The position numbers and the translations under genes are program-made. Positions 1 through 64,000 of a stretch of DNA of 64,000 bases are shown here, in pieces. Numbering within the stretch: the first letter of the stretch is position 1; each line of letters begins with the position of its first letter. The DNA lies in the IMG/VR virus record IMGVR_UViG_3300010885_037795, positions 1 through 64,000 of that record; one strand, written 5' to 3'. The notes below the pieces were generated by a model. It was not told the origin of the DNA. It saw only the letters and a program-made list of their open reading frames with translations, and ran no database searches. The DNA comes from an uncultured virus (IMG/VR IMGVR_UViG_3300010885_037795) (taxonomy: Duplodnaviria > Heunggongvirae > Uroviricota > Caudoviricetes).

Positions 1-300
1 AGCGTTACAACAATTACAGAGGCGGTTGTCCGGTACCTCGAGTTGCGTCTTTATAACAACGGCGATTTAGTATACATACGCTAACACATACACTAAACGT
101 GTGCAATCGCTTGCACGTCTTTTCAGCCTTAACATTTTGTTCAAACAATCAAACTGGGGCATTTAACCAGTCAACATCCTTTCGGGTAGTGATTGAGTAC
201 TCTGTACAGCGCAGAGAATTCCGTCCCTGTGATCCGAGATCCAGGTTTAGGACACCCGAGTTAGGCCGGTGCGAGCCAATACTGTTAACTTGCTAGACTG
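1..300 (-). ncRNA. Candidate structured non-coding RNA of unknown family (3' part probably runs off the window)
   Basis: No credible ORF in an otherwise gene-dense genome. Minus-strand hairpins: GUGCAA-GCGA-UUGCAC (116-101, GNRA loop); a 13-14 bp stem at 97-66 that needs G-U pairs and so forms only on the minus strand; CC-GAAA-GG (185-178); ACUGG/CCAGU (171-153); CAAUCA/UGAUUG (195-190 with 151-146) closing a multibranch junction; CUCUG/CAGAG (216-200); GAGG..CGG-ACAA-CCG-CCUC (39-19). Confidence 0.6.
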
Positions 301-304
301 AGTG

Positions 305-733
305 TCAGAGTTTGTTGATTATGTGTGAGCCATGTACACGAACTTGAATGTGTCCGTTATAGTAGTCTGTTGATTCTAGCACTTTGCGTGTGAATTGTTC
401 TCGGGCTTCGATGTATGAGCATTCTGCTTTGGATTTACAAATAAAGAGGATTTCTCTGGTGAAGTTTTCTGTGCCCAGAGCAACAACATCTTTTGTTAGT
501 TCCGGGCTTGAGCCATAATAGGTGCGCCAATCACTGTCGATCTTGGAGCGGATTTTCTTTTTCTTTTTGGTGCCGTTTTTTAGCTTTACTGTTTTAAGTG
601 TGGTCTTAGAAAATTTTGCTAGTTTTTTACCTATGTACTTGCGGCCAGAGATAGTATTAGTGATCATGTAGACAAACCCAATGCAGTCATCGGGCAGTTC
701 CTCTACTGTTTTGCCTTGAAAAGTCCATGTCAT
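305..733 (-). CDS. Stand-alone GIY-YIG nuclease-family protein
   Basis: GFVYMITN..GRKYIGKK motif, YYGSS, a putative catalytic Glu in IEAREQ and a terminal YYN; Lys-rich insertion; no C-terminal DNA-binding domain. Confidence 0.8.
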   Translation of the reverse strand: MTWTFQGKTVEELPDDCIGFVYMITNTISGRKYIGKKLAKFSKTTLKTVKLKNGTKKKKKIRSKIDSDWRTYYGSSPELTKDVVALGTENFTREILFICKSKAECSYIEAREQFTRKVLESTDYYNGHIQVRVHGSHIINKL

Positions 734-777
734 AATACGTAAACATAATTATCTCGTGCGTCAGTGGGGTTAAAATA

Positions 778-2304
778 TCAGTGTTCTGTGTCAATTTGTG
801 CCAGTTTTACTAGAGGTTTAGTGCGGTCTTGGCCTATAATCTGCTCCGCAATGATCTTCAATATCTTGAGTTCTTCTGTGCCTTTGGTGATGGGATAGTT
901 TAGTCTAGCACTAAGCTCATGCACCTCTAAACGGCGCCGCAAGCGTTCTTTTAGTGTTAATGTTGGGTTATTTAGGTTGATCCAGTTGCGTCCATACACC
1001 CAGTCTTGATCTTGGTCTTCCAAATGGCTCAAGTTCAAATCAGGCCATTCAGGCACCAGCTCAAGTCCTAGATTGCTGAGTTCCAGTCTACTGCCGCGAT
1101 CTATACTGCCTGTGTATCCCCAGCGTATGAGTGCTATGGTACCTGCTTGCATGTACTTTTGATAGCGTTTCAAGAATTGTAGCTGTTCTTTATGATCAGA
1201 CATTGTTTCTGTTGGGTAGCCTATGAACATTAAAAATACGTTTTGTATGCCGTAGCGAGCACACATGCGAATGTGATGATCTAAATCATCGTTGTCAAAC
1301 TCTTTGCCCATGTGCTGTCTTACAGCCCAGCTGGCATGTTCAACTCCAGTGATCAACATACGACTGCCACCTGCTGCCATGGCAGCGTACATTGTTTCTG
1401 GCATGTCTTTGGCCTTGCGTATGTTAAATTGGCTCAGCCATGTGGGCTTGAACTCTGGATTTTCTTGTGACAGTCTAGCAATGTTTATATTAAGAGAATA
1501 AAACTCTTTGAGGTTACCGTTGATAACGCTGTCGGTAAACTGAAACAGTTGTACTTTTGTTTCTTTCCAGTGCTGTAACATTTCATTGGCCATGCTCTCA
1601 CCTGTACGATATTTGTACTTGGGCCAGCGATGTGGCACATCACAAAATGTACAACGGCGCACACAGCCTCGAGAAGCAGTCAAGTAAATGCCTGCTGTTT
1701 GATTGTAAAAGTATTTCCACGGATCTAGCTTGCTGAAGTCTGCAGGAGGCAAAGATTCAATGTCATCAATTTGCACAGTAGGCCGATCATCTGTTCCGTC
1801 TACATCAAAGTTGCCTTGCATCCATTGCTGCCACATGATCTCGCCATCACCCCAGCCCACATGATCCACTAGACTCTGTTCACGCAACCAGTCGCCAAAG
1901 CGTTTGGTGCCGTACGGAGTAGTGAGTCCTTGCCCACCCGCTACCAACATCACTTGACTCATTGGTCGGAAACGTTCACAGAACAATCTAGCCGCACGAG
2001 TACTAAACTTTGAAAACACACTCACTGCCACACAGTCATAGCCGCTGGCAATGATGTTGTCTATAGTGATGTCAAACTCTTCAAACACTCGCTGTGGCAA
2101 CAGCCTGTCATGTGCTGTGCGCCAGTAGTCACTGGCTTCTGCAAATTCTTCTGCTGTCAGCTTCTTTGCCAGTTGTAGATTGATATCAAACACCGTGTAA
2201 TCAATACCCATGTGACGACATAGTCCGCCTAGCACAGCAGGTGCGGCAGGTGGTCGTTCAAGCTCTTGGCTTGGGAAAGTTACAATGGCCACACGTTTAT
2301 ACAT
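778..2304 (-). CDS. Cobalamin-binding (class B-like) radical SAM protein
   Basis: SRGCVRRCTFC (CxxxCxxC); N-terminal Rossmann-like region (VFDIN, VAVSVFS, VAGG, GDGE); GVEHAS and IGYPTET motifs. ATG at 2304 preferred over TTG at 2307. Confidence 0.85.
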   Translation of the reverse strand: MYKRVAIVTFPSQELERPPAAPAVLGGLCRHMGIDYTVFDINLQLAKKLTAEEFAEASDYWRTAHDRLLPQRVFEEFDITIDNIIASGYDCVAVSVFSKFSTRAARLFCERFRPMSQVMLVAGGQGLTTPYGTKRFGDWLREQSLVDHVGWGDGEIMWQQWMQGNFDVDGTDDRPTVQIDDIESLPPADFSKLDPWKYFYNQTAGIYLTASRGCVRRCTFCDVPHRWPKYKYRTGESMANEMLQHWKETKVQLFQFTDSVINGNLKEFYSLNINIARLSQENPEFKPTWLSQFNIRKAKDMPETMYAAMAAGGSRMLITGVEHASWAVRQHMGKEFDNDDLDHHIRMCARYGIQNVFLMFIGYPTETMSDHKEQLQFLKRYQKYMQAGTIALIRWGYTGSIDRGSRLELSNLGLELVPEWPDLNLSHLEDQDQDWVYGRNWINLNNPTLTLKERLRRRLEVHELSARLNYPITKGTEELKILKIIAEQIIGQDRTKPLVKLAQIDTEH

Positions 2305-2893
2305 CAAGAGTTTGTTTTATTTCTTTAATTAATTGTAAATCTTCGTCGCTGATACTGCGATGGTTATCTCGTATCTGTCCTGTGGGGTCAACCAAGGTAC
2401 TGAGCACACGCTGAGTGCGTTGTTCTTGATACCACGACCAAAAGTCTTGACTGTTGGGCAAGTTCATGATCATGTACCTGCCAGGAAAGTGCCATACCAG
2501 CTGACTACGTTGTTCTTTAGGCGCATCAGGATTGCTCCTAAGGTATCCTTGAAAGTAACTGGGATAGTAGTAGTGATCAGTCCAGAACCAAGACTCCAGT
2601 AGAATATCATCAGCGTGTACGCTGAGTAATTCCAAACTTTGATCACGCACAATCTTTCCGTCTTCTAGCACAGTTTCTGATTCGTATTTGTTAAAGTAAC
2701 CAATACTGATGTTGTTGGGGACTTGGGCAAAGTCCACAGTAACACTAGCACTGGTGTCTTTGCTATTAATTTCAAATGTATTAATTTGATAGTTGTTCAC
2801 GAGAATAAAAATCCTGGGCCATGTTACTCCTGGCTGTGGATTAAACTTGAATTCAAAAGTTATTTTGTCACCACGAGGTCGCATAGTTTTCAT
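2297..2893 (-). CDS. Hypothetical protein coupled to radical SAM genes
   Basis: ~200-aa ORF overlapping both neighbours; no recognisable motif; start uncertain (2899, 2893 or 2884). Confidence 0.7.
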   Translation of the reverse strand: MKTMRPRGDKITFEFKFNPQPGVTWPRIFILVNNYQINTFEINSKDTSASVTVDFAQVPNNISIGYFNKYESETVLEDGKIVRDQSLELLSVHADDILLESWFWTDHYYYPSYFQGYLRSNPDAPKEQRSQLVWHFPGRYMIMNLPNSQDFWSWYQEQRTQRVLSTLVDPTGQIRDNHRSISDEDLQLIKEIKQTLDV

Positions 2894-3878
2894 CCACAAA
2901 TTTTTGATTGCATTTGGTTGTACACTCCAGCCACTTGAACTGTTGGAATTCGTTTTTCCAAAAGTTATCAGCTAGCACACTCTCTAGTGTACTATGTTTA
3001 AGGTTGTATGCACGACCTCTATCTAGCCACTCTGTGTTGTGTCCATAGCGGTTGGCTACCCAACAACACGGAAAGAAGTCGCCTTGACTGTTGATAAACA
3101 ATCCTTTGTTGCCCACTGCACACAGTGGTAGGATGTCTCCGGTGTAGTTTTGTTGCGCTTGTGCATAGTGCTGTTTTGCAAATGGGGTGTCTCTAAGCAC
3201 TCGTCCGCTTAGATTATCTATATCTCTTTCAAATCGCATGCTAGAGCTGATGAGTTGATCTCTAGGCTGTAGCGCATCGCTAGGACCGTATATTGGATAT
3301 ACTTTGGCAAATTTGGTACTGCGAGTAAGCTGGAATTGATCCATTTCTAATTCACGTGCTTGCTCACGCATGACATCAACATGATCTTGATTGAATTCAA
3401 ATGCAATAGCGGCCCAGGTAATGTTTACGGGACTTGTGCTTCTCAATGCACGTATACCGCGCATGATGCTCTCCCAATCACTATTGACCCTGTAGATGTT
3501 ATTACTGGCATTATCATAGCCGTCAATGCTGAAATGCACTTGATCTTGTGCCCCTAGGAACCGTCCTAGACCCTGCCACCACAGTGCATTGCGATAGCTG
3601 CCGTTGGTCACAATAACAATTTGCACAGGGTAAATACTCTTGACGTATTCAATTACTGACACCAGCTCATGTGCATATATTGGATCACCATCGTCTCCGC
3701 AAAATGTAATCTTACGCACGTTTTCTCTTATAAAATCAGGAGTAAAGTTTCGTTGAAAGAATGCCAGGTCCAGTTCTGTGTTGACCAGCCCATCTGGTAC
3801 TTCTTGTCTACTGCATCTAGGACAGCGTAGAGTACACTTGCTTGATATCTCAATGTGCCAGTGCCATGTTGCTAACAC
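2868..3878 (-). CDS. Radical SAM protein with C-terminal twitch/SPASM-like Cys cluster
   Basis: CTLRCPRC, CGDDGDP, TNG, FSIDG; C-terminal C...PCC...CTTKC; GTG start overlaps the upstream stop. Confidence 0.88.
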   Translation of the reverse strand: MLATWHWHIEISSKCTLRCPRCSRQEVPDGLVNTELDLAFFQRNFTPDFIRENVRKITFCGDDGDPIYAHELVSVIEYVKSIYPVQIVIVTNGSYRNALWWQGLGRFLGAQDQVHFSIDGYDNASNNIYRVNSDWESIMRGIRALRSTSPVNITWAAIAFEFNQDHVDVMREQARELEMDQFQLTRSTKFAKVYPIYGPSDALQPRDQLISSSMRFERDIDNLSGRVLRDTPFAKQHYAQAQQNYTGDILPLCAVGNKGLFINSQGDFFPCCWVANRYGHNTEWLDRGRAYNLKHSTLESVLADNFWKNEFQQFKWLECTTKCNQKFVDENYATSW

Positions 3879-4783
3879 AAAGCCTCCTCAGACTTCCATT
3901 GTTCTTGAAATGCAGTTTTGTCTTGACCAACAGAGCAGTGTCGTTTACACACAGCATCTGGTTCGGTGATAATACTGTTGAATGATTCCACTTGTTCTCG
4001 TAGTACAGGATTGTCCCACGGCAGTTGTTTACTAAAAATGTCACTGCCAAAAAAGCAACATGGTAGCACTGCTCCTGTTGCTGTGATATAAATGCTTTGT
4101 TCTTTTAATGCATGGCAACTGACAGTGGTGCCTGCGGCCGGTGCAGTATGCCCAGTTGGAGGACGCAACCATTCCACAGGACGTTCCTGGAATCGCGAGC
4201 TTACCTTGGTGCGAAAACGTGTGAAGCCCATGTCACGTGCCAGTTCACGGCAAGCATCAACTTGATGTTGATTGTGTTCGTACACCAGCATGTCCCAGTG
4301 TGCAGTACCACCTGAGGCAATGTATGCTTCTGCATTGGCCATCAGTATGTCCCATTGTACGCCAGCACGGTAGATGTGATTGGTGTCTTCTAGTCCGTCA
4401 ATGCTGAACACCACATAGTCCAGTTCGTTCTTCATGTTGTTGGCCAGCTCTTGCCACCAGTACTTGGTACGCAGGCCGCCATTGGTATTCATGCCTAGCA
4501 CAATCTTGGAGTTGACTGCACGAAAGTATTGATATATCTGTAGTGTGTCTTTTGCTGCCGCTGGGTCGCCAAAGTTACCGCACATGAACATCTTGTCCAG
4601 CTGACGTATCAGCTGATCTGGCACTAGTTGTTGTACTTGATTGAGTCGTAGTTCACTAGCATGCTGTTCATGAACATACTGCTCAGGATTCATTCGGGCA
4701 CACTGAGGGCAAGCCGCATTGCAAGTGGTAGTGGGCTCGATGTGTAGTACTCGGATGTTGTCATAGTTAAACTGCGTCAACAT
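3872..4783 (-). CDS. Radical SAM protein with C-terminal twitch/SPASM-like Cys cluster
   Basis: CNAACPQC, CGNFGDP, NTNG, FSIDG; C-terminal C...PCC...CKRHC; ATG at 4783 overlaps the gp46 end. Confidence 0.88.
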   Translation of the reverse strand: MLTQFNYDNIRVLHIEPTTTCNAACPQCARMNPEQYVHEQHASELRLNQVQQLVPDQLIRQLDKMFMCGNFGDPAAAKDTLQIYQYFRAVNSKIVLGMNTNGGLRTKYWWQELANNMKNELDYVVFSIDGLEDTNHIYRAGVQWDILMANAEAYIASGGTAHWDMLVYEHNQHQVDACRELARDMGFTRFRTKVSSRFQERPVEWLRPPTGHTAPAAGTTVSCHALKEQSIYITATGAVLPCCFFGSDIFSKQLPWDNPVLREQVESFNSIITEPDAVCKRHCSVGQDKTAFQEQWKSEEALC

Positions 4784-6539
4784 CGGTGTTGTAGGAAGTG
4801 AATCCATTTTCTTTTACCACGGTCAGTATGTTGTTTACACGACTGCTCAGTTCGTCCTTGTGACTCACAAGCCAAATACTCTTGTTACGTTCTCGACTCA
4901 TCTTTTTAAGAATACCCAGTGCTGATTCAACACCACTGGAGTCCATACCCGAATCAATCACTTCGTCAATAAACAACAGGTTGATGGGCTGGTATAAACT
5001 TTCCCACACATCGCGGAATGACCAACTTAGACTTAGAATAAGTCTGTTACGTTCGCCACGACTTAGATTGTCAAAATCTAGTTCTCGACCCAGCTCACTG
5101 ATATTTACCGTAAGATCGTTTTGAAAAATCACAGTGTGCGGCAGGCCAATCTTGTCAAGATAGTAGCTTAGTCGTTGGTTTAAGTAGGCCAAGTTCTGAT
5201 CAATGATGCGTTTGCGCACAAACGAATCTTTGGATGTCAGCAATTTAAGCAAGAAGTCTTGATGGTCACGCAGACTAACCAGTCTGTTCATTTCATCATA
5301 GTCAATATCTTCTTCTGCTTGTGTTTTCATTTCTGCAATTTGTTCCACATATGGATCAGCTTCTGCATCCTTGGCCACCAACTGACTCAGGATATTGCCC
5401 AAACTTGCACGATGCTCAAATGCATCGGACTCTTTGTCGTAGTAGGTACGTGGTGCAGGGCCAGGCTCGCCTAGTTCTTTTAGTGCGCCTGTGAGCTCAA
5501 TCCATTGACCGTTTGTTGCCAAGGCTTGCAGTGCAGCCTCTTGCAGACTCTTGCGTTTGTCTGCCAGCACCTGCTCGTGCTTTTCGTCATGCATTTCTTG
5601 TCCACAAGCATAGCACTTGTGATCTTCTAACTGTGCAATTTCTGCCTTGAGCTTGTCTACTACCTTGGTTTCTTTTGCTTCGTCTAGCTCACAACGAGCA
5701 ACAAGTTTTTGTATGTCAGCACGATCTTTAAGCAGTTGTGAATGCCGTGTTAGATCCTGATGCATCAGTAGTTCTGCTTCAATATCAATCTTGGCCAGTT
5801 CGTCGTAGGCTGATTGTAGCTTGCCCAGATCTTCGTCTTTTTTCTTTTGCCACATGCCTTGTCTGCGTATGAGATTAGACACTTGTTCTTTCAGTCGCTC
5901 ATTGGCATCCTGTACTGCTTTGATACGGAATTCTTCTTTGACAATTCCGTCCTTGCTGGCTTTGAGCTGTTCTTTGAGATTTTCTGCTTTTTCACTCAGT
6001 TGTGTCACACCCAGCAACTGCTCAATCATTGTGCGTTGTTCTGCGGCTTTCAAACTAAGGAATGGTTCTGTGTGGGTATTGAGGGCAACAATGTTTCGAA
6101 ACATGTCATGACTCATACCCAGCATGCGTTCAATGGCGGCTTGGGTTTCACGACTGTCGCCTTGACTTTCGTCTGTTACTTCTTGTTCTTCTCCGCCAAT
6201 GTAAAACTTCACAATGTTGGGTTTGCGGCCACGTTCAATCTTGTAGCTCACACCATTGGTTTCAAACTCAATAGTGACCAACATGGCCTTGCCGTTGGTT
6301 TTGTTGATCAAGTTTTCTTTACGGATGTTGGTCAGTGCTTGCCCGTACAGTGCAAAACTCAGGGCATTGATGATTGTGGTCTTGCCAGTGCCATTACGTG
6401 CGCCTGTGTCATCCCCGCCCAAGTCCAAGTTTTGTCCCAGTACCAGTGTAAGGTCATTGCGATTGAACTTGATTGCCTGCGTGGAATTGCCCACGCTCAT
6501 GAAGTTTTTGACCGTAAGGTCTTTGATTACAAAACTCAT
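4767..6539 (-). CDS. gp46: Recombination nuclease ATPase subunit (T4 gp46 / Rad50 / SbcC-like)
   Basis: KNFMS, Walker A GTGKTT, coiled coils with a CYAC zinc hook, signature LSRGE, Walker B LFIDE, His switch VSHK. Confidence 0.95.
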   Translation of the reverse strand: MSFVIKDLTVKNFMSVGNSTQAIKFNRNDLTLVLGQNLDLGGDDTGARNGTGKTTIINALSFALYGQALTNIRKENLINKTNGKAMLVTIEFETNGVSYKIERGRKPNIVKFYIGGEEQEVTDESQGDSRETQAAIERMLGMSHDMFRNIVALNTHTEPFLSLKAAEQRTMIEQLLGVTQLSEKAENLKEQLKASKDGIVKEEFRIKAVQDANERLKEQVSNLIRRQGMWQKKKDEDLGKLQSAYDELAKIDIEAELLMHQDLTRHSQLLKDRADIQKLVARCELDEAKETKVVDKLKAEIAQLEDHKCYACGQEMHDEKHEQVLADKRKSLQEAALQALATNGQWIELTGALKELGEPGPAPRTYYDKESDAFEHRASLGNILSQLVAKDAEADPYVEQIAEMKTQAEEDIDYDEMNRLVSLRDHQDFLLKLLTSKDSFVRKRIIDQNLAYLNQRLSYYLDKIGLPHTVIFQNDLTVNISELGRELDFDNLSRGERNRLILSLSWSFRDVWESLYQPINLLFIDEVIDSGMDSSGVESALGILKKMSRERNKSIWLVSHKDELSSRVNNILTVVKENGFTSYNTDVDAV

Positions 6540-7552
6540 TAACAGTTCCTATAGATGTCTAGCAAGAGATTACGGTCGTAGTGTTCGCTAGATATTGCAT
6601 TGATTTGATTTTGCACAATAGTGTCAATGCTTTCAAATTTGATTTCGCCAGTTTGCACATCACCCACAATAACTTCTTTCTTGGGCAACAGGCTCAGTTC
6701 ACGCAGTTTGTAGGTGTCCAGGAATGTTTCACGAATAAAGTTGGCTTCTTCATAGCTGAGATCAATGTCAATGTTGATGCGAGCATGCATTTTGGGTTTG
6801 AGTATCTTGTCTGCATGATCCACAATGCTTGATAAACTCAGCACACGATATGTGGGTTGATCTGGCCAAGCATGATATTCGGGCTCTTTGCCCCATTCCA
6901 AGATCATCATGCCACGCTCTTCATCTCCGTCATCTGCGTAGTTGTGCGGAAATGCATTGCCAATATAGGTAATGTTGTTGGCTGATTGGCGCTTGTGGAA
7001 ATGCCCAGAAAACACATGCTCAAAGCCCACAAAGTCTTCACGTCTAGCTTCGCCTGTGTCCGGCATCTGCACCATGGCATTCATGTAGTAACCGGGCAAT
7101 TCAAAATGCCCAAAGCAGTACTTGCCTTTTTTCTTTAACAGTTTTTTGTGATCATCGCCTACCAGCCAAGGTGCAATAGTTACATCGCCTTGACTGAACC
7201 AGTCGTTTACTATCTGTACATTGGGAATATGCTTTGCCCAAGAAGCGGATTGAATATCACGCTTGTCACGGTAATACAAATCATGATTGCCAGGAATAAA
7301 ATATACAATATCAAAATTCTCACTCATGTGCTCCAGTGCTCGAACAGAATAGTTCAAGGTCAAAATATTAATGGCAGCTCGATTGTTGTGCCAGTCGCCC
7401 ATCATAATACAAGTTTCACAACCGGCTTCTTTGGCCTTGTCTGTGGCCCACTTTACAAAAGCCAAACAGTCCTCGTTGTGAGTTGTGCTGTTTGACTTCA
7501 AGCCAAAATGAATGTCAGTGAAGACCGCAGCCTTCTTAAAAAGATTTGTCAT
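6539..7552 (-). CDS. gp47: Recombination nuclease subunit (T4 gp47 / Mre11 / SbcD-like)
   Basis: Metallophosphoesterase motifs DIHFG, GD, GNHD, GHF and SGHFH; adjacent to gp46. Confidence 0.95.
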   Translation of the reverse strand: MTNLFKKAAVFTDIHFGLKSNSTTHNEDCLAFVKWATDKAKEAGCETCIMMGDWHNNRAAINILTLNYSVRALEHMSENFDIVYFIPGNHDLYYRDKRDIQSASWAKHIPNVQIVNDWFSQGDVTIAPWLVGDDHKKLLKKKGKYCFGHFELPGYYMNAMVQMPDTGEARREDFVGFEHVFSGHFHKRQSANNITYIGNAFPHNYADDGDEERGMMILEWGKEPEYHAWPDQPTYRVLSLSSIVDHADKILKPKMHARINIDIDLSYEEANFIRETFLDTYKLRELSLLPKKEVIVGDVQTGEIKFESIDTIVQNQINAISSEHYDRNLLLDIYRNC

Positions 7553-7560
7553 AGTACTCC

Positions 7561-7589
7561 ATTATAGACGAACAGTCCGGCAAACGCAA
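7561..7589 (-). promoter_or_regulatory. Sigma70-type promoter upstream of gp47
   Basis: Minus strand TTGCGT, 17-nt spacer, TATAAT; the -10 ends 8 nt before the gp47 ATG. Confidence 0.65.
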
Positions 7590-7602
7590 GAGTCTTGATA
7601 GC

Positions 7603-8481
7603 CTATTCTTCGTAACTGCCACCACCGCCACCACTACCTTGTGCCTGGCGTGTGTAACTTGGGTTTAGGTTGTTCATTTGCAAAATGTCATCACGTAAGT
7701 TTTGATTGCGCTTTTCGATGTTTAGCACACGAGTAAAGCTGTTAGTGATAGCGGCAGTATAATACGCAAAAGGATTCTGCGATTTTGACTCGTCAAATTG
7801 CAATCCAATTTGGCTGAGTTGTAACAAGGCTTGGCTTCGCATTTCGTCATTGTAGGTGTATCCTCTCCAGTTTGATCTTGTGGCATAACGTTCACACAGT
7901 TTCATAAACATCAGTGCCAACTTTTTGGTCATTGCACCGTGGTCACGACAATATGCACCTGTGTCTGGATCGCCTTTCCAGTGACTGATGCCTGCACACA
8001 CAAGTTCGCCTTCTTCGTTTAGCTTGTAGTGCTTGAATGGAGGAAAGTTTACTTTCACATACTTTGCGGCAAGCGGCACACGTACAACAGGTTCATCGTA
8101 CTCAGTGTCAGCATCTTCTGCTTCATCTAGCAAGTCCTGCGCATCCTGCTGTTTTTTAGTTTTAACTTCGTCGATAGGAACATGTTCCCATGTCATCACA
8201 CGAAACACAACATCTGTATCAGCCACGTCCTTGAGCTTTACTTCAAATTCGTCCAGCTTGTGTTTGGTACCATCTGCTGTTGCAACATCTAGTGCGGCTT
8301 TGGCAAGACGTACTGCACGGTCTTTGCGGGCCTGTAACGTGTTCTTTTTGTTAATCTGCTTGATGTCAGGCAAGATCATGTCAAAATCTGCATCTGCGGG
8401 AGTAGTAAACCAACAGTAGGTTGATTTGCTTTTGTGTATCTCCTTCAGGATGTCTTTGTTATTAAGGTAGTTGTGTTTCAT
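7603..8481 (-). CDS. gp55: Late-transcription sigma factor (T4 gp55-like) with an N-terminal insertion
   Basis: NYLNNKD at the N-terminus; SNWRGYTYNDEM, FDESKSQNPFAYYT and NSF motifs; synteny with gp47/gp46 as in T4. Confidence 0.9.
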   Translation of the reverse strand: MKHNYLNNKDILKEIHKSKSTYCWFTTPADADFDMILPDIKQINKKNTLQARKDRAVRLAKAALDVATADGTKHKLDEFEVKLKDVADTDVVFRVMTWEHVPIDEVKTKKQQDAQDLLDEAEDADTEYDEPVVRVPLAAKYVKVNFPPFKHYKLNEEGELVCAGISHWKGDPDTGAYCRDHGAMTKKLALMFMKLCERYATRSNWRGYTYNDEMRSQALLQLSQIGLQFDESKSQNPFAYYTAAITNSFTRVLNIEKRNQNLRDDILQMNNLNPSYTRQAQGSGGGGGSYEE

Positions 8482-8505
8482 TGGGTATCCTATAAATTAC
8501 CACTT

Positions 8506-8534
8506 ATTGTAGCGAATAAATACTAAAAGAGCAA
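8506..8534 (-). promoter_or_regulatory. Sigma70-type promoter upstream of gp55
   Basis: Minus strand TTGCTC, 17-nt spacer, TACAAT, followed by AGGA before the ATG. Confidence 0.55.
8516..8522 (+). promoter_or_regulatory. T4-type late promoter motif (ATAAATA)
   Basis: Matches the TATAAATA core; lies upstream of GAGGA and the first structural gene. Confidence 0.7.
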
Positions 8535-8548
8535 GAGGAATCTTAAAC

Positions 8549-9523
8549 ATGGCGCTATTAGATGGACAGGGTAATCCTGTTCGATCCGGTGATGGATCAA
8601 TTGTACAAACAGGGTCGGACATACCAAATGACGGGCCTGCAGGACCACGTCCGCCACCTCCGAGCTGGGCTGACTTCAAAGAAAAAGCAGGTAGTCTACT
8701 TAAAAAAGGTGCTGACCTATTAGATCCTAGCAAAGCGCGAATGGCCATTGCTGGGTTGCTATCTGGTGGAGCAAACAGCGACGCCACCCGAGATCCGGCA
8801 GCAACAAAAGCAGGATTTGCGTCAGGTGGCGGCGGAACAAACCTAGGATTAGGTATATCAAACGGACAAGTTAGCTTGTCTGAAGACTGGAGAGTGGCCA
8901 TTAGTTTACCTTCTGGTGCAAGAACATTGTTTTGGCGTAACGGTGAAAACTCAATCATGAGTCCGTTGGTCACAACAGACGGCGTTATATTTCCATACAC
9001 GCCAAACATCACAGTAACACATAATGCTCGTTACGGCGAAACTAAACTCACACATAGTAATTATTCCGCATTCTTCTACGAGGGATCAGAAGTTCAAGCA
9101 ATTAGTATTTCTGGCGAATTCACTGTGCAAACAGAGTGGGAAGGACGTTACCTGTTGGCGGCCATTTACTTTTTTAGATCTGCTACAAAAATGTTCTTTG
9201 GTCGAGATATGAATCCAGTAGCAGGTACACCTCCACCAATGGTCACACTAGACGGGTACGGAGCACACTACTTTCCAGGAGTTAACTGTGTGATCACAAG
9301 TTTTGCACACACCATGCCGGCAGACGTAGACTATGTGGAAATTCCAACAGGACTAGAAGGACAAGAGCCAGGCAAAGCCAGCTATGTTACCAGCACAAGA
9401 TTGCCCACAGTGAGTACTATTGCTATTACCCTACAGCCAATCTATAGTAGGAATCAAGTTGCTGACTTTAGTCTTAATGATTTTTCTAGTGGTACCATGC
9501 TCAAGCGCGGAGGCTTTATCTAA
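8549..9523 (+). CDS. Baseplate tail-tube initiator/cap-like structural protein
   Basis: Tube-fold-like motifs (VIFPYTPNI, ISISGEF, PPPMVTL, CVITSF); position upstream of gp53-like, hub and gp5 genes. Confidence 0.55.
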   Translation: MALLDGQGNPVRSGDGSIVQTGSDIPNDGPAGPRPPPPSWADFKEKAGSLLKKGADLLDPSKARMAIAGLLSGGANSDATRDPAATKAGFASGGGGTNLGLGISNGQVSLSEDWRVAISLPSGARTLFWRNGENSIMSPLVTTDGVIFPYTPNITVTHNARYGETKLTHSNYSAFFYEGSEVQAISISGEFTVQTEWEGRYLLAAIYFFRSATKMFFGRDMNPVAGTPPPMVTLDGYGAHYFPGVNCVITSFAHTMPADVDYVEIPTGLEGQEPGKASYVTSTRLPTVSTIAITLQPIYSRNQVADFSLNDFSSGTMLKRGGFI

Positions 9524-9825
9524 TGTCAGCAAACTATAACAAAACCAGTCCATACTATGGAACAGATAAATTTGGACCTTTCTTGGACATAATGAAATTC
9601 CGAGCAATACCAAAACGTCCAGATGATGTGACTTACATAATTGACCGGGTGTACAAGTATCGGCCTGATTTATTGGCATATGACTTGTACAACGATACAT
9701 CACTGTGGTGGGTGTTTGCTGTGCGCAATCCCAATGTTCTTAAAGATCCAGTTTTTGATTTTGTGCCAGGCGCAACTATTAGAATTCCTAAAAAAGAAAC
9801 ACTAGCCGAAGCACTGGGGGTCTAA
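9523..9825 (+). CDS. Baseplate wedge LysM-like protein (gp53-like)
   Basis: RPDLLAYDLY..LWWVFA..N...G.TIRIP pattern. Confidence 0.75.
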   Translation: MSANYNKTSPYYGTDKFGPFLDIMKFRAIPKRPDDVTYIIDRVYKYRPDLLAYDLYNDTSLWWVFAVRNPNVLKDPVFDFVPGATIRIPKKETLAEALGV

Positions 9826-9828
9826 CAC

Positions 9829-12800
9829 ATGGCAGCGGTCAACAAAACAGACTCGGCAAATGGCGCCAGCATAATTTACGCCTACAACAGCGATACTGTC
9901 AAAACAGTTGAAGTTACCGGCCCTGATGGCACACTATTGGCCACGGCCAATACCAGCCTGTTGACCGCAGCCGACATTGTCAAAAAACTAAACGTTGAAC
10001 AAACAAATCAGTTGGGCTTGGCAAAAGAATTCCAGACAAGCGTAAATCAAATACAACAGCAACTACAAGCCACAGACCTTACTCCTCGACAAAAAACAAC
10101 ATTAGACTATCAGTTGAAACTTGCGCAGGGTGGAGCCGCCCGTGCTGACGCCAATGCCACTGCCGTTGCAGCCGCCATACAAAGTATACAAGCAAATTTT
10201 GATTCTAACTTTGCTGGACTAGAAAAACAACTCAAAGACAATCCGTCGGCTGAAGACACAGCCGCCAAAGAAGAAGCACAGTCCGACACAGCAGATGCTG
10301 ATGAAGACGTTGCTGAGGACGACGATAATACAGACCCTGAAGATTTGGATGATGACGAAACATCAAACATTGACGATGAAGAAGATGGTGGCCAAGACGG
10401 CAACGAATCAGACACAGACTGGGATAGCCCGGGCCAAGAAGATCCAGACAACGAAGCCAGTGATCTAAACTCAGACGAATCGTCTGCTGAAACTGCTCAA
10501 CTGCAAGCACAAAACGACGGTACCACTACTGGTGATACCACTGCTAAAAAATATCGATTGGTTGACAATCCCTTACACGATTTTGCAAGTTACACATATC
10601 AATTGGCTTTGCATGCATTGTCTGACTCAGACTACAATAGATTAGTGGACAATGATTCAGGGTGGGTACCAACATCAACCCTGATTGTTAGTGCTGGTCG
10701 CAGAGGCGGCGCAGGATCTGGTTTTGAGCGACAACCTTTATTTTACGAAGACTTTTATTTCAACGACTTTAAGATGACAACTATTGTGGGATTAAACAAT
10801 GGTAAAAAATCAACCAATGCAGTTGATATTGCTTTTTCACTATTTGAACCCACTGGACTCACGCTGATCAATCGATTGGTAGATGTTAGTGCAAGCGCAG
10901 GCATTGGCGCTAAAAACTATCTTGAAATGCCATACCTGTTGCAAATAGATTTTCATGGCTACACTGACATCGAAGGACAGACTGGAGAAGCAATACAGTT
11001 ACTCAACGAACGCAAGTACATTCCTATCAGGATAACTGAGATGAAAATCAAAGTTGGTGTGAATGGCGCAGAGTATGCATGCAAGGCTATTCCCTTTAAC
11101 CATCAAGCATTCAACGATACAGTGAGTGCTACTCCTGCAAACTTTGAGGTAAGTGCAAAAAACCTACAGCAATTTTTTGAAAACACAGTGGCAGACAATG
11201 TGGTAAAGCAAAAAGAACGTGAAGAGCAAGACAAAAAAGAACTAGAACGATTGCAAAGAGCGTCTGCTACTCCAGAACTCACTGCACGTGAATCAGAAGA
11301 CATTGACAAGAGCATTGCGGCAAAAAAAGAACAGTTGGCCAAAGACGGCACATACACTGTGACCAGTTATACTGCGGCATACAATGCATGGCAGAAGGCC
11401 GCAGCCGAACATCAGAAAGGTAAAAATCAACAGCAGGTTACCTACAACGAAGTGCGGGTGGTATTTGCAGATGAGATTTTAGCCAACGATGGCGGCACAA
11501 TGGTTATTTCAGAGGAGCAGTCACCAAAGAAAGTACCAATGGCCAATGCGTCAGACCCCAAGCAAGTGCAAGCCGCTAGACGTGCCAATGCTGGCGCAGG
11601 TAACTCTGGCCCGGACTTCCAACGAGGTACATTCAACATGTACATGGGCACCAGCGTGATGGAAGTGATCAACGTTGCCATGCGAAACAGCAAGTTCATT
11701 AGAGACCAAGTCAAAGATCCAACCCAGGAAGGCAATGACGCACAAAAAATAGCTGACAAGATGGACGAAAACAAACCACTTGTTTGGTGGAAGATTGTGC
11801 CACATATCAAGCTCAAAGATTTTGACCCTGACAAAAACAAGTACAGCAAAATTATCACCTACTATGTGAACACACACGAATACTATAATAGAAAACACCC
11901 ATATGGTCCACAGGGTTTGCCCAAAGGCTGGGTCAAGAAGTATAGTTACATGTACACCGGACAAAACAGAGATGTATTAGATTTCAACATTGACTTTGAC
12001 ACCCTGTACTACACTGCAATCAACATTGACCGTGGCAAGAGCACAGCCACACAAAGCACCAAGCAAGGTGGCAGTCAAGAAGATGAATTGAACAAGCAAG
12101 GAGATACCGTTACTCCAAAACCAAACAGTGCATCTCCGATCATGCGAGAAAACGTTGCAGAACTCCCTGCGGTAACTGGGTCTGGTGATGCCAAGCGCGA
12201 CAGCAAAACACAAGCAGTGGCCGGCCTTGCCAACGACATCTACAGCGGCAGTCGTGGCGACATGATCAACCTCAAGATCAAAATCATCGGCGATCCTACA
12301 TTTATCAAACAAGATGATATTTTTATTAATCCAGGGCAAGCACAGTACAATGCCAACATGAAAGACGATCCGGTTGTTACCAAGAACAACAGCATTCGCA
12401 CAGACACCGGAGAAATACATTGTCTAGTAGAATTTTACAGCCCCACAGACCTCGACGAAAAAACAGGGCTGTTGACCTACGAAGGGCGTTGGCGCAGAAG
12501 TTTGTTCAGCGGAATCTATCGTATACTTACTGTGGAAAGTACATTCAGCAAAGGTAAATTTGAACAGTCATTGGACATGATACGATTGTTTAATCAACCC
12601 GAGTACGATTACGAAATCAAGCGTGACGCAGACATGAGCAAAGAGCGACAGCCAGATCAGACCATAGATCAAGGTAACGAACAGAGTGACACTGAACCAT
12701 TGGCACTGCCTGAAACAGCAGACTATACCGAGTCCGATGGCGGCGGTAGCGATGCTGAAGAAGATTTTGACGATCCAAATCAAATTGAAGACGAAGAGCC

Positions 12801-13404
12801 CAATGACGAACCAGAGTTGTTAAATCCTGAGGATGAGGATGAGTACAATGAACTCAATACTGATCTTGAAGATGCAGACGAACAAGATATCGACGACTGG
12901 GACGAGGACAATGCAGATGATCCTGAAGATGAAGAAGCGGTGCTTGACGATGCTGATCAAGAAGAAGCCGGTGGTAGTGACGCAGTTGATGAAACCCTGG
13001 CACAGGCCGAGAACTCACTGGCAGAAGTCCAAGCAAACTTAGATGACACCGCTGAACTACAAGCGCAAGCAAACGCAATGGCAGCAGACCTAACCAGTAC
13101 AGACCCTGTTGTTCGTCAACGTGCAGCGCAGGCATTCTTAGACGGCCCTGCAAGTGCTCTTGCTACTGGAGCTGAAGGAATTGTTACGCTGACGGAAGAC
13201 TTAATCAGCACAATGAGAACCGCACAGTCTAGTGCAGAATTCCAAGAAAAAGCAACAGATGACGAAAAAGCCGAAGTTGAAGCGGCAATCACTCAAATGG
13301 AAGGTGATCTACCTAAACTTAGACAAGGCGCAACTGATGCAAGAGCCGCACTTGTTAAAGCCAAAGCTGAATTGATCGCCAACCCAATTAGCAATCAAGG
13401 ATAA
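9829..13404 (+). CDS. Baseplate hub protein (gp27-like position) with long acidic extensions
   Basis: Lies between gp53-like and gp5; NPL..FASYTY, IIGDP and GIYRILTVESTFSKGKFEQSL hub-like motifs; two Asp/Glu-rich tracts. Confidence 0.6.
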   Translation: MAAVNKTDSANGASIIYAYNSDTVKTVEVTGPDGTLLATANTSLLTAADIVKKLNVEQTNQLGLAKEFQTSVNQIQQQLQATDLTPRQKTTLDYQLKLAQGGAARADANATAVAAAIQSIQANFDSNFAGLEKQLKDNPSAEDTAAKEEAQSDTADADEDVAEDDDNTDPEDLDDDETSNIDDEEDGGQDGNESDTDWDSPGQEDPDNEASDLNSDESSAETAQLQAQNDGTTTGDTTAKKYRLVDNPLHDFASYTYQLALHALSDSDYNRLVDNDSGWVPTSTLIVSAGRRGGAGSGFERQPLFYEDFYFNDFKMTTIVGLNNGKKSTNAVDIAFSLFEPTGLTLINRLVDVSASAGIGAKNYLEMPYLLQIDFHGYTDIEGQTGEAIQLLNERKYIPIRITEMKIKVGVNGAEYACKAIPFNHQAFNDTVSATPANFEVSAKNLQQFFENTVADNVVKQKEREEQDKKELERLQRASATPELTARESEDIDKSIAAKKEQLAKDGTYTVTSYTAAYNAWQKAAAEHQKGKNQQQVTYNEVRVVFADEILANDGGTMVISEEQSPKKVPMANASDPKQVQAARRANAGAGNSGPDFQRGTFNMYMGTSVMEVINVAMRNSKFIRDQVKDPTQEGNDAQKIADKMDENKPLVWWKIVPHIKLKDFDPDKNKYSKIITYYVNTHEYYNRKHPYGPQGLPKGWVKKYSYMYTGQNRDVLDFNIDFDTLYYTAINIDRGKSTATQSTKQGGSQEDELNKQGDTVTPKPNSASPIMRENVAELPAVTGSGDAKRDSKTQAVAGLANDIYSGSRGDMINLKIKIIGDPTFIKQDDIFINPGQAQYNANMKDDPVVTKNNSIRTDTGEIHCLVEFYSPTDLDEKTGLLTYEGRWRRSLFSGIYRILTVESTFSKGKFEQSLDMIRLFNQPEYDYEIKRDADMSKERQPDQTIDQGNEQSDTEPLALPETADYTESDGGGSDAEEDFDDPNQIEDEEPNDEPELLNPEDEDEYNELNTDLEDADEQDIDDWDEDNADDPEDEEAVLDDADQEEAGGSDAVDETLAQAENSLAEVQANLDDTAELQAQANAMAADLTSTDPVVRQRAAQAFLDGPASALATGAEGIVTLTEDLISTMRTAQSSAEFQEKATDDEKAEVEAAITQMEGDLPKLRQGATDARAALVKAKAELIANPISNQG

Positions 13405-13407
13405 TGT

Positions 13408-15678
13408 ATGGCAATTGATAAAAGAACAGGCTCACGACCACCCAAGTGGACAGATCGCAACAACAGTCCCGGCATACGATTAGATTCGGGTCCTTACGAA
13501 GCTGTGGTCAAAAACAATCTTGATCCCACACGATCTGGTAGACTGCAGATATGGATACCTGACATGGGTGGTGATCAGAACAATCCCTTAAACTGGCGCA
13601 CAGTAAACTATGCCAGTCCTTACATGGGTGTGACCAATCAGCCTACTGGGGAGAAAAATGTAAACAATGCCTACGAGAACACTCGCAACACCTACGGGTT
13701 CTGGGCAGTGCCACCTGACATTGGTAACACAGTATTGTGTACATTCATTGCAGGCGATCCTGATCGTGGCTACTGGTTTGCTTGTGTGCTAAACAACCTT
13801 AGTCATGGCATGATTCCAGCCAATGGTGGCAGTCAGATATTTGACAAGAGCTTGATCAAAGACGAAGAGCTTAAAAAAGCAGTGACTGATCAATCAGTCA
13901 TGCCACTGAGTGAGTTCAATGAAAACGACAAGAAAAACATCAACAGCGATTTTTATTATACCAAGCGTCCAATACACGAGTTCCAGGCCAAAATTTTAGT
14001 TAATCAAGGACTAGATAGAGATCCTATTCGTGGCGCAATTGGTAGCTCTAGCATGCGAGATATTCCTAGTCAAGTTGTGGGTATCAGCACACCGGGCCGC
14101 CCTTTTGACAAAGATCCGGTCGACGATCCCAACTACGCAACCAAGATAAATGAAGGCAAGATCAAAGAAGAAGACTATGCAGTGCGTGTGCGCAAAGGTG
14201 GACACAGTATAGTCATGGACGATGGCGAGCCAAACGAAACTGGTGCAAATCAGCTCATGCGTTTCCGTACAGCCGCTGGTCACCAGATATTGATGAACGA
14301 CACCGACCGTGTGATTTACATTGCCAACAGTGATGGGTCTGCATACGTAGAACTAGCTGGATCGGGGCATGTTCACTTGTTTGCCGGCCGTGGACTCAAC
14401 ATTAGATCAGTGGGAGACATAAATCTGCACACTGACACGTCAATGAATATAAATGTGGGCAAAGATTTTAATCTTTCTGTTGCTGGTAAAATCAACATAG
14501 AAAGCAATGAGCTCAATCAAACCAGCGTAGGTGCTAGTACATTGTTTGGTGCAACTTATAATATTGGTAGCACAGGCGGCATCAATGTACAAAGCAGTGC
14601 TGGAACAAATATCACTGCCGGTGGCGACATACGTCAACAAGGTAGTAAAGTTTATCTCAACTCTGGCGCAGGGCAAGGTGTCACTGCGCCCAAAGCTATT
14701 CCCAAACTCACACATGATAACGTGGAGCCAGATTCAAGACTTGGTGGCCGCTATGAGATCAAAGCTGGCAAAATAACAAGTATTGTGGGCATTGCACCCA
14801 CACATGAACCTTGGGCACGTGGCGCAGGCACTCCACAGTCTGGTGGTGCTACTGCCACTCCTGCTGCCACCGCTGCTGCCACACAAGCCGCTGCCGCTGG
14901 TACTACCACTGGTAAACAAAGTGTTAACGATTTACCACCTCCGGTGGGCAATGTTACCGCAGCCGCAGAGTGCGTGACTAAAAACGTGGTAACAACCGGC
15001 TCAGGTGGCAAATTAACAGACGGTCAAGGCAAGCCAGTCACAACTGGCAGTGGTGGACTGGATCCTGGTCCAGCTGCCGCACAAGGCAAAGCTGTACAGA
15101 AGGCAGCACCGCGTAGTTATCTCACACGTACAGACAATCCAAGTCCCCCAGGCGGCGTTGGTCCATTGAGCCAGTATCAGGTAAAATGCATAATGACAGC
15201 CATGGGCTATACAGAAAGTAACTTTAACTATGCTATTAGCAACACCATTGGCTATGTGGGCAAGTATCAATTTGGCGCTGCCGCACTGGTAGAAACCAAG
15301 TTCCTTAAACGTGATTACTATACTAACCAAGCTGGTAATAAAAATGGCTGTTGTAAGGTACAGCAAGCATGGACAGGACGATCTGGTTGCAACTCGCTAG
15401 ACGACTGGTTCAAGAACCCAGGCGCTCAAGAACAAGCAATGTTTGAATTGATCACAATGAACTACAAGCAAATGGTCGGTGCCAAAGCAATCAAACCCGA
15501 TGATGACTTGTGTACCATTGCTGGAATGATCTGTGTGGCACAATTATTGGGTGGTGCAGGTGCTAGAAAATGGCGGTCAACTGCCGCAGGCGCAGATGCA
15601 TACGGCAGCACAGGTGAAAAGTATTTCAATATTGGACGCTATGCCATTGACGTTTTAGCTAATCCTAATGCCAAATAA
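13408..15678 (+). CDS. gp5: Baseplate central spike (gp5-like) with C-terminal lysozyme-like domain
   Basis: OB-fold motifs DPTRSGRLQIWIP and PPDIGNTVLCTF..GD; GHSIVMDD and GHQILMND; beta-helix repeats; C-terminal ES..NY...N..GYVGKYQFG. Confidence 0.85.
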   Translation: MAIDKRTGSRPPKWTDRNNSPGIRLDSGPYEAVVKNNLDPTRSGRLQIWIPDMGGDQNNPLNWRTVNYASPYMGVTNQPTGEKNVNNAYENTRNTYGFWAVPPDIGNTVLCTFIAGDPDRGYWFACVLNNLSHGMIPANGGSQIFDKSLIKDEELKKAVTDQSVMPLSEFNENDKKNINSDFYYTKRPIHEFQAKILVNQGLDRDPIRGAIGSSSMRDIPSQVVGISTPGRPFDKDPVDDPNYATKINEGKIKEEDYAVRVRKGGHSIVMDDGEPNETGANQLMRFRTAAGHQILMNDTDRVIYIANSDGSAYVELAGSGHVHLFAGRGLNIRSVGDINLHTDTSMNINVGKDFNLSVAGKINIESNELNQTSVGASTLFGATYNIGSTGGINVQSSAGTNITAGGDIRQQGSKVYLNSGAGQGVTAPKAIPKLTHDNVEPDSRLGGRYEIKAGKITSIVGIAPTHEPWARGAGTPQSGGATATPAATAAATQAAAAGTTTGKQSVNDLPPPVGNVTAAAECVTKNVVTTGSGGKLTDGQGKPVTTGSGGLDPGPAAAQGKAVQKAAPRSYLTRTDNPSPPGGVGPLSQYQVKCIMTAMGYTESNFNYAISNTIGYVGKYQFGAAALVETKFLKRDYYTNQAGNKNGCCKVQQAWTGRSGCNSLDDWFKNPGAQEQAMFELITMNYKQMVGAKAIKPDDDLCTIAGMICVAQLLGGAGARKWRSTAAGADAYGSTGEKYFNIGRYAIDVLANPNAK

Positions 15679-15681
15679 ATA
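15675..15681 (+). promoter_or_regulatory. T4-type late promoter motif (ATAAATA)
   Basis: Overlaps the gp5 stop; ends 5 nt before the gp25 ATG. Confidence 0.6.
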
Positions 15682-15686
15682 CTATT

Positions 15687-16073
15687 ATGGCTAAAAATAT
15701 ATATCGCGGATTCAGCACACACAATCGTCGAAACAACTTTCAAGTGAGCGACTATGACCTGGTACGCCAGGATCTATTCAATCACTTTAATATCCGTAAA
15801 GGTGAAAAACTCATGAACCCAAATTTTGGAACTATTATTTGGAACATGCTGTTTGACCCTCTTACCACAGAAACAAAGAAGATTATGATTGACGATGTAC
15901 GGCGTATTGTAAACTACGATCCTAGGATCGCAGTACAAAACGTGATATTGAACGAATTTGATCGCGGACTACAAATTGAAATAGAACTAACCTATCTTAC
16001 CACCAATCAGACTGACAGACTAAGTATGAATTTTGATAGAGATAGCATGAAACTGACCCGATCATCACAATAA
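15687..16073 (+). CDS. gp25: Baseplate wedge subunit (gp25-like)
   Basis: RKGEKLMNPNFG...LFDP...YDPRI motif; lies between gp5 and gp6. Confidence 0.92.
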   Translation: MAKNIYRGFSTHNRRNNFQVSDYDLVRQDLFNHFNIRKGEKLMNPNFGTIIWNMLFDPLTTETKKIMIDDVRRIVNYDPRIAVQNVILNEFDRGLQIEIELTYLTTNQTDRLSMNFDRDSMKLTRSSQ

Positions 16074-16094
16074 AATACCGTTATTATTGTGCCA

Positions 16095-16101
16095 ATAAAT
16101 A
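16095..16101 (+). promoter_or_regulatory. T4-type late promoter motif (ATAAATA)
   Basis: Intergenic, upstream of gp6. Confidence 0.65.
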
Positions 16102-16122
16102 CGATAACAGGGCAAAAAATAC

Positions 16123-19100
16123 ATGGCTATCACTACTCGGCAAACAGATTTACTAGTACAGCAGGACTGGAAAAAGATATATCAGACGTTTCAAAACGCT
16201 GACTTCACTGCTTACGACTTTGAAACCTTGCGCAAGTCAATGATTGACTACTTGCGTACATACTACCCTGAAGACTTTAACGACTTTATTGAAAGCAGTG
16301 AATACGTTGCCCTGATTGATTTGATTGCTTTCCTAGGACAAAGCCTGGCCTTTCGCGCAGACTTGAATGCACGTGAAAACTTCCTGGACACCGCAGAACG
16401 CCGAGACAGCATTCTCAAGCTAGCCCGCTTGATCAGCTACAACCCAAAGCGCAATATATCATCAGCTGGTGTGTTGAAGTTTGATGCAATCCAAACAACT
16501 GAAACTTTATTTGACAGTCAAGGACTAAACCTAAGTAACATTCCTGTTACCTGGAACGATCCGGGCAATGATAACTGGCAGGAACAGTTTTACACTGTGC
16601 TAAATGCAGCCTTTGTTGACAGCCAGGTGATTGGCAAACCAGGTGGCACTGGAACCATTGCTGGCGTAAAAACTGACGAGTATGCAATCAACATGCTGCC
16701 AAACATTGTGCCAACATTCAAATTTGAATCCACTGTGAACGGTAGTTTAACAAAGTTTGAATTGCTCAGTGCAACTACTGCGGGCAAAGAATACATCTAC
16801 GAAAAAGACCCCAAGCCTACTAGGATTTTCAACATTCTTTATCGTAACGACAATCTAGGCAACGATAGCATCAACACAGGTTTCTTCTTGTACTTCAAAC
16901 AAGGTGAACTTAAAACGCTGGACTTTACACTGACAGAACGCTTACCAAACCGCGTGGTGTCAGTCAATGTGGACAATATCAACAATACCGATGTTTGGTT
17001 GTATGGTTTGGACAGCAATGGTAACATCAATGAGCTGTGGGAGAAAGTTCCTGCTGTTAGTGGTACCAACGTGATTTATAATTCTAGTACCAACAAGAAC
17101 TTGTACCAAATCAATACTCGTGCAAACGATCAAATTGATCTAGTGTTTGGTGACGGCGCACTGGCCAATGTACCACAAGGCTCATATCGTGCATTTTATC
17201 GTGTGAGCAACGGAATTGGCTATCGCATTACTCCAGACGAAATGCAGAACATTGTTCTACCTATTGCCTATGTAAACCGTAATGGCCGCACAGAGCAATT
17301 GACTATTCGTTGCAGTTTGCAGTCCACGGTAACCAATGCACAAGCACGTGAAACACTAGATGAGATACGTACCAAAGCACCACAACAGTACTACACACAG
17401 AATCGTATGATCACCGGGGAGGACTATAACATCCTTCCTTACACACAATTTTCAAGTATACTCAAAGCCAAAGCCACCAACCGATCAAGTTCTGGTGTGA
17501 GTCGGTATCTTGACACGCTAGATATCACAGGCAAGTATTCTAGCACAAACATCTTTGCACAAGATGGATTGTTGTACCGCCAGGAAAGTGTAGATGCAGT
17601 GGCGTTTACTAATTCAGCGTCTGGTAATTTGCTGGCAGTGCTTAAAGATCAGATCAACAATAAACTGTTGAACGAAAATAACATTCCGTTCTCACACTTT
17701 TACTACGAAAAATTTGGACGCTTTACTACCACCGATCCAGTTATCAATGGATCTTTGTTCTATGCTGTATGGATACAAATGAGCCTGGCAACAGGACAAA
17801 GCAAAGGCTACCTCACACTAAAACAAACATACGAAGACACACTGGATGCGCAAGGCAATGTAATTAATTCATCAGTGTTACCATTGCCACCATTGAAACT
17901 AAGTTCAGCCGCATCTACTGCGCTACGATTTGTGACACCGGGCTCTATTATTGTATTTGCCGCAAGTAACGATGTAACCAATTTACCAAAATGTTTTGAT
18001 GTCGACAACAAGATCAAACTTGGTTTACCATCAGTTGCAGGAGACAAATTGTATTTGTATGCAACAGTCTTGAGTTTCCAAGGTGACGGCACAGCCGGTG
18101 GTATTCTACAACCTGGTGACGAAGGCCCTGTTGCTATTTCGGTATATGTGCCAAACGGTGCTGTGATTAAAGAAATTATTCCTAAGATTTATAACGAAGT
18201 CGATGACGATACCCTGCGTGATGCAGTGGCATTGATTAACAGTAAAAAGAATCTAGGCATAAGATATGACTCTGTTGCTAAGTTATGGAAAGTTGTTCAG
18301 CCGCAGAATTTGAAACTAACACAGACTGACAGTACTCTTATTGCAAACCCAGCTGCCAATTCTGAATACGATATAACCTACGCCGGCGACACTGCTGGTC
18401 TTGCTCAAGACAGCAGTTGGATTATTGCTTTTGTAAACAGCATCAATGGATACACCATTTACTATCGCCAATTGAACTATGTGTTTGAAAGCACAAGAGA
18501 AACTAAATTTTATTTTGATCCACGTATACGTGTGTATGACACTCGCACTGGAACAGTATTAGATGATCAAATCAAGATTCTCAAGATCAACAGCCAACCC
18601 AACAGCACTAGTGCATTCTTTGATGACCGCACATACTTCATTTACAAAATGATTGTTGACGCCGACGGATACGAAAACACTAGTAAGATTCTTCTAAAAT
18701 TTCCAGATGTGAATCGCGATGGCGTCCCAGATAATCCTGACATTTTCAGAGAAATTGTTGATCCGGCCACAAATACTGCCAACAAGTATGTGTACTTTGA
18801 AAAGACCACAGGACTGTACAATTTTGTAAAATTTGTACCAATTGATGGCACAACAATCAACACACAGTACCAGATCCAAGGCGATATTGAGCGTAATGCT
18901 AGCTTGTATCTAGATGGACAAATTTTTTATGCAACCACTGATGATGCATTTTATGTGTTGAGTGTCACTGTGTCCAATGGTGCAGTAAGTCGCCGAGCCG
19001 TACTAAGTCAAAACTATTTTAGATATCAAGGACGTCAACAGTTGTATTTCCAGTATCGACACAATGCCCCGAGCACTCGTCGTATTGATCCTGCACCCAA

Positions 19101-19656
19101 CAACATTATTGATCTGTACTTGCTGACAAAAGTATATGCAACAGATTACCAAGCATGGATTCAAGACACGTCGGGCAAAGTAATCAAACCAACTGCGGCT
19201 AACAATGCCGAACTTAGCATTGAGTTTGGTGCATTGGAAAATATCAAAGCACTTAGCGACACAATCATTTATAATCCAGCACGATTCAAACCACTGTTTG
19301 GAGCCAAGGCAGATCCTGCACTTCGTGCCACATTTAAGGTTGTTAAAAATCCCAATGTGATTATCAGTGACAACGATGTCAAGACCACAGTGGTTGCCGC
19401 AATCAATCGATACTTTGACATTAACAACTGGGATTTTGGCGAGAGCTTTTATTTCAGTGAGTTAAGTGCATATTTGCATAATATATTGTTGCCTAACATC
19501 TCCAGTATTATTATTGTACCAACCAGCGCCCAACTTGGCTTTGGTAATTTGTATCAAATCAATGCCGAAGCTGATGAAATTTTAATCAGTGCGGCAACTG
19601 TGGACAACATAGAAGTAATACCAGCTATCACATCAAGTCAGCTGGGACAAGTTTAA
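16123..19656 (+). CDS. gp6: Baseplate wedge subunit (gp6-like), enlarged
   Basis: YDFETLR, ENFLDTAERRDSI..LA..ISYNP, FGDG, QNRMITGEDY and WDFGESFYFSEL motifs. Confidence 0.9.
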   Translation: MAITTRQTDLLVQQDWKKIYQTFQNADFTAYDFETLRKSMIDYLRTYYPEDFNDFIESSEYVALIDLIAFLGQSLAFRADLNARENFLDTAERRDSILKLARLISYNPKRNISSAGVLKFDAIQTTETLFDSQGLNLSNIPVTWNDPGNDNWQEQFYTVLNAAFVDSQVIGKPGGTGTIAGVKTDEYAINMLPNIVPTFKFESTVNGSLTKFELLSATTAGKEYIYEKDPKPTRIFNILYRNDNLGNDSINTGFFLYFKQGELKTLDFTLTERLPNRVVSVNVDNINNTDVWLYGLDSNGNINELWEKVPAVSGTNVIYNSSTNKNLYQINTRANDQIDLVFGDGALANVPQGSYRAFYRVSNGIGYRITPDEMQNIVLPIAYVNRNGRTEQLTIRCSLQSTVTNAQARETLDEIRTKAPQQYYTQNRMITGEDYNILPYTQFSSILKAKATNRSSSGVSRYLDTLDITGKYSSTNIFAQDGLLYRQESVDAVAFTNSASGNLLAVLKDQINNKLLNENNIPFSHFYYEKFGRFTTTDPVINGSLFYAVWIQMSLATGQSKGYLTLKQTYEDTLDAQGNVINSSVLPLPPLKLSSAASTALRFVTPGSIIVFAASNDVTNLPKCFDVDNKIKLGLPSVAGDKLYLYATVLSFQGDGTAGGILQPGDEGPVAISVYVPNGAVIKEIIPKIYNEVDDDTLRDAVALINSKKNLGIRYDSVAKLWKVVQPQNLKLTQTDSTLIANPAANSEYDITYAGDTAGLAQDSSWIIAFVNSINGYTIYYRQLNYVFESTRETKFYFDPRIRVYDTRTGTVLDDQIKILKINSQPNSTSAFFDDRTYFIYKMIVDADGYENTSKILLKFPDVNRDGVPDNPDIFREIVDPATNTANKYVYFEKTTGLYNFVKFVPIDGTTINTQYQIQGDIERNASLYLDGQIFYATTDDAFYVLSVTVSNGAVSRRAVLSQNYFRYQGRQQLYFQYRHNAPSTRRIDPAPNNIIDLYLLTKVYATDYQAWIQDTSGKVIKPTAANNAELSIEFGALENIKALSDTIIYNPARFKPLFGAKADPALRATFKVVKNPNVIISDNDVKTTVVAAINRYFDINNWDFGESFYFSELSAYLHNILLPNISSIIIVPTSAQLGFGNLYQINAEADEILISAATVDNIEVIPAITSSQLGQV

Positions 19657-19675
19657 CTAGGTAAAAGCAAACAAC

Positions 19676-22600
19676 ATGGCAATCATTAAAACAATAGATT
19701 TACTGCCGATAGTATTTCGATCAGACTCGAACAAAAAGTTCTTGTCGGCCACACTTGATCAATTGGTTTCCGAACCAAACTTCCAGCGAGTCAATGGTTA
19801 TATTGGTCGACAGTTTGCTCCAACATACAAAGCCGGCGACAGCTACATAACCGAACCTGATAAACTACGTCAACATTATCAACTTGAACCCAGTGTGGTT
19901 ATTCGTGACGACAGTAACAATATTCTGCATTACAGCAACTACCGCGACCTACTGAATCAATTAAAATATCACGGGGCCAATGTTACCAATCACGATCGTT
20001 TGTTTGCCAACGAGCAATATAACTTTGATGGCTCAATTGACTTTGACAAATTCATTAACTTCAGTCAGTATTACTGGTTGCCAAGCGGCCCACCGGAGGT
20101 AACAGTTACCGGAAGTAATTTCCGTAACATCTTGAACTACGATGTCAAGCGTGACACCGCAACTAATAGTTTTAAGTTCACTGGATTTAGCACCGACAGA
20201 AATCCACTAATCACTCTAGTGAGAGGAAATACATATACTTTCGATCTTAATTCATCAGGTAACAAGTTTTGGATTCAAACTCGTCCTGGTGTGGGCGGAA
20301 CACGTAGTGTTGAAGCTGAAGTTAACCAAAGAGACATACTAGGAGTTCAACGAAACGGTACTGATATCGGCCAAGTACAATTCTCTGTACCAGCGAGTGA
20401 TGCACAAGATTTTTATGCACGAGCACCATTGGCGACCAATGTTGACTTTGCAATTGGTGGCACATATCGATCTTTTCAAAATAACCTGTTAAACGTGATC
20501 AATTCACGCGGCGGGTTTGACGGTGTTATTGATAATATTGCCAACAAAACACTTATCTTCTTAACACGAGATGAAACAGCAGAAGATTGGACAGATCCAG
20601 GTAACTTTGACCTTGACAAGTTTGACCAAGGCCCACCTGAGTCAAGTGCAATCCCGTATGAAGCAGGTAATCTTGTGCCCGAAGCAGACCGTTACCAAGT
20701 ATGGCTGATCACACTAGTTGACGTTGGTGCCGGCCGCAAGGTTGTTAAATTAATTCCTCGCTATACTGTTAACACCAATGAAAAAGTTTATGTGCGCGAA
20801 GGTAAAACCAATGCCGGACTAGAGTACGTAAAAAATCGTAGCGGAAATTGGGACGAAGCACCAAACATCACAGCACCACTTGATACACTGTATTATCAAG
20901 ACAGCAAAAATCCATTAATGTATGGTACAATCAAGCTAATTGAACCTAATGCAAACTTTGTAAATGTTACTACAGAAATACTTGGTAAGAAAAACTACAC
21001 AAGTCCCAATGGAATTGTGTTCACAAATGGCCTTAGAATTACATTTGATTCTACTGCAACCCCTGTGGCATACATAGGAAATAGTTATATTGTTGAAGGA
21101 GTTGGTCGCGCAATTAAATTAATTAGTGCAACCAACTTGATTGTTCCTGAAGGATATGCAATCAGTGGGCTAACACAGCCTGATTATATCACTGTGAATA
21201 GAGCAAGCATTGATCAAAATCCGTGGAGTCGTAGCAATCGTTGGTTCCACAGTGCGTTAATCAACTTGAGTGCTACTTATAACAATGCACCTGATCAATT
21301 GATAGTTGAAGGACTAGTCAGAGCTACTCGTCCAATTATAGAGTTTGACTCAGATATCAAACTCTATAACTTTGGCACACAAGCCAAAGCCCCAATTGAT
21401 GTAATTGATTTCACAGTCACTGATGCATTTAATCAAGTTGAAGGCAAAACATCATACACTGTAAAATTACCTGGCGGTCAGGCGCCTAAAAAGTTAACAG
21501 AAGGCACACGAATTATATTTGCAAACGATATCGATCCTGATGTTCGTAATCGCATTTATAATGTCACTTTCATTACCACTGACACTGGCACACAAATTCA
21601 TTTGGTATCACTGAATACCACACTGTTGCCTACGTTCAAAGTTGATTCAATTGAAGTAGTGGACAGCAAGCCTTATACTTTTATTCCAACCGTGACACTT
21701 ACTTCGCCATTGCCAGGTCTTGGTGAAGAAACTGCTAATGCCCAAGCACTAATGAGCAACACCACTATTGCTTCCTTTAGTGTAAGCGGCGGCGGAACTA
21801 ATTATATCGCAACACCAGATATTCAAGTTGCAACAGCATACGATGTCCGTGCAAATACTACTGTGGTATTTGATACTACCAAAAAAATAGATTATGTACG
21901 TATCACTGAAGCAGGCACTGGATACTCGACTATTCCTACAATTACTATTGCGCATCCTGAGGCAGTGGTACGCACAAATGCAAACACCACAGTAGAAGGT
22001 AATTTTCTTAGAATGTCTGCGGTTTCGTCGGCGCTGGTCGGTAATTATATCATTGGCGAAGGCATGCCCGGAGGCAGCATTGTATCAAACGTAAACCTAA
22101 GTGATAACAATGTTGGATTTAGCATTCGTACCACTGTGACTTCTAGTGGTAATGAATATGTGTTCAAGACTCTGGGCACATTAGGAACCGATTATCATGT
22201 TCAAACAACTACAGAAGTTTTTACTGCGACACTGACACTAGACGACACAGCTCTAGCACACGAAGGCATGTATGTGTCTGGTCCACGTATTCCTTATGGA
22301 ACAGAAGTTCTAAAAGTAATTAGCCCCACTCAAATTGAAATCAGTCGCGAAGTGAGTACTACTATTGGAGACAAAGTTGTATTTGTTGGTCGTAGAGCCA
22401 CAGCAACTCCAAAAGTTGATGGCGGTAGAATTTTGGCAGTGACTGTTGATTATCCTGGCGCCGGGTATTTTGCACAACCATCCTACAGTATAACTGCTCC
22501 AGCGAGTGGACCAACAGCAACATTTTACCTAGTGATGTCGGACCAGTTTATTCGCTACATTACATTAGATACTGCTGGCAGTGGGTATCAGTTGACCGCT

Positions 22601-25600
22601 AACAACAGTGTGAATATAATAAACACTGTGTCCTCAGTTACCTCAACTGCAACAGTCAACGGAGCAACTCAAATTGAGTTTGCGACTGCAGATGAAATCA
22701 GCTCAGTTGGCGCCGGCTGGCTGTGTTTTTATGTAATTAAATCAGCAGCCGGCATAAAATACGGAGACTTTGCACTAAACACTTATACAGACCGTGCAAT
22801 AACTGGACCAGAACTTAAAGGAACAATATCAACTTATCGCGATTATATGGATATTGCATTAACCAGCTCGACTGTCTATACAGTAACAGGAGTTGATAGC
22901 AATGTAGTTAATCTTGACAAGGCAGTTGAAATACTTGACGAAGATGGAAATCTAATAGATCTCCCAGCCGGTAGTGAGTTGGTGTTTACTTGTCAAAGTA
23001 GATATTTCACTGATGACTTGACTGGTAGTGGCGCACCTGTTGGCGACTTTCAAACTTACCAAACTGCTGTTGACATTGACAGTAGTACAACTGTGCCGGT
23101 TTTAACAGCCCAGGGATTGCAACCCGGCATGCTGATCAGTGACGAATATGGATCAATACCGGATGGCATAAAAATTATTTCAGTTGATTACATTACCAAT
23201 ACCATTGTAGTGTCCGGTGAGCTACGAGTGAGTGCGAATACACCATTTAGAGTAAGTCAGTCTGCACTGGTAAAAGTTACATATCAACCATCCACAATTG
23301 AAAGTATTATTGTTACTGTGCCTGGTCGTGGTTACACCTCTGCTCCTTTAGTGACCATCCAGCCGACTGTGCCCGCAGTCACAGTAGTTGGTGAACAGTC
23401 TGAAACTACTGATTCATATTATGTTGTGGTTGAAAGCTTGGTGGGTATCCTAGTAGGCTCTAGGGTCACCAGCGACTACGACGGTTTTGGTATCGGTATA
23501 ACTGTAGGGGACACAATTCCTGAAGTGCAAGAACTGATTACCACAATTGATGCAGTTGGCGTCGAAACGTACAAGGTTCGACTGGATGTGCTCCAGCCAC
23601 CATTTATTTCTAGAAACATTACATTTACCTACGCTTCTGAAGCCATTGCCAGAGTTGCTCCAATTAACAACATTGATATAACATCAATTGACACCACACC
23701 TGATACATATGATGCAGGCAACAACGTACTGCTAACGACCCCTACGAATATTCAACAGTTGATAACTGATGTTCCGGTCTACCACGAATACTGGTACAAC
23801 GGCACCAGCTGGCAACCAGGTCAACAAAAAACTGGATATACACAATCTCCGTTGTTTGATATTTTCGATGATACCGGCGTTAGTGTAGCTGATGCCGACA
23901 GCTATCCTGGCAGTAAGTTCGTTGGCACTAAAATCTTTGGGTACAAAATTGGAACAGGATCAATTGATTCTGTACTTGGCGTTCCATTGAGCTACCGCAA
24001 TTTCCAGGCAGTTGGTGATATACAATTTCAGAATTACTGGGACACTGATCAGTTTAACTACCTAGTGGGATCTACGGAACAAACTGTTACTGTGAACACT
24101 TTTTATCTTAAAGAAACAAGCGCAGATGGGTCAGCATCATATCGAAATATCTGGAGAAAGACCAGCGAAAAAACACATCAATACCAGGTAATAAATCATG
24201 TGTTTGATGACCGTACAAATTATTTTGAAATTGATGTTTTACCAATTGATAGTTTAACTGTACCTTACATTAAAGTTTACCTTAACAACAATTTGTTAAG
24301 TGAAAGTAGTTTTTCAATTGAATCAGTTGGTGTACGTACCGCTGTGGTGATTGAACCTGCGCTGTTATCAACAGGTGCTAAAGTTGATATTAGAATTTAC
24401 AGCAATAGCATAAGCAAACTTGGCTATTATGAGATTCCGTCAAACCTTGATAACAATAGCTCAAACTCAAACTTTGAAGTACTAACACTAGGACAAATGA
24501 GAAATCATTATACCACCATGGCCGAAAACAATTACGGTCTCGAGGGTGTTGTGCTAGGGTCTAATAATGTACGTGACATTGATATAAAAAGCTGGGCTGG
24601 TAGTATCCTACAACACGCCAGTCCAATTCCATTGGCAAACGTGTTCTTATTGCAACGAGAGTTTAATCTAGTAGAAGCAGTTGAGCTGGCACAAAAAGAA
24701 TATACCAAGTTCAAGAATAGATTTTCAGAACTTGCGATTACACAACAAAACACAATTCTAGATATTCCAAAGGCAGTTGATGCAATACTTGAGCAGATGA
24801 ATTCTGCCAAGAGCACATACTCACCGTGGTACGATAGCGATATGTTACCGTGGGGCACCAAATACCGCACTGAATTATTGTATCCTGTTATCAACGTGCA
24901 ACAACGCATTTATCAGATTCCAACTTTTTATGATGACAAACTAGTTTCAAATCGTGCGGTACTGGTATATCTAGTCAACAAAGTAACTGGCGAAGATCGA
25001 CTGCTGGTTAAAGATACTGATTACTCATTTAGCACAACCACTGCGGGCATACTGTTGTCAGACAGTTTGTTATTAACCGTTAACAATGTTGTAAAGGTAT
25101 TGTACTTTAATTCCACTGAAGGCAATTATGTACCTGAGACACCAACCAAACTAGGATTATATCCAAAGTTCAAGCCTCAGATATTTGAAGATACCACATA
25201 TCAAAATCCTGTGCGAGTTATACAAGGACACGATGGCAGCTTGACTCCGGTGTTCAATGATTTTAGAGATCAGATGTTGCTAGAAATTGAAACTAGGATC
25301 TACAACAACATCAAAGTCAACTATGCTGAAAACATTTTTGATCTATACGAATTTATTCCGGGCAAGTTTAGAAAAACAGCATATGATCGAAAAGAGTTCA
25401 CTCGTGTGCTTACCAAGAACTTCTTAAAATGGTTGGGAACCAATCAAGTTGATTATGCTGACAGCAGTTTTTTCCAGAGTAACAATGCATGGACATGGAA
25501 CTATAAGAAATTAAAAGATCGTATTGATGGCGAAAATCTACCAGGATTCTGGAGAGGAATTTATCAATACTTCTACGACACAGACCGCCCAAATCTAATG

Positions 25601-28600
25601 CCGTGGGAAATGTTGGGCTTTAGTGAGCGCCCAGACTGGTGGGTGGCACGTTATGGCAATGCTCCGTACACTGGTGGTAACAATGTATTGTGGGCGGACC
25701 TAGAACAAGGTTATATCTACAGCGGCTCACGTACAGGAATAGATCTGCGTTTTGCAAGACCTGGCTTGAGTAAACTAATCCCTGTTGATGAGTACGGTTT
25801 ATTGATTAGTCCTGAAAAACTATTTCCTAAACAGTTCAATGGTAGAAACCTTGGCGGAGCATTTGCCATTGGCGATCAAGCACCTGCTGAAACTGCATGG
25901 CGTCGTAGCAGTGATTTTCCTTATGCAATGCAAATTGCATTGATGCTAACAAACCCTGCTTACTATTTTGGTAGCCTGGTCAACACACATGCTTACTATC
26001 GTAATATCAACTTGGATCAATTGGTAGTCAGAAATAACAAACAGCGACTTACTAAAGACACTGTTGAAATCCCTAACGTTGGATCCAATGGAGATCCAGT
26101 TGTTCACACCTCAGGTTATATCAATTGGGTGAGAGATTTCTTAGTGAATCGCGGTATTGACCCAGCGCCTAAGATTAAATCATATTTGAAAAATGTCAAT
26201 GTAAATCTCAGCTATGCAACAGCTGGATTTGCGGATAAAAATTATCTAAATGTATTGGCAGAACAAGGTTCTCCTACCTACAACAATGAAAGTGTAATCA
26301 TACCCGACGAAAATTACGAAGTATATCTGCATAAGAGTGCTCCGGTTAATCGTGCGGTTTATAGCGCAGTCATAATTGAAAAAGGCGACAACGGATGGAA
26401 AGTAACCGGATATGATTTGGCTAATCCTTACTTTACTATTGTACCAAGTGAAGCTCAAGGCCGCAGTTATCAAATTAGCGTGGCTGGTACTGGTGCAACA
26501 ATCTACAGAGATTATCGTTCTGTAAAAATTACTGTGCCTTATGGTCACGAGTTCAACAGTCGTCAACAAGTTGTTGACTTTTTGGTTGCCCACGGTCGTT
26601 ATATGGTAAGTCAAGGATTTGTGTTTGACACCATGAACAACGATATGGCATCCAAGCAAGATTGGATATTGAGTGCAAAAGAATTCCTGACCTGGAGTCA
26701 GCAAGGGTGGCAGTCAGGAAACATTCTTGTACTAAGTCCTGCATTTAACAACCTCAAAGTTCAAGGTGCAATGAGTGTGGTTGACTTTGTTGAGAACCGC
26801 ACCAGTGGCAGCAAAGTACTAGATCAAAATTTCCAAATTATTCGAAACAACCAGTTCTCAATCACTAGATCAGACAATGTGTTTACATTCACAGCAAACT
26901 TTGGGCAGACCATTGGCTATGCTGAATTTAATCTAGTGCAGTACGAGCACATCTTGGTGTTTGATAACGAAACAGTGTTCAATGACGTGATCTACAAACC
27001 AGCTGAAGGTATCAGACAATTCCGGTTCAAGCTGGTTGGAAACAAAACTGGTAACTGGACAGGTGCATTGAATCCTCCGGGATTCATGTACAATTCCACT
27101 ACCATCCAGACCTGGAAAGCTGATATAACATATAAAAAGGGCGACTTTGTTGATGTCAATGGCATTGTGTACCTTGCATTGATTGACATTGACGCCACGC
27201 AAAAATTTGAGTTCAGCAGCAGCTGGCAAGAAGTAAATCGCAAAGATATCAAAACAGGCTTGCTACCTAACTTTGCATCTCTGGCGCAAAAGTTTGAAAA
27301 TATCTATGACGTGGACAATTTGCCAGCCGCTGAAGATCTGCGCAAGTTTAGTAACGGGTTGATTGGATTCCGCCAACGTCAATTCTTTAGTGACTTTAGT
27401 CTAAGCGATGAATCTCAAGTGAAGTTTTACCAAGGCTATATTACACAAAAAGGAACACTAGATTCTATCACTGCACTTACCCGAGCAACTTTTAACAATA
27501 TCACCAGTGAGATTGAGGTGTTTGAAGAGTGGGCAGTTCGTGTCGGTGAATATGGTGCGTTAGACAGTGACCAGTCTGTTGAAGTATTATTAAAAGAATC
27601 ACAACTGACAGATGATCCAACCACACTAATACTATTGGATAATGCTGACGCCGACGTGCCAGGCGCAGTGCCTATTCGTACCAACGATATGTATCAAATT
27701 CCAGTAGACTACAGTAAAAACATTATTCCTACTAGAGCCAGTTACCAGCCGCAGATCACTGATTTTGTTACTGCTGGTTATGTTAACCTTGATGATATCA
27801 ATGGTACTATCTTTGATATACAAAATTTCAGTGAGTTAGTGAATGTGTTGCCAGACATTGGCAGTGGATATAAACTATGGGTAGCTAAAGATTTCAGCAG
27901 TAGCTGGAACGTGTATCGTGTTACAGAAACTAACAACCTAGTAACCAGCTTGACATATAACCTAGACAATTTTATGATTGTGGGGTTTGATAACCCGCAC
28001 GATTTTGTTGTTGGTGAAGTAATGGGTATCAAAGGATTTGATACAGATTTTGATGGATTCTATCAAGTGATTGGTATCGATGGACTTAAGAGTGTTCTGA
28101 CTATTGCCACTAGAAATATTGATGTTCTAAAAAGTGCGCAAACAATAACAGACACAGGTGTGTTGTTTAGATTAAAATCAGTACGATTTAATCTAGCCAG
28201 CGACATCAACAACTTCACTCCACCAAACGGGTGGAAAGATGCTGATCGCGTTTGGATTGATAACAATGATGCGATCAACAGTTGGGCAGTGTACCAAAAA
28301 GCCAATGCATGGAAAACTGCTGGAAATCTAGTACTACGCCCAGGCGAGTACACATCTGACGAAGGATATGGTCGTGCAGTTTCTACCAACTATGACAACA
28401 CACTGTTAATGGTTGGATCACCGTTGAACAACTCTGGACAAGTTGCCAAGATTAATATTTCTGATCCTGGGCAAAACTATGGATCTACTGTAGTTTCTTT
28501 CTCTTACCCAGATCGTGAAACTGGTGGAATACGTGCTCAAGGAACTGCACTTCGCGAGTCCGGCACAATCCTACAAGCCAATTTGGTAACCGGTGGGTCG

Positions 28601-31600
28601 GGATTTACAAAAATTCCAACAGTGATTATTTCAGATTTTAGCAATCTAACTTCAACCTCTACTAGAGTTGGTTCACCGTATGTTAACGTTGCTAGTACAT
28701 CAACGCTAAAGGTTCTTGACCGCGTGACATCTGCAAACCTTGCCAATGTATCTAACACTGTGGTTACAGAGATTGTAAGCACAACAAATGTAAGATTGAA
28801 TGCCGCTACAACAATTTCTACAGGCGACTGGGTCAGATTTGATCGTGGCACGAACGGAAACGTACAAGCAAGATTAACTCCGACCAGTATTGCTAGTATT
28901 AGCATTATCAATGGTGGGTCGGGTTATGTAACTGCACCAGCGATTGAAATAATCGGCGGCGGTGGCACAGGCGTGGTTGCCAACACTGTGATCACAGCTG
29001 GAGTAATCACTGCTTGCTATGTTATTAGCAACGGGGCAGGATTCACTGAGCCGCCGGCTGTTCGGGTGATATCACCCACTATTAGTCTTGCCACTAATCT
29101 AGTTGCGGTACTGACTTCCACTAGCGTAGCATCACTAGAAGTTATTAACAAAGGACTATCTATAGAAAGTTCTTATTCCGGATACAGCTCTAATGCCACA
29201 ATAGCAATCACTGCGGTAGCAGGAGACACAGGCGTTGGCGCAACTGGTAATATTCGTGTAAGCTACCTAAGCATTGGTGGAATTGAAATTTCAGTGCAAG
29301 GACAGGGTTACCTTGAACCACCGTCTATTACAATAACTGACTTGACTGCGGTAGGAACTGGGTTTGCTGCCAACACTGTGTTAACAACCGGTGTAGTTAA
29401 AACATTCTTGAGAAATAAAGAAACACTAGCATATAGCCAAATTGATACGATTCGTGCATTTGGCCCAGACGCCGGAGAATTTGGCGCAGATATTAAAATG
29501 GGAGTTTACTCAAGTGCAATTGGTGCACCGGGTAGTTTTTCTGATCGGGGTACAGTCACACTATTTCAATTTGCCGGAGGAGTAAGTTGGAATACTCAAC
29601 AAATTTTACAACCAGTATCAACAAATGCCGGCGCAAGATTTGGTGAAAGTGTTGCAATGAGCAAAGATGAAAATTGGTTGTATGTTGGCGCACCGGGTAT
29701 CAACCGAGTGTATGCATACGCACAAAAACAAACATCATTGTCTAGAACAACTATTACACTGGCCGGTGGCGCATCTACTTACTTTATAAATCTTCCTGGG
29801 GCAACTCAAACAGCTGAAGTTTCTATTGTTGGTGACAGTGGTAAAGTGTACCAACCAGGCCTGGAGTTTTCGTTGATTGGTAGCACACTGTCGTTTGTTA
29901 GTTTAGCTGTACTAGCAAGAGATACCAAGTTGTTTGTGGCACAACAGAGCAACACAACAACAATTAGATGCAATACTTCGATCACCACCTATGCACTGTC
30001 GAGTCTTCCAGAATCTGTGGACGCAATAACAGTAATTGATTCATCGGGCCGCATATTTGTTCCACAAGCCGAATATTATCTAAATGGGCAAAATCTTGTG
30101 TTCCGTAACTCTGCCGAGCTTGTTGCAGTAACCATCACAGTGCGACCATTATTGACCTACTATACATTGATGGGCACTATTGCACCACCTGAAACAATTG
30201 AAAGTTCTGCAAAGTTTGGCGCATCATTGGCAACTACAGAATACGGATATCAACTGTTGATTGGTGCACCGGATGCCAGCGTCAATGGCGTTATCCGTGC
30301 AGGTCGTGCATATGCGTACGATAGAAATTATGAATTGTTCCAGGCATTTGGTAACAATCGAAGCTTTAATGCTCGCGAGGCCCTTAAACAAGTAACACGA
30401 GTAACAGTCGACGGCATTGCTAAAGTTGAGTCTGTTGACTACACTAAATCTGGGTCAACAATCGTGTTTGATGCTATTCCTGACAGCGGAAGTTTGGTTA
30501 GAATTGATCTTAACGATTTCAACTTGATCCAAAAACTAACTCCACCAGATCCAGTTACACAAGGAAGATTTGGTGCTAGTGTTACCATCTCTGACGATAA
30601 CACAGGTTTATTTGTTGGATCCCCGGGATACAACCTTCCAGGCTACTACTTTGGGTCAGTGTATCGTTATGTCAACCGAGGCAAAGTATACGGTGATGCA
30701 GCCAGCACAATCTCAACTGCTAGCATTTTGTTGGCTGTTGGCGACACTATACGTATCAACGAACAACACGTATCTGTTGGTCTCACATCTGGGGAAGATT
30801 TTATCAATCAGATTAATGCTATTGGTATTCCGGGTGTGGTTGCTGCCAACATCAATGGTAATGTGGTTATCACTGGGGATAATGTTTTAACAAATAACAA
30901 ACTGGATATTTTACCTAGTGACGGTGCAGTACTGGCCGACTTAGGATTGTCAGTTTACAGTTACATCCAAGAAATTCGCCACCCAGGTGTGGGTAACCCA
31001 GAACGATTTGGCTCTAAGATTAAAATTAGTGACAATCTTGAGACATTGGTAATCAGCAGTGAGCAAGGCGCTACTCTTAAGATTACCACGTTTGATGAAC
31101 TAACAACTACATTTGACAAAACAACCACATCATTACTTGACGCACTTAAACAAGCCGGTGCAGTATATGTGTATGATTTCTTGAGCGTACCAAATGACAG
31201 TTTAGCGCAACCTTCACAATTTGTTTTTAGTCAGGTGTTGCAAAATGCGTACATCAATGCAAGAGACAATTTTGGATCAAGTCTTGACATCAACAAAGAT
31301 GTGATTATCATTGGTGCAGAATTCAACGATAACTTTGGTAACAACACTGGACTAGTACACATATTCACCAACCCTGACTTGAAGAAAAGCTGGACAGTCA
31401 CACGCAATCGCACAGACAAAGTTGACACCAATCATGTTAACAAGATCTTTGCCTACGACACCCGCACACAAACGATTGTGGCTCAATTTGATTATCTTGA
31501 TCCTGTTAAAGGAAAAATACTTGGCGTGGCAGATCAAGACATTGATTATAAAACAGTAGATGATCCTGCAACATACAATCTTGGCGCCGAAGCTCGCGTG

Positions 31601-34600
31601 AATATCGACGCTACTGGACCATGGGGTGATTTCCAACTTGGACAAGTTTGGTGGGACCTAAGCACAGTCAAGTACATTGACTACGAACAAGATACAGTGA
31701 GCTATCGCGCTATCAATTGGGGAGCAACATTCCCGGGTTCTAGCATTGATGTTTATGAATGGGTGTCTAGCGACTTTTTACCTAGCCAGTATATAACAAT
31801 CGGCGGCGACGGCGTACCTAAGCACCCAGCTGACACTGCTTACGTTCGTCGTGCATACATTGATGATGCCACTGGATTGGCCAGAGTAAAATATTATTTC
31901 TGGGTAAAAAACAAACGCAGTATTACTTTCAATGCAACCCGCAGAACAAATAGTGTAACTGGTATTGCTGATTTAATCGCCAATCCAGCGTCACAAGACA
32001 TTCCGTATGTTTCGTTTATTCAAAGCAATGCGTTCAATGTTTATAACTCTAAATCACTGCTTCAAGGTGATTATATTGCGCTTCACATTGAATACAGCAA
32101 AGTACAAAACAGCAACATTGTTCACAGTGAGTTCCAACTGGTACAACAGAACAATCCCAAGAGCAAGATTCCAACTCGCGTGATTAATAAAATTGTTGAC
32201 AGTATCTCTGGAGAAGACTCTGTTGGTAACATTGTTCCAGATTTACGTTTGCCGGCAGCAGGACGAGTTGGCTTGAGTTTGCGCCCTCGACAGACGTTGA
32301 TACTTGACAACGAAGCAGCCACCAAAGTGTTTGTGAGTTTTGTAAATTCAGTATTTGCTTCATATCAGGTAGTTGGTAAATTTGATCTGGCAAACATGCT
32401 AGATAACGAAGCTATTCCTGCATCGGACTCTGGATGGTACCACATCGAAATCGACATCATTGACCAATTGATGTACATTCCAACAGAACAACTATTAGTA
32501 GGTACAAGAAGTACTTCTGGGTTCCGGGTGCTAGTGGATCGCGATTCCACCTACCAAAACTTCTGGACCATTTACGAATGGCAAGGTGTTGTTAAAGGCT
32601 GGGTGCTGATTCGTATCCAAAGCTATGATAACAGTCGTTACTGGAGTTATGTAAACTGGTATGCCACAGGTTACAATGACACTGTGCTGATTGACACAGT
32701 GGTTAACACGGTGAATGATATTTCAACTTTGAACTTAACGTCTGGACAAATTGTCAAGGTACTAGACAACGGGCTGGGTAATTATGAAATTTATGAAATT
32801 GATTCTACTCTACGTGCAATACCGGTCATAAGTGAAAAAGGAACGATTGAAGTAACTGCTGATGCATTTGATGTTCTTAAAGCCAAAATTGGATTTGATA
32901 ACTCTGCATTCGACAGTCAAGGGTTTAGCAAAAATGCCGCACAAGAGTTGCGTAACATTTTTGTTGCAATCTACAACGAAATTTTTGTAAATGACCTACA
33001 AGGTAAAACCAATGAACTGTTCTTTAGTTTAGTTAACTATATCTTTACTGAGCAACGTAGTCTAGATTGGATCTTAAAGACCAGCTTCTTAACAGTGGCA
33101 CACAAACTAAGAAAGCTGTTGCAGTTTCCTGCATTTATCAAAGACAATCAAGATTACTATCAACAGTACATTGATGAAGTCAAGCCATATCGTTCACAGG
33201 TGCGTGAATACGTGCTTAACTACGAAGGAGTTGATGAATCATATAGCAAAACCACTGACTTTGATTTTTACAGTTACTACGATAAAGCACAATCAGCTAG
33301 AAGAAATCTTGACACAAACAATGCAGATGATCGTGCAGTTATACGTGCAACCAATCGCAGTGACTGGTACAGTAGTTACAGCTACCAGATACAAGAGATT
33401 GTGATCACACGCTCAGGATCAGGATACACAGTTGCCCCTGCGGTAACTGTGACCGGCGGCGGCGGATCCGGTGCAAAAGCACAAGCAATACTTGGCGCAG
33501 TTGGAACAGCAACCGAAGGACAGATTATTGGTGTAGAGTTGTTGAATGCAGGAACTGGATTCACTAGCACTCCAACAGTTGAATTTGCAATCAGTAGCGG
33601 AACTGGCGTGTCAGCCTATGCAAGACTGTCTGTACCAGCTGGTACAGTGATAGCACCAAACGACATACGGAATCGCATGGTACGAAATATTTCTACCAAG
33701 TTAAAATTTGACCGTGTTTCGTATTATGCAACTGGGGTGCGTCCTTGGATTTCATACACAACCTACTCCGCTGGTCAAGTTATAACAGTGAACGATCAAA
33801 AGACAATTGAGTTTGCAAACTACCCTGGCGATCGATTCCCAGGAACTCGTCGCGCATACTTGCTTAACCAAAATTTCTTGGGCGCAAGTATCCTGAACGA
33901 AAAAACACTGCAAGACTCCACTCAAGCAACGCTACTTGATGGCAGCTATTTTGACAATGCAAACGACCGGTTGATGGCATACTGGCAACCGGGTAGTACA
34001 GACCTTGGCACAGTGTTCTGGAGTGAAGATGCGATGCGTGTTAGAGAGTCGGACGTCAAGACCAGTCTCCAATCACTTTACACACGTATTGAACGTGTGG
34101 CACACAGCACATTGTCTCCTGTGAGTAGCAACTTTGCCTACATGGCAGTTGGCTTTGATGGTGCGATTCTTGCCAGCGTGGACGGCAAGCACTGGGTAGA
34201 TGCTAATACTGTAGAAATATCTACAAACCTACGTGGTGTTGAAAACTACGGTGGTGTGTACTGGGTAGCAGTAGGTGCGCAAGCAACAGTACTACTGTCA
34301 GAGAATGGGCTAGACTGGGGATCGTTTGCAGTGCAATCATTCTACTACAGTCCTGTTGGATCTGGCGCATCAGCACAAACTCCGGCCCTGGGTCTTCCAT
34401 ATGGATTAGTAAGCGAGAACACACAGTCATCGGTTGACTTTACTGACCTTACTACATTCACCAGCACCGCGGCCACGTATGCAGTTGCGGTAGGAAACAA
34501 CGGAACTATTTTAATTAACCCGTTTACTACATTCACCGGGTTAATTCCTTCTTGGTACAGTGTGACTCCACAAGGAGTAACCTCTGCGCAAAATACACAA

Positions 34601-36823
34601 TACCTGCGTGTGATAAACAAAGCCACCGGATACTTGGCCGATCCAAATGGGTTACCATACCTGGTAAAATTATCCGCTGATGGTTATTATTATCTTGATA
34701 TCAATGGCAAGCCATTGTTAACCGGATATATGATGGTTGCTGGTATACAAGGAAAGAGTTCACTGATTCCGTTCAGCGGAGTTGACGCGGCAATGCAAGG
34801 TTATGTGTACGGATACAACTATGATAGTCAAGAGACTTATCCTTACACAGTATTCAACGAACCTACACAAGTTACTGGGCTAGGATTAGGGTATATTGGT
34901 GAACAAGTGAACGGTATAGCATTCACTGACACCACTGACTTTGTTGTCATGGTTGGATCGGGTGGAACACTGTTGTGGAACAGTGTTGATACGGCTTACA
35001 AGATTCAAAATGGTACTGGTGTTGCTGCCGATACAGTTGGACGCATTATTGTAAACTACCAGCCGGTGAGTTACAAAAACTTCAAGTATTTCTCTGACAG
35101 TGAATTTGAATACCCATTGAAGAGAGAAGATGTCAAACACAACTTCCAGGATATTGTGTACGATGGTGAGAAATACATTGTCACCGGCGATAGAGATATT
35201 GTGCTATGGGGATACCCAGACACTAAACCAACAGGAGACTTTGGATTAACCAGCACCACGTTCATCAACATCAATGCTAATATTGCAGCCGGTGCTACCA
35301 TGACACTACGATCACAGACCAGTAATGTTACTATACAAACCGCTGGTGTGTTATCACGTGGAGCAAGCATAATTACCACAGCCAACTTAAATCTAGTAAA
35401 CAGCAATTACATGATCACTGCAATTAATGGTAATGCCAGTGCAGTGGTTGGAAATGTCGGCTTCACTGGAAAGTTAATTGGATCAGCTGTGTACGGCGCG
35501 GCACGTCATGACTTGGTGACATTTACTAATCCAGTTACCTCAGCATCGTTTAGTCTCAAAACTTCATTGAATAGTGCAAACGGATCAAGCACACTAAGCT
35601 TCACGGCAGCAAACTTGTTCTACCCAAATAATACCTGTAAGATCACGACTGGCATGATTATTAGTCATGCCAATGTATCTGCAAGTATCGGAGCCTATGC
35701 ATTTGTTACCAACTACGGCCCAATGGTTGAGTTTACAAACAAAGAGCCTGCATTTACTTGGAAGTATGCACCAGGGTTTAATAGAAATCCTGATTTGGAT
35801 TTTGTGTCAACTGCAATTAACAGAAATACCATTCAAATTGACCTACCACTTCAAGCTAATCTAGTGGCTGGCACAACTATCACATTCAACGACACTGCTG
35901 GTGCCGCATACAACTTTAACCTGTTGAGCAATGTTTATATTGGTAGCAACATACTGGCTTTTTCAAATCTTGCAGTGACATCAATTGTTCAATCAGGGTG
36001 GACCGTGGCCAACACTGTGTATCCTGCTATACAACCAAACAGCAATGTAATCTCATCTGGCACTTACTTGTTCAGTGGTGTGCGCAATCGTCAATTCAAA
36101 GACATTCCTGACAATATTCCAGGTACAGAGTATGCCGGAGTCAAAGTACAAGGCAGTGAGTTTGACGATGCTATTCAACTTGATACGGTTATGTCCAGCG
36201 AGTTTGGAGATGATGCACTAGGTGTTCGCGCTGAAGATATTGTTGTTGATGGTGGTCAATTTATTGACACATATTCAAGTTTTGCACCACAGGAATTAAT
36301 TCCTGGACGATTAACAGACAACTTACAGATCTCAGTGTTTACCAATAACCCTGCTAATGTGGCAGCAGTTGCTGGTTACAGAATTAGTTACAATGGCCGC
36401 GATCCTGCTACATACTATAGAATCAGCGCAGCCAACACAACTACACTGGCTGAAGATTTGCCCTACTCGGCATTGAGTATCAAGCTAACTGATGTAAGTG
36501 GATTACCAACGCCAAGTCCGGACCAAAACAAGGCTGGTGTGTTGTTTGTAAATGGCGAGATGATCAATTACTTTACTATCAACCGAGGCAATAACACAGT
36601 TGGACAACTTCGCAGAGGTGTAAACCGTACAGGTACACCGTTGATACATAAAGTAGGTAGCTTGGTAACGGATTCGTCTAGACTGTCTTATGTGACACAG
36701 GACGTGGCAGTTGCAATCACACAAGACTTTACAGCCAACAACATGATCAACAATGAGAGCTTGTTCCGTGCTGCGATTGACAAAGAAATTGTACAGGGTC
36801 AAACCTGGTACATTGTACCATAA
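19676..36823 (+). CDS. Giant baseplate/virion structural protein (gp7-like position), 5715 aa
   Basis: Uninterrupted 17 kb ORF after gp6; repeated GxGY..AP.V.I modules, FG-GAP-like propeller repeats (FGESVAMS..LYVGAPG), a second propeller-like region, VKPYRSQVRE motif, C-terminal GEMINY...LRRG. Confidence 0.8.
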   Translation: MAIIKTIDLLPIVFRSDSNKKFLSATLDQLVSEPNFQRVNGYIGRQFAPTYKAGDSYITEPDKLRQHYQLEPSVVIRDDSNNILHYSNYRDLLNQLKYHGANVTNHDRLFANEQYNFDGSIDFDKFINFSQYYWLPSGPPEVTVTGSNFRNILNYDVKRDTATNSFKFTGFSTDRNPLITLVRGNTYTFDLNSSGNKFWIQTRPGVGGTRSVEAEVNQRDILGVQRNGTDIGQVQFSVPASDAQDFYARAPLATNVDFAIGGTYRSFQNNLLNVINSRGGFDGVIDNIANKTLIFLTRDETAEDWTDPGNFDLDKFDQGPPESSAIPYEAGNLVPEADRYQVWLITLVDVGAGRKVVKLIPRYTVNTNEKVYVREGKTNAGLEYVKNRSGNWDEAPNITAPLDTLYYQDSKNPLMYGTIKLIEPNANFVNVTTEILGKKNYTSPNGIVFTNGLRITFDSTATPVAYIGNSYIVEGVGRAIKLISATNLIVPEGYAISGLTQPDYITVNRASIDQNPWSRSNRWFHSALINLSATYNNAPDQLIVEGLVRATRPIIEFDSDIKLYNFGTQAKAPIDVIDFTVTDAFNQVEGKTSYTVKLPGGQAPKKLTEGTRIIFANDIDPDVRNRIYNVTFITTDTGTQIHLVSLNTTLLPTFKVDSIEVVDSKPYTFIPTVTLTSPLPGLGEETANAQALMSNTTIASFSVSGGGTNYIATPDIQVATAYDVRANTTVVFDTTKKIDYVRITEAGTGYSTIPTITIAHPEAVVRTNANTTVEGNFLRMSAVSSALVGNYIIGEGMPGGSIVSNVNLSDNNVGFSIRTTVTSSGNEYVFKTLGTLGTDYHVQTTTEVFTATLTLDDTALAHEGMYVSGPRIPYGTEVLKVISPTQIEISREVSTTIGDKVVFVGRRATATPKVDGGRILAVTVDYPGAGYFAQPSYSITAPASGPTATFYLVMSDQFIRYITLDTAGSGYQLTANNSVNIINTVSSVTSTATVNGATQIEFATADEISSVGAGWLCFYVIKSAAGIKYGDFALNTYTDRAITGPELKGTISTYRDYMDIALTSSTVYTVTGVDSNVVNLDKAVEILDEDGNLIDLPAGSELVFTCQSRYFTDDLTGSGAPVGDFQTYQTAVDIDSSTTVPVLTAQGLQPGMLISDEYGSIPDGIKIISVDYITNTIVVSGELRVSANTPFRVSQSALVKVTYQPSTIESIIVTVPGRGYTSAPLVTIQPTVPAVTVVGEQSETTDSYYVVVESLVGILVGSRVTSDYDGFGIGITVGDTIPEVQELITTIDAVGVETYKVRLDVLQPPFISRNITFTYASEAIARVAPINNIDITSIDTTPDTYDAGNNVLLTTPTNIQQLITDVPVYHEYWYNGTSWQPGQQKTGYTQSPLFDIFDDTGVSVADADSYPGSKFVGTKIFGYKIGTGSIDSVLGVPLSYRNFQAVGDIQFQNYWDTDQFNYLVGSTEQTVTVNTFYLKETSADGSASYRNIWRKTSEKTHQYQVINHVFDDRTNYFEIDVLPIDSLTVPYIKVYLNNNLLSESSFSIESVGVRTAVVIEPALLSTGAKVDIRIYSNSISKLGYYEIPSNLDNNSSNSNFEVLTLGQMRNHYTTMAENNYGLEGVVLGSNNVRDIDIKSWAGSILQHASPIPLANVFLLQREFNLVEAVELAQKEYTKFKNRFSELAITQQNTILDIPKAVDAILEQMNSAKSTYSPWYDSDMLPWGTKYRTELLYPVINVQQRIYQIPTFYDDKLVSNRAVLVYLVNKVTGEDRLLVKDTDYSFSTTTAGILLSDSLLLTVNNVVKVLYFNSTEGNYVPETPTKLGLYPKFKPQIFEDTTYQNPVRVIQGHDGSLTPVFNDFRDQMLLEIETRIYNNIKVNYAENIFDLYEFIPGKFRKTAYDRKEFTRVLTKNFLKWLGTNQVDYADSSFFQSNNAWTWNYKKLKDRIDGENLPGFWRGIYQYFYDTDRPNLMPWEMLGFSERPDWWVARYGNAPYTGGNNVLWADLEQGYIYSGSRTGIDLRFARPGLSKLIPVDEYGLLISPEKLFPKQFNGRNLGGAFAIGDQAPAETAWRRSSDFPYAMQIALMLTNPAYYFGSLVNTHAYYRNINLDQLVVRNNKQRLTKDTVEIPNVGSNGDPVVHTSGYINWVRDFLVNRGIDPAPKIKSYLKNVNVNLSYATAGFADKNYLNVLAEQGSPTYNNESVIIPDENYEVYLHKSAPVNRAVYSAVIIEKGDNGWKVTGYDLANPYFTIVPSEAQGRSYQISVAGTGATIYRDYRSVKITVPYGHEFNSRQQVVDFLVAHGRYMVSQGFVFDTMNNDMASKQDWILSAKEFLTWSQQGWQSGNILVLSPAFNNLKVQGAMSVVDFVENRTSGSKVLDQNFQIIRNNQFSITRSDNVFTFTANFGQTIGYAEFNLVQYEHILVFDNETVFNDVIYKPAEGIRQFRFKLVGNKTGNWTGALNPPGFMYNSTTIQTWKADITYKKGDFVDVNGIVYLALIDIDATQKFEFSSSWQEVNRKDIKTGLLPNFASLAQKFENIYDVDNLPAAEDLRKFSNGLIGFRQRQFFSDFSLSDESQVKFYQGYITQKGTLDSITALTRATFNNITSEIEVFEEWAVRVGEYGALDSDQSVEVLLKESQLTDDPTTLILLDNADADVPGAVPIRTNDMYQIPVDYSKNIIPTRASYQPQITDFVTAGYVNLDDINGTIFDIQNFSELVNVLPDIGSGYKLWVAKDFSSSWNVYRVTETNNLVTSLTYNLDNFMIVGFDNPHDFVVGEVMGIKGFDTDFDGFYQVIGIDGLKSVLTIATRNIDVLKSAQTITDTGVLFRLKSVRFNLASDINNFTPPNGWKDADRVWIDNNDAINSWAVYQKANAWKTAGNLVLRPGEYTSDEGYGRAVSTNYDNTLLMVGSPLNNSGQVAKINISDPGQNYGSTVVSFSYPDRETGGIRAQGTALRESGTILQANLVTGGSGFTKIPTVIISDFSNLTSTSTRVGSPYVNVASTSTLKVLDRVTSANLANVSNTVVTEIVSTTNVRLNAATTISTGDWVRFDRGTNGNVQARLTPTSIASISIINGGSGYVTAPAIEIIGGGGTGVVANTVITAGVITACYVISNGAGFTEPPAVRVISPTISLATNLVAVLTSTSVASLEVINKGLSIESSYSGYSSNATIAITAVAGDTGVGATGNIRVSYLSIGGIEISVQGQGYLEPPSITITDLTAVGTGFAANTVLTTGVVKTFLRNKETLAYSQIDTIRAFGPDAGEFGADIKMGVYSSAIGAPGSFSDRGTVTLFQFAGGVSWNTQQILQPVSTNAGARFGESVAMSKDENWLYVGAPGINRVYAYAQKQTSLSRTTITLAGGASTYFINLPGATQTAEVSIVGDSGKVYQPGLEFSLIGSTLSFVSLAVLARDTKLFVAQQSNTTTIRCNTSITTYALSSLPESVDAITVIDSSGRIFVPQAEYYLNGQNLVFRNSAELVAVTITVRPLLTYYTLMGTIAPPETIESSAKFGASLATTEYGYQLLIGAPDASVNGVIRAGRAYAYDRNYELFQAFGNNRSFNAREALKQVTRVTVDGIAKVESVDYTKSGSTIVFDAIPDSGSLVRIDLNDFNLIQKLTPPDPVTQGRFGASVTISDDNTGLFVGSPGYNLPGYYFGSVYRYVNRGKVYGDAASTISTASILLAVGDTIRINEQHVSVGLTSGEDFINQINAIGIPGVVAANINGNVVITGDNVLTNNKLDILPSDGAVLADLGLSVYSYIQEIRHPGVGNPERFGSKIKISDNLETLVISSEQGATLKITTFDELTTTFDKTTTSLLDALKQAGAVYVYDFLSVPNDSLAQPSQFVFSQVLQNAYINARDNFGSSLDINKDVIIIGAEFNDNFGNNTGLVHIFTNPDLKKSWTVTRNRTDKVDTNHVNKIFAYDTRTQTIVAQFDYLDPVKGKILGVADQDIDYKTVDDPATYNLGAEARVNIDATGPWGDFQLGQVWWDLSTVKYIDYEQDTVSYRAINWGATFPGSSIDVYEWVSSDFLPSQYITIGGDGVPKHPADTAYVRRAYIDDATGLARVKYYFWVKNKRSITFNATRRTNSVTGIADLIANPASQDIPYVSFIQSNAFNVYNSKSLLQGDYIALHIEYSKVQNSNIVHSEFQLVQQNNPKSKIPTRVINKIVDSISGEDSVGNIVPDLRLPAAGRVGLSLRPRQTLILDNEAATKVFVSFVNSVFASYQVVGKFDLANMLDNEAIPASDSGWYHIEIDIIDQLMYIPTEQLLVGTRSTSGFRVLVDRDSTYQNFWTIYEWQGVVKGWVLIRIQSYDNSRYWSYVNWYATGYNDTVLIDTVVNTVNDISTLNLTSGQIVKVLDNGLGNYEIYEIDSTLRAIPVISEKGTIEVTADAFDVLKAKIGFDNSAFDSQGFSKNAAQELRNIFVAIYNEIFVNDLQGKTNELFFSLVNYIFTEQRSLDWILKTSFLTVAHKLRKLLQFPAFIKDNQDYYQQYIDEVKPYRSQVREYVLNYEGVDESYSKTTDFDFYSYYDKAQSARRNLDTNNADDRAVIRATNRSDWYSSYSYQIQEIVITRSGSGYTVAPAVTVTGGGGSGAKAQAILGAVGTATEGQIIGVELLNAGTGFTSTPTVEFAISSGTGVSAYARLSVPAGTVIAPNDIRNRMVRNISTKLKFDRVSYYATGVRPWISYTTYSAGQVITVNDQKTIEFANYPGDRFPGTRRAYLLNQNFLGASILNEKTLQDSTQATLLDGSYFDNANDRLMAYWQPGSTDLGTVFWSEDAMRVRESDVKTSLQSLYTRIERVAHSTLSPVSSNFAYMAVGFDGAILASVDGKHWVDANTVEISTNLRGVENYGGVYWVAVGAQATVLLSENGLDWGSFAVQSFYYSPVGSGASAQTPALGLPYGLVSENTQSSVDFTDLTTFTSTAATYAVAVGNNGTILINPFTTFTGLIPSWYSVTPQGVTSAQNTQYLRVINKATGYLADPNGLPYLVKLSADGYYYLDINGKPLLTGYMMVAGIQGKSSLIPFSGVDAAMQGYVYGYNYDSQETYPYTVFNEPTQVTGLGLGYIGEQVNGIAFTDTTDFVVMVGSGGTLLWNSVDTAYKIQNGTGVAADTVGRIIVNYQPVSYKNFKYFSDSEFEYPLKREDVKHNFQDIVYDGEKYIVTGDRDIVLWGYPDTKPTGDFGLTSTTFININANIAAGATMTLRSQTSNVTIQTAGVLSRGASIITTANLNLVNSNYMITAINGNASAVVGNVGFTGKLIGSAVYGAARHDLVTFTNPVTSASFSLKTSLNSANGSSTLSFTAANLFYPNNTCKITTGMIISHANVSASIGAYAFVTNYGPMVEFTNKEPAFTWKYAPGFNRNPDLDFVSTAINRNTIQIDLPLQANLVAGTTITFNDTAGAAYNFNLLSNVYIGSNILAFSNLAVTSIVQSGWTVANTVYPAIQPNSNVISSGTYLFSGVRNRQFKDIPDNIPGTEYAGVKVQGSEFDDAIQLDTVMSSEFGDDALGVRAEDIVVDGGQFIDTYSSFAPQELIPGRLTDNLQISVFTNNPANVAAVAGYRISYNGRDPATYYRISAANTTTLAEDLPYSALSIKLTDVSGLPTPSPDQNKAGVLFVNGEMINYFTINRGNNTVGQLRRGVNRTGTPLIHKVGSLVTDSSRLSYVTQDVAVAITQDFTANNMINNESLFRAAIDKEIVQGQTWYIVP

Positions 36824-36832
36824 GGCAAAAAA

Positions 36833-37198
36833 ATGAGTGTAACCGTATTAGCAACTGGACTTTTTCAAAGCAACACGCTGGCCGCACAAAATGTGCGATC
36901 ATCATTGAGTTACAGCCCAGACATTGATCCAAGACTGCCCAAGCATACTGTGACCAGTTCGTTGCTGGTAGTGACTCCAAACACTGCAATTAGTACAACC
37001 CTGGTACTTGGTGATATTAGTTTAGTATCACAGCCAGCTGTTGGAAACCTAGGCTACCTGCGTGTGGGCGGAACTGTATGGAGTTACGCCAATGTACACA
37101 CAGCAAATGCCACAGTAAGTGGGCTAGCCAACGTACAAGTTCGTCCAGCGTCAAATGTGGCAATCGCCACAGTGGTCAGCGTACTTGGAACCAGGTAA
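36833..37198 (+). CDS. Small putative virion protein
   Basis: Fills the gap between structural genes; AAGG upstream; rich in V/T/S/A/N. Confidence 0.7.
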   Translation: MSVTVLATGLFQSNTLAAQNVRSSLSYSPDIDPRLPKHTVTSSLLVVTPNTAISTTLVLGDISLVSQPAVGNLGYLRVGGTVWSYANVHTANATVSGLANVQVRPASNVAIATVVSVLGTR

Positions 37199-37207
37199 AC
37201 TTTTATG

Positions 37208-37214
37208 CTAAATA
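37208..37214 (+). promoter_or_regulatory. Late promoter motif (CTAAATA)
   Basis: TAAATA core ending 5 nt before ATG 37220, the same geometry as at gp25. Confidence 0.55.
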
Positions 37215-37219
37215 ACGAT

Positions 37220-37918
37220 ATGAACCCAAAAGTGGAAAAACTGGACACATCTGAAATGCAAGAACTTGATCAAAACGCGGAACAAAAAAAGCCCGATGAC
37301 GTAGGTGGTGTACATCTACAGGGCCATATCAAAATCTGGAATCCAGAAACTGGCGAAATTTTTGTAAACAAGCGCAATGCTATTCATTATGAAAACATGA
37401 GCGAAGCCATTGCCTATGCTCTTAGCCATAGAGATGCACGTTTTATGTACGAAATGCACTTTGGTAACGGTGGCACCGCAGTAGACGCAACAGGTGTGAT
37501 CACCTATTTGCAACCAAACACAACCAGCCAAAATGCCGCACTGTACAACCCAACATTTGCAAAAATTGTTGATGACACAGACACAGTAAACAACCCAGAC
37601 CCAGACAATAACAAAATGGAAATCAGGCATGTGCCCGGTAACCCATATTCGGATATCTTAATCACGTGTTTGCTGGACTATGGTGAGCCTGCTACTCAAG
37701 CAGTGTTTGACAACAGCACTACATTAAACGACACATTCACTTTTGACGAGTTAGGAATCAAGGCAAAATCCACTGACGGTACAACTGGTGTAACATCAAC
37801 AGGTAAACTACTTACCCATGTTATTTTTCACCCAGTACAGAAATCACTCAACCGCTTGGTACAAATCGACTATACTGTGAGGATCCAGACTCTAACCAAT
37901 CTGAGCACAATAGGATAA
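37220..37918 (+). CDS. Baseplate/fibre-attachment structural protein
   Basis: GHIKIW, FGNGG, FDELG and HPVQKSLNR..IDYTVRI motifs; start moved from 37205 to 37220 because of the promoter position. Confidence 0.6.
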   Translation: MNPKVEKLDTSEMQELDQNAEQKKPDDVGGVHLQGHIKIWNPETGEIFVNKRNAIHYENMSEAIAYALSHRDARFMYEMHFGNGGTAVDATGVITYLQPNTTSQNAALYNPTFAKIVDDTDTVNNPDPDNNKMEIRHVPGNPYSDILITCLLDYGEPATQAVFDNSTTLNDTFTFDELGIKAKSTDGTTGVTSTGKLLTHVIFHPVQKSLNRLVQIDYTVRIQTLTNLSTIG

Positions 37919-37924
37919 TAACAA

Positions 37925-40519
37925 ATGGCAAATTACAGTATACGCAACACTAGAGGACAGATTATTGCTAACGTGGCAGATACCACGTTGGATTCAACTA
38001 CCGCAGTTTATTTGGTAGGTCGTAACTATTCAGGTTACGGTATCTACTTGAATGACAACAGCGTGAGGTTGATGGAAAACTTTGCATCTAACACTGCTCC
38101 AAGCAATCCACTAGAAGGTCAAATCTGGTACAACACCGGCGTTGATCGAATGAAGTGGTGGGATGGAGTAACTTGGAAACAGGTACAAAGTACAGAAGTA
38201 GCAGACACAAATCCAACGTCAATTGGCCGTCAAGATGGCGACATGTGGTATGATATCACAGCTGAACAGTTGAAAGTTTGGAATGCAAGCCCAAGTGGTA
38301 ATCTGACCCTGGCACGTTGGGACACAATTGGCCCGCAGTACACAGCAGGTACACCAAAGTCGGGTGTGTTTGTTGAAACTATTTACGATACTGGCATGAT
38401 CCCACACTATGTTCTGGCCAGCTATGCCAACGGTAGCATTGTTACTATCTTGAATCCTGATGCAGAATTTACACCCACGCCAGGCAATGTAGTTGCTGGG
38501 TTTGACACAATCAAACGTGGTCTACAAATGACTGCTAACATTGGTCCATATACTTTTGCTGGCACAGCCAACAACTCAATTGAGCTAGGCAGCATCCACA
38601 ACAGTTTTTATCTACGCAGTAACGCAACTGCTAATTTTTCTAACATTGCACCAGTGTACATTACCAGCAACACTGGATTGACATTTGGCGAAGCAACAAC
38701 AGCCAATGTGCGAGTAGACTACAGCACAGGCGATTTGATTGTGCAAAATATTGGCAGTGGTGGCAAAATAAGTTTGTTGTCGCGTTCAGCAGCCAATGCA
38801 GATGTACGTGCTTTGTATATTGACAGCGGTAATGTTATCCTTAACGATGACCCAACTGGCGACCTACATGCAGTGACCAAGCGTTATGTTGACGTTCGTG
38901 TTGCTGCCACAAATCAAAATATTGACAACAACGTCACGGTGTTAACCTCGTATATTACTGCGGCCAACGCTCAGATTTCACAACAGTGGTCAAATGCCGC
39001 AACTCAGCAATCACAAATTAACCTACGTGCAACAATTGATAGTCCTGCACTAACAGGTAATCCAACTGCACCAACTCCGTCTATAGGTGACAACGACACC
39101 AGCATTGCAACCACTGCATTTGTATTTGAAGCCAACGCAGGTGTACGTGCCGCATTGTTAAGCAACACAGCAGCCATTGCCAATGATGTAAAAACAAATT
39201 ATGCACCATTAGCAAGTCCTGCGTTGATTGGTACACCTACTGCTCCAACTGCCGCAATCAGTGCCAACACCACACAGATTGCAACCACAGCATTTGTGTC
39301 AACTTCAGTTGACCAACTAAACAGCACAGTTACAGCGGCGCTGTCTCTAAAAGCACCACTGGCAAGTCCAGCGTTGACTGGAACTCCTGTTGCGCCGACC
39401 GCAACAGCAGGTACAAACACAACACAATTGGCAACAACTGCATTTGTGTTCCAAGCCAATGCTGGATTGTTAGCACGTACACTGGCCAACACAGGTGCTA
39501 TTGCAAACGATTTAAGAACAAACTATGCTCCACTAGCAAGTCCCGCATTAACAGGCGCACCAACTGCACCTACCGCAAGCTCTGCTACCAACACCACACA
39601 AATTGCATCAACTGCATTTGTTGGCACAGCAATTGATAATTTGAATACTGCGGTACAGAATGCATTGAATTTGAAGGCACCATTGGCAAGTCCTGCATTA
39701 ACAGGCAACGCAACAGCGCCAACTGCTGCCGCTGGTACCAACACAACACAATTGGCAACAACTGCATTTGTGTTTCAAGCCAATGCAGGTGTACTAGCTC
39801 GTGTGCTAGCAAACACAGGTGCTATTGCCGACGACCTAGTAACCAACTATGCTCCACTAGCAAGTCCTGCACTGACAGGAACACCAACTGTACCAACTGC
39901 AAGCTCAAGTACCAATACCACACAAGTTGCGAGTACTGCGTTTGTAGGCACAGCAATTGACGCATTGAATACCGCAGTGACAAACGCATTGAGTTTGAAA
40001 GCACCGCTGGCAAGTCCTGCATTGACAGGTACACCAACTGCACCAAATGCCGCAGTTGGTACCAACACCACACAGATTGCAACCACTGCATTTGTACAAA
40101 CTGCCAACGTTGGACTACGTGCCAACTTGCTGGCCAACACAGCTCTTATTGCAAGTGATCTAGCAACCAATTATGCATTAAAAGCAAGTCCTGCACTAAC
40201 AGGTACACCAACTGCTCCAACTGCTACTGCTGGTACAAACACCACACAAGTTGCTACCACAGCCTATGCTGACACTGCTGTAAGCACATTGAGTAGTACG
40301 GTGACCACGGCATTGAATCTAAAAGCGGCACTAGCAAGTCCTGCACTGACAGGTACACCAACTGCTCCTACTGCTGATGCATCAGACAAGTCAACAAAAA
40401 TTGCTACCACTGCATTTGTACAAGCAAACGCAATGTGGCAGGGTTCTCGCAAGCTGGTCAGTACTGTAGCACCAGGTGCTGGCGACGGGAACAACGGTGA
40501 TATTTGGTTCCAGGTGTAA
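37925..40519 (+). CDS. Tail fibre protein with SPALTGTPTAPT repeats
   Basis: N-terminal anchor domain (LVGRNYSGYG..LMENFA..P..GQIWY); HAVTKRYVD; nine SPAL..TAF repeats; C-terminal GDIWFQ. Confidence 0.85.
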   Translation: MANYSIRNTRGQIIANVADTTLDSTTAVYLVGRNYSGYGIYLNDNSVRLMENFASNTAPSNPLEGQIWYNTGVDRMKWWDGVTWKQVQSTEVADTNPTSIGRQDGDMWYDITAEQLKVWNASPSGNLTLARWDTIGPQYTAGTPKSGVFVETIYDTGMIPHYVLASYANGSIVTILNPDAEFTPTPGNVVAGFDTIKRGLQMTANIGPYTFAGTANNSIELGSIHNSFYLRSNATANFSNIAPVYITSNTGLTFGEATTANVRVDYSTGDLIVQNIGSGGKISLLSRSAANADVRALYIDSGNVILNDDPTGDLHAVTKRYVDVRVAATNQNIDNNVTVLTSYITAANAQISQQWSNAATQQSQINLRATIDSPALTGNPTAPTPSIGDNDTSIATTAFVFEANAGVRAALLSNTAAIANDVKTNYAPLASPALIGTPTAPTAAISANTTQIATTAFVSTSVDQLNSTVTAALSLKAPLASPALTGTPVAPTATAGTNTTQLATTAFVFQANAGLLARTLANTGAIANDLRTNYAPLASPALTGAPTAPTASSATNTTQIASTAFVGTAIDNLNTAVQNALNLKAPLASPALTGNATAPTAAAGTNTTQLATTAFVFQANAGVLARVLANTGAIADDLVTNYAPLASPALTGTPTVPTASSSTNTTQVASTAFVGTAIDALNTAVTNALSLKAPLASPALTGTPTAPNAAVGTNTTQIATTAFVQTANVGLRANLLANTALIASDLATNYALKASPALTGTPTAPTATAGTNTTQVATTAYADTAVSTLSSTVTTALNLKAALASPALTGTPTAPTADASDKSTKIATTAFVQANAMWQGSRKLVSTVAPGAGDGNNGDIWFQV
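39040..40425 (+). repeat. In-frame tandem repeat, alternating 150/174 nt units (324-nt period)
   Basis: GCAAGTCC recurs at 39212, 39362, 39536, 39686, 39860, 40010, 40184 and 40334. Confidence 0.9.
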
Positions 40520-40522
40520 CAC

Positions 40523-41854
40523 ATGCCTAGATCAGGACTTACCCGGATTAAGGATAGCGGCACTTGGAAGTCGCTAAAAGGACTTTGGATCAAGGACAAA
40601 GGCGCATGGTCGCCTGTTCAAAACGCCTGGACCAAAGTCAACGGAGTATGGACCAAAGTATATCCTACTCCAATTGCCATTGGGTCAAGTACTCCTACCA
40701 GCGCAACGTTTAGTGTTTATACCAGTGAAACATCTGGGTCACAATCATTTACTATTAACAATACTGGTGACGAAGATCTTATTGTAAAAGCAGTAGCAAA
40801 TACAGCCACTGGGTTTACCATAAATTTTGACTGGACAACATTTGGCGGTGCACCGACTGCACTAAATCAAATTACCATACCTCCAGGCACAACCAAGTCT
40901 TTTTCTGTCACTGTCACTGCTGGAGTAAGCACCGGTGCAAAGTCTGGATCGTTTACATTAACAGCCAATGCAGGTACGCTGGGCGACACTACCATTACTG
41001 CAAGTTTGTCAGTAACAGTACTGCAACGATATAGCCGTGCAAGCTCAGTGGCTTCTTTGAACTTTGCATACGACAGTAACTCAGCATTGCCGGCTCAATT
41101 GATACGTATTACAAACATAGGCAATCAAACATTAAACGTGACCGGAGTAGTTGGAGCAAAGTTTACATACACTGGTGTACCAACAACTATAGCCGCTGGT
41201 AGTTTTGCAACATTTACAGCAACGTATATTGCAACCAATATAGCTGGTGCCAAATCGGGCACAATAACAATCAACAGTGACAGCGACCAAGGCGCAGTGG
41301 TAATTAATTGCACCATGACAGAGGTGCGGCATGCCACGGTTAGAGATAGTATTGCCGGCACAAGATCGTTTACAGTTCCTTACGGAATCACGTCGTTAAC
41401 TTACACTCTCAAAGGTGGAGGCGGAGGCGGAGGCGGCGCAGCCGACAACGAAGAGCCAGTACAACTTGGCGGCGGTGGTGGCGAAGGTGGTACCAGCACA
41501 GGTACAATGACAGTTACCGCAGGGCAATCTGTTTCCTACACAGTGGGTGCTGGTGGTGCTGGTGGCGGAGTTCCTGGAACAGGTGCAACTGGCGTAACAT
41601 CAACAATGAATTCCACCAATGCACCAGGTGGTGCTGGTGGTGCCTCCTCGGGTGTGGGCGGCGCAGGCGGTGTGGGTAGTACAAACACCGGCGGTAAAGG
41701 CAGTAACGGACAATATTGGACAGATTCATCATCTGTATCACAAGGTGGCGCAGGAGCTGGAAACGGTGGCGCAGGTGGCGGATATAATGAAAATGCTGAA
41801 CAGGGATTACCGGGCACAGCAGGCACAGCAGGCTATGTGGAAATACGCTATTAA
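40523..41854 (+). CDS. Putative fibre-tip adhesin: Trp-repeat N-terminus, two Ig-like domains, Gly-rich C-terminus
   Basis: K..G.W repeats at the N-terminus; two I.N.G...L Ig-like motifs; polyglycine segments ending GYVEIRY. Confidence 0.7.
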   Translation: MPRSGLTRIKDSGTWKSLKGLWIKDKGAWSPVQNAWTKVNGVWTKVYPTPIAIGSSTPTSATFSVYTSETSGSQSFTINNTGDEDLIVKAVANTATGFTINFDWTTFGGAPTALNQITIPPGTTKSFSVTVTAGVSTGAKSGSFTLTANAGTLGDTTITASLSVTVLQRYSRASSVASLNFAYDSNSALPAQLIRITNIGNQTLNVTGVVGAKFTYTGVPTTIAAGSFATFTATYIATNIAGAKSGTITINSDSDQGAVVINCTMTEVRHATVRDSIAGTRSFTVPYGITSLTYTLKGGGGGGGGAADNEEPVQLGGGGGEGGTSTGTMTVTAGQSVSYTVGAGGAGGGVPGTGATGVTSTMNSTNAPGGAGGASSGVGGAGGVGSTNTGGKGSNGQYWTDSSSVSQGGAGAGNGGAGGGYNENAEQGLPGTAGTAGYVEIRY

Positions 41855-41883
41855 ATCATAATAATATGCTTTTTAATATGCCC

Positions 41884-41924
41884 ATAAATAACTGTAACCC
41901 ATGTGCTGAACAAGCAAATAAATA
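41884..41924 (+). promoter_or_regulatory. Tandem late promoter motifs (ATAAATA at 41884-41890 and 41918-41924)
   Basis: Two copies in one intergenic gap upstream of GGAG/AAGGA and ATG 41949. Confidence 0.65.
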
Positions 41925-41948
41925 CTAGATAAAATCGGAGTCTAAGGA

Positions 41949-44417
41949 ATGAGCTATAATTTAACAAGAACTGACGGGACGCCACTGTTGACCCTGGCCG
42001 ATGGTCAGACCAACACAACAACGACCAGTCTTACGCTGATCGGCAAGAACTATGCCGGATATGGCACATTCTTAAACGAAAACTTCGTGAAACTGCTGGA
42101 GCATTTTAGCAGTGTCACTGCACCAGACAATCCTAGTGTGGGACAACTATGGTGGCAGAGTTCAACCAAGATACTTAAGGTATATATTGGTAACAACTCA
42201 TGGAAAAGTATCACTGGTGCCCAAGCTGAAGCAAGTTCTCCGACTTATAAAGTAACAGGCGATCTATGGTGGGACACCACAAATCAACAGTTGAAAGTTT
42301 GGTCAGGCGCCAGCTGGATCACAATTGGTCCTAGCTTTACACAAACAACAGGTACATCAGGTGCTGTGGCAGATACCATCGTTGACGATGCCTTGGTCAC
42401 ACACGTGGTAGTTAAATTCTTTGTTAACAATGGCTTGGTAGCCATGATGAGCAAGGACAGTACATTTACTCCGGGTAACGCTATTCCTGGATTCAGCACA
42501 GTCAAACCAGGTATGAACTTGGCCACAGGAACTGTGCCAGGGTTGAAATATTGGACCACAGCAGAAAATGCTGACTACTTGGGTAACGTGGCAGCAGCCA
42601 ATTACTTGCGTAGTGATGTGTCGGTTCCACTCACAACCCAATTAGAAATTCGTAACCTAAACGGTATCGCAATTGAAGAACCAAACGGTACAATTGACTT
42701 TACACTGGGTGTGGCTAGTAACTATGTTAACATGATCAGCTTGGTTCGTGGCAATGGTATGAAACTTACTACCAAGCCAGACAACGCTGCCGGCGCCACA
42801 ATTGACGCACTCACTGTTGATCGCAACAGCGGATTGATTCGTGTGTACAACGATCCACAAGATGCACTGGGCATTGCCACAAAGAACTATGTGGATTCTG
42901 GTTTGACCACAGTATTATCGGGCACCAATGCCAACCTTGTTATTTTAGGAAGTCAGCTGGCATCTAACGTGGCAGCAATCAACAGCAACGTTGGTGATAT
43001 TCGACTGTTAAAATCCACTGGTACTGTGAGCACACCAAACGGTAACGTAGTTGCTAACATTGTGTCATTGAGTGCAAACGTAGGTCCATTCAGTGGAGTT
43101 ATTGCCAACCAAGGCAGCATCACAGCCAACATCAAGGCACTAGCAGGCAACATTGGTTGGACTGGCTTGCTGTCAAGTGATGACCTAACAGTGACTGGCA
43201 ACATTGCCAAGTTTGCAGCCAACGTAGGTGCAATGACATTTATTGCGCACCAAGCAGACATTACTTCCAACATCAAATCTATTGCCGGCAATATTGGGTG
43301 GACTGGATTATTATCTAGTGACGATCTAACAGTGACCGGTAACATTGCCAAGTTTGCAGCCAATGTGGGTGCAATGAGCCGTATTGCCAACCAAGGCAGC
43401 ATCACAGCCAACATTCAGGCACTAGCAGGTAATATTGGTTGGACTGGTAAATTATCCAGTGATGATCTAACAGTTACCGGTAACATTGCCAAGTTTGCTG
43501 CCAATGTGGGTCCACTCAACTTGGTTGGCCTACAAAGCGTCACCGCCAACGTCAATGCACTGTGGGGCAACGTTATCCCTGCAGGTGGTACACCAGGCGG
43601 ACAAACATTGTCGGCCAACATCACTGCAATCTGGGGCAACATTGGATCAGTTCCAACAGCCGGTGTAGCTAATTCAGTGTTTGGTGGACAAACCATCACT
43701 GCCAACGTCAATGCCATCTGGGGCAACATCGTATCCTTGGTCACCACAGCTGGATCTATTTCTGGCAACACAGATTCTGTGTTACGTTCGGGCACACGAT
43801 CAATGACAGGTAACTTGGTACCAGACGCCGACGGTACTCGAGCATTGGGCGCACTGGCCACACGTTTTGACTTGCTTGGTGATACTTTTGACTTCACAGG
43901 AACAGGACAATTCCATTCCAGTATCACTACCAAAGCAGGTATCAACATGGGCAACACCAGTGTTAATGGACGCATGGGAACAATCTATGCAACAACGTTT
44001 AACGGAACTGCTACCACAGCACAATACGCTGACTTGGCAGAACGTTTTGAATCAGACTCAGCTTATCCACCGGGCACAGTTGTGATGCTGGGCGGTGTGG
44101 CTGAAATCACAGCAGCCATGGATGACGCCAGTGATGAAGTGTTTGGGGTTATCAGCACTAGACCTGCGCACTTGATGAACAACCAAGACGGTTACACAGA
44201 CCAAACACATCCGCCAGTGGCCATGACAGGTCGTGTGCCAGTTCGTGTGACAGGCACAGTGAAAAAAGGTGATCGATTGATCAGTGCAGGCAACGGTGTT
44301 GCACGTGCTGCCAAATCAGGCGAGTACACTGCATTTAACACAATTGGTCGTTCACTAGAAAATAAAACTACAACAGACGAAGGCGTTGTAGAAGCAACAG
44401 TAAAGTTGAATAGTTAA
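41949..44417 (+). CDS. Tail fibre protein with C-terminal intramolecular chaperone/autocleavage-like domain
   Basis: N-terminus paralogous to 37925; ATKNYVD; YADLAERF...GTVV..GG..EI and PVAMTGRVPVRV.G.VKKGD.L motifs. Confidence 0.85.
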   Translation: MSYNLTRTDGTPLLTLADGQTNTTTTSLTLIGKNYAGYGTFLNENFVKLLEHFSSVTAPDNPSVGQLWWQSSTKILKVYIGNNSWKSITGAQAEASSPTYKVTGDLWWDTTNQQLKVWSGASWITIGPSFTQTTGTSGAVADTIVDDALVTHVVVKFFVNNGLVAMMSKDSTFTPGNAIPGFSTVKPGMNLATGTVPGLKYWTTAENADYLGNVAAANYLRSDVSVPLTTQLEIRNLNGIAIEEPNGTIDFTLGVASNYVNMISLVRGNGMKLTTKPDNAAGATIDALTVDRNSGLIRVYNDPQDALGIATKNYVDSGLTTVLSGTNANLVILGSQLASNVAAINSNVGDIRLLKSTGTVSTPNGNVVANIVSLSANVGPFSGVIANQGSITANIKALAGNIGWTGLLSSDDLTVTGNIAKFAANVGAMTFIAHQADITSNIKSIAGNIGWTGLLSSDDLTVTGNIAKFAANVGAMSRIANQGSITANIQALAGNIGWTGKLSSDDLTVTGNIAKFAANVGPLNLVGLQSVTANVNALWGNVIPAGGTPGGQTLSANITAIWGNIGSVPTAGVANSVFGGQTITANVNAIWGNIVSLVTTAGSISGNTDSVLRSGTRSMTGNLVPDADGTRALGALATRFDLLGDTFDFTGTGQFHSSITTKAGINMGNTSVNGRMGTIYATTFNGTATTAQYADLAERFESDSAYPPGTVVMLGGVAEITAAMDDASDEVFGVISTRPAHLMNNQDGYTDQTHPPVAMTGRVPVRVTGTVKKGDRLISAGNGVARAAKSGEYTAFNTIGRSLENKTTTDEGVVEATVKLNS
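43075..43512 (+). repeat. In-frame 141-nt (47-aa) tandem repeat, about three copies
   Basis: GNIGWTG..SSDDLTVTGNIAKFAANVG occurs three times; the GW codons start at 43155, 43296 and 43437. Confidence 0.9.
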
Positions 44418-44418
44418 T

Positions 44419-46494
44419 ATGGCATACGCATCAGGCAGCTCAATCGAAGCAATTGATTACAATAACCTAGCATGGGGATCTGATGCTGGTGGCACCTATG
44501 TGACCACCAGCACTAATAAAAACATTGCAGTTGTTTGGGGTGTAGGTACTGGACGATTTGGTTGGGGACAAAACACAAGCTCTATACCCAAAGCAATAAT
44601 TAATGCAATCACTACTGCAACCGCGTGTACCGGTTCCACAATCACTGTTGGGGACTCTACCACAATTGGTGTGAATGAAGCAATTAAATTTGGCAGTGCT
44701 ATTGGGGGGCTAACTGCCGGCGCAACATACTATGTGTATGACAAGCCAACCACCAATACCTTACGAGTTGCTGCCACAGTTAATGCAACTGCGCCAATTG
44801 ATCTAACCACACAAAGCAGTTTATCAGTCACAGTTCTGCCAGTTGATTTTGCCACAGGCAGTCTCACACAAGTTGCAGCCACTAATAATGTAACAGCCGC
44901 TCAATGGAACGGTCTCATACTGGCAACAAACAAAGCATTATATCACACAGGTGGTGCAAACGTTGCAGTGACTGGTGTGTCGGTTGGCACACCAATTGCC
45001 TATTACAGTGCTGTATCTACTGCGGTAACCACAGTGTGGAACAATGCCAACACTGGTTCGGTAGGATTCACCACAGACGATGCGGCCTTGACATCAACCA
45101 ACACCGTTACCTGGGCCAACAGCATTGGGTTCGTATACACTGTGGATTTTGGCAGTGCCGACGAAATGCGGTATTTTTTCAATGCTGGCGGGAAAATAAA
45201 ATTCAGCCTCACTGGGCCTGCAGGCACAGGACGCAATCTAGATTGGCGAACACTTTGTACTGCAATGGGTACCATAGTATTTGGATACAACACCACTACC
45301 AAATCTGGTGGGTCAGGTACTCCAGATACTCTACTAAGCACAGTAGGCAACGGTGGCTTCTGGGGACCTCATACATCAGGAGTGGACCGAGAAGATTTCC
45401 AACAGACTTCCACAGGCACTGCATACACAACCAATTACATTGAAATTCTTACTAAAGTGTCTGGTGTCACTGCTGGCAGCAGTGGCGGTAAAGGTACTAG
45501 ATTGACTTTTACTATTAATCTGGTAGATGCTAATAGCAACATCTATCAACCTGCGGTGGCAACAGGCACAGTGGCCAGCATGGTGGTTGTTAGACCAACA
45601 TCAAGTGCAGTGAGTGTGACAGGCCCCAGTGGCACTGGCGTGACCAAGACCACAGACGCCGGTACTACCACAGCGTATGCGATTCCAACCGGAAGCCAAA
45701 CGTTTACCACAGTCGGGGATACCACTTTTACTGTACCTGCCGATGTAACATCAGTTAGTGCTTTTGTTGTTGCGCCTGGAGGATTTGCAGGTGCCACCGC
45801 AGGTGGTGGCGGTGGCGGCTCAGCTTACATAGGAACGGTCACAGTGACTCCGGGCCAAACTCTCTATGTCAGAGTAGGAGATAAAAATGCATCAGGTGCC
45901 AGCACTGCGTCGTTGTCTATAGTGTCAACTACTACACCAATTGACAGTTCACTTAATTATCTAGTTGCAACTGCTGGTGCAAGCACCGGCACCGGTAATG
46001 GTGGCTCTGGCGCAGGTGTTGGTGCGTTTGCCGCAGGTGTTGGTGCAAATGCTGGGCAAGGTGGGCAGAATCCTCTTGGTGGAGGAGGTGGCGCAGCGGG
46101 CTATGGTGGCACTGCTGGTAATGGTGGCTATCCATATGTAAGCGGAAACCAACAACTGCAAGGCGCTTATATCTATGGTGCTCAAGGTGGCGGCACCGGT
46201 GCTGGTGGTGGTGGCGGTGGTGTACTCTCTGCGTCAGCGGCTGGAGGTGGTGGTGGTGTGGGACTTAATGGAATTGGTACACCTGGTAGCAGTGGTGGCG
46301 GCACAAGTACACCGACCACTCAAACTGCTGGAACGCCCGGCGGCGGCGGATCTGGTGGTGCCAGTGGTAGTGTTAAAAATGGTGGAGACTTTGGTGGTGG
46401 TGGCGGCGGAACGGCTATCAGCGGCACACCTGGTGGCGGCGCCGTTAGAATAATCTGGGGGCCAAGCCGAAGTTACCCGAGCCAGGCAGCATAA
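44419..46494 (+). CDS. Virion structural protein with C-terminal glycine-rich domain
   Basis: FGSADEMRYFFNAGGKI motif; FTVPADVTSVS..V..GG start of a Gly-rich domain ending GAVRIIWG. Confidence 0.75.
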   Translation: MAYASGSSIEAIDYNNLAWGSDAGGTYVTTSTNKNIAVVWGVGTGRFGWGQNTSSIPKAIINAITTATACTGSTITVGDSTTIGVNEAIKFGSAIGGLTAGATYYVYDKPTTNTLRVAATVNATAPIDLTTQSSLSVTVLPVDFATGSLTQVAATNNVTAAQWNGLILATNKALYHTGGANVAVTGVSVGTPIAYYSAVSTAVTTVWNNANTGSVGFTTDDAALTSTNTVTWANSIGFVYTVDFGSADEMRYFFNAGGKIKFSLTGPAGTGRNLDWRTLCTAMGTIVFGYNTTTKSGGSGTPDTLLSTVGNGGFWGPHTSGVDREDFQQTSTGTAYTTNYIEILTKVSGVTAGSSGGKGTRLTFTINLVDANSNIYQPAVATGTVASMVVVRPTSSAVSVTGPSGTGVTKTTDAGTTTAYAIPTGSQTFTTVGDTTFTVPADVTSVSAFVVAPGGFAGATAGGGGGGSAYIGTVTVTPGQTLYVRVGDKNASGASTASLSIVSTTTPIDSSLNYLVATAGASTGTGNGGSGAGVGAFAAGVGANAGQGGQNPLGGGGGAAGYGGTAGNGGYPYVSGNQQLQGAYIYGAQGGGTGAGGGGGGVLSASAAGGGGGVGLNGIGTPGSSGGGTSTPTTQTAGTPGGGGSGGASGSVKNGGDFGGGGGGTAISGTPGGGAVRIIWGPSRSYPSQAA

Positions 46495-46503
46495 GGAACA
46501 TGT

Positions 46504-46833
46504 ATGAAATTTGATATTACATTTATTAATCCGGTAGGTAATCCAGAAACATACGTTGCTATTGAGGCTGAAAACGAACAAGCGGCTCGAGAAATGAAAG
46601 ACAGCTTGTTGACAGCAGCCGGATCATTTTGGCCAGTTGATCAATGGACCATTGCATCAGTGGGACCCACACCAACTGAAACTCCGCCTGCTGATCCAAC
46701 TCTGATGCCAATGTATTACCCAACAACTGAGCCAGTTCTAACTCTTGAGCAAATGATGGCCAAGCTGACTGCAGATTCACAAAAGGCCGCGGCAGCCCAA
46801 CTTGCCGCACAACAAGCAAACCCACCAACTTGA
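46504..46833 (+). CDS. Hypothetical protein
   Basis: AAGGA ribosome-binding site; follows the Gly-rich protein; no motif recognised. Confidence 0.7.
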   Translation: MKFDITFINPVGNPETYVAIEAENEQAAREMKDSLLTAAGSFWPVDQWTIASVGPTPTETPPADPTLMPMYYPTTEPVLTLEQMMAKLTADSQKAAAAQLAAQQANPPT

Positions 46834-46839
46834 CATAGT

Positions 46840-46872
46840 TTTAAGATAGGGCACACTACTCTATCTTAAATA
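46840..46872 (+). promoter_or_regulatory. Inverted repeat overlapping a late promoter motif (TTAAATA, 46866-46872)
   Basis: TTTAAGATAG (46840-46849) is the exact reverse complement of CTATCTTAAA (46861-46870); the promoter motif ends 4 nt before ATG 46877. Confidence 0.65.
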
Positions 46873-46876
46873 CTGT

Positions 46877-47197
46877 ATGGATGTCAATAAACTAAAAATT
46901 CAAGCTGATCAGGCATTTGATCGAGACACTGCACGACTAGCACTAAAAGAAAAGATTGATGCACGACTGTGTGTGGCCATCAATGGCGGACTGTTTCGAG
47001 CCACGCCCGAACTCATTGCATTCCTCAGCACCTGGCCAATAGAAACTGTTTATCTCCAAGACATACACGATCAGCCCATTGAACTAGATCGTGTGCTTGC
47101 GCTGGCCCAGCTGAGCCAAGCATATCAATATGCCATGAACTCCTGGCACGAAGAACACACTCAACAGCAAAAAATCAGGAAAGGTCGTCATGCGTGA
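46877..47197 (+). CDS. Hypothetical protein, first gene of the modification cluster
   Basis: ORF directly after the late promoter motif, overlapping the next gene. Confidence 0.75.
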   Translation: MDVNKLKIQADQAFDRDTARLALKEKIDARLCVAINGGLFRATPELIAFLSTWPIETVYLQDIHDQPIELDRVLALAQLSQAYQYAMNSWHEEHTQQQKIRKGRHA

Positions 47198-47990
47198 TGG
47201 TGCTCTTGTATTTGCTCATGCCACCGCAGTAGACTATCTGCAAATGGCTCAGGTTGCGGCTCGACTAGTACGCAGGCATTTGAACATGCCTGTGTGCCTG
47301 GTAACAGATGGTGATGTTGAGTCCACAGCATTTGATCAAGTTGTGCATGTACCAAAACCCTTAGCAATGAATCAACGCAACTACTGGGTCAACGGTGTCA
47401 AAAAAACAGCACCCTGGTACAACAGTACCAGATCAATGGCGCTGGATCTGTCACCATGGGATCGCACACTGTTGATTGATGCAGATTACTTTGTGATGTC
47501 TGACCAATTGAAACTGCTACAAAAAACAAATCTAGGTTTTGTGTGTTATACAAATGCACATGACATTCGCGACAACAAACCAATTGATGTCAGTTGTGGC
47601 TATCGGCACATGGCCTGGGCCACAGTGTGTTGGTTTGATAGATCAGAGCATTCGCAAGGTGTGTTTGCCATGTGGAAGCACGTGGTAAAAAATTGGGCCT
47701 ACTATAATCTTGCCAATGACTTTGGCAAACCGGGCTTGCGTAACGACCATGCGTTAACTATTGCATTAGAAACAATGAGCGGACATTCTGCCACGTATCC
47801 AACCATACCAGGATCAATGGCCACAGTTGTACCCGGTACACAACTGTATGATATTAGAGCAGATGGCACAGTGTTATTCAAAACACATGATAAATTTTCA
47901 TTAATCAAAAATCAAGACTTGCACATGGTAGACAAACAGATTGCATGCGACTCGCAATGGTTAGAATTGTTAGAGGCAGTTCATGCGTGA
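47190..47990 (+). CDS. GT-A fold glycosyltransferase-like protein
   Basis: DY..MA...A..V, CLVTD, FDQV, SPWDRTLLIDAD (DxD) and RND..L motifs. Confidence 0.75.
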   Translation: MRDGALVFAHATAVDYLQMAQVAARLVRRHLNMPVCLVTDGDVESTAFDQVVHVPKPLAMNQRNYWVNGVKKTAPWYNSTRSMALDLSPWDRTLLIDADYFVMSDQLKLLQKTNLGFVCYTNAHDIRDNKPIDVSCGYRHMAWATVCWFDRSEHSQGVFAMWKHVVKNWAYYNLANDFGKPGLRNDHALTIALETMSGHSATYPTIPGSMATVVPGTQLYDIRADGTVLFKTHDKFSLIKNQDLHMVDKQIACDSQWLELLEAVHA

Positions 47991-48855
47991 GTTTGCAGGA
48001 GAGCAAGGCTACTTGACATTTGCACAAAACACTGACACAGTTGACTATCTACGACTGGCATACGCACAAGCATTGAGTATCAAATGCACACAGAAGATCA
48101 ACAGTTATGCAGTGATAGTTGATGCATACACAGCTGAACAAATACAACACTGCCATAGGAAAGTGTTTGACTACATCATAGTACTAGAGCAAGATGATGC
48201 CAAAGAACATGACTGGAAGCTGGCAAACGAATGGCAAGCATTTGATCTTACACCATTTAGAGAAACGGTCAAACTAGAATCCGACATATTGTTTACCAGG
48301 AACATTGACCATTGGTGGACAGGCATGCGATCACAAGAAGTCACATTCACTACCTGCATACGCAACTATCGCGGCCAAGTAAGCAACAGTAGAGAATATA
48401 GAAGATTGTTTGATGAAAGCAATTTACCTGATATCTATACCGGCATGTTTTATTTTAGACACAGTCAAACAGCACGTGATCTATTTAATGCAGCCGCCAC
48501 AGTGTACCAGCAATGGCCCATGTTTAGGGACAGTGTGTTAACTAGATGCAATAGCAAACACGCCTCAACAGACGAAGCCTTTGCAGTAGCCGCCAAATTA
48601 ATCGGTGTAGAACGTGTGACTAATCCTGCACTTGATTATCCAAGTTTTGTGCATATGAAAGGTGCAGTCAATGGGTTGGGCGCAAATGACAAGTGGAATG
48701 AATTGTTGTTTCATCAATGGACAGATGAAATGGATCTAAGCATTGAGTTTCTTCGCCAACAGTATCCAGTACACTATTATCAAAAAGATTTTGTCACAGA
48801 TAAAACAATAGGTGCATATGAACAAAGATTATCCAAACTTAATAACAGCGTTTGA
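47983..48855 (+). CDS. GT-A fold glycosyltransferase-like protein (paralogue of the previous gene)
   Basis: DYLRLA, VFDYII, TPFRETVKLESD, TG.FYF, STD..FA, HMK and VHY motifs. Confidence 0.7.
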   Translation: MREFAGEQGYLTFAQNTDTVDYLRLAYAQALSIKCTQKINSYAVIVDAYTAEQIQHCHRKVFDYIIVLEQDDAKEHDWKLANEWQAFDLTPFRETVKLESDILFTRNIDHWWTGMRSQEVTFTTCIRNYRGQVSNSREYRRLFDESNLPDIYTGMFYFRHSQTARDLFNAAATVYQQWPMFRDSVLTRCNSKHASTDEAFAVAAKLIGVERVTNPALDYPSFVHMKGAVNGLGANDKWNELLFHQWTDEMDLSIEFLRQQYPVHYYQKDFVTDKTIGAYEQRLSKLNNSV

Positions 48856-49165
48856 ATCCTCAACATGGCAACCACCGGTACCTGAATATCGGGTGTACTA
48901 TGACAAGTCTGGAACCATAACAACCAAAACAACAGCACCATTGATAGGTGACTATATTGTGGTGTCTAGAGAAATGTATGACAGCATTGTGATGCACACA
49001 CAGTGGCATGTGATAAATGGACAAGTTGAAATAAGACCGGTTGTGGAAATCCCACGTCATATGTTACAATACACAGCTGAAGGCCCGTACCGATCACTGC
49101 CAGGAAATGCTATATTTTTGGTAGATGACGATTATGCTGGCTCCACTGATAATTGGACAATATGA
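48818..49165 (+). CDS. Hypothetical protein
   Basis: Overlaps both neighbours (ATGA junction at 49162-49165). Confidence 0.7.
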   Translation: MNKDYPNLITAFESSTWQPPVPEYRVYYDKSGTITTKTTAPLIGDYIVVSREMYDSIVMHTQWHVINGQVEIRPVVEIPRHMLQYTAEGPYRSLPGNAIFLVDDDYAGSTDNWTI

Positions 49166-50052
49166 AAACTGTAGACATTGCAGACCTAGATGTAATTTTT
49201 CTAACCTACGACGAACCTCGCAGAGAAGAGTCATGGGCCAAAATCAAAAACATGGTACCTTGGGCCAAGCGTGTGGATGGCATAAAAGGCAGTGATGCCG
49301 CACACAAAGCCGCAGGTGCGGCCAGCGATACAGATCGCTTTATACTAATTGACGGCGACAATATTCCTGACCCAGAGTTCTTTAACAAACAAATCACACT
49401 GGATCCACATCATGAAAGATGTGTGTTGCGTTGGAGAGCAAGAAACGCCATCAACGGACTCATGTACGGCAATGGTGGACTCAGCTCGTGGACCAAAAGT
49501 TTTGTAGAAAGCATGCGCACACACGAAGCCACTGATGGTCGTAATGAAACACTGGTGGAGTTTTGCTTTGAACCTGACTACTGGGCCATGCATGACTGCT
49601 ACTCAACCACGTATCCTAATGCCAGTCCATTTCAGGCCTGGCGAGCAGGCTTCCGTGAAGGTGTTAAAATGTGTCTGGATCGCGGAGCAAGACCCAACTT
49701 GGACGAGTTTGAAAAACGTGCCCACAATCGTAATCTTGATCATTTGACCATTTGGCAAAGTGTGGGTGCTGATGCAGAGAATGGCTTCTGGGCCATATAC
49801 GGTGCTAGACGTGGCACACAAATGACCATGCTTACAGACTGGGATTACACCCAGGTACAAGACTTTGATGAACTGGCAAAACTTTGGACTGTGTACCAAA
49901 ATGACGGCCCTGACGAATGCACTGAAGTAGGCAACATGCTACGCAAACGCCTGGGACTTAACATTGTGGATCTAGACCCCGAACCCAGTGCATTTTTCAA
50001 ACATCACTACAAGTCAAATTTTGTCAATAGAGGAATAATGAGTCGTGAGTAA
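49162..50052 (+). CDS. GT-A fold glycosyltransferase-like protein
   Basis: DVIFLTYDE, RVDGIKG..AAH.AA, FILIDGD (DxD) and AWRAGFREGVK motifs; ATG 49162 coupled to the upstream stop. Confidence 0.7.
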   Translation: MKTVDIADLDVIFLTYDEPRREESWAKIKNMVPWAKRVDGIKGSDAAHKAAGAASDTDRFILIDGDNIPDPEFFNKQITLDPHHERCVLRWRARNAINGLMYGNGGLSSWTKSFVESMRTHEATDGRNETLVEFCFEPDYWAMHDCYSTTYPNASPFQAWRAGFREGVKMCLDRGARPNLDEFEKRAHNRNLDHLTIWQSVGADAENGFWAIYGARRGTQMTMLTDWDYTQVQDFDELAKLWTVYQNDGPDECTEVGNMLRKRLGLNIVDLDPEPSAFFKHHYKSNFVNRGIMSRE

Positions 50053-51427
50053 AAGTGATTTCATGACAGCCGCAGAACAAATGCGCCACACACTAGGCGA
50101 AGGTCTTTGCTTGGCCAAATGGAAACAGGTTAGCTTGCACTTGCCCACAGGATTGAACAATTCATGCTATCATCCTCCACTACACAAGATTCCTGTGGAA
50201 CTGCTAGCAGGCAATCCTGGCGCACTGCACAATACTCCACATAAAAAAGCTCAGCGCAAGATCATGTTGAAACATGAACGTCCAGACGAGTGTAGTTACT
50301 GCTGGTCAGCAGAAGACAATGGACAACTCAGTGACAGGCACTACAGGTCAGGCGAGGAGTGGGCCGCAGAGGATCTTGACAAGATATTGGCCTCAACCGG
50401 AGACGAAGATGCATTACCTAGCTATGTGGAAGTTAATTTTAATCATGCTTGTAATCTTAAATGTAGCTATTGCAGTCCGCAATTTAGTTCAAGCTGGGCC
50501 GCTGAAGTTGCACAACATGGCGGATTCCCTACGTCCAGCCCTCACAATAGTCCTGAGTATTTTACTGGTAGTCGTCGCCCTATTCCTGCCCGAGAACACA
50601 ACCCCTACGTTGATACCTTCTGGGAATGGTGGCCAGAGCTGTACCCCAAGCTAAGACATTTTAGAATGACAGGTGGTGAGCCACTGATGGATCACAATAC
50701 CTATCGTGTGTTTGAATACGTGCTGACCTTGCCGCATCCATTGTTGCATTTGGATGTGACCAGCAACTTCAGTGTGGAGCCTGTGTTGTTTGAAAAGTAT
50801 CTTGGCTATGTCAAACAGTTATGCAACACACAGATTGAACACTTCATGCAGTATGTGAGCCTGGACACCTGGGGCAGTCAAGCAGAGTACATACGCAATG
50901 GCATGGACTTTGTGAGAGTGTGTGACTATGTGGAACGCTATTTAGAGGAAGTACCCAATCGCAACAGCCTTACGTTTATCATGACCATGAACAATCTCAG
51001 TGTCACGGGCATGCATGACATGCTGGATTGGATACTGGAACTACGTGCCAAGTACAGTAAAACATATCAGCGTGTGTGGTTTGACACACCGTTGCTGAGA
51101 CAACCACGTTGGCAAAGCCTGCAGATACTGCCGCCTGCGTATGCCAACAGAATGAAAATAAACCTAGAGTTCATGCGAGCACACCTAATCACAGATGATA
51201 GTTTTGTGGGATTCAAAGATTATGAAATACAGCGCATGGAACGAGACATTGCCTGGATGACTGAGCCACAAGACGCACAAGAAGTCAATCATGCACGTGC
51301 TGACTTCTATAGATTCTTCAACGAACACGACCGTAGACGCGGTACTAACTTTTTACAAACATTTCCAGAGATGAGCCATTTCTGGTGGGAATGCAAACAT
51401 CATGCCGAAACTGAACAACGAAACTGA
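50045..51427 (+). CDS. Radical SAM protein with N-terminal auxiliary Cys/His cluster
   Basis: CLAKW..SCYH..CSYC, then CNLKCSYC, GGEP and SLD. Confidence 0.9.
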   Translation: MSKSDFMTAAEQMRHTLGEGLCLAKWKQVSLHLPTGLNNSCYHPPLHKIPVELLAGNPGALHNTPHKKAQRKIMLKHERPDECSYCWSAEDNGQLSDRHYRSGEEWAAEDLDKILASTGDEDALPSYVEVNFNHACNLKCSYCSPQFSSSWAAEVAQHGGFPTSSPHNSPEYFTGSRRPIPAREHNPYVDTFWEWWPELYPKLRHFRMTGGEPLMDHNTYRVFEYVLTLPHPLLHLDVTSNFSVEPVLFEKYLGYVKQLCNTQIEHFMQYVSLDTWGSQAEYIRNGMDFVRVCDYVERYLEEVPNRNSLTFIMTMNNLSVTGMHDMLDWILELRAKYSKTYQRVWFDTPLLRQPRWQSLQILPPAYANRMKINLEFMRAHLITDDSFVGFKDYEIQRMERDIAWMTEPQDAQEVNHARADFYRFFNEHDRRRGTNFLQTFPEMSHFWWECKHHAETEQRN

Positions 51428-52755
51428 TATAGAATTCAAACGCAGAGTGATTGACATCAAGTCAACCAGCTTCTGCGGAGCCAAATGGTACAATGCTACC
51501 ATATGGTTGGGTAGTGGACAAACAACCAGCTGCCACCACCCACCTGCACACTCAATTGACTTGCAAGAAATAAAAACCAATCCTGCCGCACTGCACAATA
51601 CCACTCGTAAAAAAGCTGATCGTGAAATGATGCAAAAAGGTGAACGCCCAGCAGGCTGTGAATACTGCTGGAAGATAGAAGACATGGGCCCTGAGTCTGT
51701 CAGTGACCGTGTGTACAAAACTGTAATACATTCCGAGGAGGACCTAAATGTTGCATTTGCCAGACCCAGCTACACAGACTTCAACCTTCGCACGTTGGAA
51801 ATTGCGTTTGACAGAACTTGTCAGTTCGCTTGTTCTTATTGCAACCCTGCTTTTAGTAGCACATGGGTTAAGGACATTGGTAATAACGGGCCATACACAG
51901 GATTGGTATCTGACGGCAGGAACCATTTTACTCACGCTCATGATAGTAGTCAACTGTATAAATTAATGAAGTTAATCCGTACGTGGAAGCATTCTTCCAG
52001 TGGTGGGAAACAGATCTCCACCAGACACTAACAGAGCTTCGCATCACCGGAGGCGAGCCACTCATGTCAGGCTACACCTGGCAGCTGATTACTGGTTCAA
52101 AGCCAATCAAGGCAAGAGCCATACCAAACTGGCCATCAACAGCAATCTTGGCATGGAGCCGGTCAAGATGCTGGATTTTATTCGGCGTGTGGAAGGTATT
52201 CCGCATCTGGAAATCTACACCAGCAACGAAGCACTGGGCGCACAAGCAGAGTATATTCGTGACGGATTGAATTACCGGCAATGGCTCAGCAACATGGAGA
52301 TGTTGATCAATTCAGGCGCAGTAAATCAAATGCATGTGATGTGTACAGTCAATGCATTGTGTCTGGAAAGCCTGCCTGAATTTTTAGATGAATTGGTTGT
52401 GTTGAAGAAAAAGTACAGCAGAGACTTTCCTAACTTCACGTTGAACATCTTGCGTTTTCCTAGTTTTCAAAGTCCACTGGTATTACCATATGAGATTAGA
52501 CAAAAGCATGCAGACCGCCTGGCACAGTTTTTGGTACGCCACAAAGGACAAAACTACTTGCATGAGCATGAGATAAACCACGTGGAACGTCTAGTAAAGT
52601 ATTTGCTTGAAGTAGATACACCTCATGCAGAAGCATTTGAAATGCCTAAATTGTTGAATGACTTCCGACAGTTTTATATCCAATATGATCAGCGCCGCGG
52701 AAAAAACTTTGTAAATACATTCCCGGCTCTCAAGGATTGGTATGAAACACTCTAA
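51402..52755 (+). pseudogene. Radical SAM gene split by two single-base deletions (pseudogene or sequencing error)
   Basis: CGAKW..SCHH..CEYC and CQFACSYC in the first frame; similarity to 50045 continues in the -1 frame after 51964 (NPYVEAFFQWW..GGEP) and shifts again after 52090 (WFKAN..INSN..YIRDG). Restoring two bases gives 451 aa. Confidence 0.8.
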
Positions 52756-53956
52756 GACATTTTGCATATTGCCATGGATACATCTTCATGCATTCCCTGA
52801 TGGCCGTGCGTATCCTTGTTGTATGGGAGAATATCACTCACCCATTGGCGATCTTAAAACACACACAATGGAGCAGGTGTGGAATCAAGCGCCACTAGCT
52901 ACCATGCGAAAGAACATGCTACAGAATGTCAAGTCCAAAGAGTGTGTCAAATGCTATGAGCTAGAAGAAAATGGTTTTGTCGGCATGCGACAAAGCATGA
53001 ACCGTGCGTTTGCACATCACATGCCATTGGCAGATCAAACACTTCCTGATGGCACACTGCCTGACTTTCGACTACGCTACTATGACATTAGATTTAGTAA
53101 TCTGTGTAATTTCCGTTGCCGCAGTTGTGGCAGTGTGTTTTCCAGCAACTGGTATGATGACGAAGTTGCCGCACATGGTCAAGTACAGCATCCCAAGATC
53201 ATGTTTGCTGGCCAACACAAACAAGACATGTGGGAGCAAATGCAACCGCATATACCACATCTAGAACAAGTGTACTTTGCAGGCGGCGAACCCTTGATCA
53301 TGGAAGAACATTATCGTGTGCTAAAAGAACTAGTACAGAGAGAAATGTTTGATGTCAGACTGGTATACAACACCAACTTTAGTGAATTAGATTTCAAAGA
53401 TGAAAGTGTACTGGAGTTATGGAAACTGTTTAAGAATGTCAGCGTTGGTGCTAGTCTAGACGCCAGCGGCACACGAGCAGAGTACATTCGCAAAGGCACA
53501 GTATGGCACAAGATTGTACACAATAGAGAACGCATGTTGTCTGTGTGCCCTCAAGTTGACTTCTATATAAGTAGTACCGTGGGCATACTAAATGTATGGC
53601 ACTTGCCAGACTTTCATCGTGAATGGGTTGACTTGGGATTGATACGCCCGCAAGATTTCAACATCAACATGTTACAATCACCTGAATGGCAACGTGCAAA
53701 TCATCTGTCACCGGAGTTGAAACAACAAGTGAAAGAACGCATACACAATCACCTTGAGTGGCTTGGTCCATTGGATCACATGAATCGTGCAACCAATGGT
53801 TATCGGAGTATTATAAAGTTTATTGATCAACCTGCTGATGCAGATCAACTAAAAGAGTTTTTTAGAGAAACTGATCAATTTGATCAAATACGCAATGAGA
53901 GTTTTGATGCTACCTTTCCTGAACTGACTGGATTGAGAGACCATGCTACCAAATAA
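52742..53956 (+). CDS. Radical SAM protein with N-terminal twitch-like domain
   Basis: CILPW..PCC..CVKC; CNFRCRSC; GGEP; YNTN; SLD. Confidence 0.9.
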   Translation: MKHSKTFCILPWIHLHAFPDGRAYPCCMGEYHSPIGDLKTHTMEQVWNQAPLATMRKNMLQNVKSKECVKCYELEENGFVGMRQSMNRAFAHHMPLADQTLPDGTLPDFRLRYYDIRFSNLCNFRCRSCGSVFSSNWYDDEVAAHGQVQHPKIMFAGQHKQDMWEQMQPHIPHLEQVYFAGGEPLIMEEHYRVLKELVQREMFDVRLVYNTNFSELDFKDESVLELWKLFKNVSVGASLDASGTRAEYIRKGTVWHKIVHNRERMLSVCPQVDFYISSTVGILNVWHLPDFHREWVDLGLIRPQDFNINMLQSPEWQRANHLSPELKQQVKERIHNHLEWLGPLDHMNRATNGYRSIIKFIDQPADADQLKEFFRETDQFDQIRNESFDATFPELTGLRDHATK

Positions 53957-55157
53957 CAATATATGTGTGCTACCGTGGATGAGCATAGAAGTAACCCCAA
54001 TGGGTAACAGTCGCCCGTGTTGTTTGGCCATTGATGAAATACCAGACAACACTGGTAAATCCTACGACCTTACCGCAGTGCCTATTCGTGAAGTATATCA
54101 CAGCAAATACATGCAGGATCTAAGGCAACAGTTTCGTGCAGGAGAAAAACCCAGCACATGCACACGATGCTGGACAGAAGAATCTGCAGGACGTACCAGC
54201 AAACGTATGAACATGTTGGCCAAATTCAACAATGATATCCAATCAATTGAATGGGACACAGACACCCCTGAACAATTATGGTTCTTGGATCTTAAACTAG
54301 GCAACATCTGTAATCTCAAATGTCGTATCTGTGGATCCTGGAGCAGTAGTAAATGGGCACAAGAAGAACTAGACTACTACCCAACAGCCACTAGAGAAGA
54401 ACGCAAAAAACATTCAGCGTATGTATGGCTACGTCAGGGTCAGTGGCCACGTGAAAGCATTGACTTTTGGAACAACATTGATCAAGTGCTGCCTGGTGTG
54501 CGCTACTATGAATTTACCGGTGGCGAACCATTCTTGATTCAAGAACATTTTGATTTGTTACAACGCACAGTAGATCAAGGCTATGCATATCTTGTGGATG
54601 TACACTACAACACCAATGGCACACAGTATCCAGAAGCCGCAGTGGAGATGTGGAAAAAGTTCAAGCATGTGAACATTGCATTCAGCATTGACGATCTTGG
54701 CGCACGATTTGAATATCAGCGTTATGGCGCCAACTGGGCAGAAGTGGAACAAAATCTAGACCGTTACTTAGAGTTAAGCAAAACACACACCAACATCACG
54801 CTACAAATGTGTATAACTGCAAATATACAAAACGTATTGTACTTGCCTGAAGTCATGGACCATGTGTGGGCAAAAGGTTTTCGTGACGTATACATCAACA
54901 TGTTACATGATCCAATTCAACTCAACATCAAGCAAATGACTCCAGTGGCGATTGAACTGGTATGTAACAGACTAAATCAAGTTCCGACCAGCAACAGATT
55001 CTATCGTGATTTCCAACAGTTAATAACGGTGATACAAACAGGTACTGGTAGTGATGGTCAAGAGTTTTGCAAAACTATCAAACAAGGTGACGTGTATCGC
55101 AAACAAAATTTTGCTGACCATCACCCAGACATAGCAAAGGCCATGGGATATGAATAA
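53943..55157 (+). CDS. Radical SAM protein with N-terminal twitch-like domain
   Basis: CVLPW..PCC..CTRC; CNLKCRIC; GGEP; YNTNG; SID. Confidence 0.9.
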   Translation: MLPNNNICVLPWMSIEVTPMGNSRPCCLAIDEIPDNTGKSYDLTAVPIREVYHSKYMQDLRQQFRAGEKPSTCTRCWTEESAGRTSKRMNMLAKFNNDIQSIEWDTDTPEQLWFLDLKLGNICNLKCRICGSWSSSKWAQEELDYYPTATREERKKHSAYVWLRQGQWPRESIDFWNNIDQVLPGVRYYEFTGGEPFLIQEHFDLLQRTVDQGYAYLVDVHYNTNGTQYPEAAVEMWKKFKHVNIAFSIDDLGARFEYQRYGANWAEVEQNLDRYLELSKTHTNITLQMCITANIQNVLYLPEVMDHVWAKGFRDVYINMLHDPIQLNIKQMTPVAIELVCNRLNQVPTSNRFYRDFQQLITVIQTGTGSDGQEFCKTIKQGDVYRKQNFADHHPDIAKAMGYE

Positions 55158-56307
55158 AGTTATCCCGTTGGTTAATGTTAGTGCATTGCAAGCCCTGACG
55201 CCCGCACCTCTTGGTCGCGCAGAGGTTGACTCTGACTACATGACACGGTATATACAAACTGGAATGGATTTTAACAAGGATCTTGGACTAGCAGGCAAAT
55301 ATTGTTATCACCCATTTAACACAGTCACGATAGACCATCGAGGTCGTTGCTATGTATGCACCTGTCAGGCATGGTTACCAATCAGCGTAGGTAACATTTT
55401 AGATTTTAATTCGCTGAGTGAAATTGTTCACAGCTCACGTGCTAGAGAGATACAACGAAGTATCGTAGATGGCAGTTATCGTTACTGTGACAATAAAACT
55501 TGCGGGTTATTAATCAGCGACGCAATGGAAACTAGAATTGAGCACAAACCAGACACTGTGAATTGGATCAATTTCTGTATCGATGACAGTTGCAACTTAC
55601 AGTGTCCTAGCTGTCGCACAGATTTAATATTTCATAAACAAGGTCCAGAATTTGATCTACGTATGAAAATATCACAGCATGTGAGCAAGCTGATCAGCGA
55701 ACACAATCATTTTTTACGATTTACACTAAGCAACGATGGGGATCCATTTGCTAGTCATGTGTACAGAAACCTAATGACAACTATTGCGCCACAACTGGTC
55801 AATCAGCTGGAGATTGAAATAGTAACTAACGGCATATTAATGAAGTCACATTGGCACGAAATTGAAAACATATACCCTAACCTCACACTAATCAAAGTCA
55901 GTTTTGATGCTGCCACCGAACAAACATACAACAAAACACGATGCGGCGGCAGTTGGAACAAAGTAACTGAAAGCACTAGATTTGTAGCTGATTGGCTGGC
56001 TCAACGCAAAGCACAGCATCTCAATGCATATACTAGATTGGTAGCTAATTTTGTAGTGCAACAAACAAACTATCATGAGATGATTGACTTTGTAACACTG
56101 TGCAATTCGTTGGGTGTTGATCAGATCTTGTTTCAAAAAGTAACTAACTGGAATACGTGGATTGATGCCAACGGCACAGATCAGTACAGCGCACATGCAG
56201 TATGGCAACAGTCGCATCCTGAATATCACAAGCTGAAAGAAATACTAAAAGATCCTGTGTTTCAACAGCACAATGTTAAACTAACTAACCTAGCGGATCT
56301 ACTATGA
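55150..56307 (+). CDS. Radical SAM protein with N-terminal Cys cluster
   Basis: CYHPF..CYVCTC..YCDNKTC; CNLQCPSC; DGDPF; TNG; SFDAA. Confidence 0.88.
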   Translation: MNKVIPLVNVSALQALTPAPLGRAEVDSDYMTRYIQTGMDFNKDLGLAGKYCYHPFNTVTIDHRGRCYVCTCQAWLPISVGNILDFNSLSEIVHSSRAREIQRSIVDGSYRYCDNKTCGLLISDAMETRIEHKPDTVNWINFCIDDSCNLQCPSCRTDLIFHKQGPEFDLRMKISQHVSKLISEHNHFLRFTLSNDGDPFASHVYRNLMTTIAPQLVNQLEIEIVTNGILMKSHWHEIENIYPNLTLIKVSFDAATEQTYNKTRCGGSWNKVTESTRFVADWLAQRKAQHLNAYTRLVANFVVQQTNYHEMIDFVTLCNSLGVDQILFQKVTNWNTWIDANGTDQYSAHAVWQQSHPEYHKLKEILKDPVFQQHNVKLTNLADLL

Positions 56308-57593
56308 ACAAACCTGATTCGTTATGCTTGGCTCCTTGGACACACACATATCTTAGTCCGCAGACTGAGCGCCGCATGTGTTGTGCAAGTCGCGAGCCTG
56401 CACAAAACTTTCAACAGTATATTGACACCAGCGCCGGTTCTGGCAAGTATATACCTATCACTCTGGACGAACATTGGAACGGTGACCACATGCGCTCCGT
56501 ACGAAAACGCATGCTGTCCGGCGAAACATTACCCGAGTGCGAAGTATGTAATGATAAACTGTTGAATACCTCTGTGTATAGAGATTACTTCACGCACTTG
56601 TTTGCACACAAACTTGACCAAGTACATGCCAGTACAGATGACACCGGGCACACTACAATGCAACCGATCAGCTGGGACTATAGATTTAGTAATCTTTGTA
56701 ATTTCAAATGTCGCATGTGTGGAGACATGTTGAGCAGTGCATGGGAAAGCGAGCAACGTGTACATGGCATGATAGATTGGAACAATCCAAAGAACAACTG
56801 GATGAAGCCAGTCATACGCGATGAAATACATCAGTTTCAAACCACGCAGGTTGAACATGAGTTCAGTCAGGCAGTTGAAGAACATCGTGTTGAGGAGATA
56901 TATTGGGTGGGTGGCGAACCCTTGATGTACGAACAACATTGGAAGTACATGAAAAGAATAATTGAATTAGGGGACGGACCAAATGTCTATGCAAGATATA
57001 ATACAAATCTCAGCCGTGTTGATTATCGCGGTGTCAATCTTTATCGGGATATTTTATCTGGGTTACGGGATTGGCAAATCTGCGCATCGCTCGACGGAAC
57101 AGGTAAAATTGGTGAGTACATTAGATCAGGTCTCGACTTCGATGCTTGGCTTGAGAACTTCGCTCAAGGAGTTGCGATTGCGACTAATCCTAGACAGATG
57201 CGAATCGACTACACCCTTACCCTGCCAGGAATGTTTGAGGTTGAACGGATTGAACGACTGTCCGCAACCTACGGAGTACAAGTTCTGGCGAAGGTAGTTT
57301 TTAGTTTCAGTCCGGACATAGTTATGTCACCTTTAGCCCTACCTCGGGACATGTTACACTCTTGGGTAGATGAAATACTTTCTGTGGTGAAGACCGACTC
57401 GTTAAAGGATATCTTGGTTCAGCTGAAAACTAGACCTACGTTTGCGGAACAGTGGCCCGACCAATATCAAACAGCACTGCGCCGTGGTAAAGACCGTGTG
57501 TTGAAATTAGAAAGCATACGAGACAATCCTATCACAATGGCAGAGATATTGAGTGAACGATCGGATGTATTGCACTGGTGGAATAACATATGA
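56304..57593 (+). CDS. Radical SAM protein with N-terminal twitch-like domain
   Basis: CLAPW..MCC..CEVC; CNFKCRMC; GGEP; YNTN; SLDG. Confidence 0.9.
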   Translation: MNKPDSLCLAPWTHTYLSPQTERRMCCASREPAQNFQQYIDTSAGSGKYIPITLDEHWNGDHMRSVRKRMLSGETLPECEVCNDKLLNTSVYRDYFTHLFAHKLDQVHASTDDTGHTTMQPISWDYRFSNLCNFKCRMCGDMLSSAWESEQRVHGMIDWNNPKNNWMKPVIRDEIHQFQTTQVEHEFSQAVEEHRVEEIYWVGGEPLMYEQHWKYMKRIIELGDGPNVYARYNTNLSRVDYRGVNLYRDILSGLRDWQICASLDGTGKIGEYIRSGLDFDAWLENFAQGVAIATNPRQMRIDYTLTLPGMFEVERIERLSATYGVQVLAKVVFSFSPDIVMSPLALPRDMLHSWVDEILSVVKTDSLKDILVQLKTRPTFAEQWPDQYQTALRRGKDRVLKLESIRDNPITMAEILSERSDVLHWWNNI

Positions 57594-58351
57594 TATTATT
57601 AAGTTCTGGCGATAGCTTTACATATGGCAACGAGCTCAGTGATGACAACCCTGCACGTGCTAGTAACAACACATGGTCGGCGAACCTAGCAAAACATTTT
57701 GGGTTTGAGCACCAGTGTGTGGCCAAAGGCGGCGCCGGCAACGACTATATTTCTAGATCACTCATAACACAGGCCAATGAACTTCGTAAAAAAAGCAAAC
57801 AGTTTGCAGTAGCGGTAATGTGGACCTATCCTGGACGCATTGAATTAAAAGTTCAGTCCGAGTGGCACCAACTAAACGATTATGTATTTTGGGATTCGAC
57901 TGAAAAACTACAAGCACAGTGGCCCGATAAAGGTGAAAAATTTTATGCATCAATACTAGACAGAATTCAAAAAGACCGAGAAGCAAATCGATTGGATTTG
58001 TTCAGAGACTATATGAAATTTACGGTGTTAACTGGTGACTATGCAATAGTAAAATCTTATCAAAGTATATTTGTTACCGCACAATATCTAATGCATCATG
58101 AAATTCCTTTCTTTTTTGTAAATGCAGTTGACGAGGCAAACATCACTGGAAATTACATACCTCAGGACAGTTTGCCTTACCTGGACAGCATTGACCAGCA
58201 AGACTGGATGCCTGTTCCTAGTTTCTATTCCTGGGCAAAAGAAAATAATTATAAATTTGGGTCAGCACACCCATTGGATCGAGCACACACAGATTACGCT
58301 AAACTGATACTAGCTACAGGATTGGTAGAAACAAAATGGCAATTAAAGTAG
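57590..58351 (+). CDS. SGNH/GDSL-like hydrolase or acyltransferase
   Basis: Block I GDSFTYG, block II GAGN, C-terminal HP...H. Confidence 0.75.
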   Translation: MILLSSGDSFTYGNELSDDNPARASNNTWSANLAKHFGFEHQCVAKGGAGNDYISRSLITQANELRKKSKQFAVAVMWTYPGRIELKVQSEWHQLNDYVFWDSTEKLQAQWPDKGEKFYASILDRIQKDREANRLDLFRDYMKFTVLTGDYAIVKSYQSIFVTAQYLMHHEIPFFFVNAVDEANITGNYIPQDSLPYLDSIDQQDWMPVPSFYSWAKENNYKFGSAHPLDRAHTDYAKLILATGLVETKWQLK

Positions 58352-59430
58352 TATTACGAAACCCATTGGATCAGCAAGATCTAATAGACTATGACATTGT
58401 GCCCGATGACACATTGTTGGCACATGACTGGCAACAGGCACTAAAAGAACTGTTAGTGCAAGGTCGCATGCTGGAAAAGAACTTTTGTTTTCTCGGCTTT
58501 CCTGGCACTGCACGTACACTTGATTACATCTGCAAAGAATTAAACGAATGCGTGTACGATGTCAATGCTATGGATTGGCAGTCAGTTGGACTTGCACCGT
58601 ATATAATTGAAGAGTGGTTCACACCTGACTCAGTTAGATTTGGTTTAGAATATCCCTGTGAGCTAACCGATACCAGCCTAGGATTATCAGTCAAACACGA
58701 AGTAATGAACAAACTGCACAATCATTTTGAGAGACTTCAAGGCACTGTATGGTCACCTAGTGAGTATTATACTCAGGCCACTCCAACTGTTAAGTATGCA
58801 ATTAGACAACTCAACACACTGTGCCATGAAATTGAATCTCTGGTGCTGAGCCAACGCAAGGCATATCGTTTGCCAGAATGGGTACGCCCAAGCCAAATTA
58901 CTACGTTTATCAGCGCACCAAGATACGATCTTAAAGATCGGCATCGTGAAGGATTTGTTACCAATGGATATGACAGAAAATTTGGACATGTGTACATGCA
59001 CTGGGCACAAATTGGCAAAACACTGTTTGAAGTATTTCGTGATGAGCATGCACCAGAACTAACTGATACTGTATGTGAAGCAATCACTCAATTGAAATAC
59101 TATTCCGGTGAATTTGACATTGAATGGGGACGAGATGTAGTACGTACAGGCGACTTTCCGTGGCACGTGGAAGAACAGGATCGTTTTGAAAAATGGTTGA
59201 TACAAAACAACATAGATCCAAAAAATCCTGCAATGAGCTCAGGATATTTGCCATTGGGACAGGTAGAATTACAACAGAGTTTTGGCACAACCGATATTGG
59301 CACCATTTGGCAAATACTCAGCACACACCTGGATATATACAGTATCGAGGTAGACGGAGTTGTTCAAACATATGATTACTGTTGGAGCGATACTGACTAC
59401 AAGCAGTCGCAGATCAGGAGACTACTATGA
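58336..59430 (+). CDS. Hypothetical protein
   Basis: 364-aa ORF overlapping its neighbours; LHNHFE and CHEIE segments; no family recognised. Confidence 0.8.
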   Translation: MAIKVVLRNPLDQQDLIDYDIVPDDTLLAHDWQQALKELLVQGRMLEKNFCFLGFPGTARTLDYICKELNECVYDVNAMDWQSVGLAPYIIEEWFTPDSVRFGLEYPCELTDTSLGLSVKHEVMNKLHNHFERLQGTVWSPSEYYTQATPTVKYAIRQLNTLCHEIESLVLSQRKAYRLPEWVRPSQITTFISAPRYDLKDRHREGFVTNGYDRKFGHVYMHWAQIGKTLFEVFRDEHAPELTDTVCEAITQLKYYSGEFDIEWGRDVVRTGDFPWHVEEQDRFEKWLIQNNIDPKNPAMSSGYLPLGQVELQQSFGTTDIGTIWQILSTHLDIYSIEVDGVVQTYDYCWSDTDYKQSQIRRLL

Positions 59431-59525
59431 GTTGGCTTAAAAAAATATACAACAGAATTAAAATGGAAATTGCTTATCGCAAGCGATTAAAAGAGTTGCG
59501 TAAACGAGATCCATTTATCTACTGA
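59427..59525 (+). CDS. Small basic 32-aa protein MSWLKKIYNRIKMEIAYRKRLKELRKRDPFIY (absent from the ORF track)
   Basis: ATGA overlap with the upstream stop, CAGGAG ribosome-binding site, and its stop lies 1 nt before the next ATG, exactly filling the gap. Confidence 0.8.
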   Translation: MSWLKKIYNRIKMEIAYRKRLKELRKRDPFIY

Positions 59526-59526
59526 C

Positions 59527-60219
59527 ATGAAAAAAATACTTGTTCTAGCCTGTAGTAGCGGATTGGGCGTCGAATGCGAAGATGTAATCAATCATTGCTG
59601 GCCCAACATACTAGGAGACCTTACTAACACCGCAGTAACCAATGCCTCTGAAGCTGGCGGTAGCAATGACATGATGTATCGCAAAGCACTGTCAATGACT
59701 GCAACTGAATCGTATGACCTGGTATTGATTGCATGGACAAACATTGATCGCATGGAAGTGTATTTTAACGAAGAGATTGTGTCTAATAGATTACCTGACG
59801 TACTAATCAGTGAAAAATTTCCTCGTGTGCAAGGACCTGGGCCAGTCAGTGTGTCTCATCATTGGAGTGACTTGCCTTGGATTGAAAAATACTATGGCAT
59901 GCACTATAATGAACGTTACTTACTAGAGCGATGGTTGCACCAAGCAATCACACTTCAAGAATATTTCAAAGCCAAAAAACAGCCATTTGCTTACATATCA
60001 AACTTTGGAAACACTCAGTATCTAAAAAATCATACAGACATTCCTATGTTAAAGATGCTGGATGTAAAATCTTGGATTGGTAACTGGCCTGGGTCAACTT
60101 TACGCGACTGGGGTGCACCAATTGGCGTACACAAATATGGTCATTTTACGTTAGACGCACATAAATTTATTGCAGAAAAAATACATGAGCATATTAGGAA
60201 TCGCGGCTGGCTTTCATGA
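59527..60219 (+). CDS. Divergent SGNH-like protein
   Basis: LVLACSSGLG (block I-like), WP..L, N.S.AGGSN, WT..DR.E and C-terminal GHF...H; parallels 57590. Confidence 0.65.
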   Translation: MKKILVLACSSGLGVECEDVINHCWPNILGDLTNTAVTNASEAGGSNDMMYRKALSMTATESYDLVLIAWTNIDRMEVYFNEEIVSNRLPDVLISEKFPRVQGPGPVSVSHHWSDLPWIEKYYGMHYNERYLLERWLHQAITLQEYFKAKKQPFAYISNFGNTQYLKNHTDIPMLKMLDVKSWIGNWPGSTLRDWGAPIGVHKYGHFTLDAHKFIAEKIHEHIRNRGWLS

Positions 60220-61666
60220 TGCCGCACTAGCGGTAATTGACAAGCATGGGGACATTGTATTTGCTGGACACAGTGAGCGTTACAGCAAAATCAAACACGA
60301 CAAAAATTTATCGCCAGGCTTGATTGCCGAAGTATGCAAATTTGATATACATGAAATAGCATATTATGAACGTCCTTGGGCACAACAGTTGCGTAGATTG
60401 TACACCGGCGAAGGAGTAGAGTGGAACAAGCTCACAGTCCGGCAGATATTAAAAAAACAAATTAACGAGTTCAGTGCATTCTCTGGACCAGTAGTAGCAT
60501 ATCCGCATCATCTGAGTCATGCGGCAGCAGGATTTCAAACAAGCCCATTTACCCGTGCCACAGTGGTTGTGATAGACGCTGTAGGTGAATGGGACACAAT
60601 AACCATCTGGGGCGCAGAATACGATCGCAATGGACACGCACAGTACAAGAAGTTATGGCAACAAGGTTACCCGCATAGTATAGGATTGTTCTACAGTGCA
60701 ATGACCCAGCGAGTAGGGTTGAAGCCCCTGGACGAAGAATACATTTTGATGGGCATGGCAGCGTATGGTGAGCGTGGCTTTGGTGACCTATTAAAAATGG
60801 ACATGATAGAATCAGAATTTGACATTCGATTCAAACACAATCTACACACTGGTATAGATAAAAAATATCTAGCCTACATCAGTGACTTTGATATAGCTGC
60901 CGGCGCACAAGATCTTGTGGAAACACTCATACTCAATGTTATGCTACGTGCTAAGAAGTTTGGGTGGAGTAGCAATCTGGTGTACGGTGGAGGTGTTGCG
61001 CTCAACTGTGCCGCCAATAGATTTTTAGGAGAATATTTTGATAACATTTGGATTATGCCTTGTCCTGGTGATGCTGGTTCTAGTCTGGGGGCCGCCGCTG
61101 TTAGTTTCCGTGGTTGTATTAATTGGACTGATGCTTGTCTTGGGCATGATATACCTGGCGACTATCCTGTTAATGATGCCGTGGCTGCTCTTTTGCGTGG
61201 TGATATTATTGGTGTGGCGAGCGGTCGAGCCGAGTTCGGCCCGAGAGCGTTGGGAAACAGAAGTCTCCTCGCAGACCCAAGAGGAACAGAAATCAAAGAC
61301 AAAGTAAATGAAATCAAACGTAGACAAAAGTTTAGACCCTTTGCACCCGTTGTATTGGAAGAGATGGCTGATCAGTATTTTACTATGCCTCGCGGGTGGG
61401 ATCGCAGTCGGTACATGCAGTCAGTCGCTGACTGTAGGCATCCTGAGTTATTTCCTGCTATTGTTCACGCTGACGGAACTAGTCGTGTTCAGACCGTACC
61501 GAAAGATGGAAGCGGAATTAGAGAGCTCCTTGAAAAATGGTTCGTGTTAACTGATTGTCCTATGTTGCTAAACACCAGCCTAAACATACGTGGCGAACCT
61601 ATGGTCAATGATCGTGCTGACGCAGACCGCTTTGAAAAGTTATATGGCATAAAGGTCTACAGTTAA
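60185..61666 (+). CDS. O-carbamoyltransferase (NodU/CmcH/TobZ family)
   Basis: HDAA, ERYSKIKHD, HHLSHAA, DAVGE, GGVALNC, GDAG, EFGPRALGNRS, RPFAP, HADGTSRVQTV and LNTSLN..GEP motifs; ATG at 60185. Confidence 0.95.
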   Translation: MSILGIAAGFHDAALAVIDKHGDIVFAGHSERYSKIKHDKNLSPGLIAEVCKFDIHEIAYYERPWAQQLRRLYTGEGVEWNKLTVRQILKKQINEFSAFSGPVVAYPHHLSHAAAGFQTSPFTRATVVVIDAVGEWDTITIWGAEYDRNGHAQYKKLWQQGYPHSIGLFYSAMTQRVGLKPLDEEYILMGMAAYGERGFGDLLKMDMIESEFDIRFKHNLHTGIDKKYLAYISDFDIAAGAQDLVETLILNVMLRAKKFGWSSNLVYGGGVALNCAANRFLGEYFDNIWIMPCPGDAGSSLGAAAVSFRGCINWTDACLGHDIPGDYPVNDAVAALLRGDIIGVASGRAEFGPRALGNRSLLADPRGTEIKDKVNEIKRRQKFRPFAPVVLEEMADQYFTMPRGWDRSRYMQSVADCRHPELFPAIVHADGTSRVQTVPKDGSGIRELLEKWFVLTDCPMLLNTSLNIRGEPMVNDRADADRFEKLYGIKVYS

Positions 61667-63672
61667 TGTATGATGTATTTTATACCGGCACAGCACCTGG
61701 CGTGTTTGCACACGAACGCAGTGCCAACAACATTGAACACGCACAGCAACTGAGTCGTACACGTTACTTCTGGTGGGTAACTGCACATTGTGACTACACC
61801 GACTTTGATTTTTACTTCACACCTGTACCTTGGCAAGGAGACTTCACGCATGTATGGCCCACACAATGGAAAGAGTTCTTTGGTGCATACCTTGTGCCCA
61901 CCAACAGTAAACAACTAAACTATCACCACCACAGTGAAGTGTTACCTCCGCGGCAGCATCCAGAGCACTATACAAAACTAATCAACTGCGAGTTTGATAC
62001 TGAGTGGGTTCCGCATCCTTGGGACCCACCTTACATCTATGTGTTTGGTAACCAGTGGTACCCAGCAGAGAAAATGCCCACTGTTGAATATCATGCGCCG
62101 GGTGCAACTGAGCGCAAGTTCATGCCGTGGCCACGTGCGCAACTGGTTCCTGACACTACATTATGGACAGTGCCAGAAGGCATTGATCCCGGCGACGTGG
62201 ATTTTTCATGGGTGCCCGATCCGGGCTCACCTCCATATATCTATCAGTTTGCCACACAGCATCAGAAAACAGGTGGCCCACAATATCGTATGCCCGGTGC
62301 AACTGAAGTAAAGTATGTGGAACAAGTAAAGGTACGCACCAGTCGTGTGGCTACAGCCGTTTATGAAATTGATCACAGTGACGGCAACACCGGGTATGTT
62401 CCAAACATTACTCGACGTATTCGATTCTTTGACAACTACAAGGACACACTGATACGTCTGGCAACCAGTATAGGCGATGAACATGACTTTGTGTGGATAT
62501 GTAGCAGTGCGTGTGACTACACAAACTTTGACTTCACATGGCACCCAGAACAATGGCAAGCTACTATGTTGCATGTGTTCCCAAGCAACGACCAAAAGTT
62601 TGGAGACACATTCTTCATGCATGTGCCCACCTTTAGAGCACGTGCTGAACAGTACGAATTGTTAGATTGGTATGACCTAAACTTCTGCACCGACCAGTTA
62701 GTGCCACGCAGACCATTTCCATGTGTTGAATATTCTGGATCCAGTGTTGTACCAGTTATTCGCGAGCATGAGTTTTTGGCCCCGTATACGTTATTTCAGC
62801 ATACCTTGTACAGTTCAACACAAGTACATGCTAGTCCGAGCCTGTGGAGTAAAAAACACCGTGAACTGATTACATTTAGCGCAGGAAACAGCGCCGCACT
62901 AGTGCCTAAAGATGTAAAACAACACCTTGAGACACAGGTTTATGACTACCCTTGGATCAAGAAAAGTAACGATCGCTTGCCCGAACTGCCACAAGACATT
63001 GTGTTTATCAGTTACGATGAATTGAATGCAGATCAAAACTATCACAATCTTGTGAGCCGTTTTTCAAATGCCAAACGAGTACACGGTGTTGAAGGAATGG
63101 TTGCGGCACTAGAAGCAGCCGCACGTGCTAGCACAACTGATTGGTTCTATGCAGTGTTTGCCAAGACACAGGTACATGAGTCATTTGTGTTTGACTTTGC
63201 ACCAGATCGTTTCCAACAACCCAAGCATTACATATTCTATGCTATCAATGCAGTGAATGATCTAGTGTATGGAGAAATGGGCATCATCTTATACAACCGT
63301 CAAATGGTACTGGACGGTCCTGCTGAACTGGGCATTGACTATACCATGAGCTTTCCAAATGAAACCATACCGCAAATCAGTGCTTACGGTAACTTCAACA
63401 CAGATCCATATCAGACCTGGCGTACTGCATTCCGTGAAACTGCAAAACTATGTTTGTTCCAGTATCAGACACCCAGCGTGGAAACAGAACACAGACTTGG
63501 TACATGGTTGTCACACGCACGTGGTGCGCATGCTGAGTGGGCATTGCGTGGTGCGCAGGACGGAAAACAATTCTTTGAAGAAGTAGGTGCAGACGAAGCG
63601 CAACTAAAAGCAATGTTTAGTTGGAAATGGTTACGTGAACGCTACTGTAGTCTTTACGAAAAAACTTCTTGA
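61666..63672 (+). CDS. Multi-module glycosyltransferase-like protein
   Basis: C-terminal domain paralogous to 49162 (DIVFISYDE, KRVHGVEG, NDLVYG, WRTAFRETAK); upstream repeated CDY..FDF...P..WQ modules. Confidence 0.65.
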   Translation: MYDVFYTGTAPGVFAHERSANNIEHAQQLSRTRYFWWVTAHCDYTDFDFYFTPVPWQGDFTHVWPTQWKEFFGAYLVPTNSKQLNYHHHSEVLPPRQHPEHYTKLINCEFDTEWVPHPWDPPYIYVFGNQWYPAEKMPTVEYHAPGATERKFMPWPRAQLVPDTTLWTVPEGIDPGDVDFSWVPDPGSPPYIYQFATQHQKTGGPQYRMPGATEVKYVEQVKVRTSRVATAVYEIDHSDGNTGYVPNITRRIRFFDNYKDTLIRLATSIGDEHDFVWICSSACDYTNFDFTWHPEQWQATMLHVFPSNDQKFGDTFFMHVPTFRARAEQYELLDWYDLNFCTDQLVPRRPFPCVEYSGSSVVPVIREHEFLAPYTLFQHTLYSSTQVHASPSLWSKKHRELITFSAGNSAALVPKDVKQHLETQVYDYPWIKKSNDRLPELPQDIVFISYDELNADQNYHNLVSRFSNAKRVHGVEGMVAALEAAARASTTDWFYAVFAKTQVHESFVFDFAPDRFQQPKHYIFYAINAVNDLVYGEMGIILYNRQMVLDGPAELGIDYTMSFPNETIPQISAYGNFNTDPYQTWRTAFRETAKLCLFQYQTPSVETEHRLGTWLSHARGAHAEWALRGAQDGKQFFEEVGADEAQLKAMFSWKWLRERYCSLYEKTS

Positions 63673-64000
63673 TATAGTCGCACACAGAAATCACATCACG
63701 GTGGCTCATTTGTGCATGTACAGGCAAACTCAAGCAACTGGCAGCTAGGTTTTCACTCACTGGTAAACTGAGATTGGTTAGGTATACCGGCTGTTGATGC
63801 ATGGCACGTGGAAACTGTATGCCTGTTTCTACGCCATGGTATGCCAGATACTGTTTCAATTCATCACGTTCATTGGTAGTGATCACAAACTGATTGTACA
63901 CATGACTGCTCACAGGGTTAGTTGCTGGCAAATCAATTTCTGTCACAAATGCCAGCTCTCCGCGATATACACTGGCATGCTCTTGCCTACGTAGATTCCA
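63617..64000 (-). CDS. DegT/DnrJ/EryC1/StrS aminotransferase, 3' part (truncated by the window edge)
   Basis: Frame open to 64000: WNLRRQEHASVY...HVYNQFVI...RDELKQYL...GVETGIQFP..MH.QP.Y...LSLPVH. Confidence 0.85.
   Translation of the reverse strand, partial: WNLRRQEHASVYRGELAFVTEIDLPATNPVSSHVYNQFVITTNERDELKQYLAYHGVETGIQFPRAMHQQPVYLTNLSLPVSENLAASCLSLPVHAQMSHRDVISVCDYIKKFFRKDYSSVHVTISN

Follow-up and report, generated by a model that had tools for sequence, protein, structure and literature searches.

GOLLD and ROOL are large orphan non-coding RNAs (ncRNAs) that phages often carry, and HEARO is another large ncRNA. ColE1 RNA II and the T4 origin R-loop transcripts are long structured transcripts, while the IS110 bridge RNA and the omega RNAs of IscB and TnpB are structured RNAs that lie beside the gene for a small DNA-cutting or DNA-joining enzyme. 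Like GOLLD, ROOL and HEARO, the RNA described here spans several hundred nucleotides, combines covarying helices with conserved junctions, and occurs in phages and mobile elements; unlike them, its full-length loci match only RF01718 at E ≤ 1 (compared via Rfam), and it has no tRNA neighborhood. It resembles the ColE1 and T4 transcripts as a structured transcript that ends a row of replication and recombination genes, with an RNase H gene adjoining in one locus, but there is no sequence or model match to them and no GC-skew signal. As in the IS110 and IscB/TnpB systems, two loops vary between copies and an enzyme gene adjoins. Unlike in the bridge RNA, the two loops are identical here and are not matched to two different DNAs; unlike in either system, there is no mobile insertion sequence, and the adjoining proteins belong to other families that are also found without the RNA.

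The RNA belongs to the Polynucleobacter-1 family. This motif was first described by Weinberg et al. (2010, Genome Biol 11:R31; PMC2864571), whose Table 1 marks it 'cis-reg? y, switch ?' and who give its carriers as Burkholderiales and freshwater or estuary sequences. The Stockholm alignment of that paper (supplementary file 5) holds 16 rows, mostly long forms of ~275-300 nt, and stops at about nt 280-300; the Rfam model ends at nt 141 and does not include the 3′ part of the long forms (PMC2864571). In the alignment, that 3′ part comprises a hairpin with a GNRA-type loop, a long hairpin, the sequence GCCGUUG.., a CGAGGUACCGGNNNACCGCCUC hairpin and a pseudoknot, annotated as SS_cons_1, that joins the loop of the long hairpin (UAGCGU) to the 3′ end (ACGCUA). 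A search of full-text literature found the names 'Polynucleobacter-1' and 'RF01718' only in Weinberg et al. 2010.

Identity and parts of the RNA in the window

The window analyzed here, 64,000 nucleotides long, covers bases 1-64000 of a linear viral record (74,019 bases) whose contig begins at window base 1. The sole above-threshold match to Rfam 15 in the whole window was RF01718 (Polynucleobacter-1 RNA) at 143-277 on the minus strand (cmscan; 110.9 bits versus a gathering score of 37, E = 3e-23). This match spanned the full model (positions 1-141 of 141), the remaining Rfam matches were at chance level, and the whole record gave the same outcome; the RNA is present in one copy per phage record. 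The initial annotation had suggested a large ncRNA of a possibly undescribed class and had proposed cmscan against Rfam as a check, and the strong match to a known family overturns that suggestion and removes the novelty. The part of the RNA outside the Rfam model (window 1-142) is likewise already contained in the 2010 alignment, pseudoknot included. Window 142..1 tracks the long-form rows of that alignment helix for helix, with their hairpins, the GGUACCGG..ACCGCC hairpin and the SS_cons_1 pseudoknot, and ends inside the pseudoknot 3′ strand; by eye, the 3′ domain of several rows is nearly the same as that of the window copy. Because window 142..1 follows these rows, the whole finding, and not just its upstream half, corresponds to the described motif. 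Window 277..1 (minus strand) almost certainly represents the opening 277 nt of an RNA of this known orphan family, Polynucleobacter-1, here in a giant T4-like freshwater phage. As a family member, the window copy is unremarkable and is cut by the contig end; the class has been known since 2010 and is not new.

The window copy shares with the family its full 141-nt model match, the 3′ half of the published long forms and a freshwater source. It departs from the motif as given in the 2010 table and alignment in two respects: there, the motif is a 'cis-reg' candidate of Burkholderiales and freshwater sequences, whereas here it sits on T4-like phage contigs where a leader role fits poorly; and there it ends at about nt 280-300, whereas the homologues found here are conserved to ~440-500 nt. 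Besides RF01718, no Rfam family matched at E ≤ 1 in six full-length viral loci and one bacterial locus, and a blastn search with window 300..1 found no match in 50,697 deposited phage records. The initial annotation had not recognized consensus elements of tRNA, tmRNA, RNase P or group I/II introns; no Rfam model of these families matched, and ARAGORN found nothing there and no tRNA genes in the window.

All helices and loops that the initial annotation had named were recovered in place on the minus strand. A 27-nt spacer (278..304, minus strand) separates the stop codon of the upstream GIY-YIG gene (307-305) from the Rfam start. It contains ACAGUA, part of the motif AGGCAAA..ACRGUA that is kept upstream of the RNA in relatives; since the reading frame in which the upstream ORF's end runs through this motif differs among the relatives, it is the nucleotide sequence that is kept. 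The 5′ domain (143..277, minus strand) is the part matched by RF01718 in cmscan and shows covariation in helices 2-8 and in P1, which lies at about 272-252; P2 and P3 also fall within it. Near its 3′ end, a 6-bp helix, CAAUCA/UGAUUG (195-190 with 151-146), encloses two hairpins, at 186-178 and 172-152, the first of which reads CCCGAAAGG in the sequence, with a GAAA loop at 183-180.

An A-rich junction (..AAGGCUGAAAAGAC..) and a 6-bp hairpin at 116-101, closed by a GCGA loop at 110-107, make up 99..142 (minus strand) and are found in the long-form rows of the 2010 alignment. The next element (65..98, minus strand) is the stem placed initially at 97-66; it is a covarying hairpin, 98-65, of 14 pairs, five of them G-U or U-G, which the plus strand would turn into A-C mismatches. 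The loop of this hairpin, UUAGCGU (84-78), provides the 5′ strand of the pseudoknot. The following stretch (6..64, minus strand) consists of the junction GCCGUUG and a helix of CAAC (46-43) with GUUG (11-8). Nested within this helix is a hairpin of GAGG/CCUC (39-36/22-19) and CGG/CCG (32-30/25-23). The stretch includes invariant columns of the viral alignment described below (A1) and contains the invariant GGUACCGGNNNACCGCC (37-21), which served as a search pattern. Finally, ACGCU (1..5, minus strand) is the pseudoknot 3′ strand that pairs with 84-78 in SS_cons_1; the contig end cuts this strand, so that the window copy retains five pseudoknot pairs.

Open reading frames in 1-304 are short (at most 65 aa), in line with the initial description of this stretch as the longest non-coding gap in the window. 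A seemingly longer ORF-free gap at 59431-60169 turned out to contain a 230-aa ORF, and Rfam gave no hit there. In two relatives, short tandem repeats (units like CUAUAGUCAA) are inserted (L018:4025-4172 and L015:2190-2337, both plus strand); they occupy the loop closed by CAAC/GUUG, just 5′ of the pseudoknot strand.

Covariation and the 3′ extension

The 17-letter pattern taken from the invariant stretch found at least 120 viral-contig loci. Using window 300..1 as query, nhmmer identified homologues in 64 of the 120 matches listed, nearly all of them full-length, and 60 distinct viral sequences among the matches listed were assembled into alignment A1. RNAalifold on these 60 homologues predicted 40 pairs, of which 25 were compensatory. 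When the published-type structure was placed on A1, 83.7% of cells were paired versus 67.7% in shuffles (0/500 shuffles reached 83.7%), while slid controls of the same structure gave 35-48%. Moreover, 55 of the 68 pairs of this structure change on both sides, and the covariation score was 0.416 versus 0.155. The hairpin at 98-65 (helix 11) was 89.1% paired, with 13 of its 14 pairs changing on both sides; the pseudoknot (helix 12) was 91.4% paired, with 6/6 pairs compensatory; and the enclosing helix 195-190/151-146 was 94.7% paired, with 5/6 pairs changing on both sides. Compensatory changes were also found in all four pairs counted in helix 9, the stem of hairpin 116-101, and, within 6..64, in 4/4 pairs of helix 13; helices 14-15 of that stretch were nearly invariant in A1. 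The RF01718 consensus helices P1-P4 and the multi-stem junction are kept by compensatory changes as well; helix 1 (P1) was one column off register in the hand-written structure and scored 14.3% paired there, and RNAalifold supports P1.

The single-sequence fold of 304..1 was no better than shuffles (z = -0.96, 17/100 shuffles equal it), and the plus-strand fold gave z = -0.23. Because the single-sequence fold is ordinary relative to shuffles, the support for the fold is covariation and not folding energy. These results demonstrate that window 1-277 (minus strand) is a structured RNA with a pseudoknot, kept by compensatory changes. The initial annotation had read a strand-specific structured RNA from the minus strand and had proposed collecting homologues and testing covariation; the compensatory pairing, with G-U pairs, in the 60 homologues listed bears this reading out. 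The two GNRA loops that it had stressed are present in the window but are not conserved in homologues: at the GAAA site, 14/60 sequences of A1 have a GNRA tetraloop and 37/60 a UUNACM hexaloop.

The initial annotation had also expected the RNA to run beyond base 1, and indeed the contig begins there and conservation in homologues reaches ~165 nt past the matching point. Measured from the Rfam start through the final hairpin, homologues have a median length of 442 nt (range 367-554; n = 46, among the matches listed), and the window copy therefore lacks ~165 nt. The whole RNA is ~440-500 nt long, and the catalogued 141-nt family is its 5′ third. An RNA about three times longer than the Rfam model is new for this orphan family. 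The lacking 3′ part was not found elsewhere in the record, where one chance match with two mismatches occurred.

Relatives continue past ACGCU with ..AA GUGAC.. and ~165 further nucleotides. GUGAC is followed by a variable stem whose loop contains ACUC plus a 7-mer, then by a GC-rich hairpin that covaries (CUUUGCCC/GGGCAAAG or, for example, CUUAGCCC/GGGCUAAG), and then by GUGAC-N-AUCU plus the same 7-mer. In 30/61 loci among the matches listed, a UUC-triloop hairpin comes next. The extension closes with an A-rich linker and two hairpins, the first built as stem-GA-(2 bp + loop)-GAA-stem and the second as AGA...UCU. By strict script criteria, the last two hairpins are present in 49 of 61 loci among the matches listed. 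RNAalifold on a MAFFT alignment of the extension found almost no structure, with variable stems misaligned; since this alignment misplaced them, the extension hairpins were read by anchored scripts. A covariance model of the terminal two-hairpin module, built from 15 phage loci, gave one match each in 50 of the 64 viral loci listed at E ≤ 0.01, the 15 training loci included; the window and six control loci from cultured phages had no match.

The 7-mer after ACUC is the same as the 7-mer after AUCU in 55/55 phage loci among the matches listed, and eight different 7-mers occur among these loci (for example, in L053:305-452, minus strand, just past the equivalent of window base 1). Their covariation is thus parallel, not complementary, and no pairing partner for the 7-mers was found in the 5′ 300 nt (mutual information ≤ 0.39 bits). 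Bacterial copies have motifs of the same design, AACUC-NNNN-AAAG and AAUCU-NNNN-AAAR, that flank a hairpin; the variable 4-mer is identical in both motifs in 8/9 distinct loci, and two RNA copies within one bacterial genome differ in it. No further copy of the variable motif was found within 20 kb of the bacterial loci. The paired 7-mers are compatible with a single partner that is read twice (a dimeric protein or one nucleic-acid sequence), or else with DNA repeats that evolve in concert. A motif pair in strict parallel covariation is new for the family; together with the longer RNA and its phage carriers, it adds to the print record and gives handles for experiments.

Genomic settings in phages and bacteria

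In the window, the RNA lies directly 3′ of, and on the same (minus) strand as, a gene for a 142-aa SegE-type GIY-YIG protein that consists of this domain only (305..733; Pfam PF19835, E = 4e-34; phrog_447); RF01718 at 143-277 thus sits just downstream of the GIY-YIG gene of a viral record, as first annotated. We compared gene order in 43 loci longer than 2 kb among the matches listed. The conserved order is a gp47-like SbcD gene (phrog_100), a gp46-like SbcC gene (phrog_77), a small ORF, the GIY-YIG gene and the RNA; a variable gene or none comes after the RNA, followed by a convergent small ORF and a T4 baseplate-hub gene (PF12322, phrog_150). This comparison shows that the carriers are T4-like phages with the RNA in one fixed genomic slot, after gp47-gp46-(small ORF)-GIY-YIG. 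One relative is 345 kb long and 99% complete. That T4-like phages are the main carriers in the viral collection, with a fixed slot, is also new for this family. In one subgroup, which includes the window, radical-SAM genes are inserted between gp46 and GIY-YIG. At 778-4807 (minus strand) of the window, these genes encode proteins of 509, 336 and 311 aa (SPASM in one) and are accompanied by a 200-aa ORF of no family.

The GIY-YIG cluster protein is encoded directly upstream, on the same strand, in at least 36 loci. In two others, a 173-aa PDDEXK_15 nuclease replaces it (L047:3221-3742, plus strand; L026:1198-1719, minus strand), and in L026 an RNase H gene (749-1168, minus strand) is immediately upstream of the RNA. 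Another gene directly precedes the RNA in L027, L042 and L059, with the GIY-YIG gene further upstream in L042 and L059. A tblastn search found the GIY-YIG-only protein in 456 deposited phage records, the best match being Methylophilales phage Melnitz at 51%. In six of these records that were inspected, there was either no downstream room for the RNA or no Rfam hit, and Rfam searches of six cultured-phage loci around the GIY-YIG homologue returned nothing at E ≤ 0.1. The GIY-YIG protein can do without the RNA.

When genome contigs were searched with a pattern based on the published short-form rows, six loci emerged, among them a Burkholderiaceae chromosome and Polynucleobacter metagenome-assembled genomes (MAGs), and all six matched RF01718 at 75-104 bits. 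The terminal module built from phages had one match per bacterial locus on the same strand (E between 6e-8 and 2e-3); in L128, L129 and L133, where the gap was measured, the module lay 290-302 nt further 3′ than the RF01718 hit. L128 and L129 carry RNAs with a total span of 482 and 496 nt, respectively. The bacterial 'short forms' are not short. We consider it shown that the full 440-500-nt RNA is common to giant T4-like lake phages and integrase-bearing Polynucleobacter islands. RF01718 scored above cut-off in 13/121 species genomes of the genus of one locus, in some of them twice; because only 13 genomes have a match, the RNA is an accessory element in that genus.

In the bacterial loci, a divergent DUF6641 gene lies upstream of the RNA, and small same-strand ORFs and a 188-aa integrase-family gene lie downstream; the next same-strand genes encode 124-258 aa and are followed by the 188-aa integrase. 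An AAA ATPase gene and a 424-aa integrase gene are also near the bacterial copies. DUF6641 is absent from the window's record and five other phage records. Because the RNA follows a divergent gene in Polynucleobacter chromosomes, the chromosomal RNA needs its own promoter. TAAATAA occurs within 90 nt upstream of the RF01718 start in 11/11 bacterial-type loci listed. The bacterial copies keep GCTAAATAAC upstream, which in L137 reads TATAAATAAA.

The 188-aa protein amounts to a phage-integrase-family catalytic domain alone, and it is encoded repeatedly ~0.6-1.3 kb downstream of chromosomal RNA copies; its genes are at L129:5089-5655 (plus strand), L133:2033-2599 (minus strand), L145:10260-10826 (plus strand) and L144:18088-18654 (minus strand). 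L144 (G111:C1:400200-420199) holds two DUF6641 and RNA copies, 18 kb apart and in the same orientation. The island between them carries heavy-metal, SMR, ArsR, MFS and LlaMI-type restriction genes, two integrase-family genes and an AAA ATPase gene, and the variable 4-mers of the two RNA copies are AGCG and AGAG. A phage-type copy, with the phage-type upstream motif and the T4-like extension, is found on a contig binned into a Polynucleobacter MAG (L139; G118:C80:7050-9200). This contig is a weak hint at the phage host, or a binning error.

Transcription and possible roles of the RNA

No TAAATA motif or sigma-70 match was found upstream of the phage RNA, and a scan of window 1-900 for consensus promoters and terminators found none, the terminal module lying off the contig. 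Because no promoter motif lies upstream, the simplest inference is that the gp47-gp46-GIY-YIG transcript continues into the RNA and has it as its tail. Four RNA libraries yielded contigs of depth 2-4 that include the GIY-YIG gene and portions of relatives' RNA: in one relative, a 292-nt contig spans the joint between gene and RNA (264-439), and a second contig reaches from the 3′ domain to the extension. RNA libraries can hold DNA, and with low-depth pieces uncovered parts mean nothing, so these contigs are a weak hint at transcription across the joint. The relatives' terminal hairpin ends in UCU and 1-3 U only, which does not make an intrinsic terminator.

The reading that we rate slightly above even is that the window RNA, as a Polynucleobacter-1 RNA, is a stand-alone, compactly folded, trans-acting ncRNA of mobile elements. 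In phages, it would be transcribed as the tail of the early/middle gp47-gp46-GIY-YIG gene row, might then be excised from this transcript, and would act as a compact RNA or RNA-protein particle and not as the leader of the next gene; its two motifs with identical 7-mers would bind the same partner twice. The RNA's own conserved 3′ module, the occurrence of the GIY-YIG protein without the RNA, the need for a separate promoter in Polynucleobacter chromosomes, the single copy per phage record and the downstream genes of the phage loci (below) favor this reading. Against it, a nuclease gene nearly always adjoins (GIY-YIG in at least 36 loci, PDDEXK_15 in two), which could mean a functional tie that we discount here; the terminal hairpin has only a short U run, and the single-sequence fold does not beat shuffles. 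In bacteria the next genes are on the same strand, so that the RNA may act as a leader there.

The 2010 table entry would instead make the RNA a cis-regulatory, riboswitch-like leader of the downstream gene, and the same-strand next genes of the bacterial copies and the highly conserved junction nucleotides are consistent with this. The 'cis-reg' label is its authors' guess on function and not a defining structural feature of the family, and among the phage matches listed the first downstream gene is convergent in 13/32 loci. In the other 19, the same-strand downstream genes fall into 10 protein clusters, and 18 of these 19 loci, versus 0/13 convergent ones, have a T4-late-type TAAATA between the terminal hairpin and the start codon. 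The motif takes the form (T/A)ATAAATA or TAAATA (for example, in L037, L023 and L061) and looks like a T4-type late promoter. No conserved regulated gene was found downstream of the RNA in phages among the matches listed. The leader reading misfits phages because of the convergent genes, the separate TAAATA motifs and the RNA's own conserved terminal hairpin module, which closes it; furthermore, ~450-500 nt far exceeds typical leaders. We therefore regard a leader function as improbable.

Equally improbable, in our estimate, is a conflict or dependence element common to phage and host island. Under this explanation, chromosomal copies in integrase-bearing islands, possibly satellites, would be activated by phage late transcription of the TAAATA type, and the phage copy would be the cognate signal, a decoy or a target. 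The patchy distribution in the genus (13/121 genomes, some with two copies), the nearby AAA ATPase gene and integrase-family genes (188 and 424 aa), the two copies that bracket an 18-kb cargo island in G111 and the phage-type copy on the Polynucleobacter MAG contig all speak for it, as does the TAAATAA upstream of all 11 bacterial-type loci listed, whose core also precedes phage genes. However, TAAATAA could be part of an ordinary AT-rich promoter, satellite hallmark genes were not identified in the islands, and no protein is common to both contexts, DUF6641 being absent from all six phage records searched. At a similarly low probability, the two 7-mer motifs may read one nucleic-acid core twice, as a specificity or bridging partner for DNA enzymes or as a token of recognition between phage and island.

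A function at the DNA level is slightly less likely still. The element would then be a replication origin whose primer transcript is structured, in the manner of ColE1 RNA II or a T4 R-loop, or else a set of iterons or a site of recombination, with the identical 7-mer repeats as candidate protein-binding or crossover sites. The direct repeats do evolve in concert, being identical in all 55 loci among the matches listed, an RNase H gene is just upstream in L026, and cis-acting sites, like this element, are often common to phage and island. The compensatory, strand-specific pairing with many G-U pairs and a pseudoknot argues instead for selection on RNA, and the cumulative GC skew of the 345-kb relative has no extremum at the locus, which is a weak test for T4-like phages.

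The least likely explanation, drawn by analogy with HEARO/IscB omega RNA or the IS110 bridge RNA, is that the RNA would be a partner or guide for the neighboring catalytic-domain-only DNA enzymes (the 142-aa GIY-YIG protein, the 173-aa PDDEXK nuclease and the bacterial 188-aa tyrosine recombinase), with identical 7-mer loops that would read matching DNA cores: a nuclease gene adjoins in almost all phage loci listed, from a different family in L047 and L026, the 188-aa integrase lies within ~1 kb in several bacterial loci, and motif covariation is parallel rather than complementary, but the GIY-YIG-only protein is present in 456 phage records and the RNA absent from all six inspected, the bacterial loci contain no matching target copy within 20 kb, and the locus is syntenic, not mobile.

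Finally, the GIY-YIG-only 142-aa protein is labeled 'NAD synthetase' in many phage records and in phrog_447; because Pfam assigns it to SegE_GIY-YIG, this label looks like a propagated mis-annotation.
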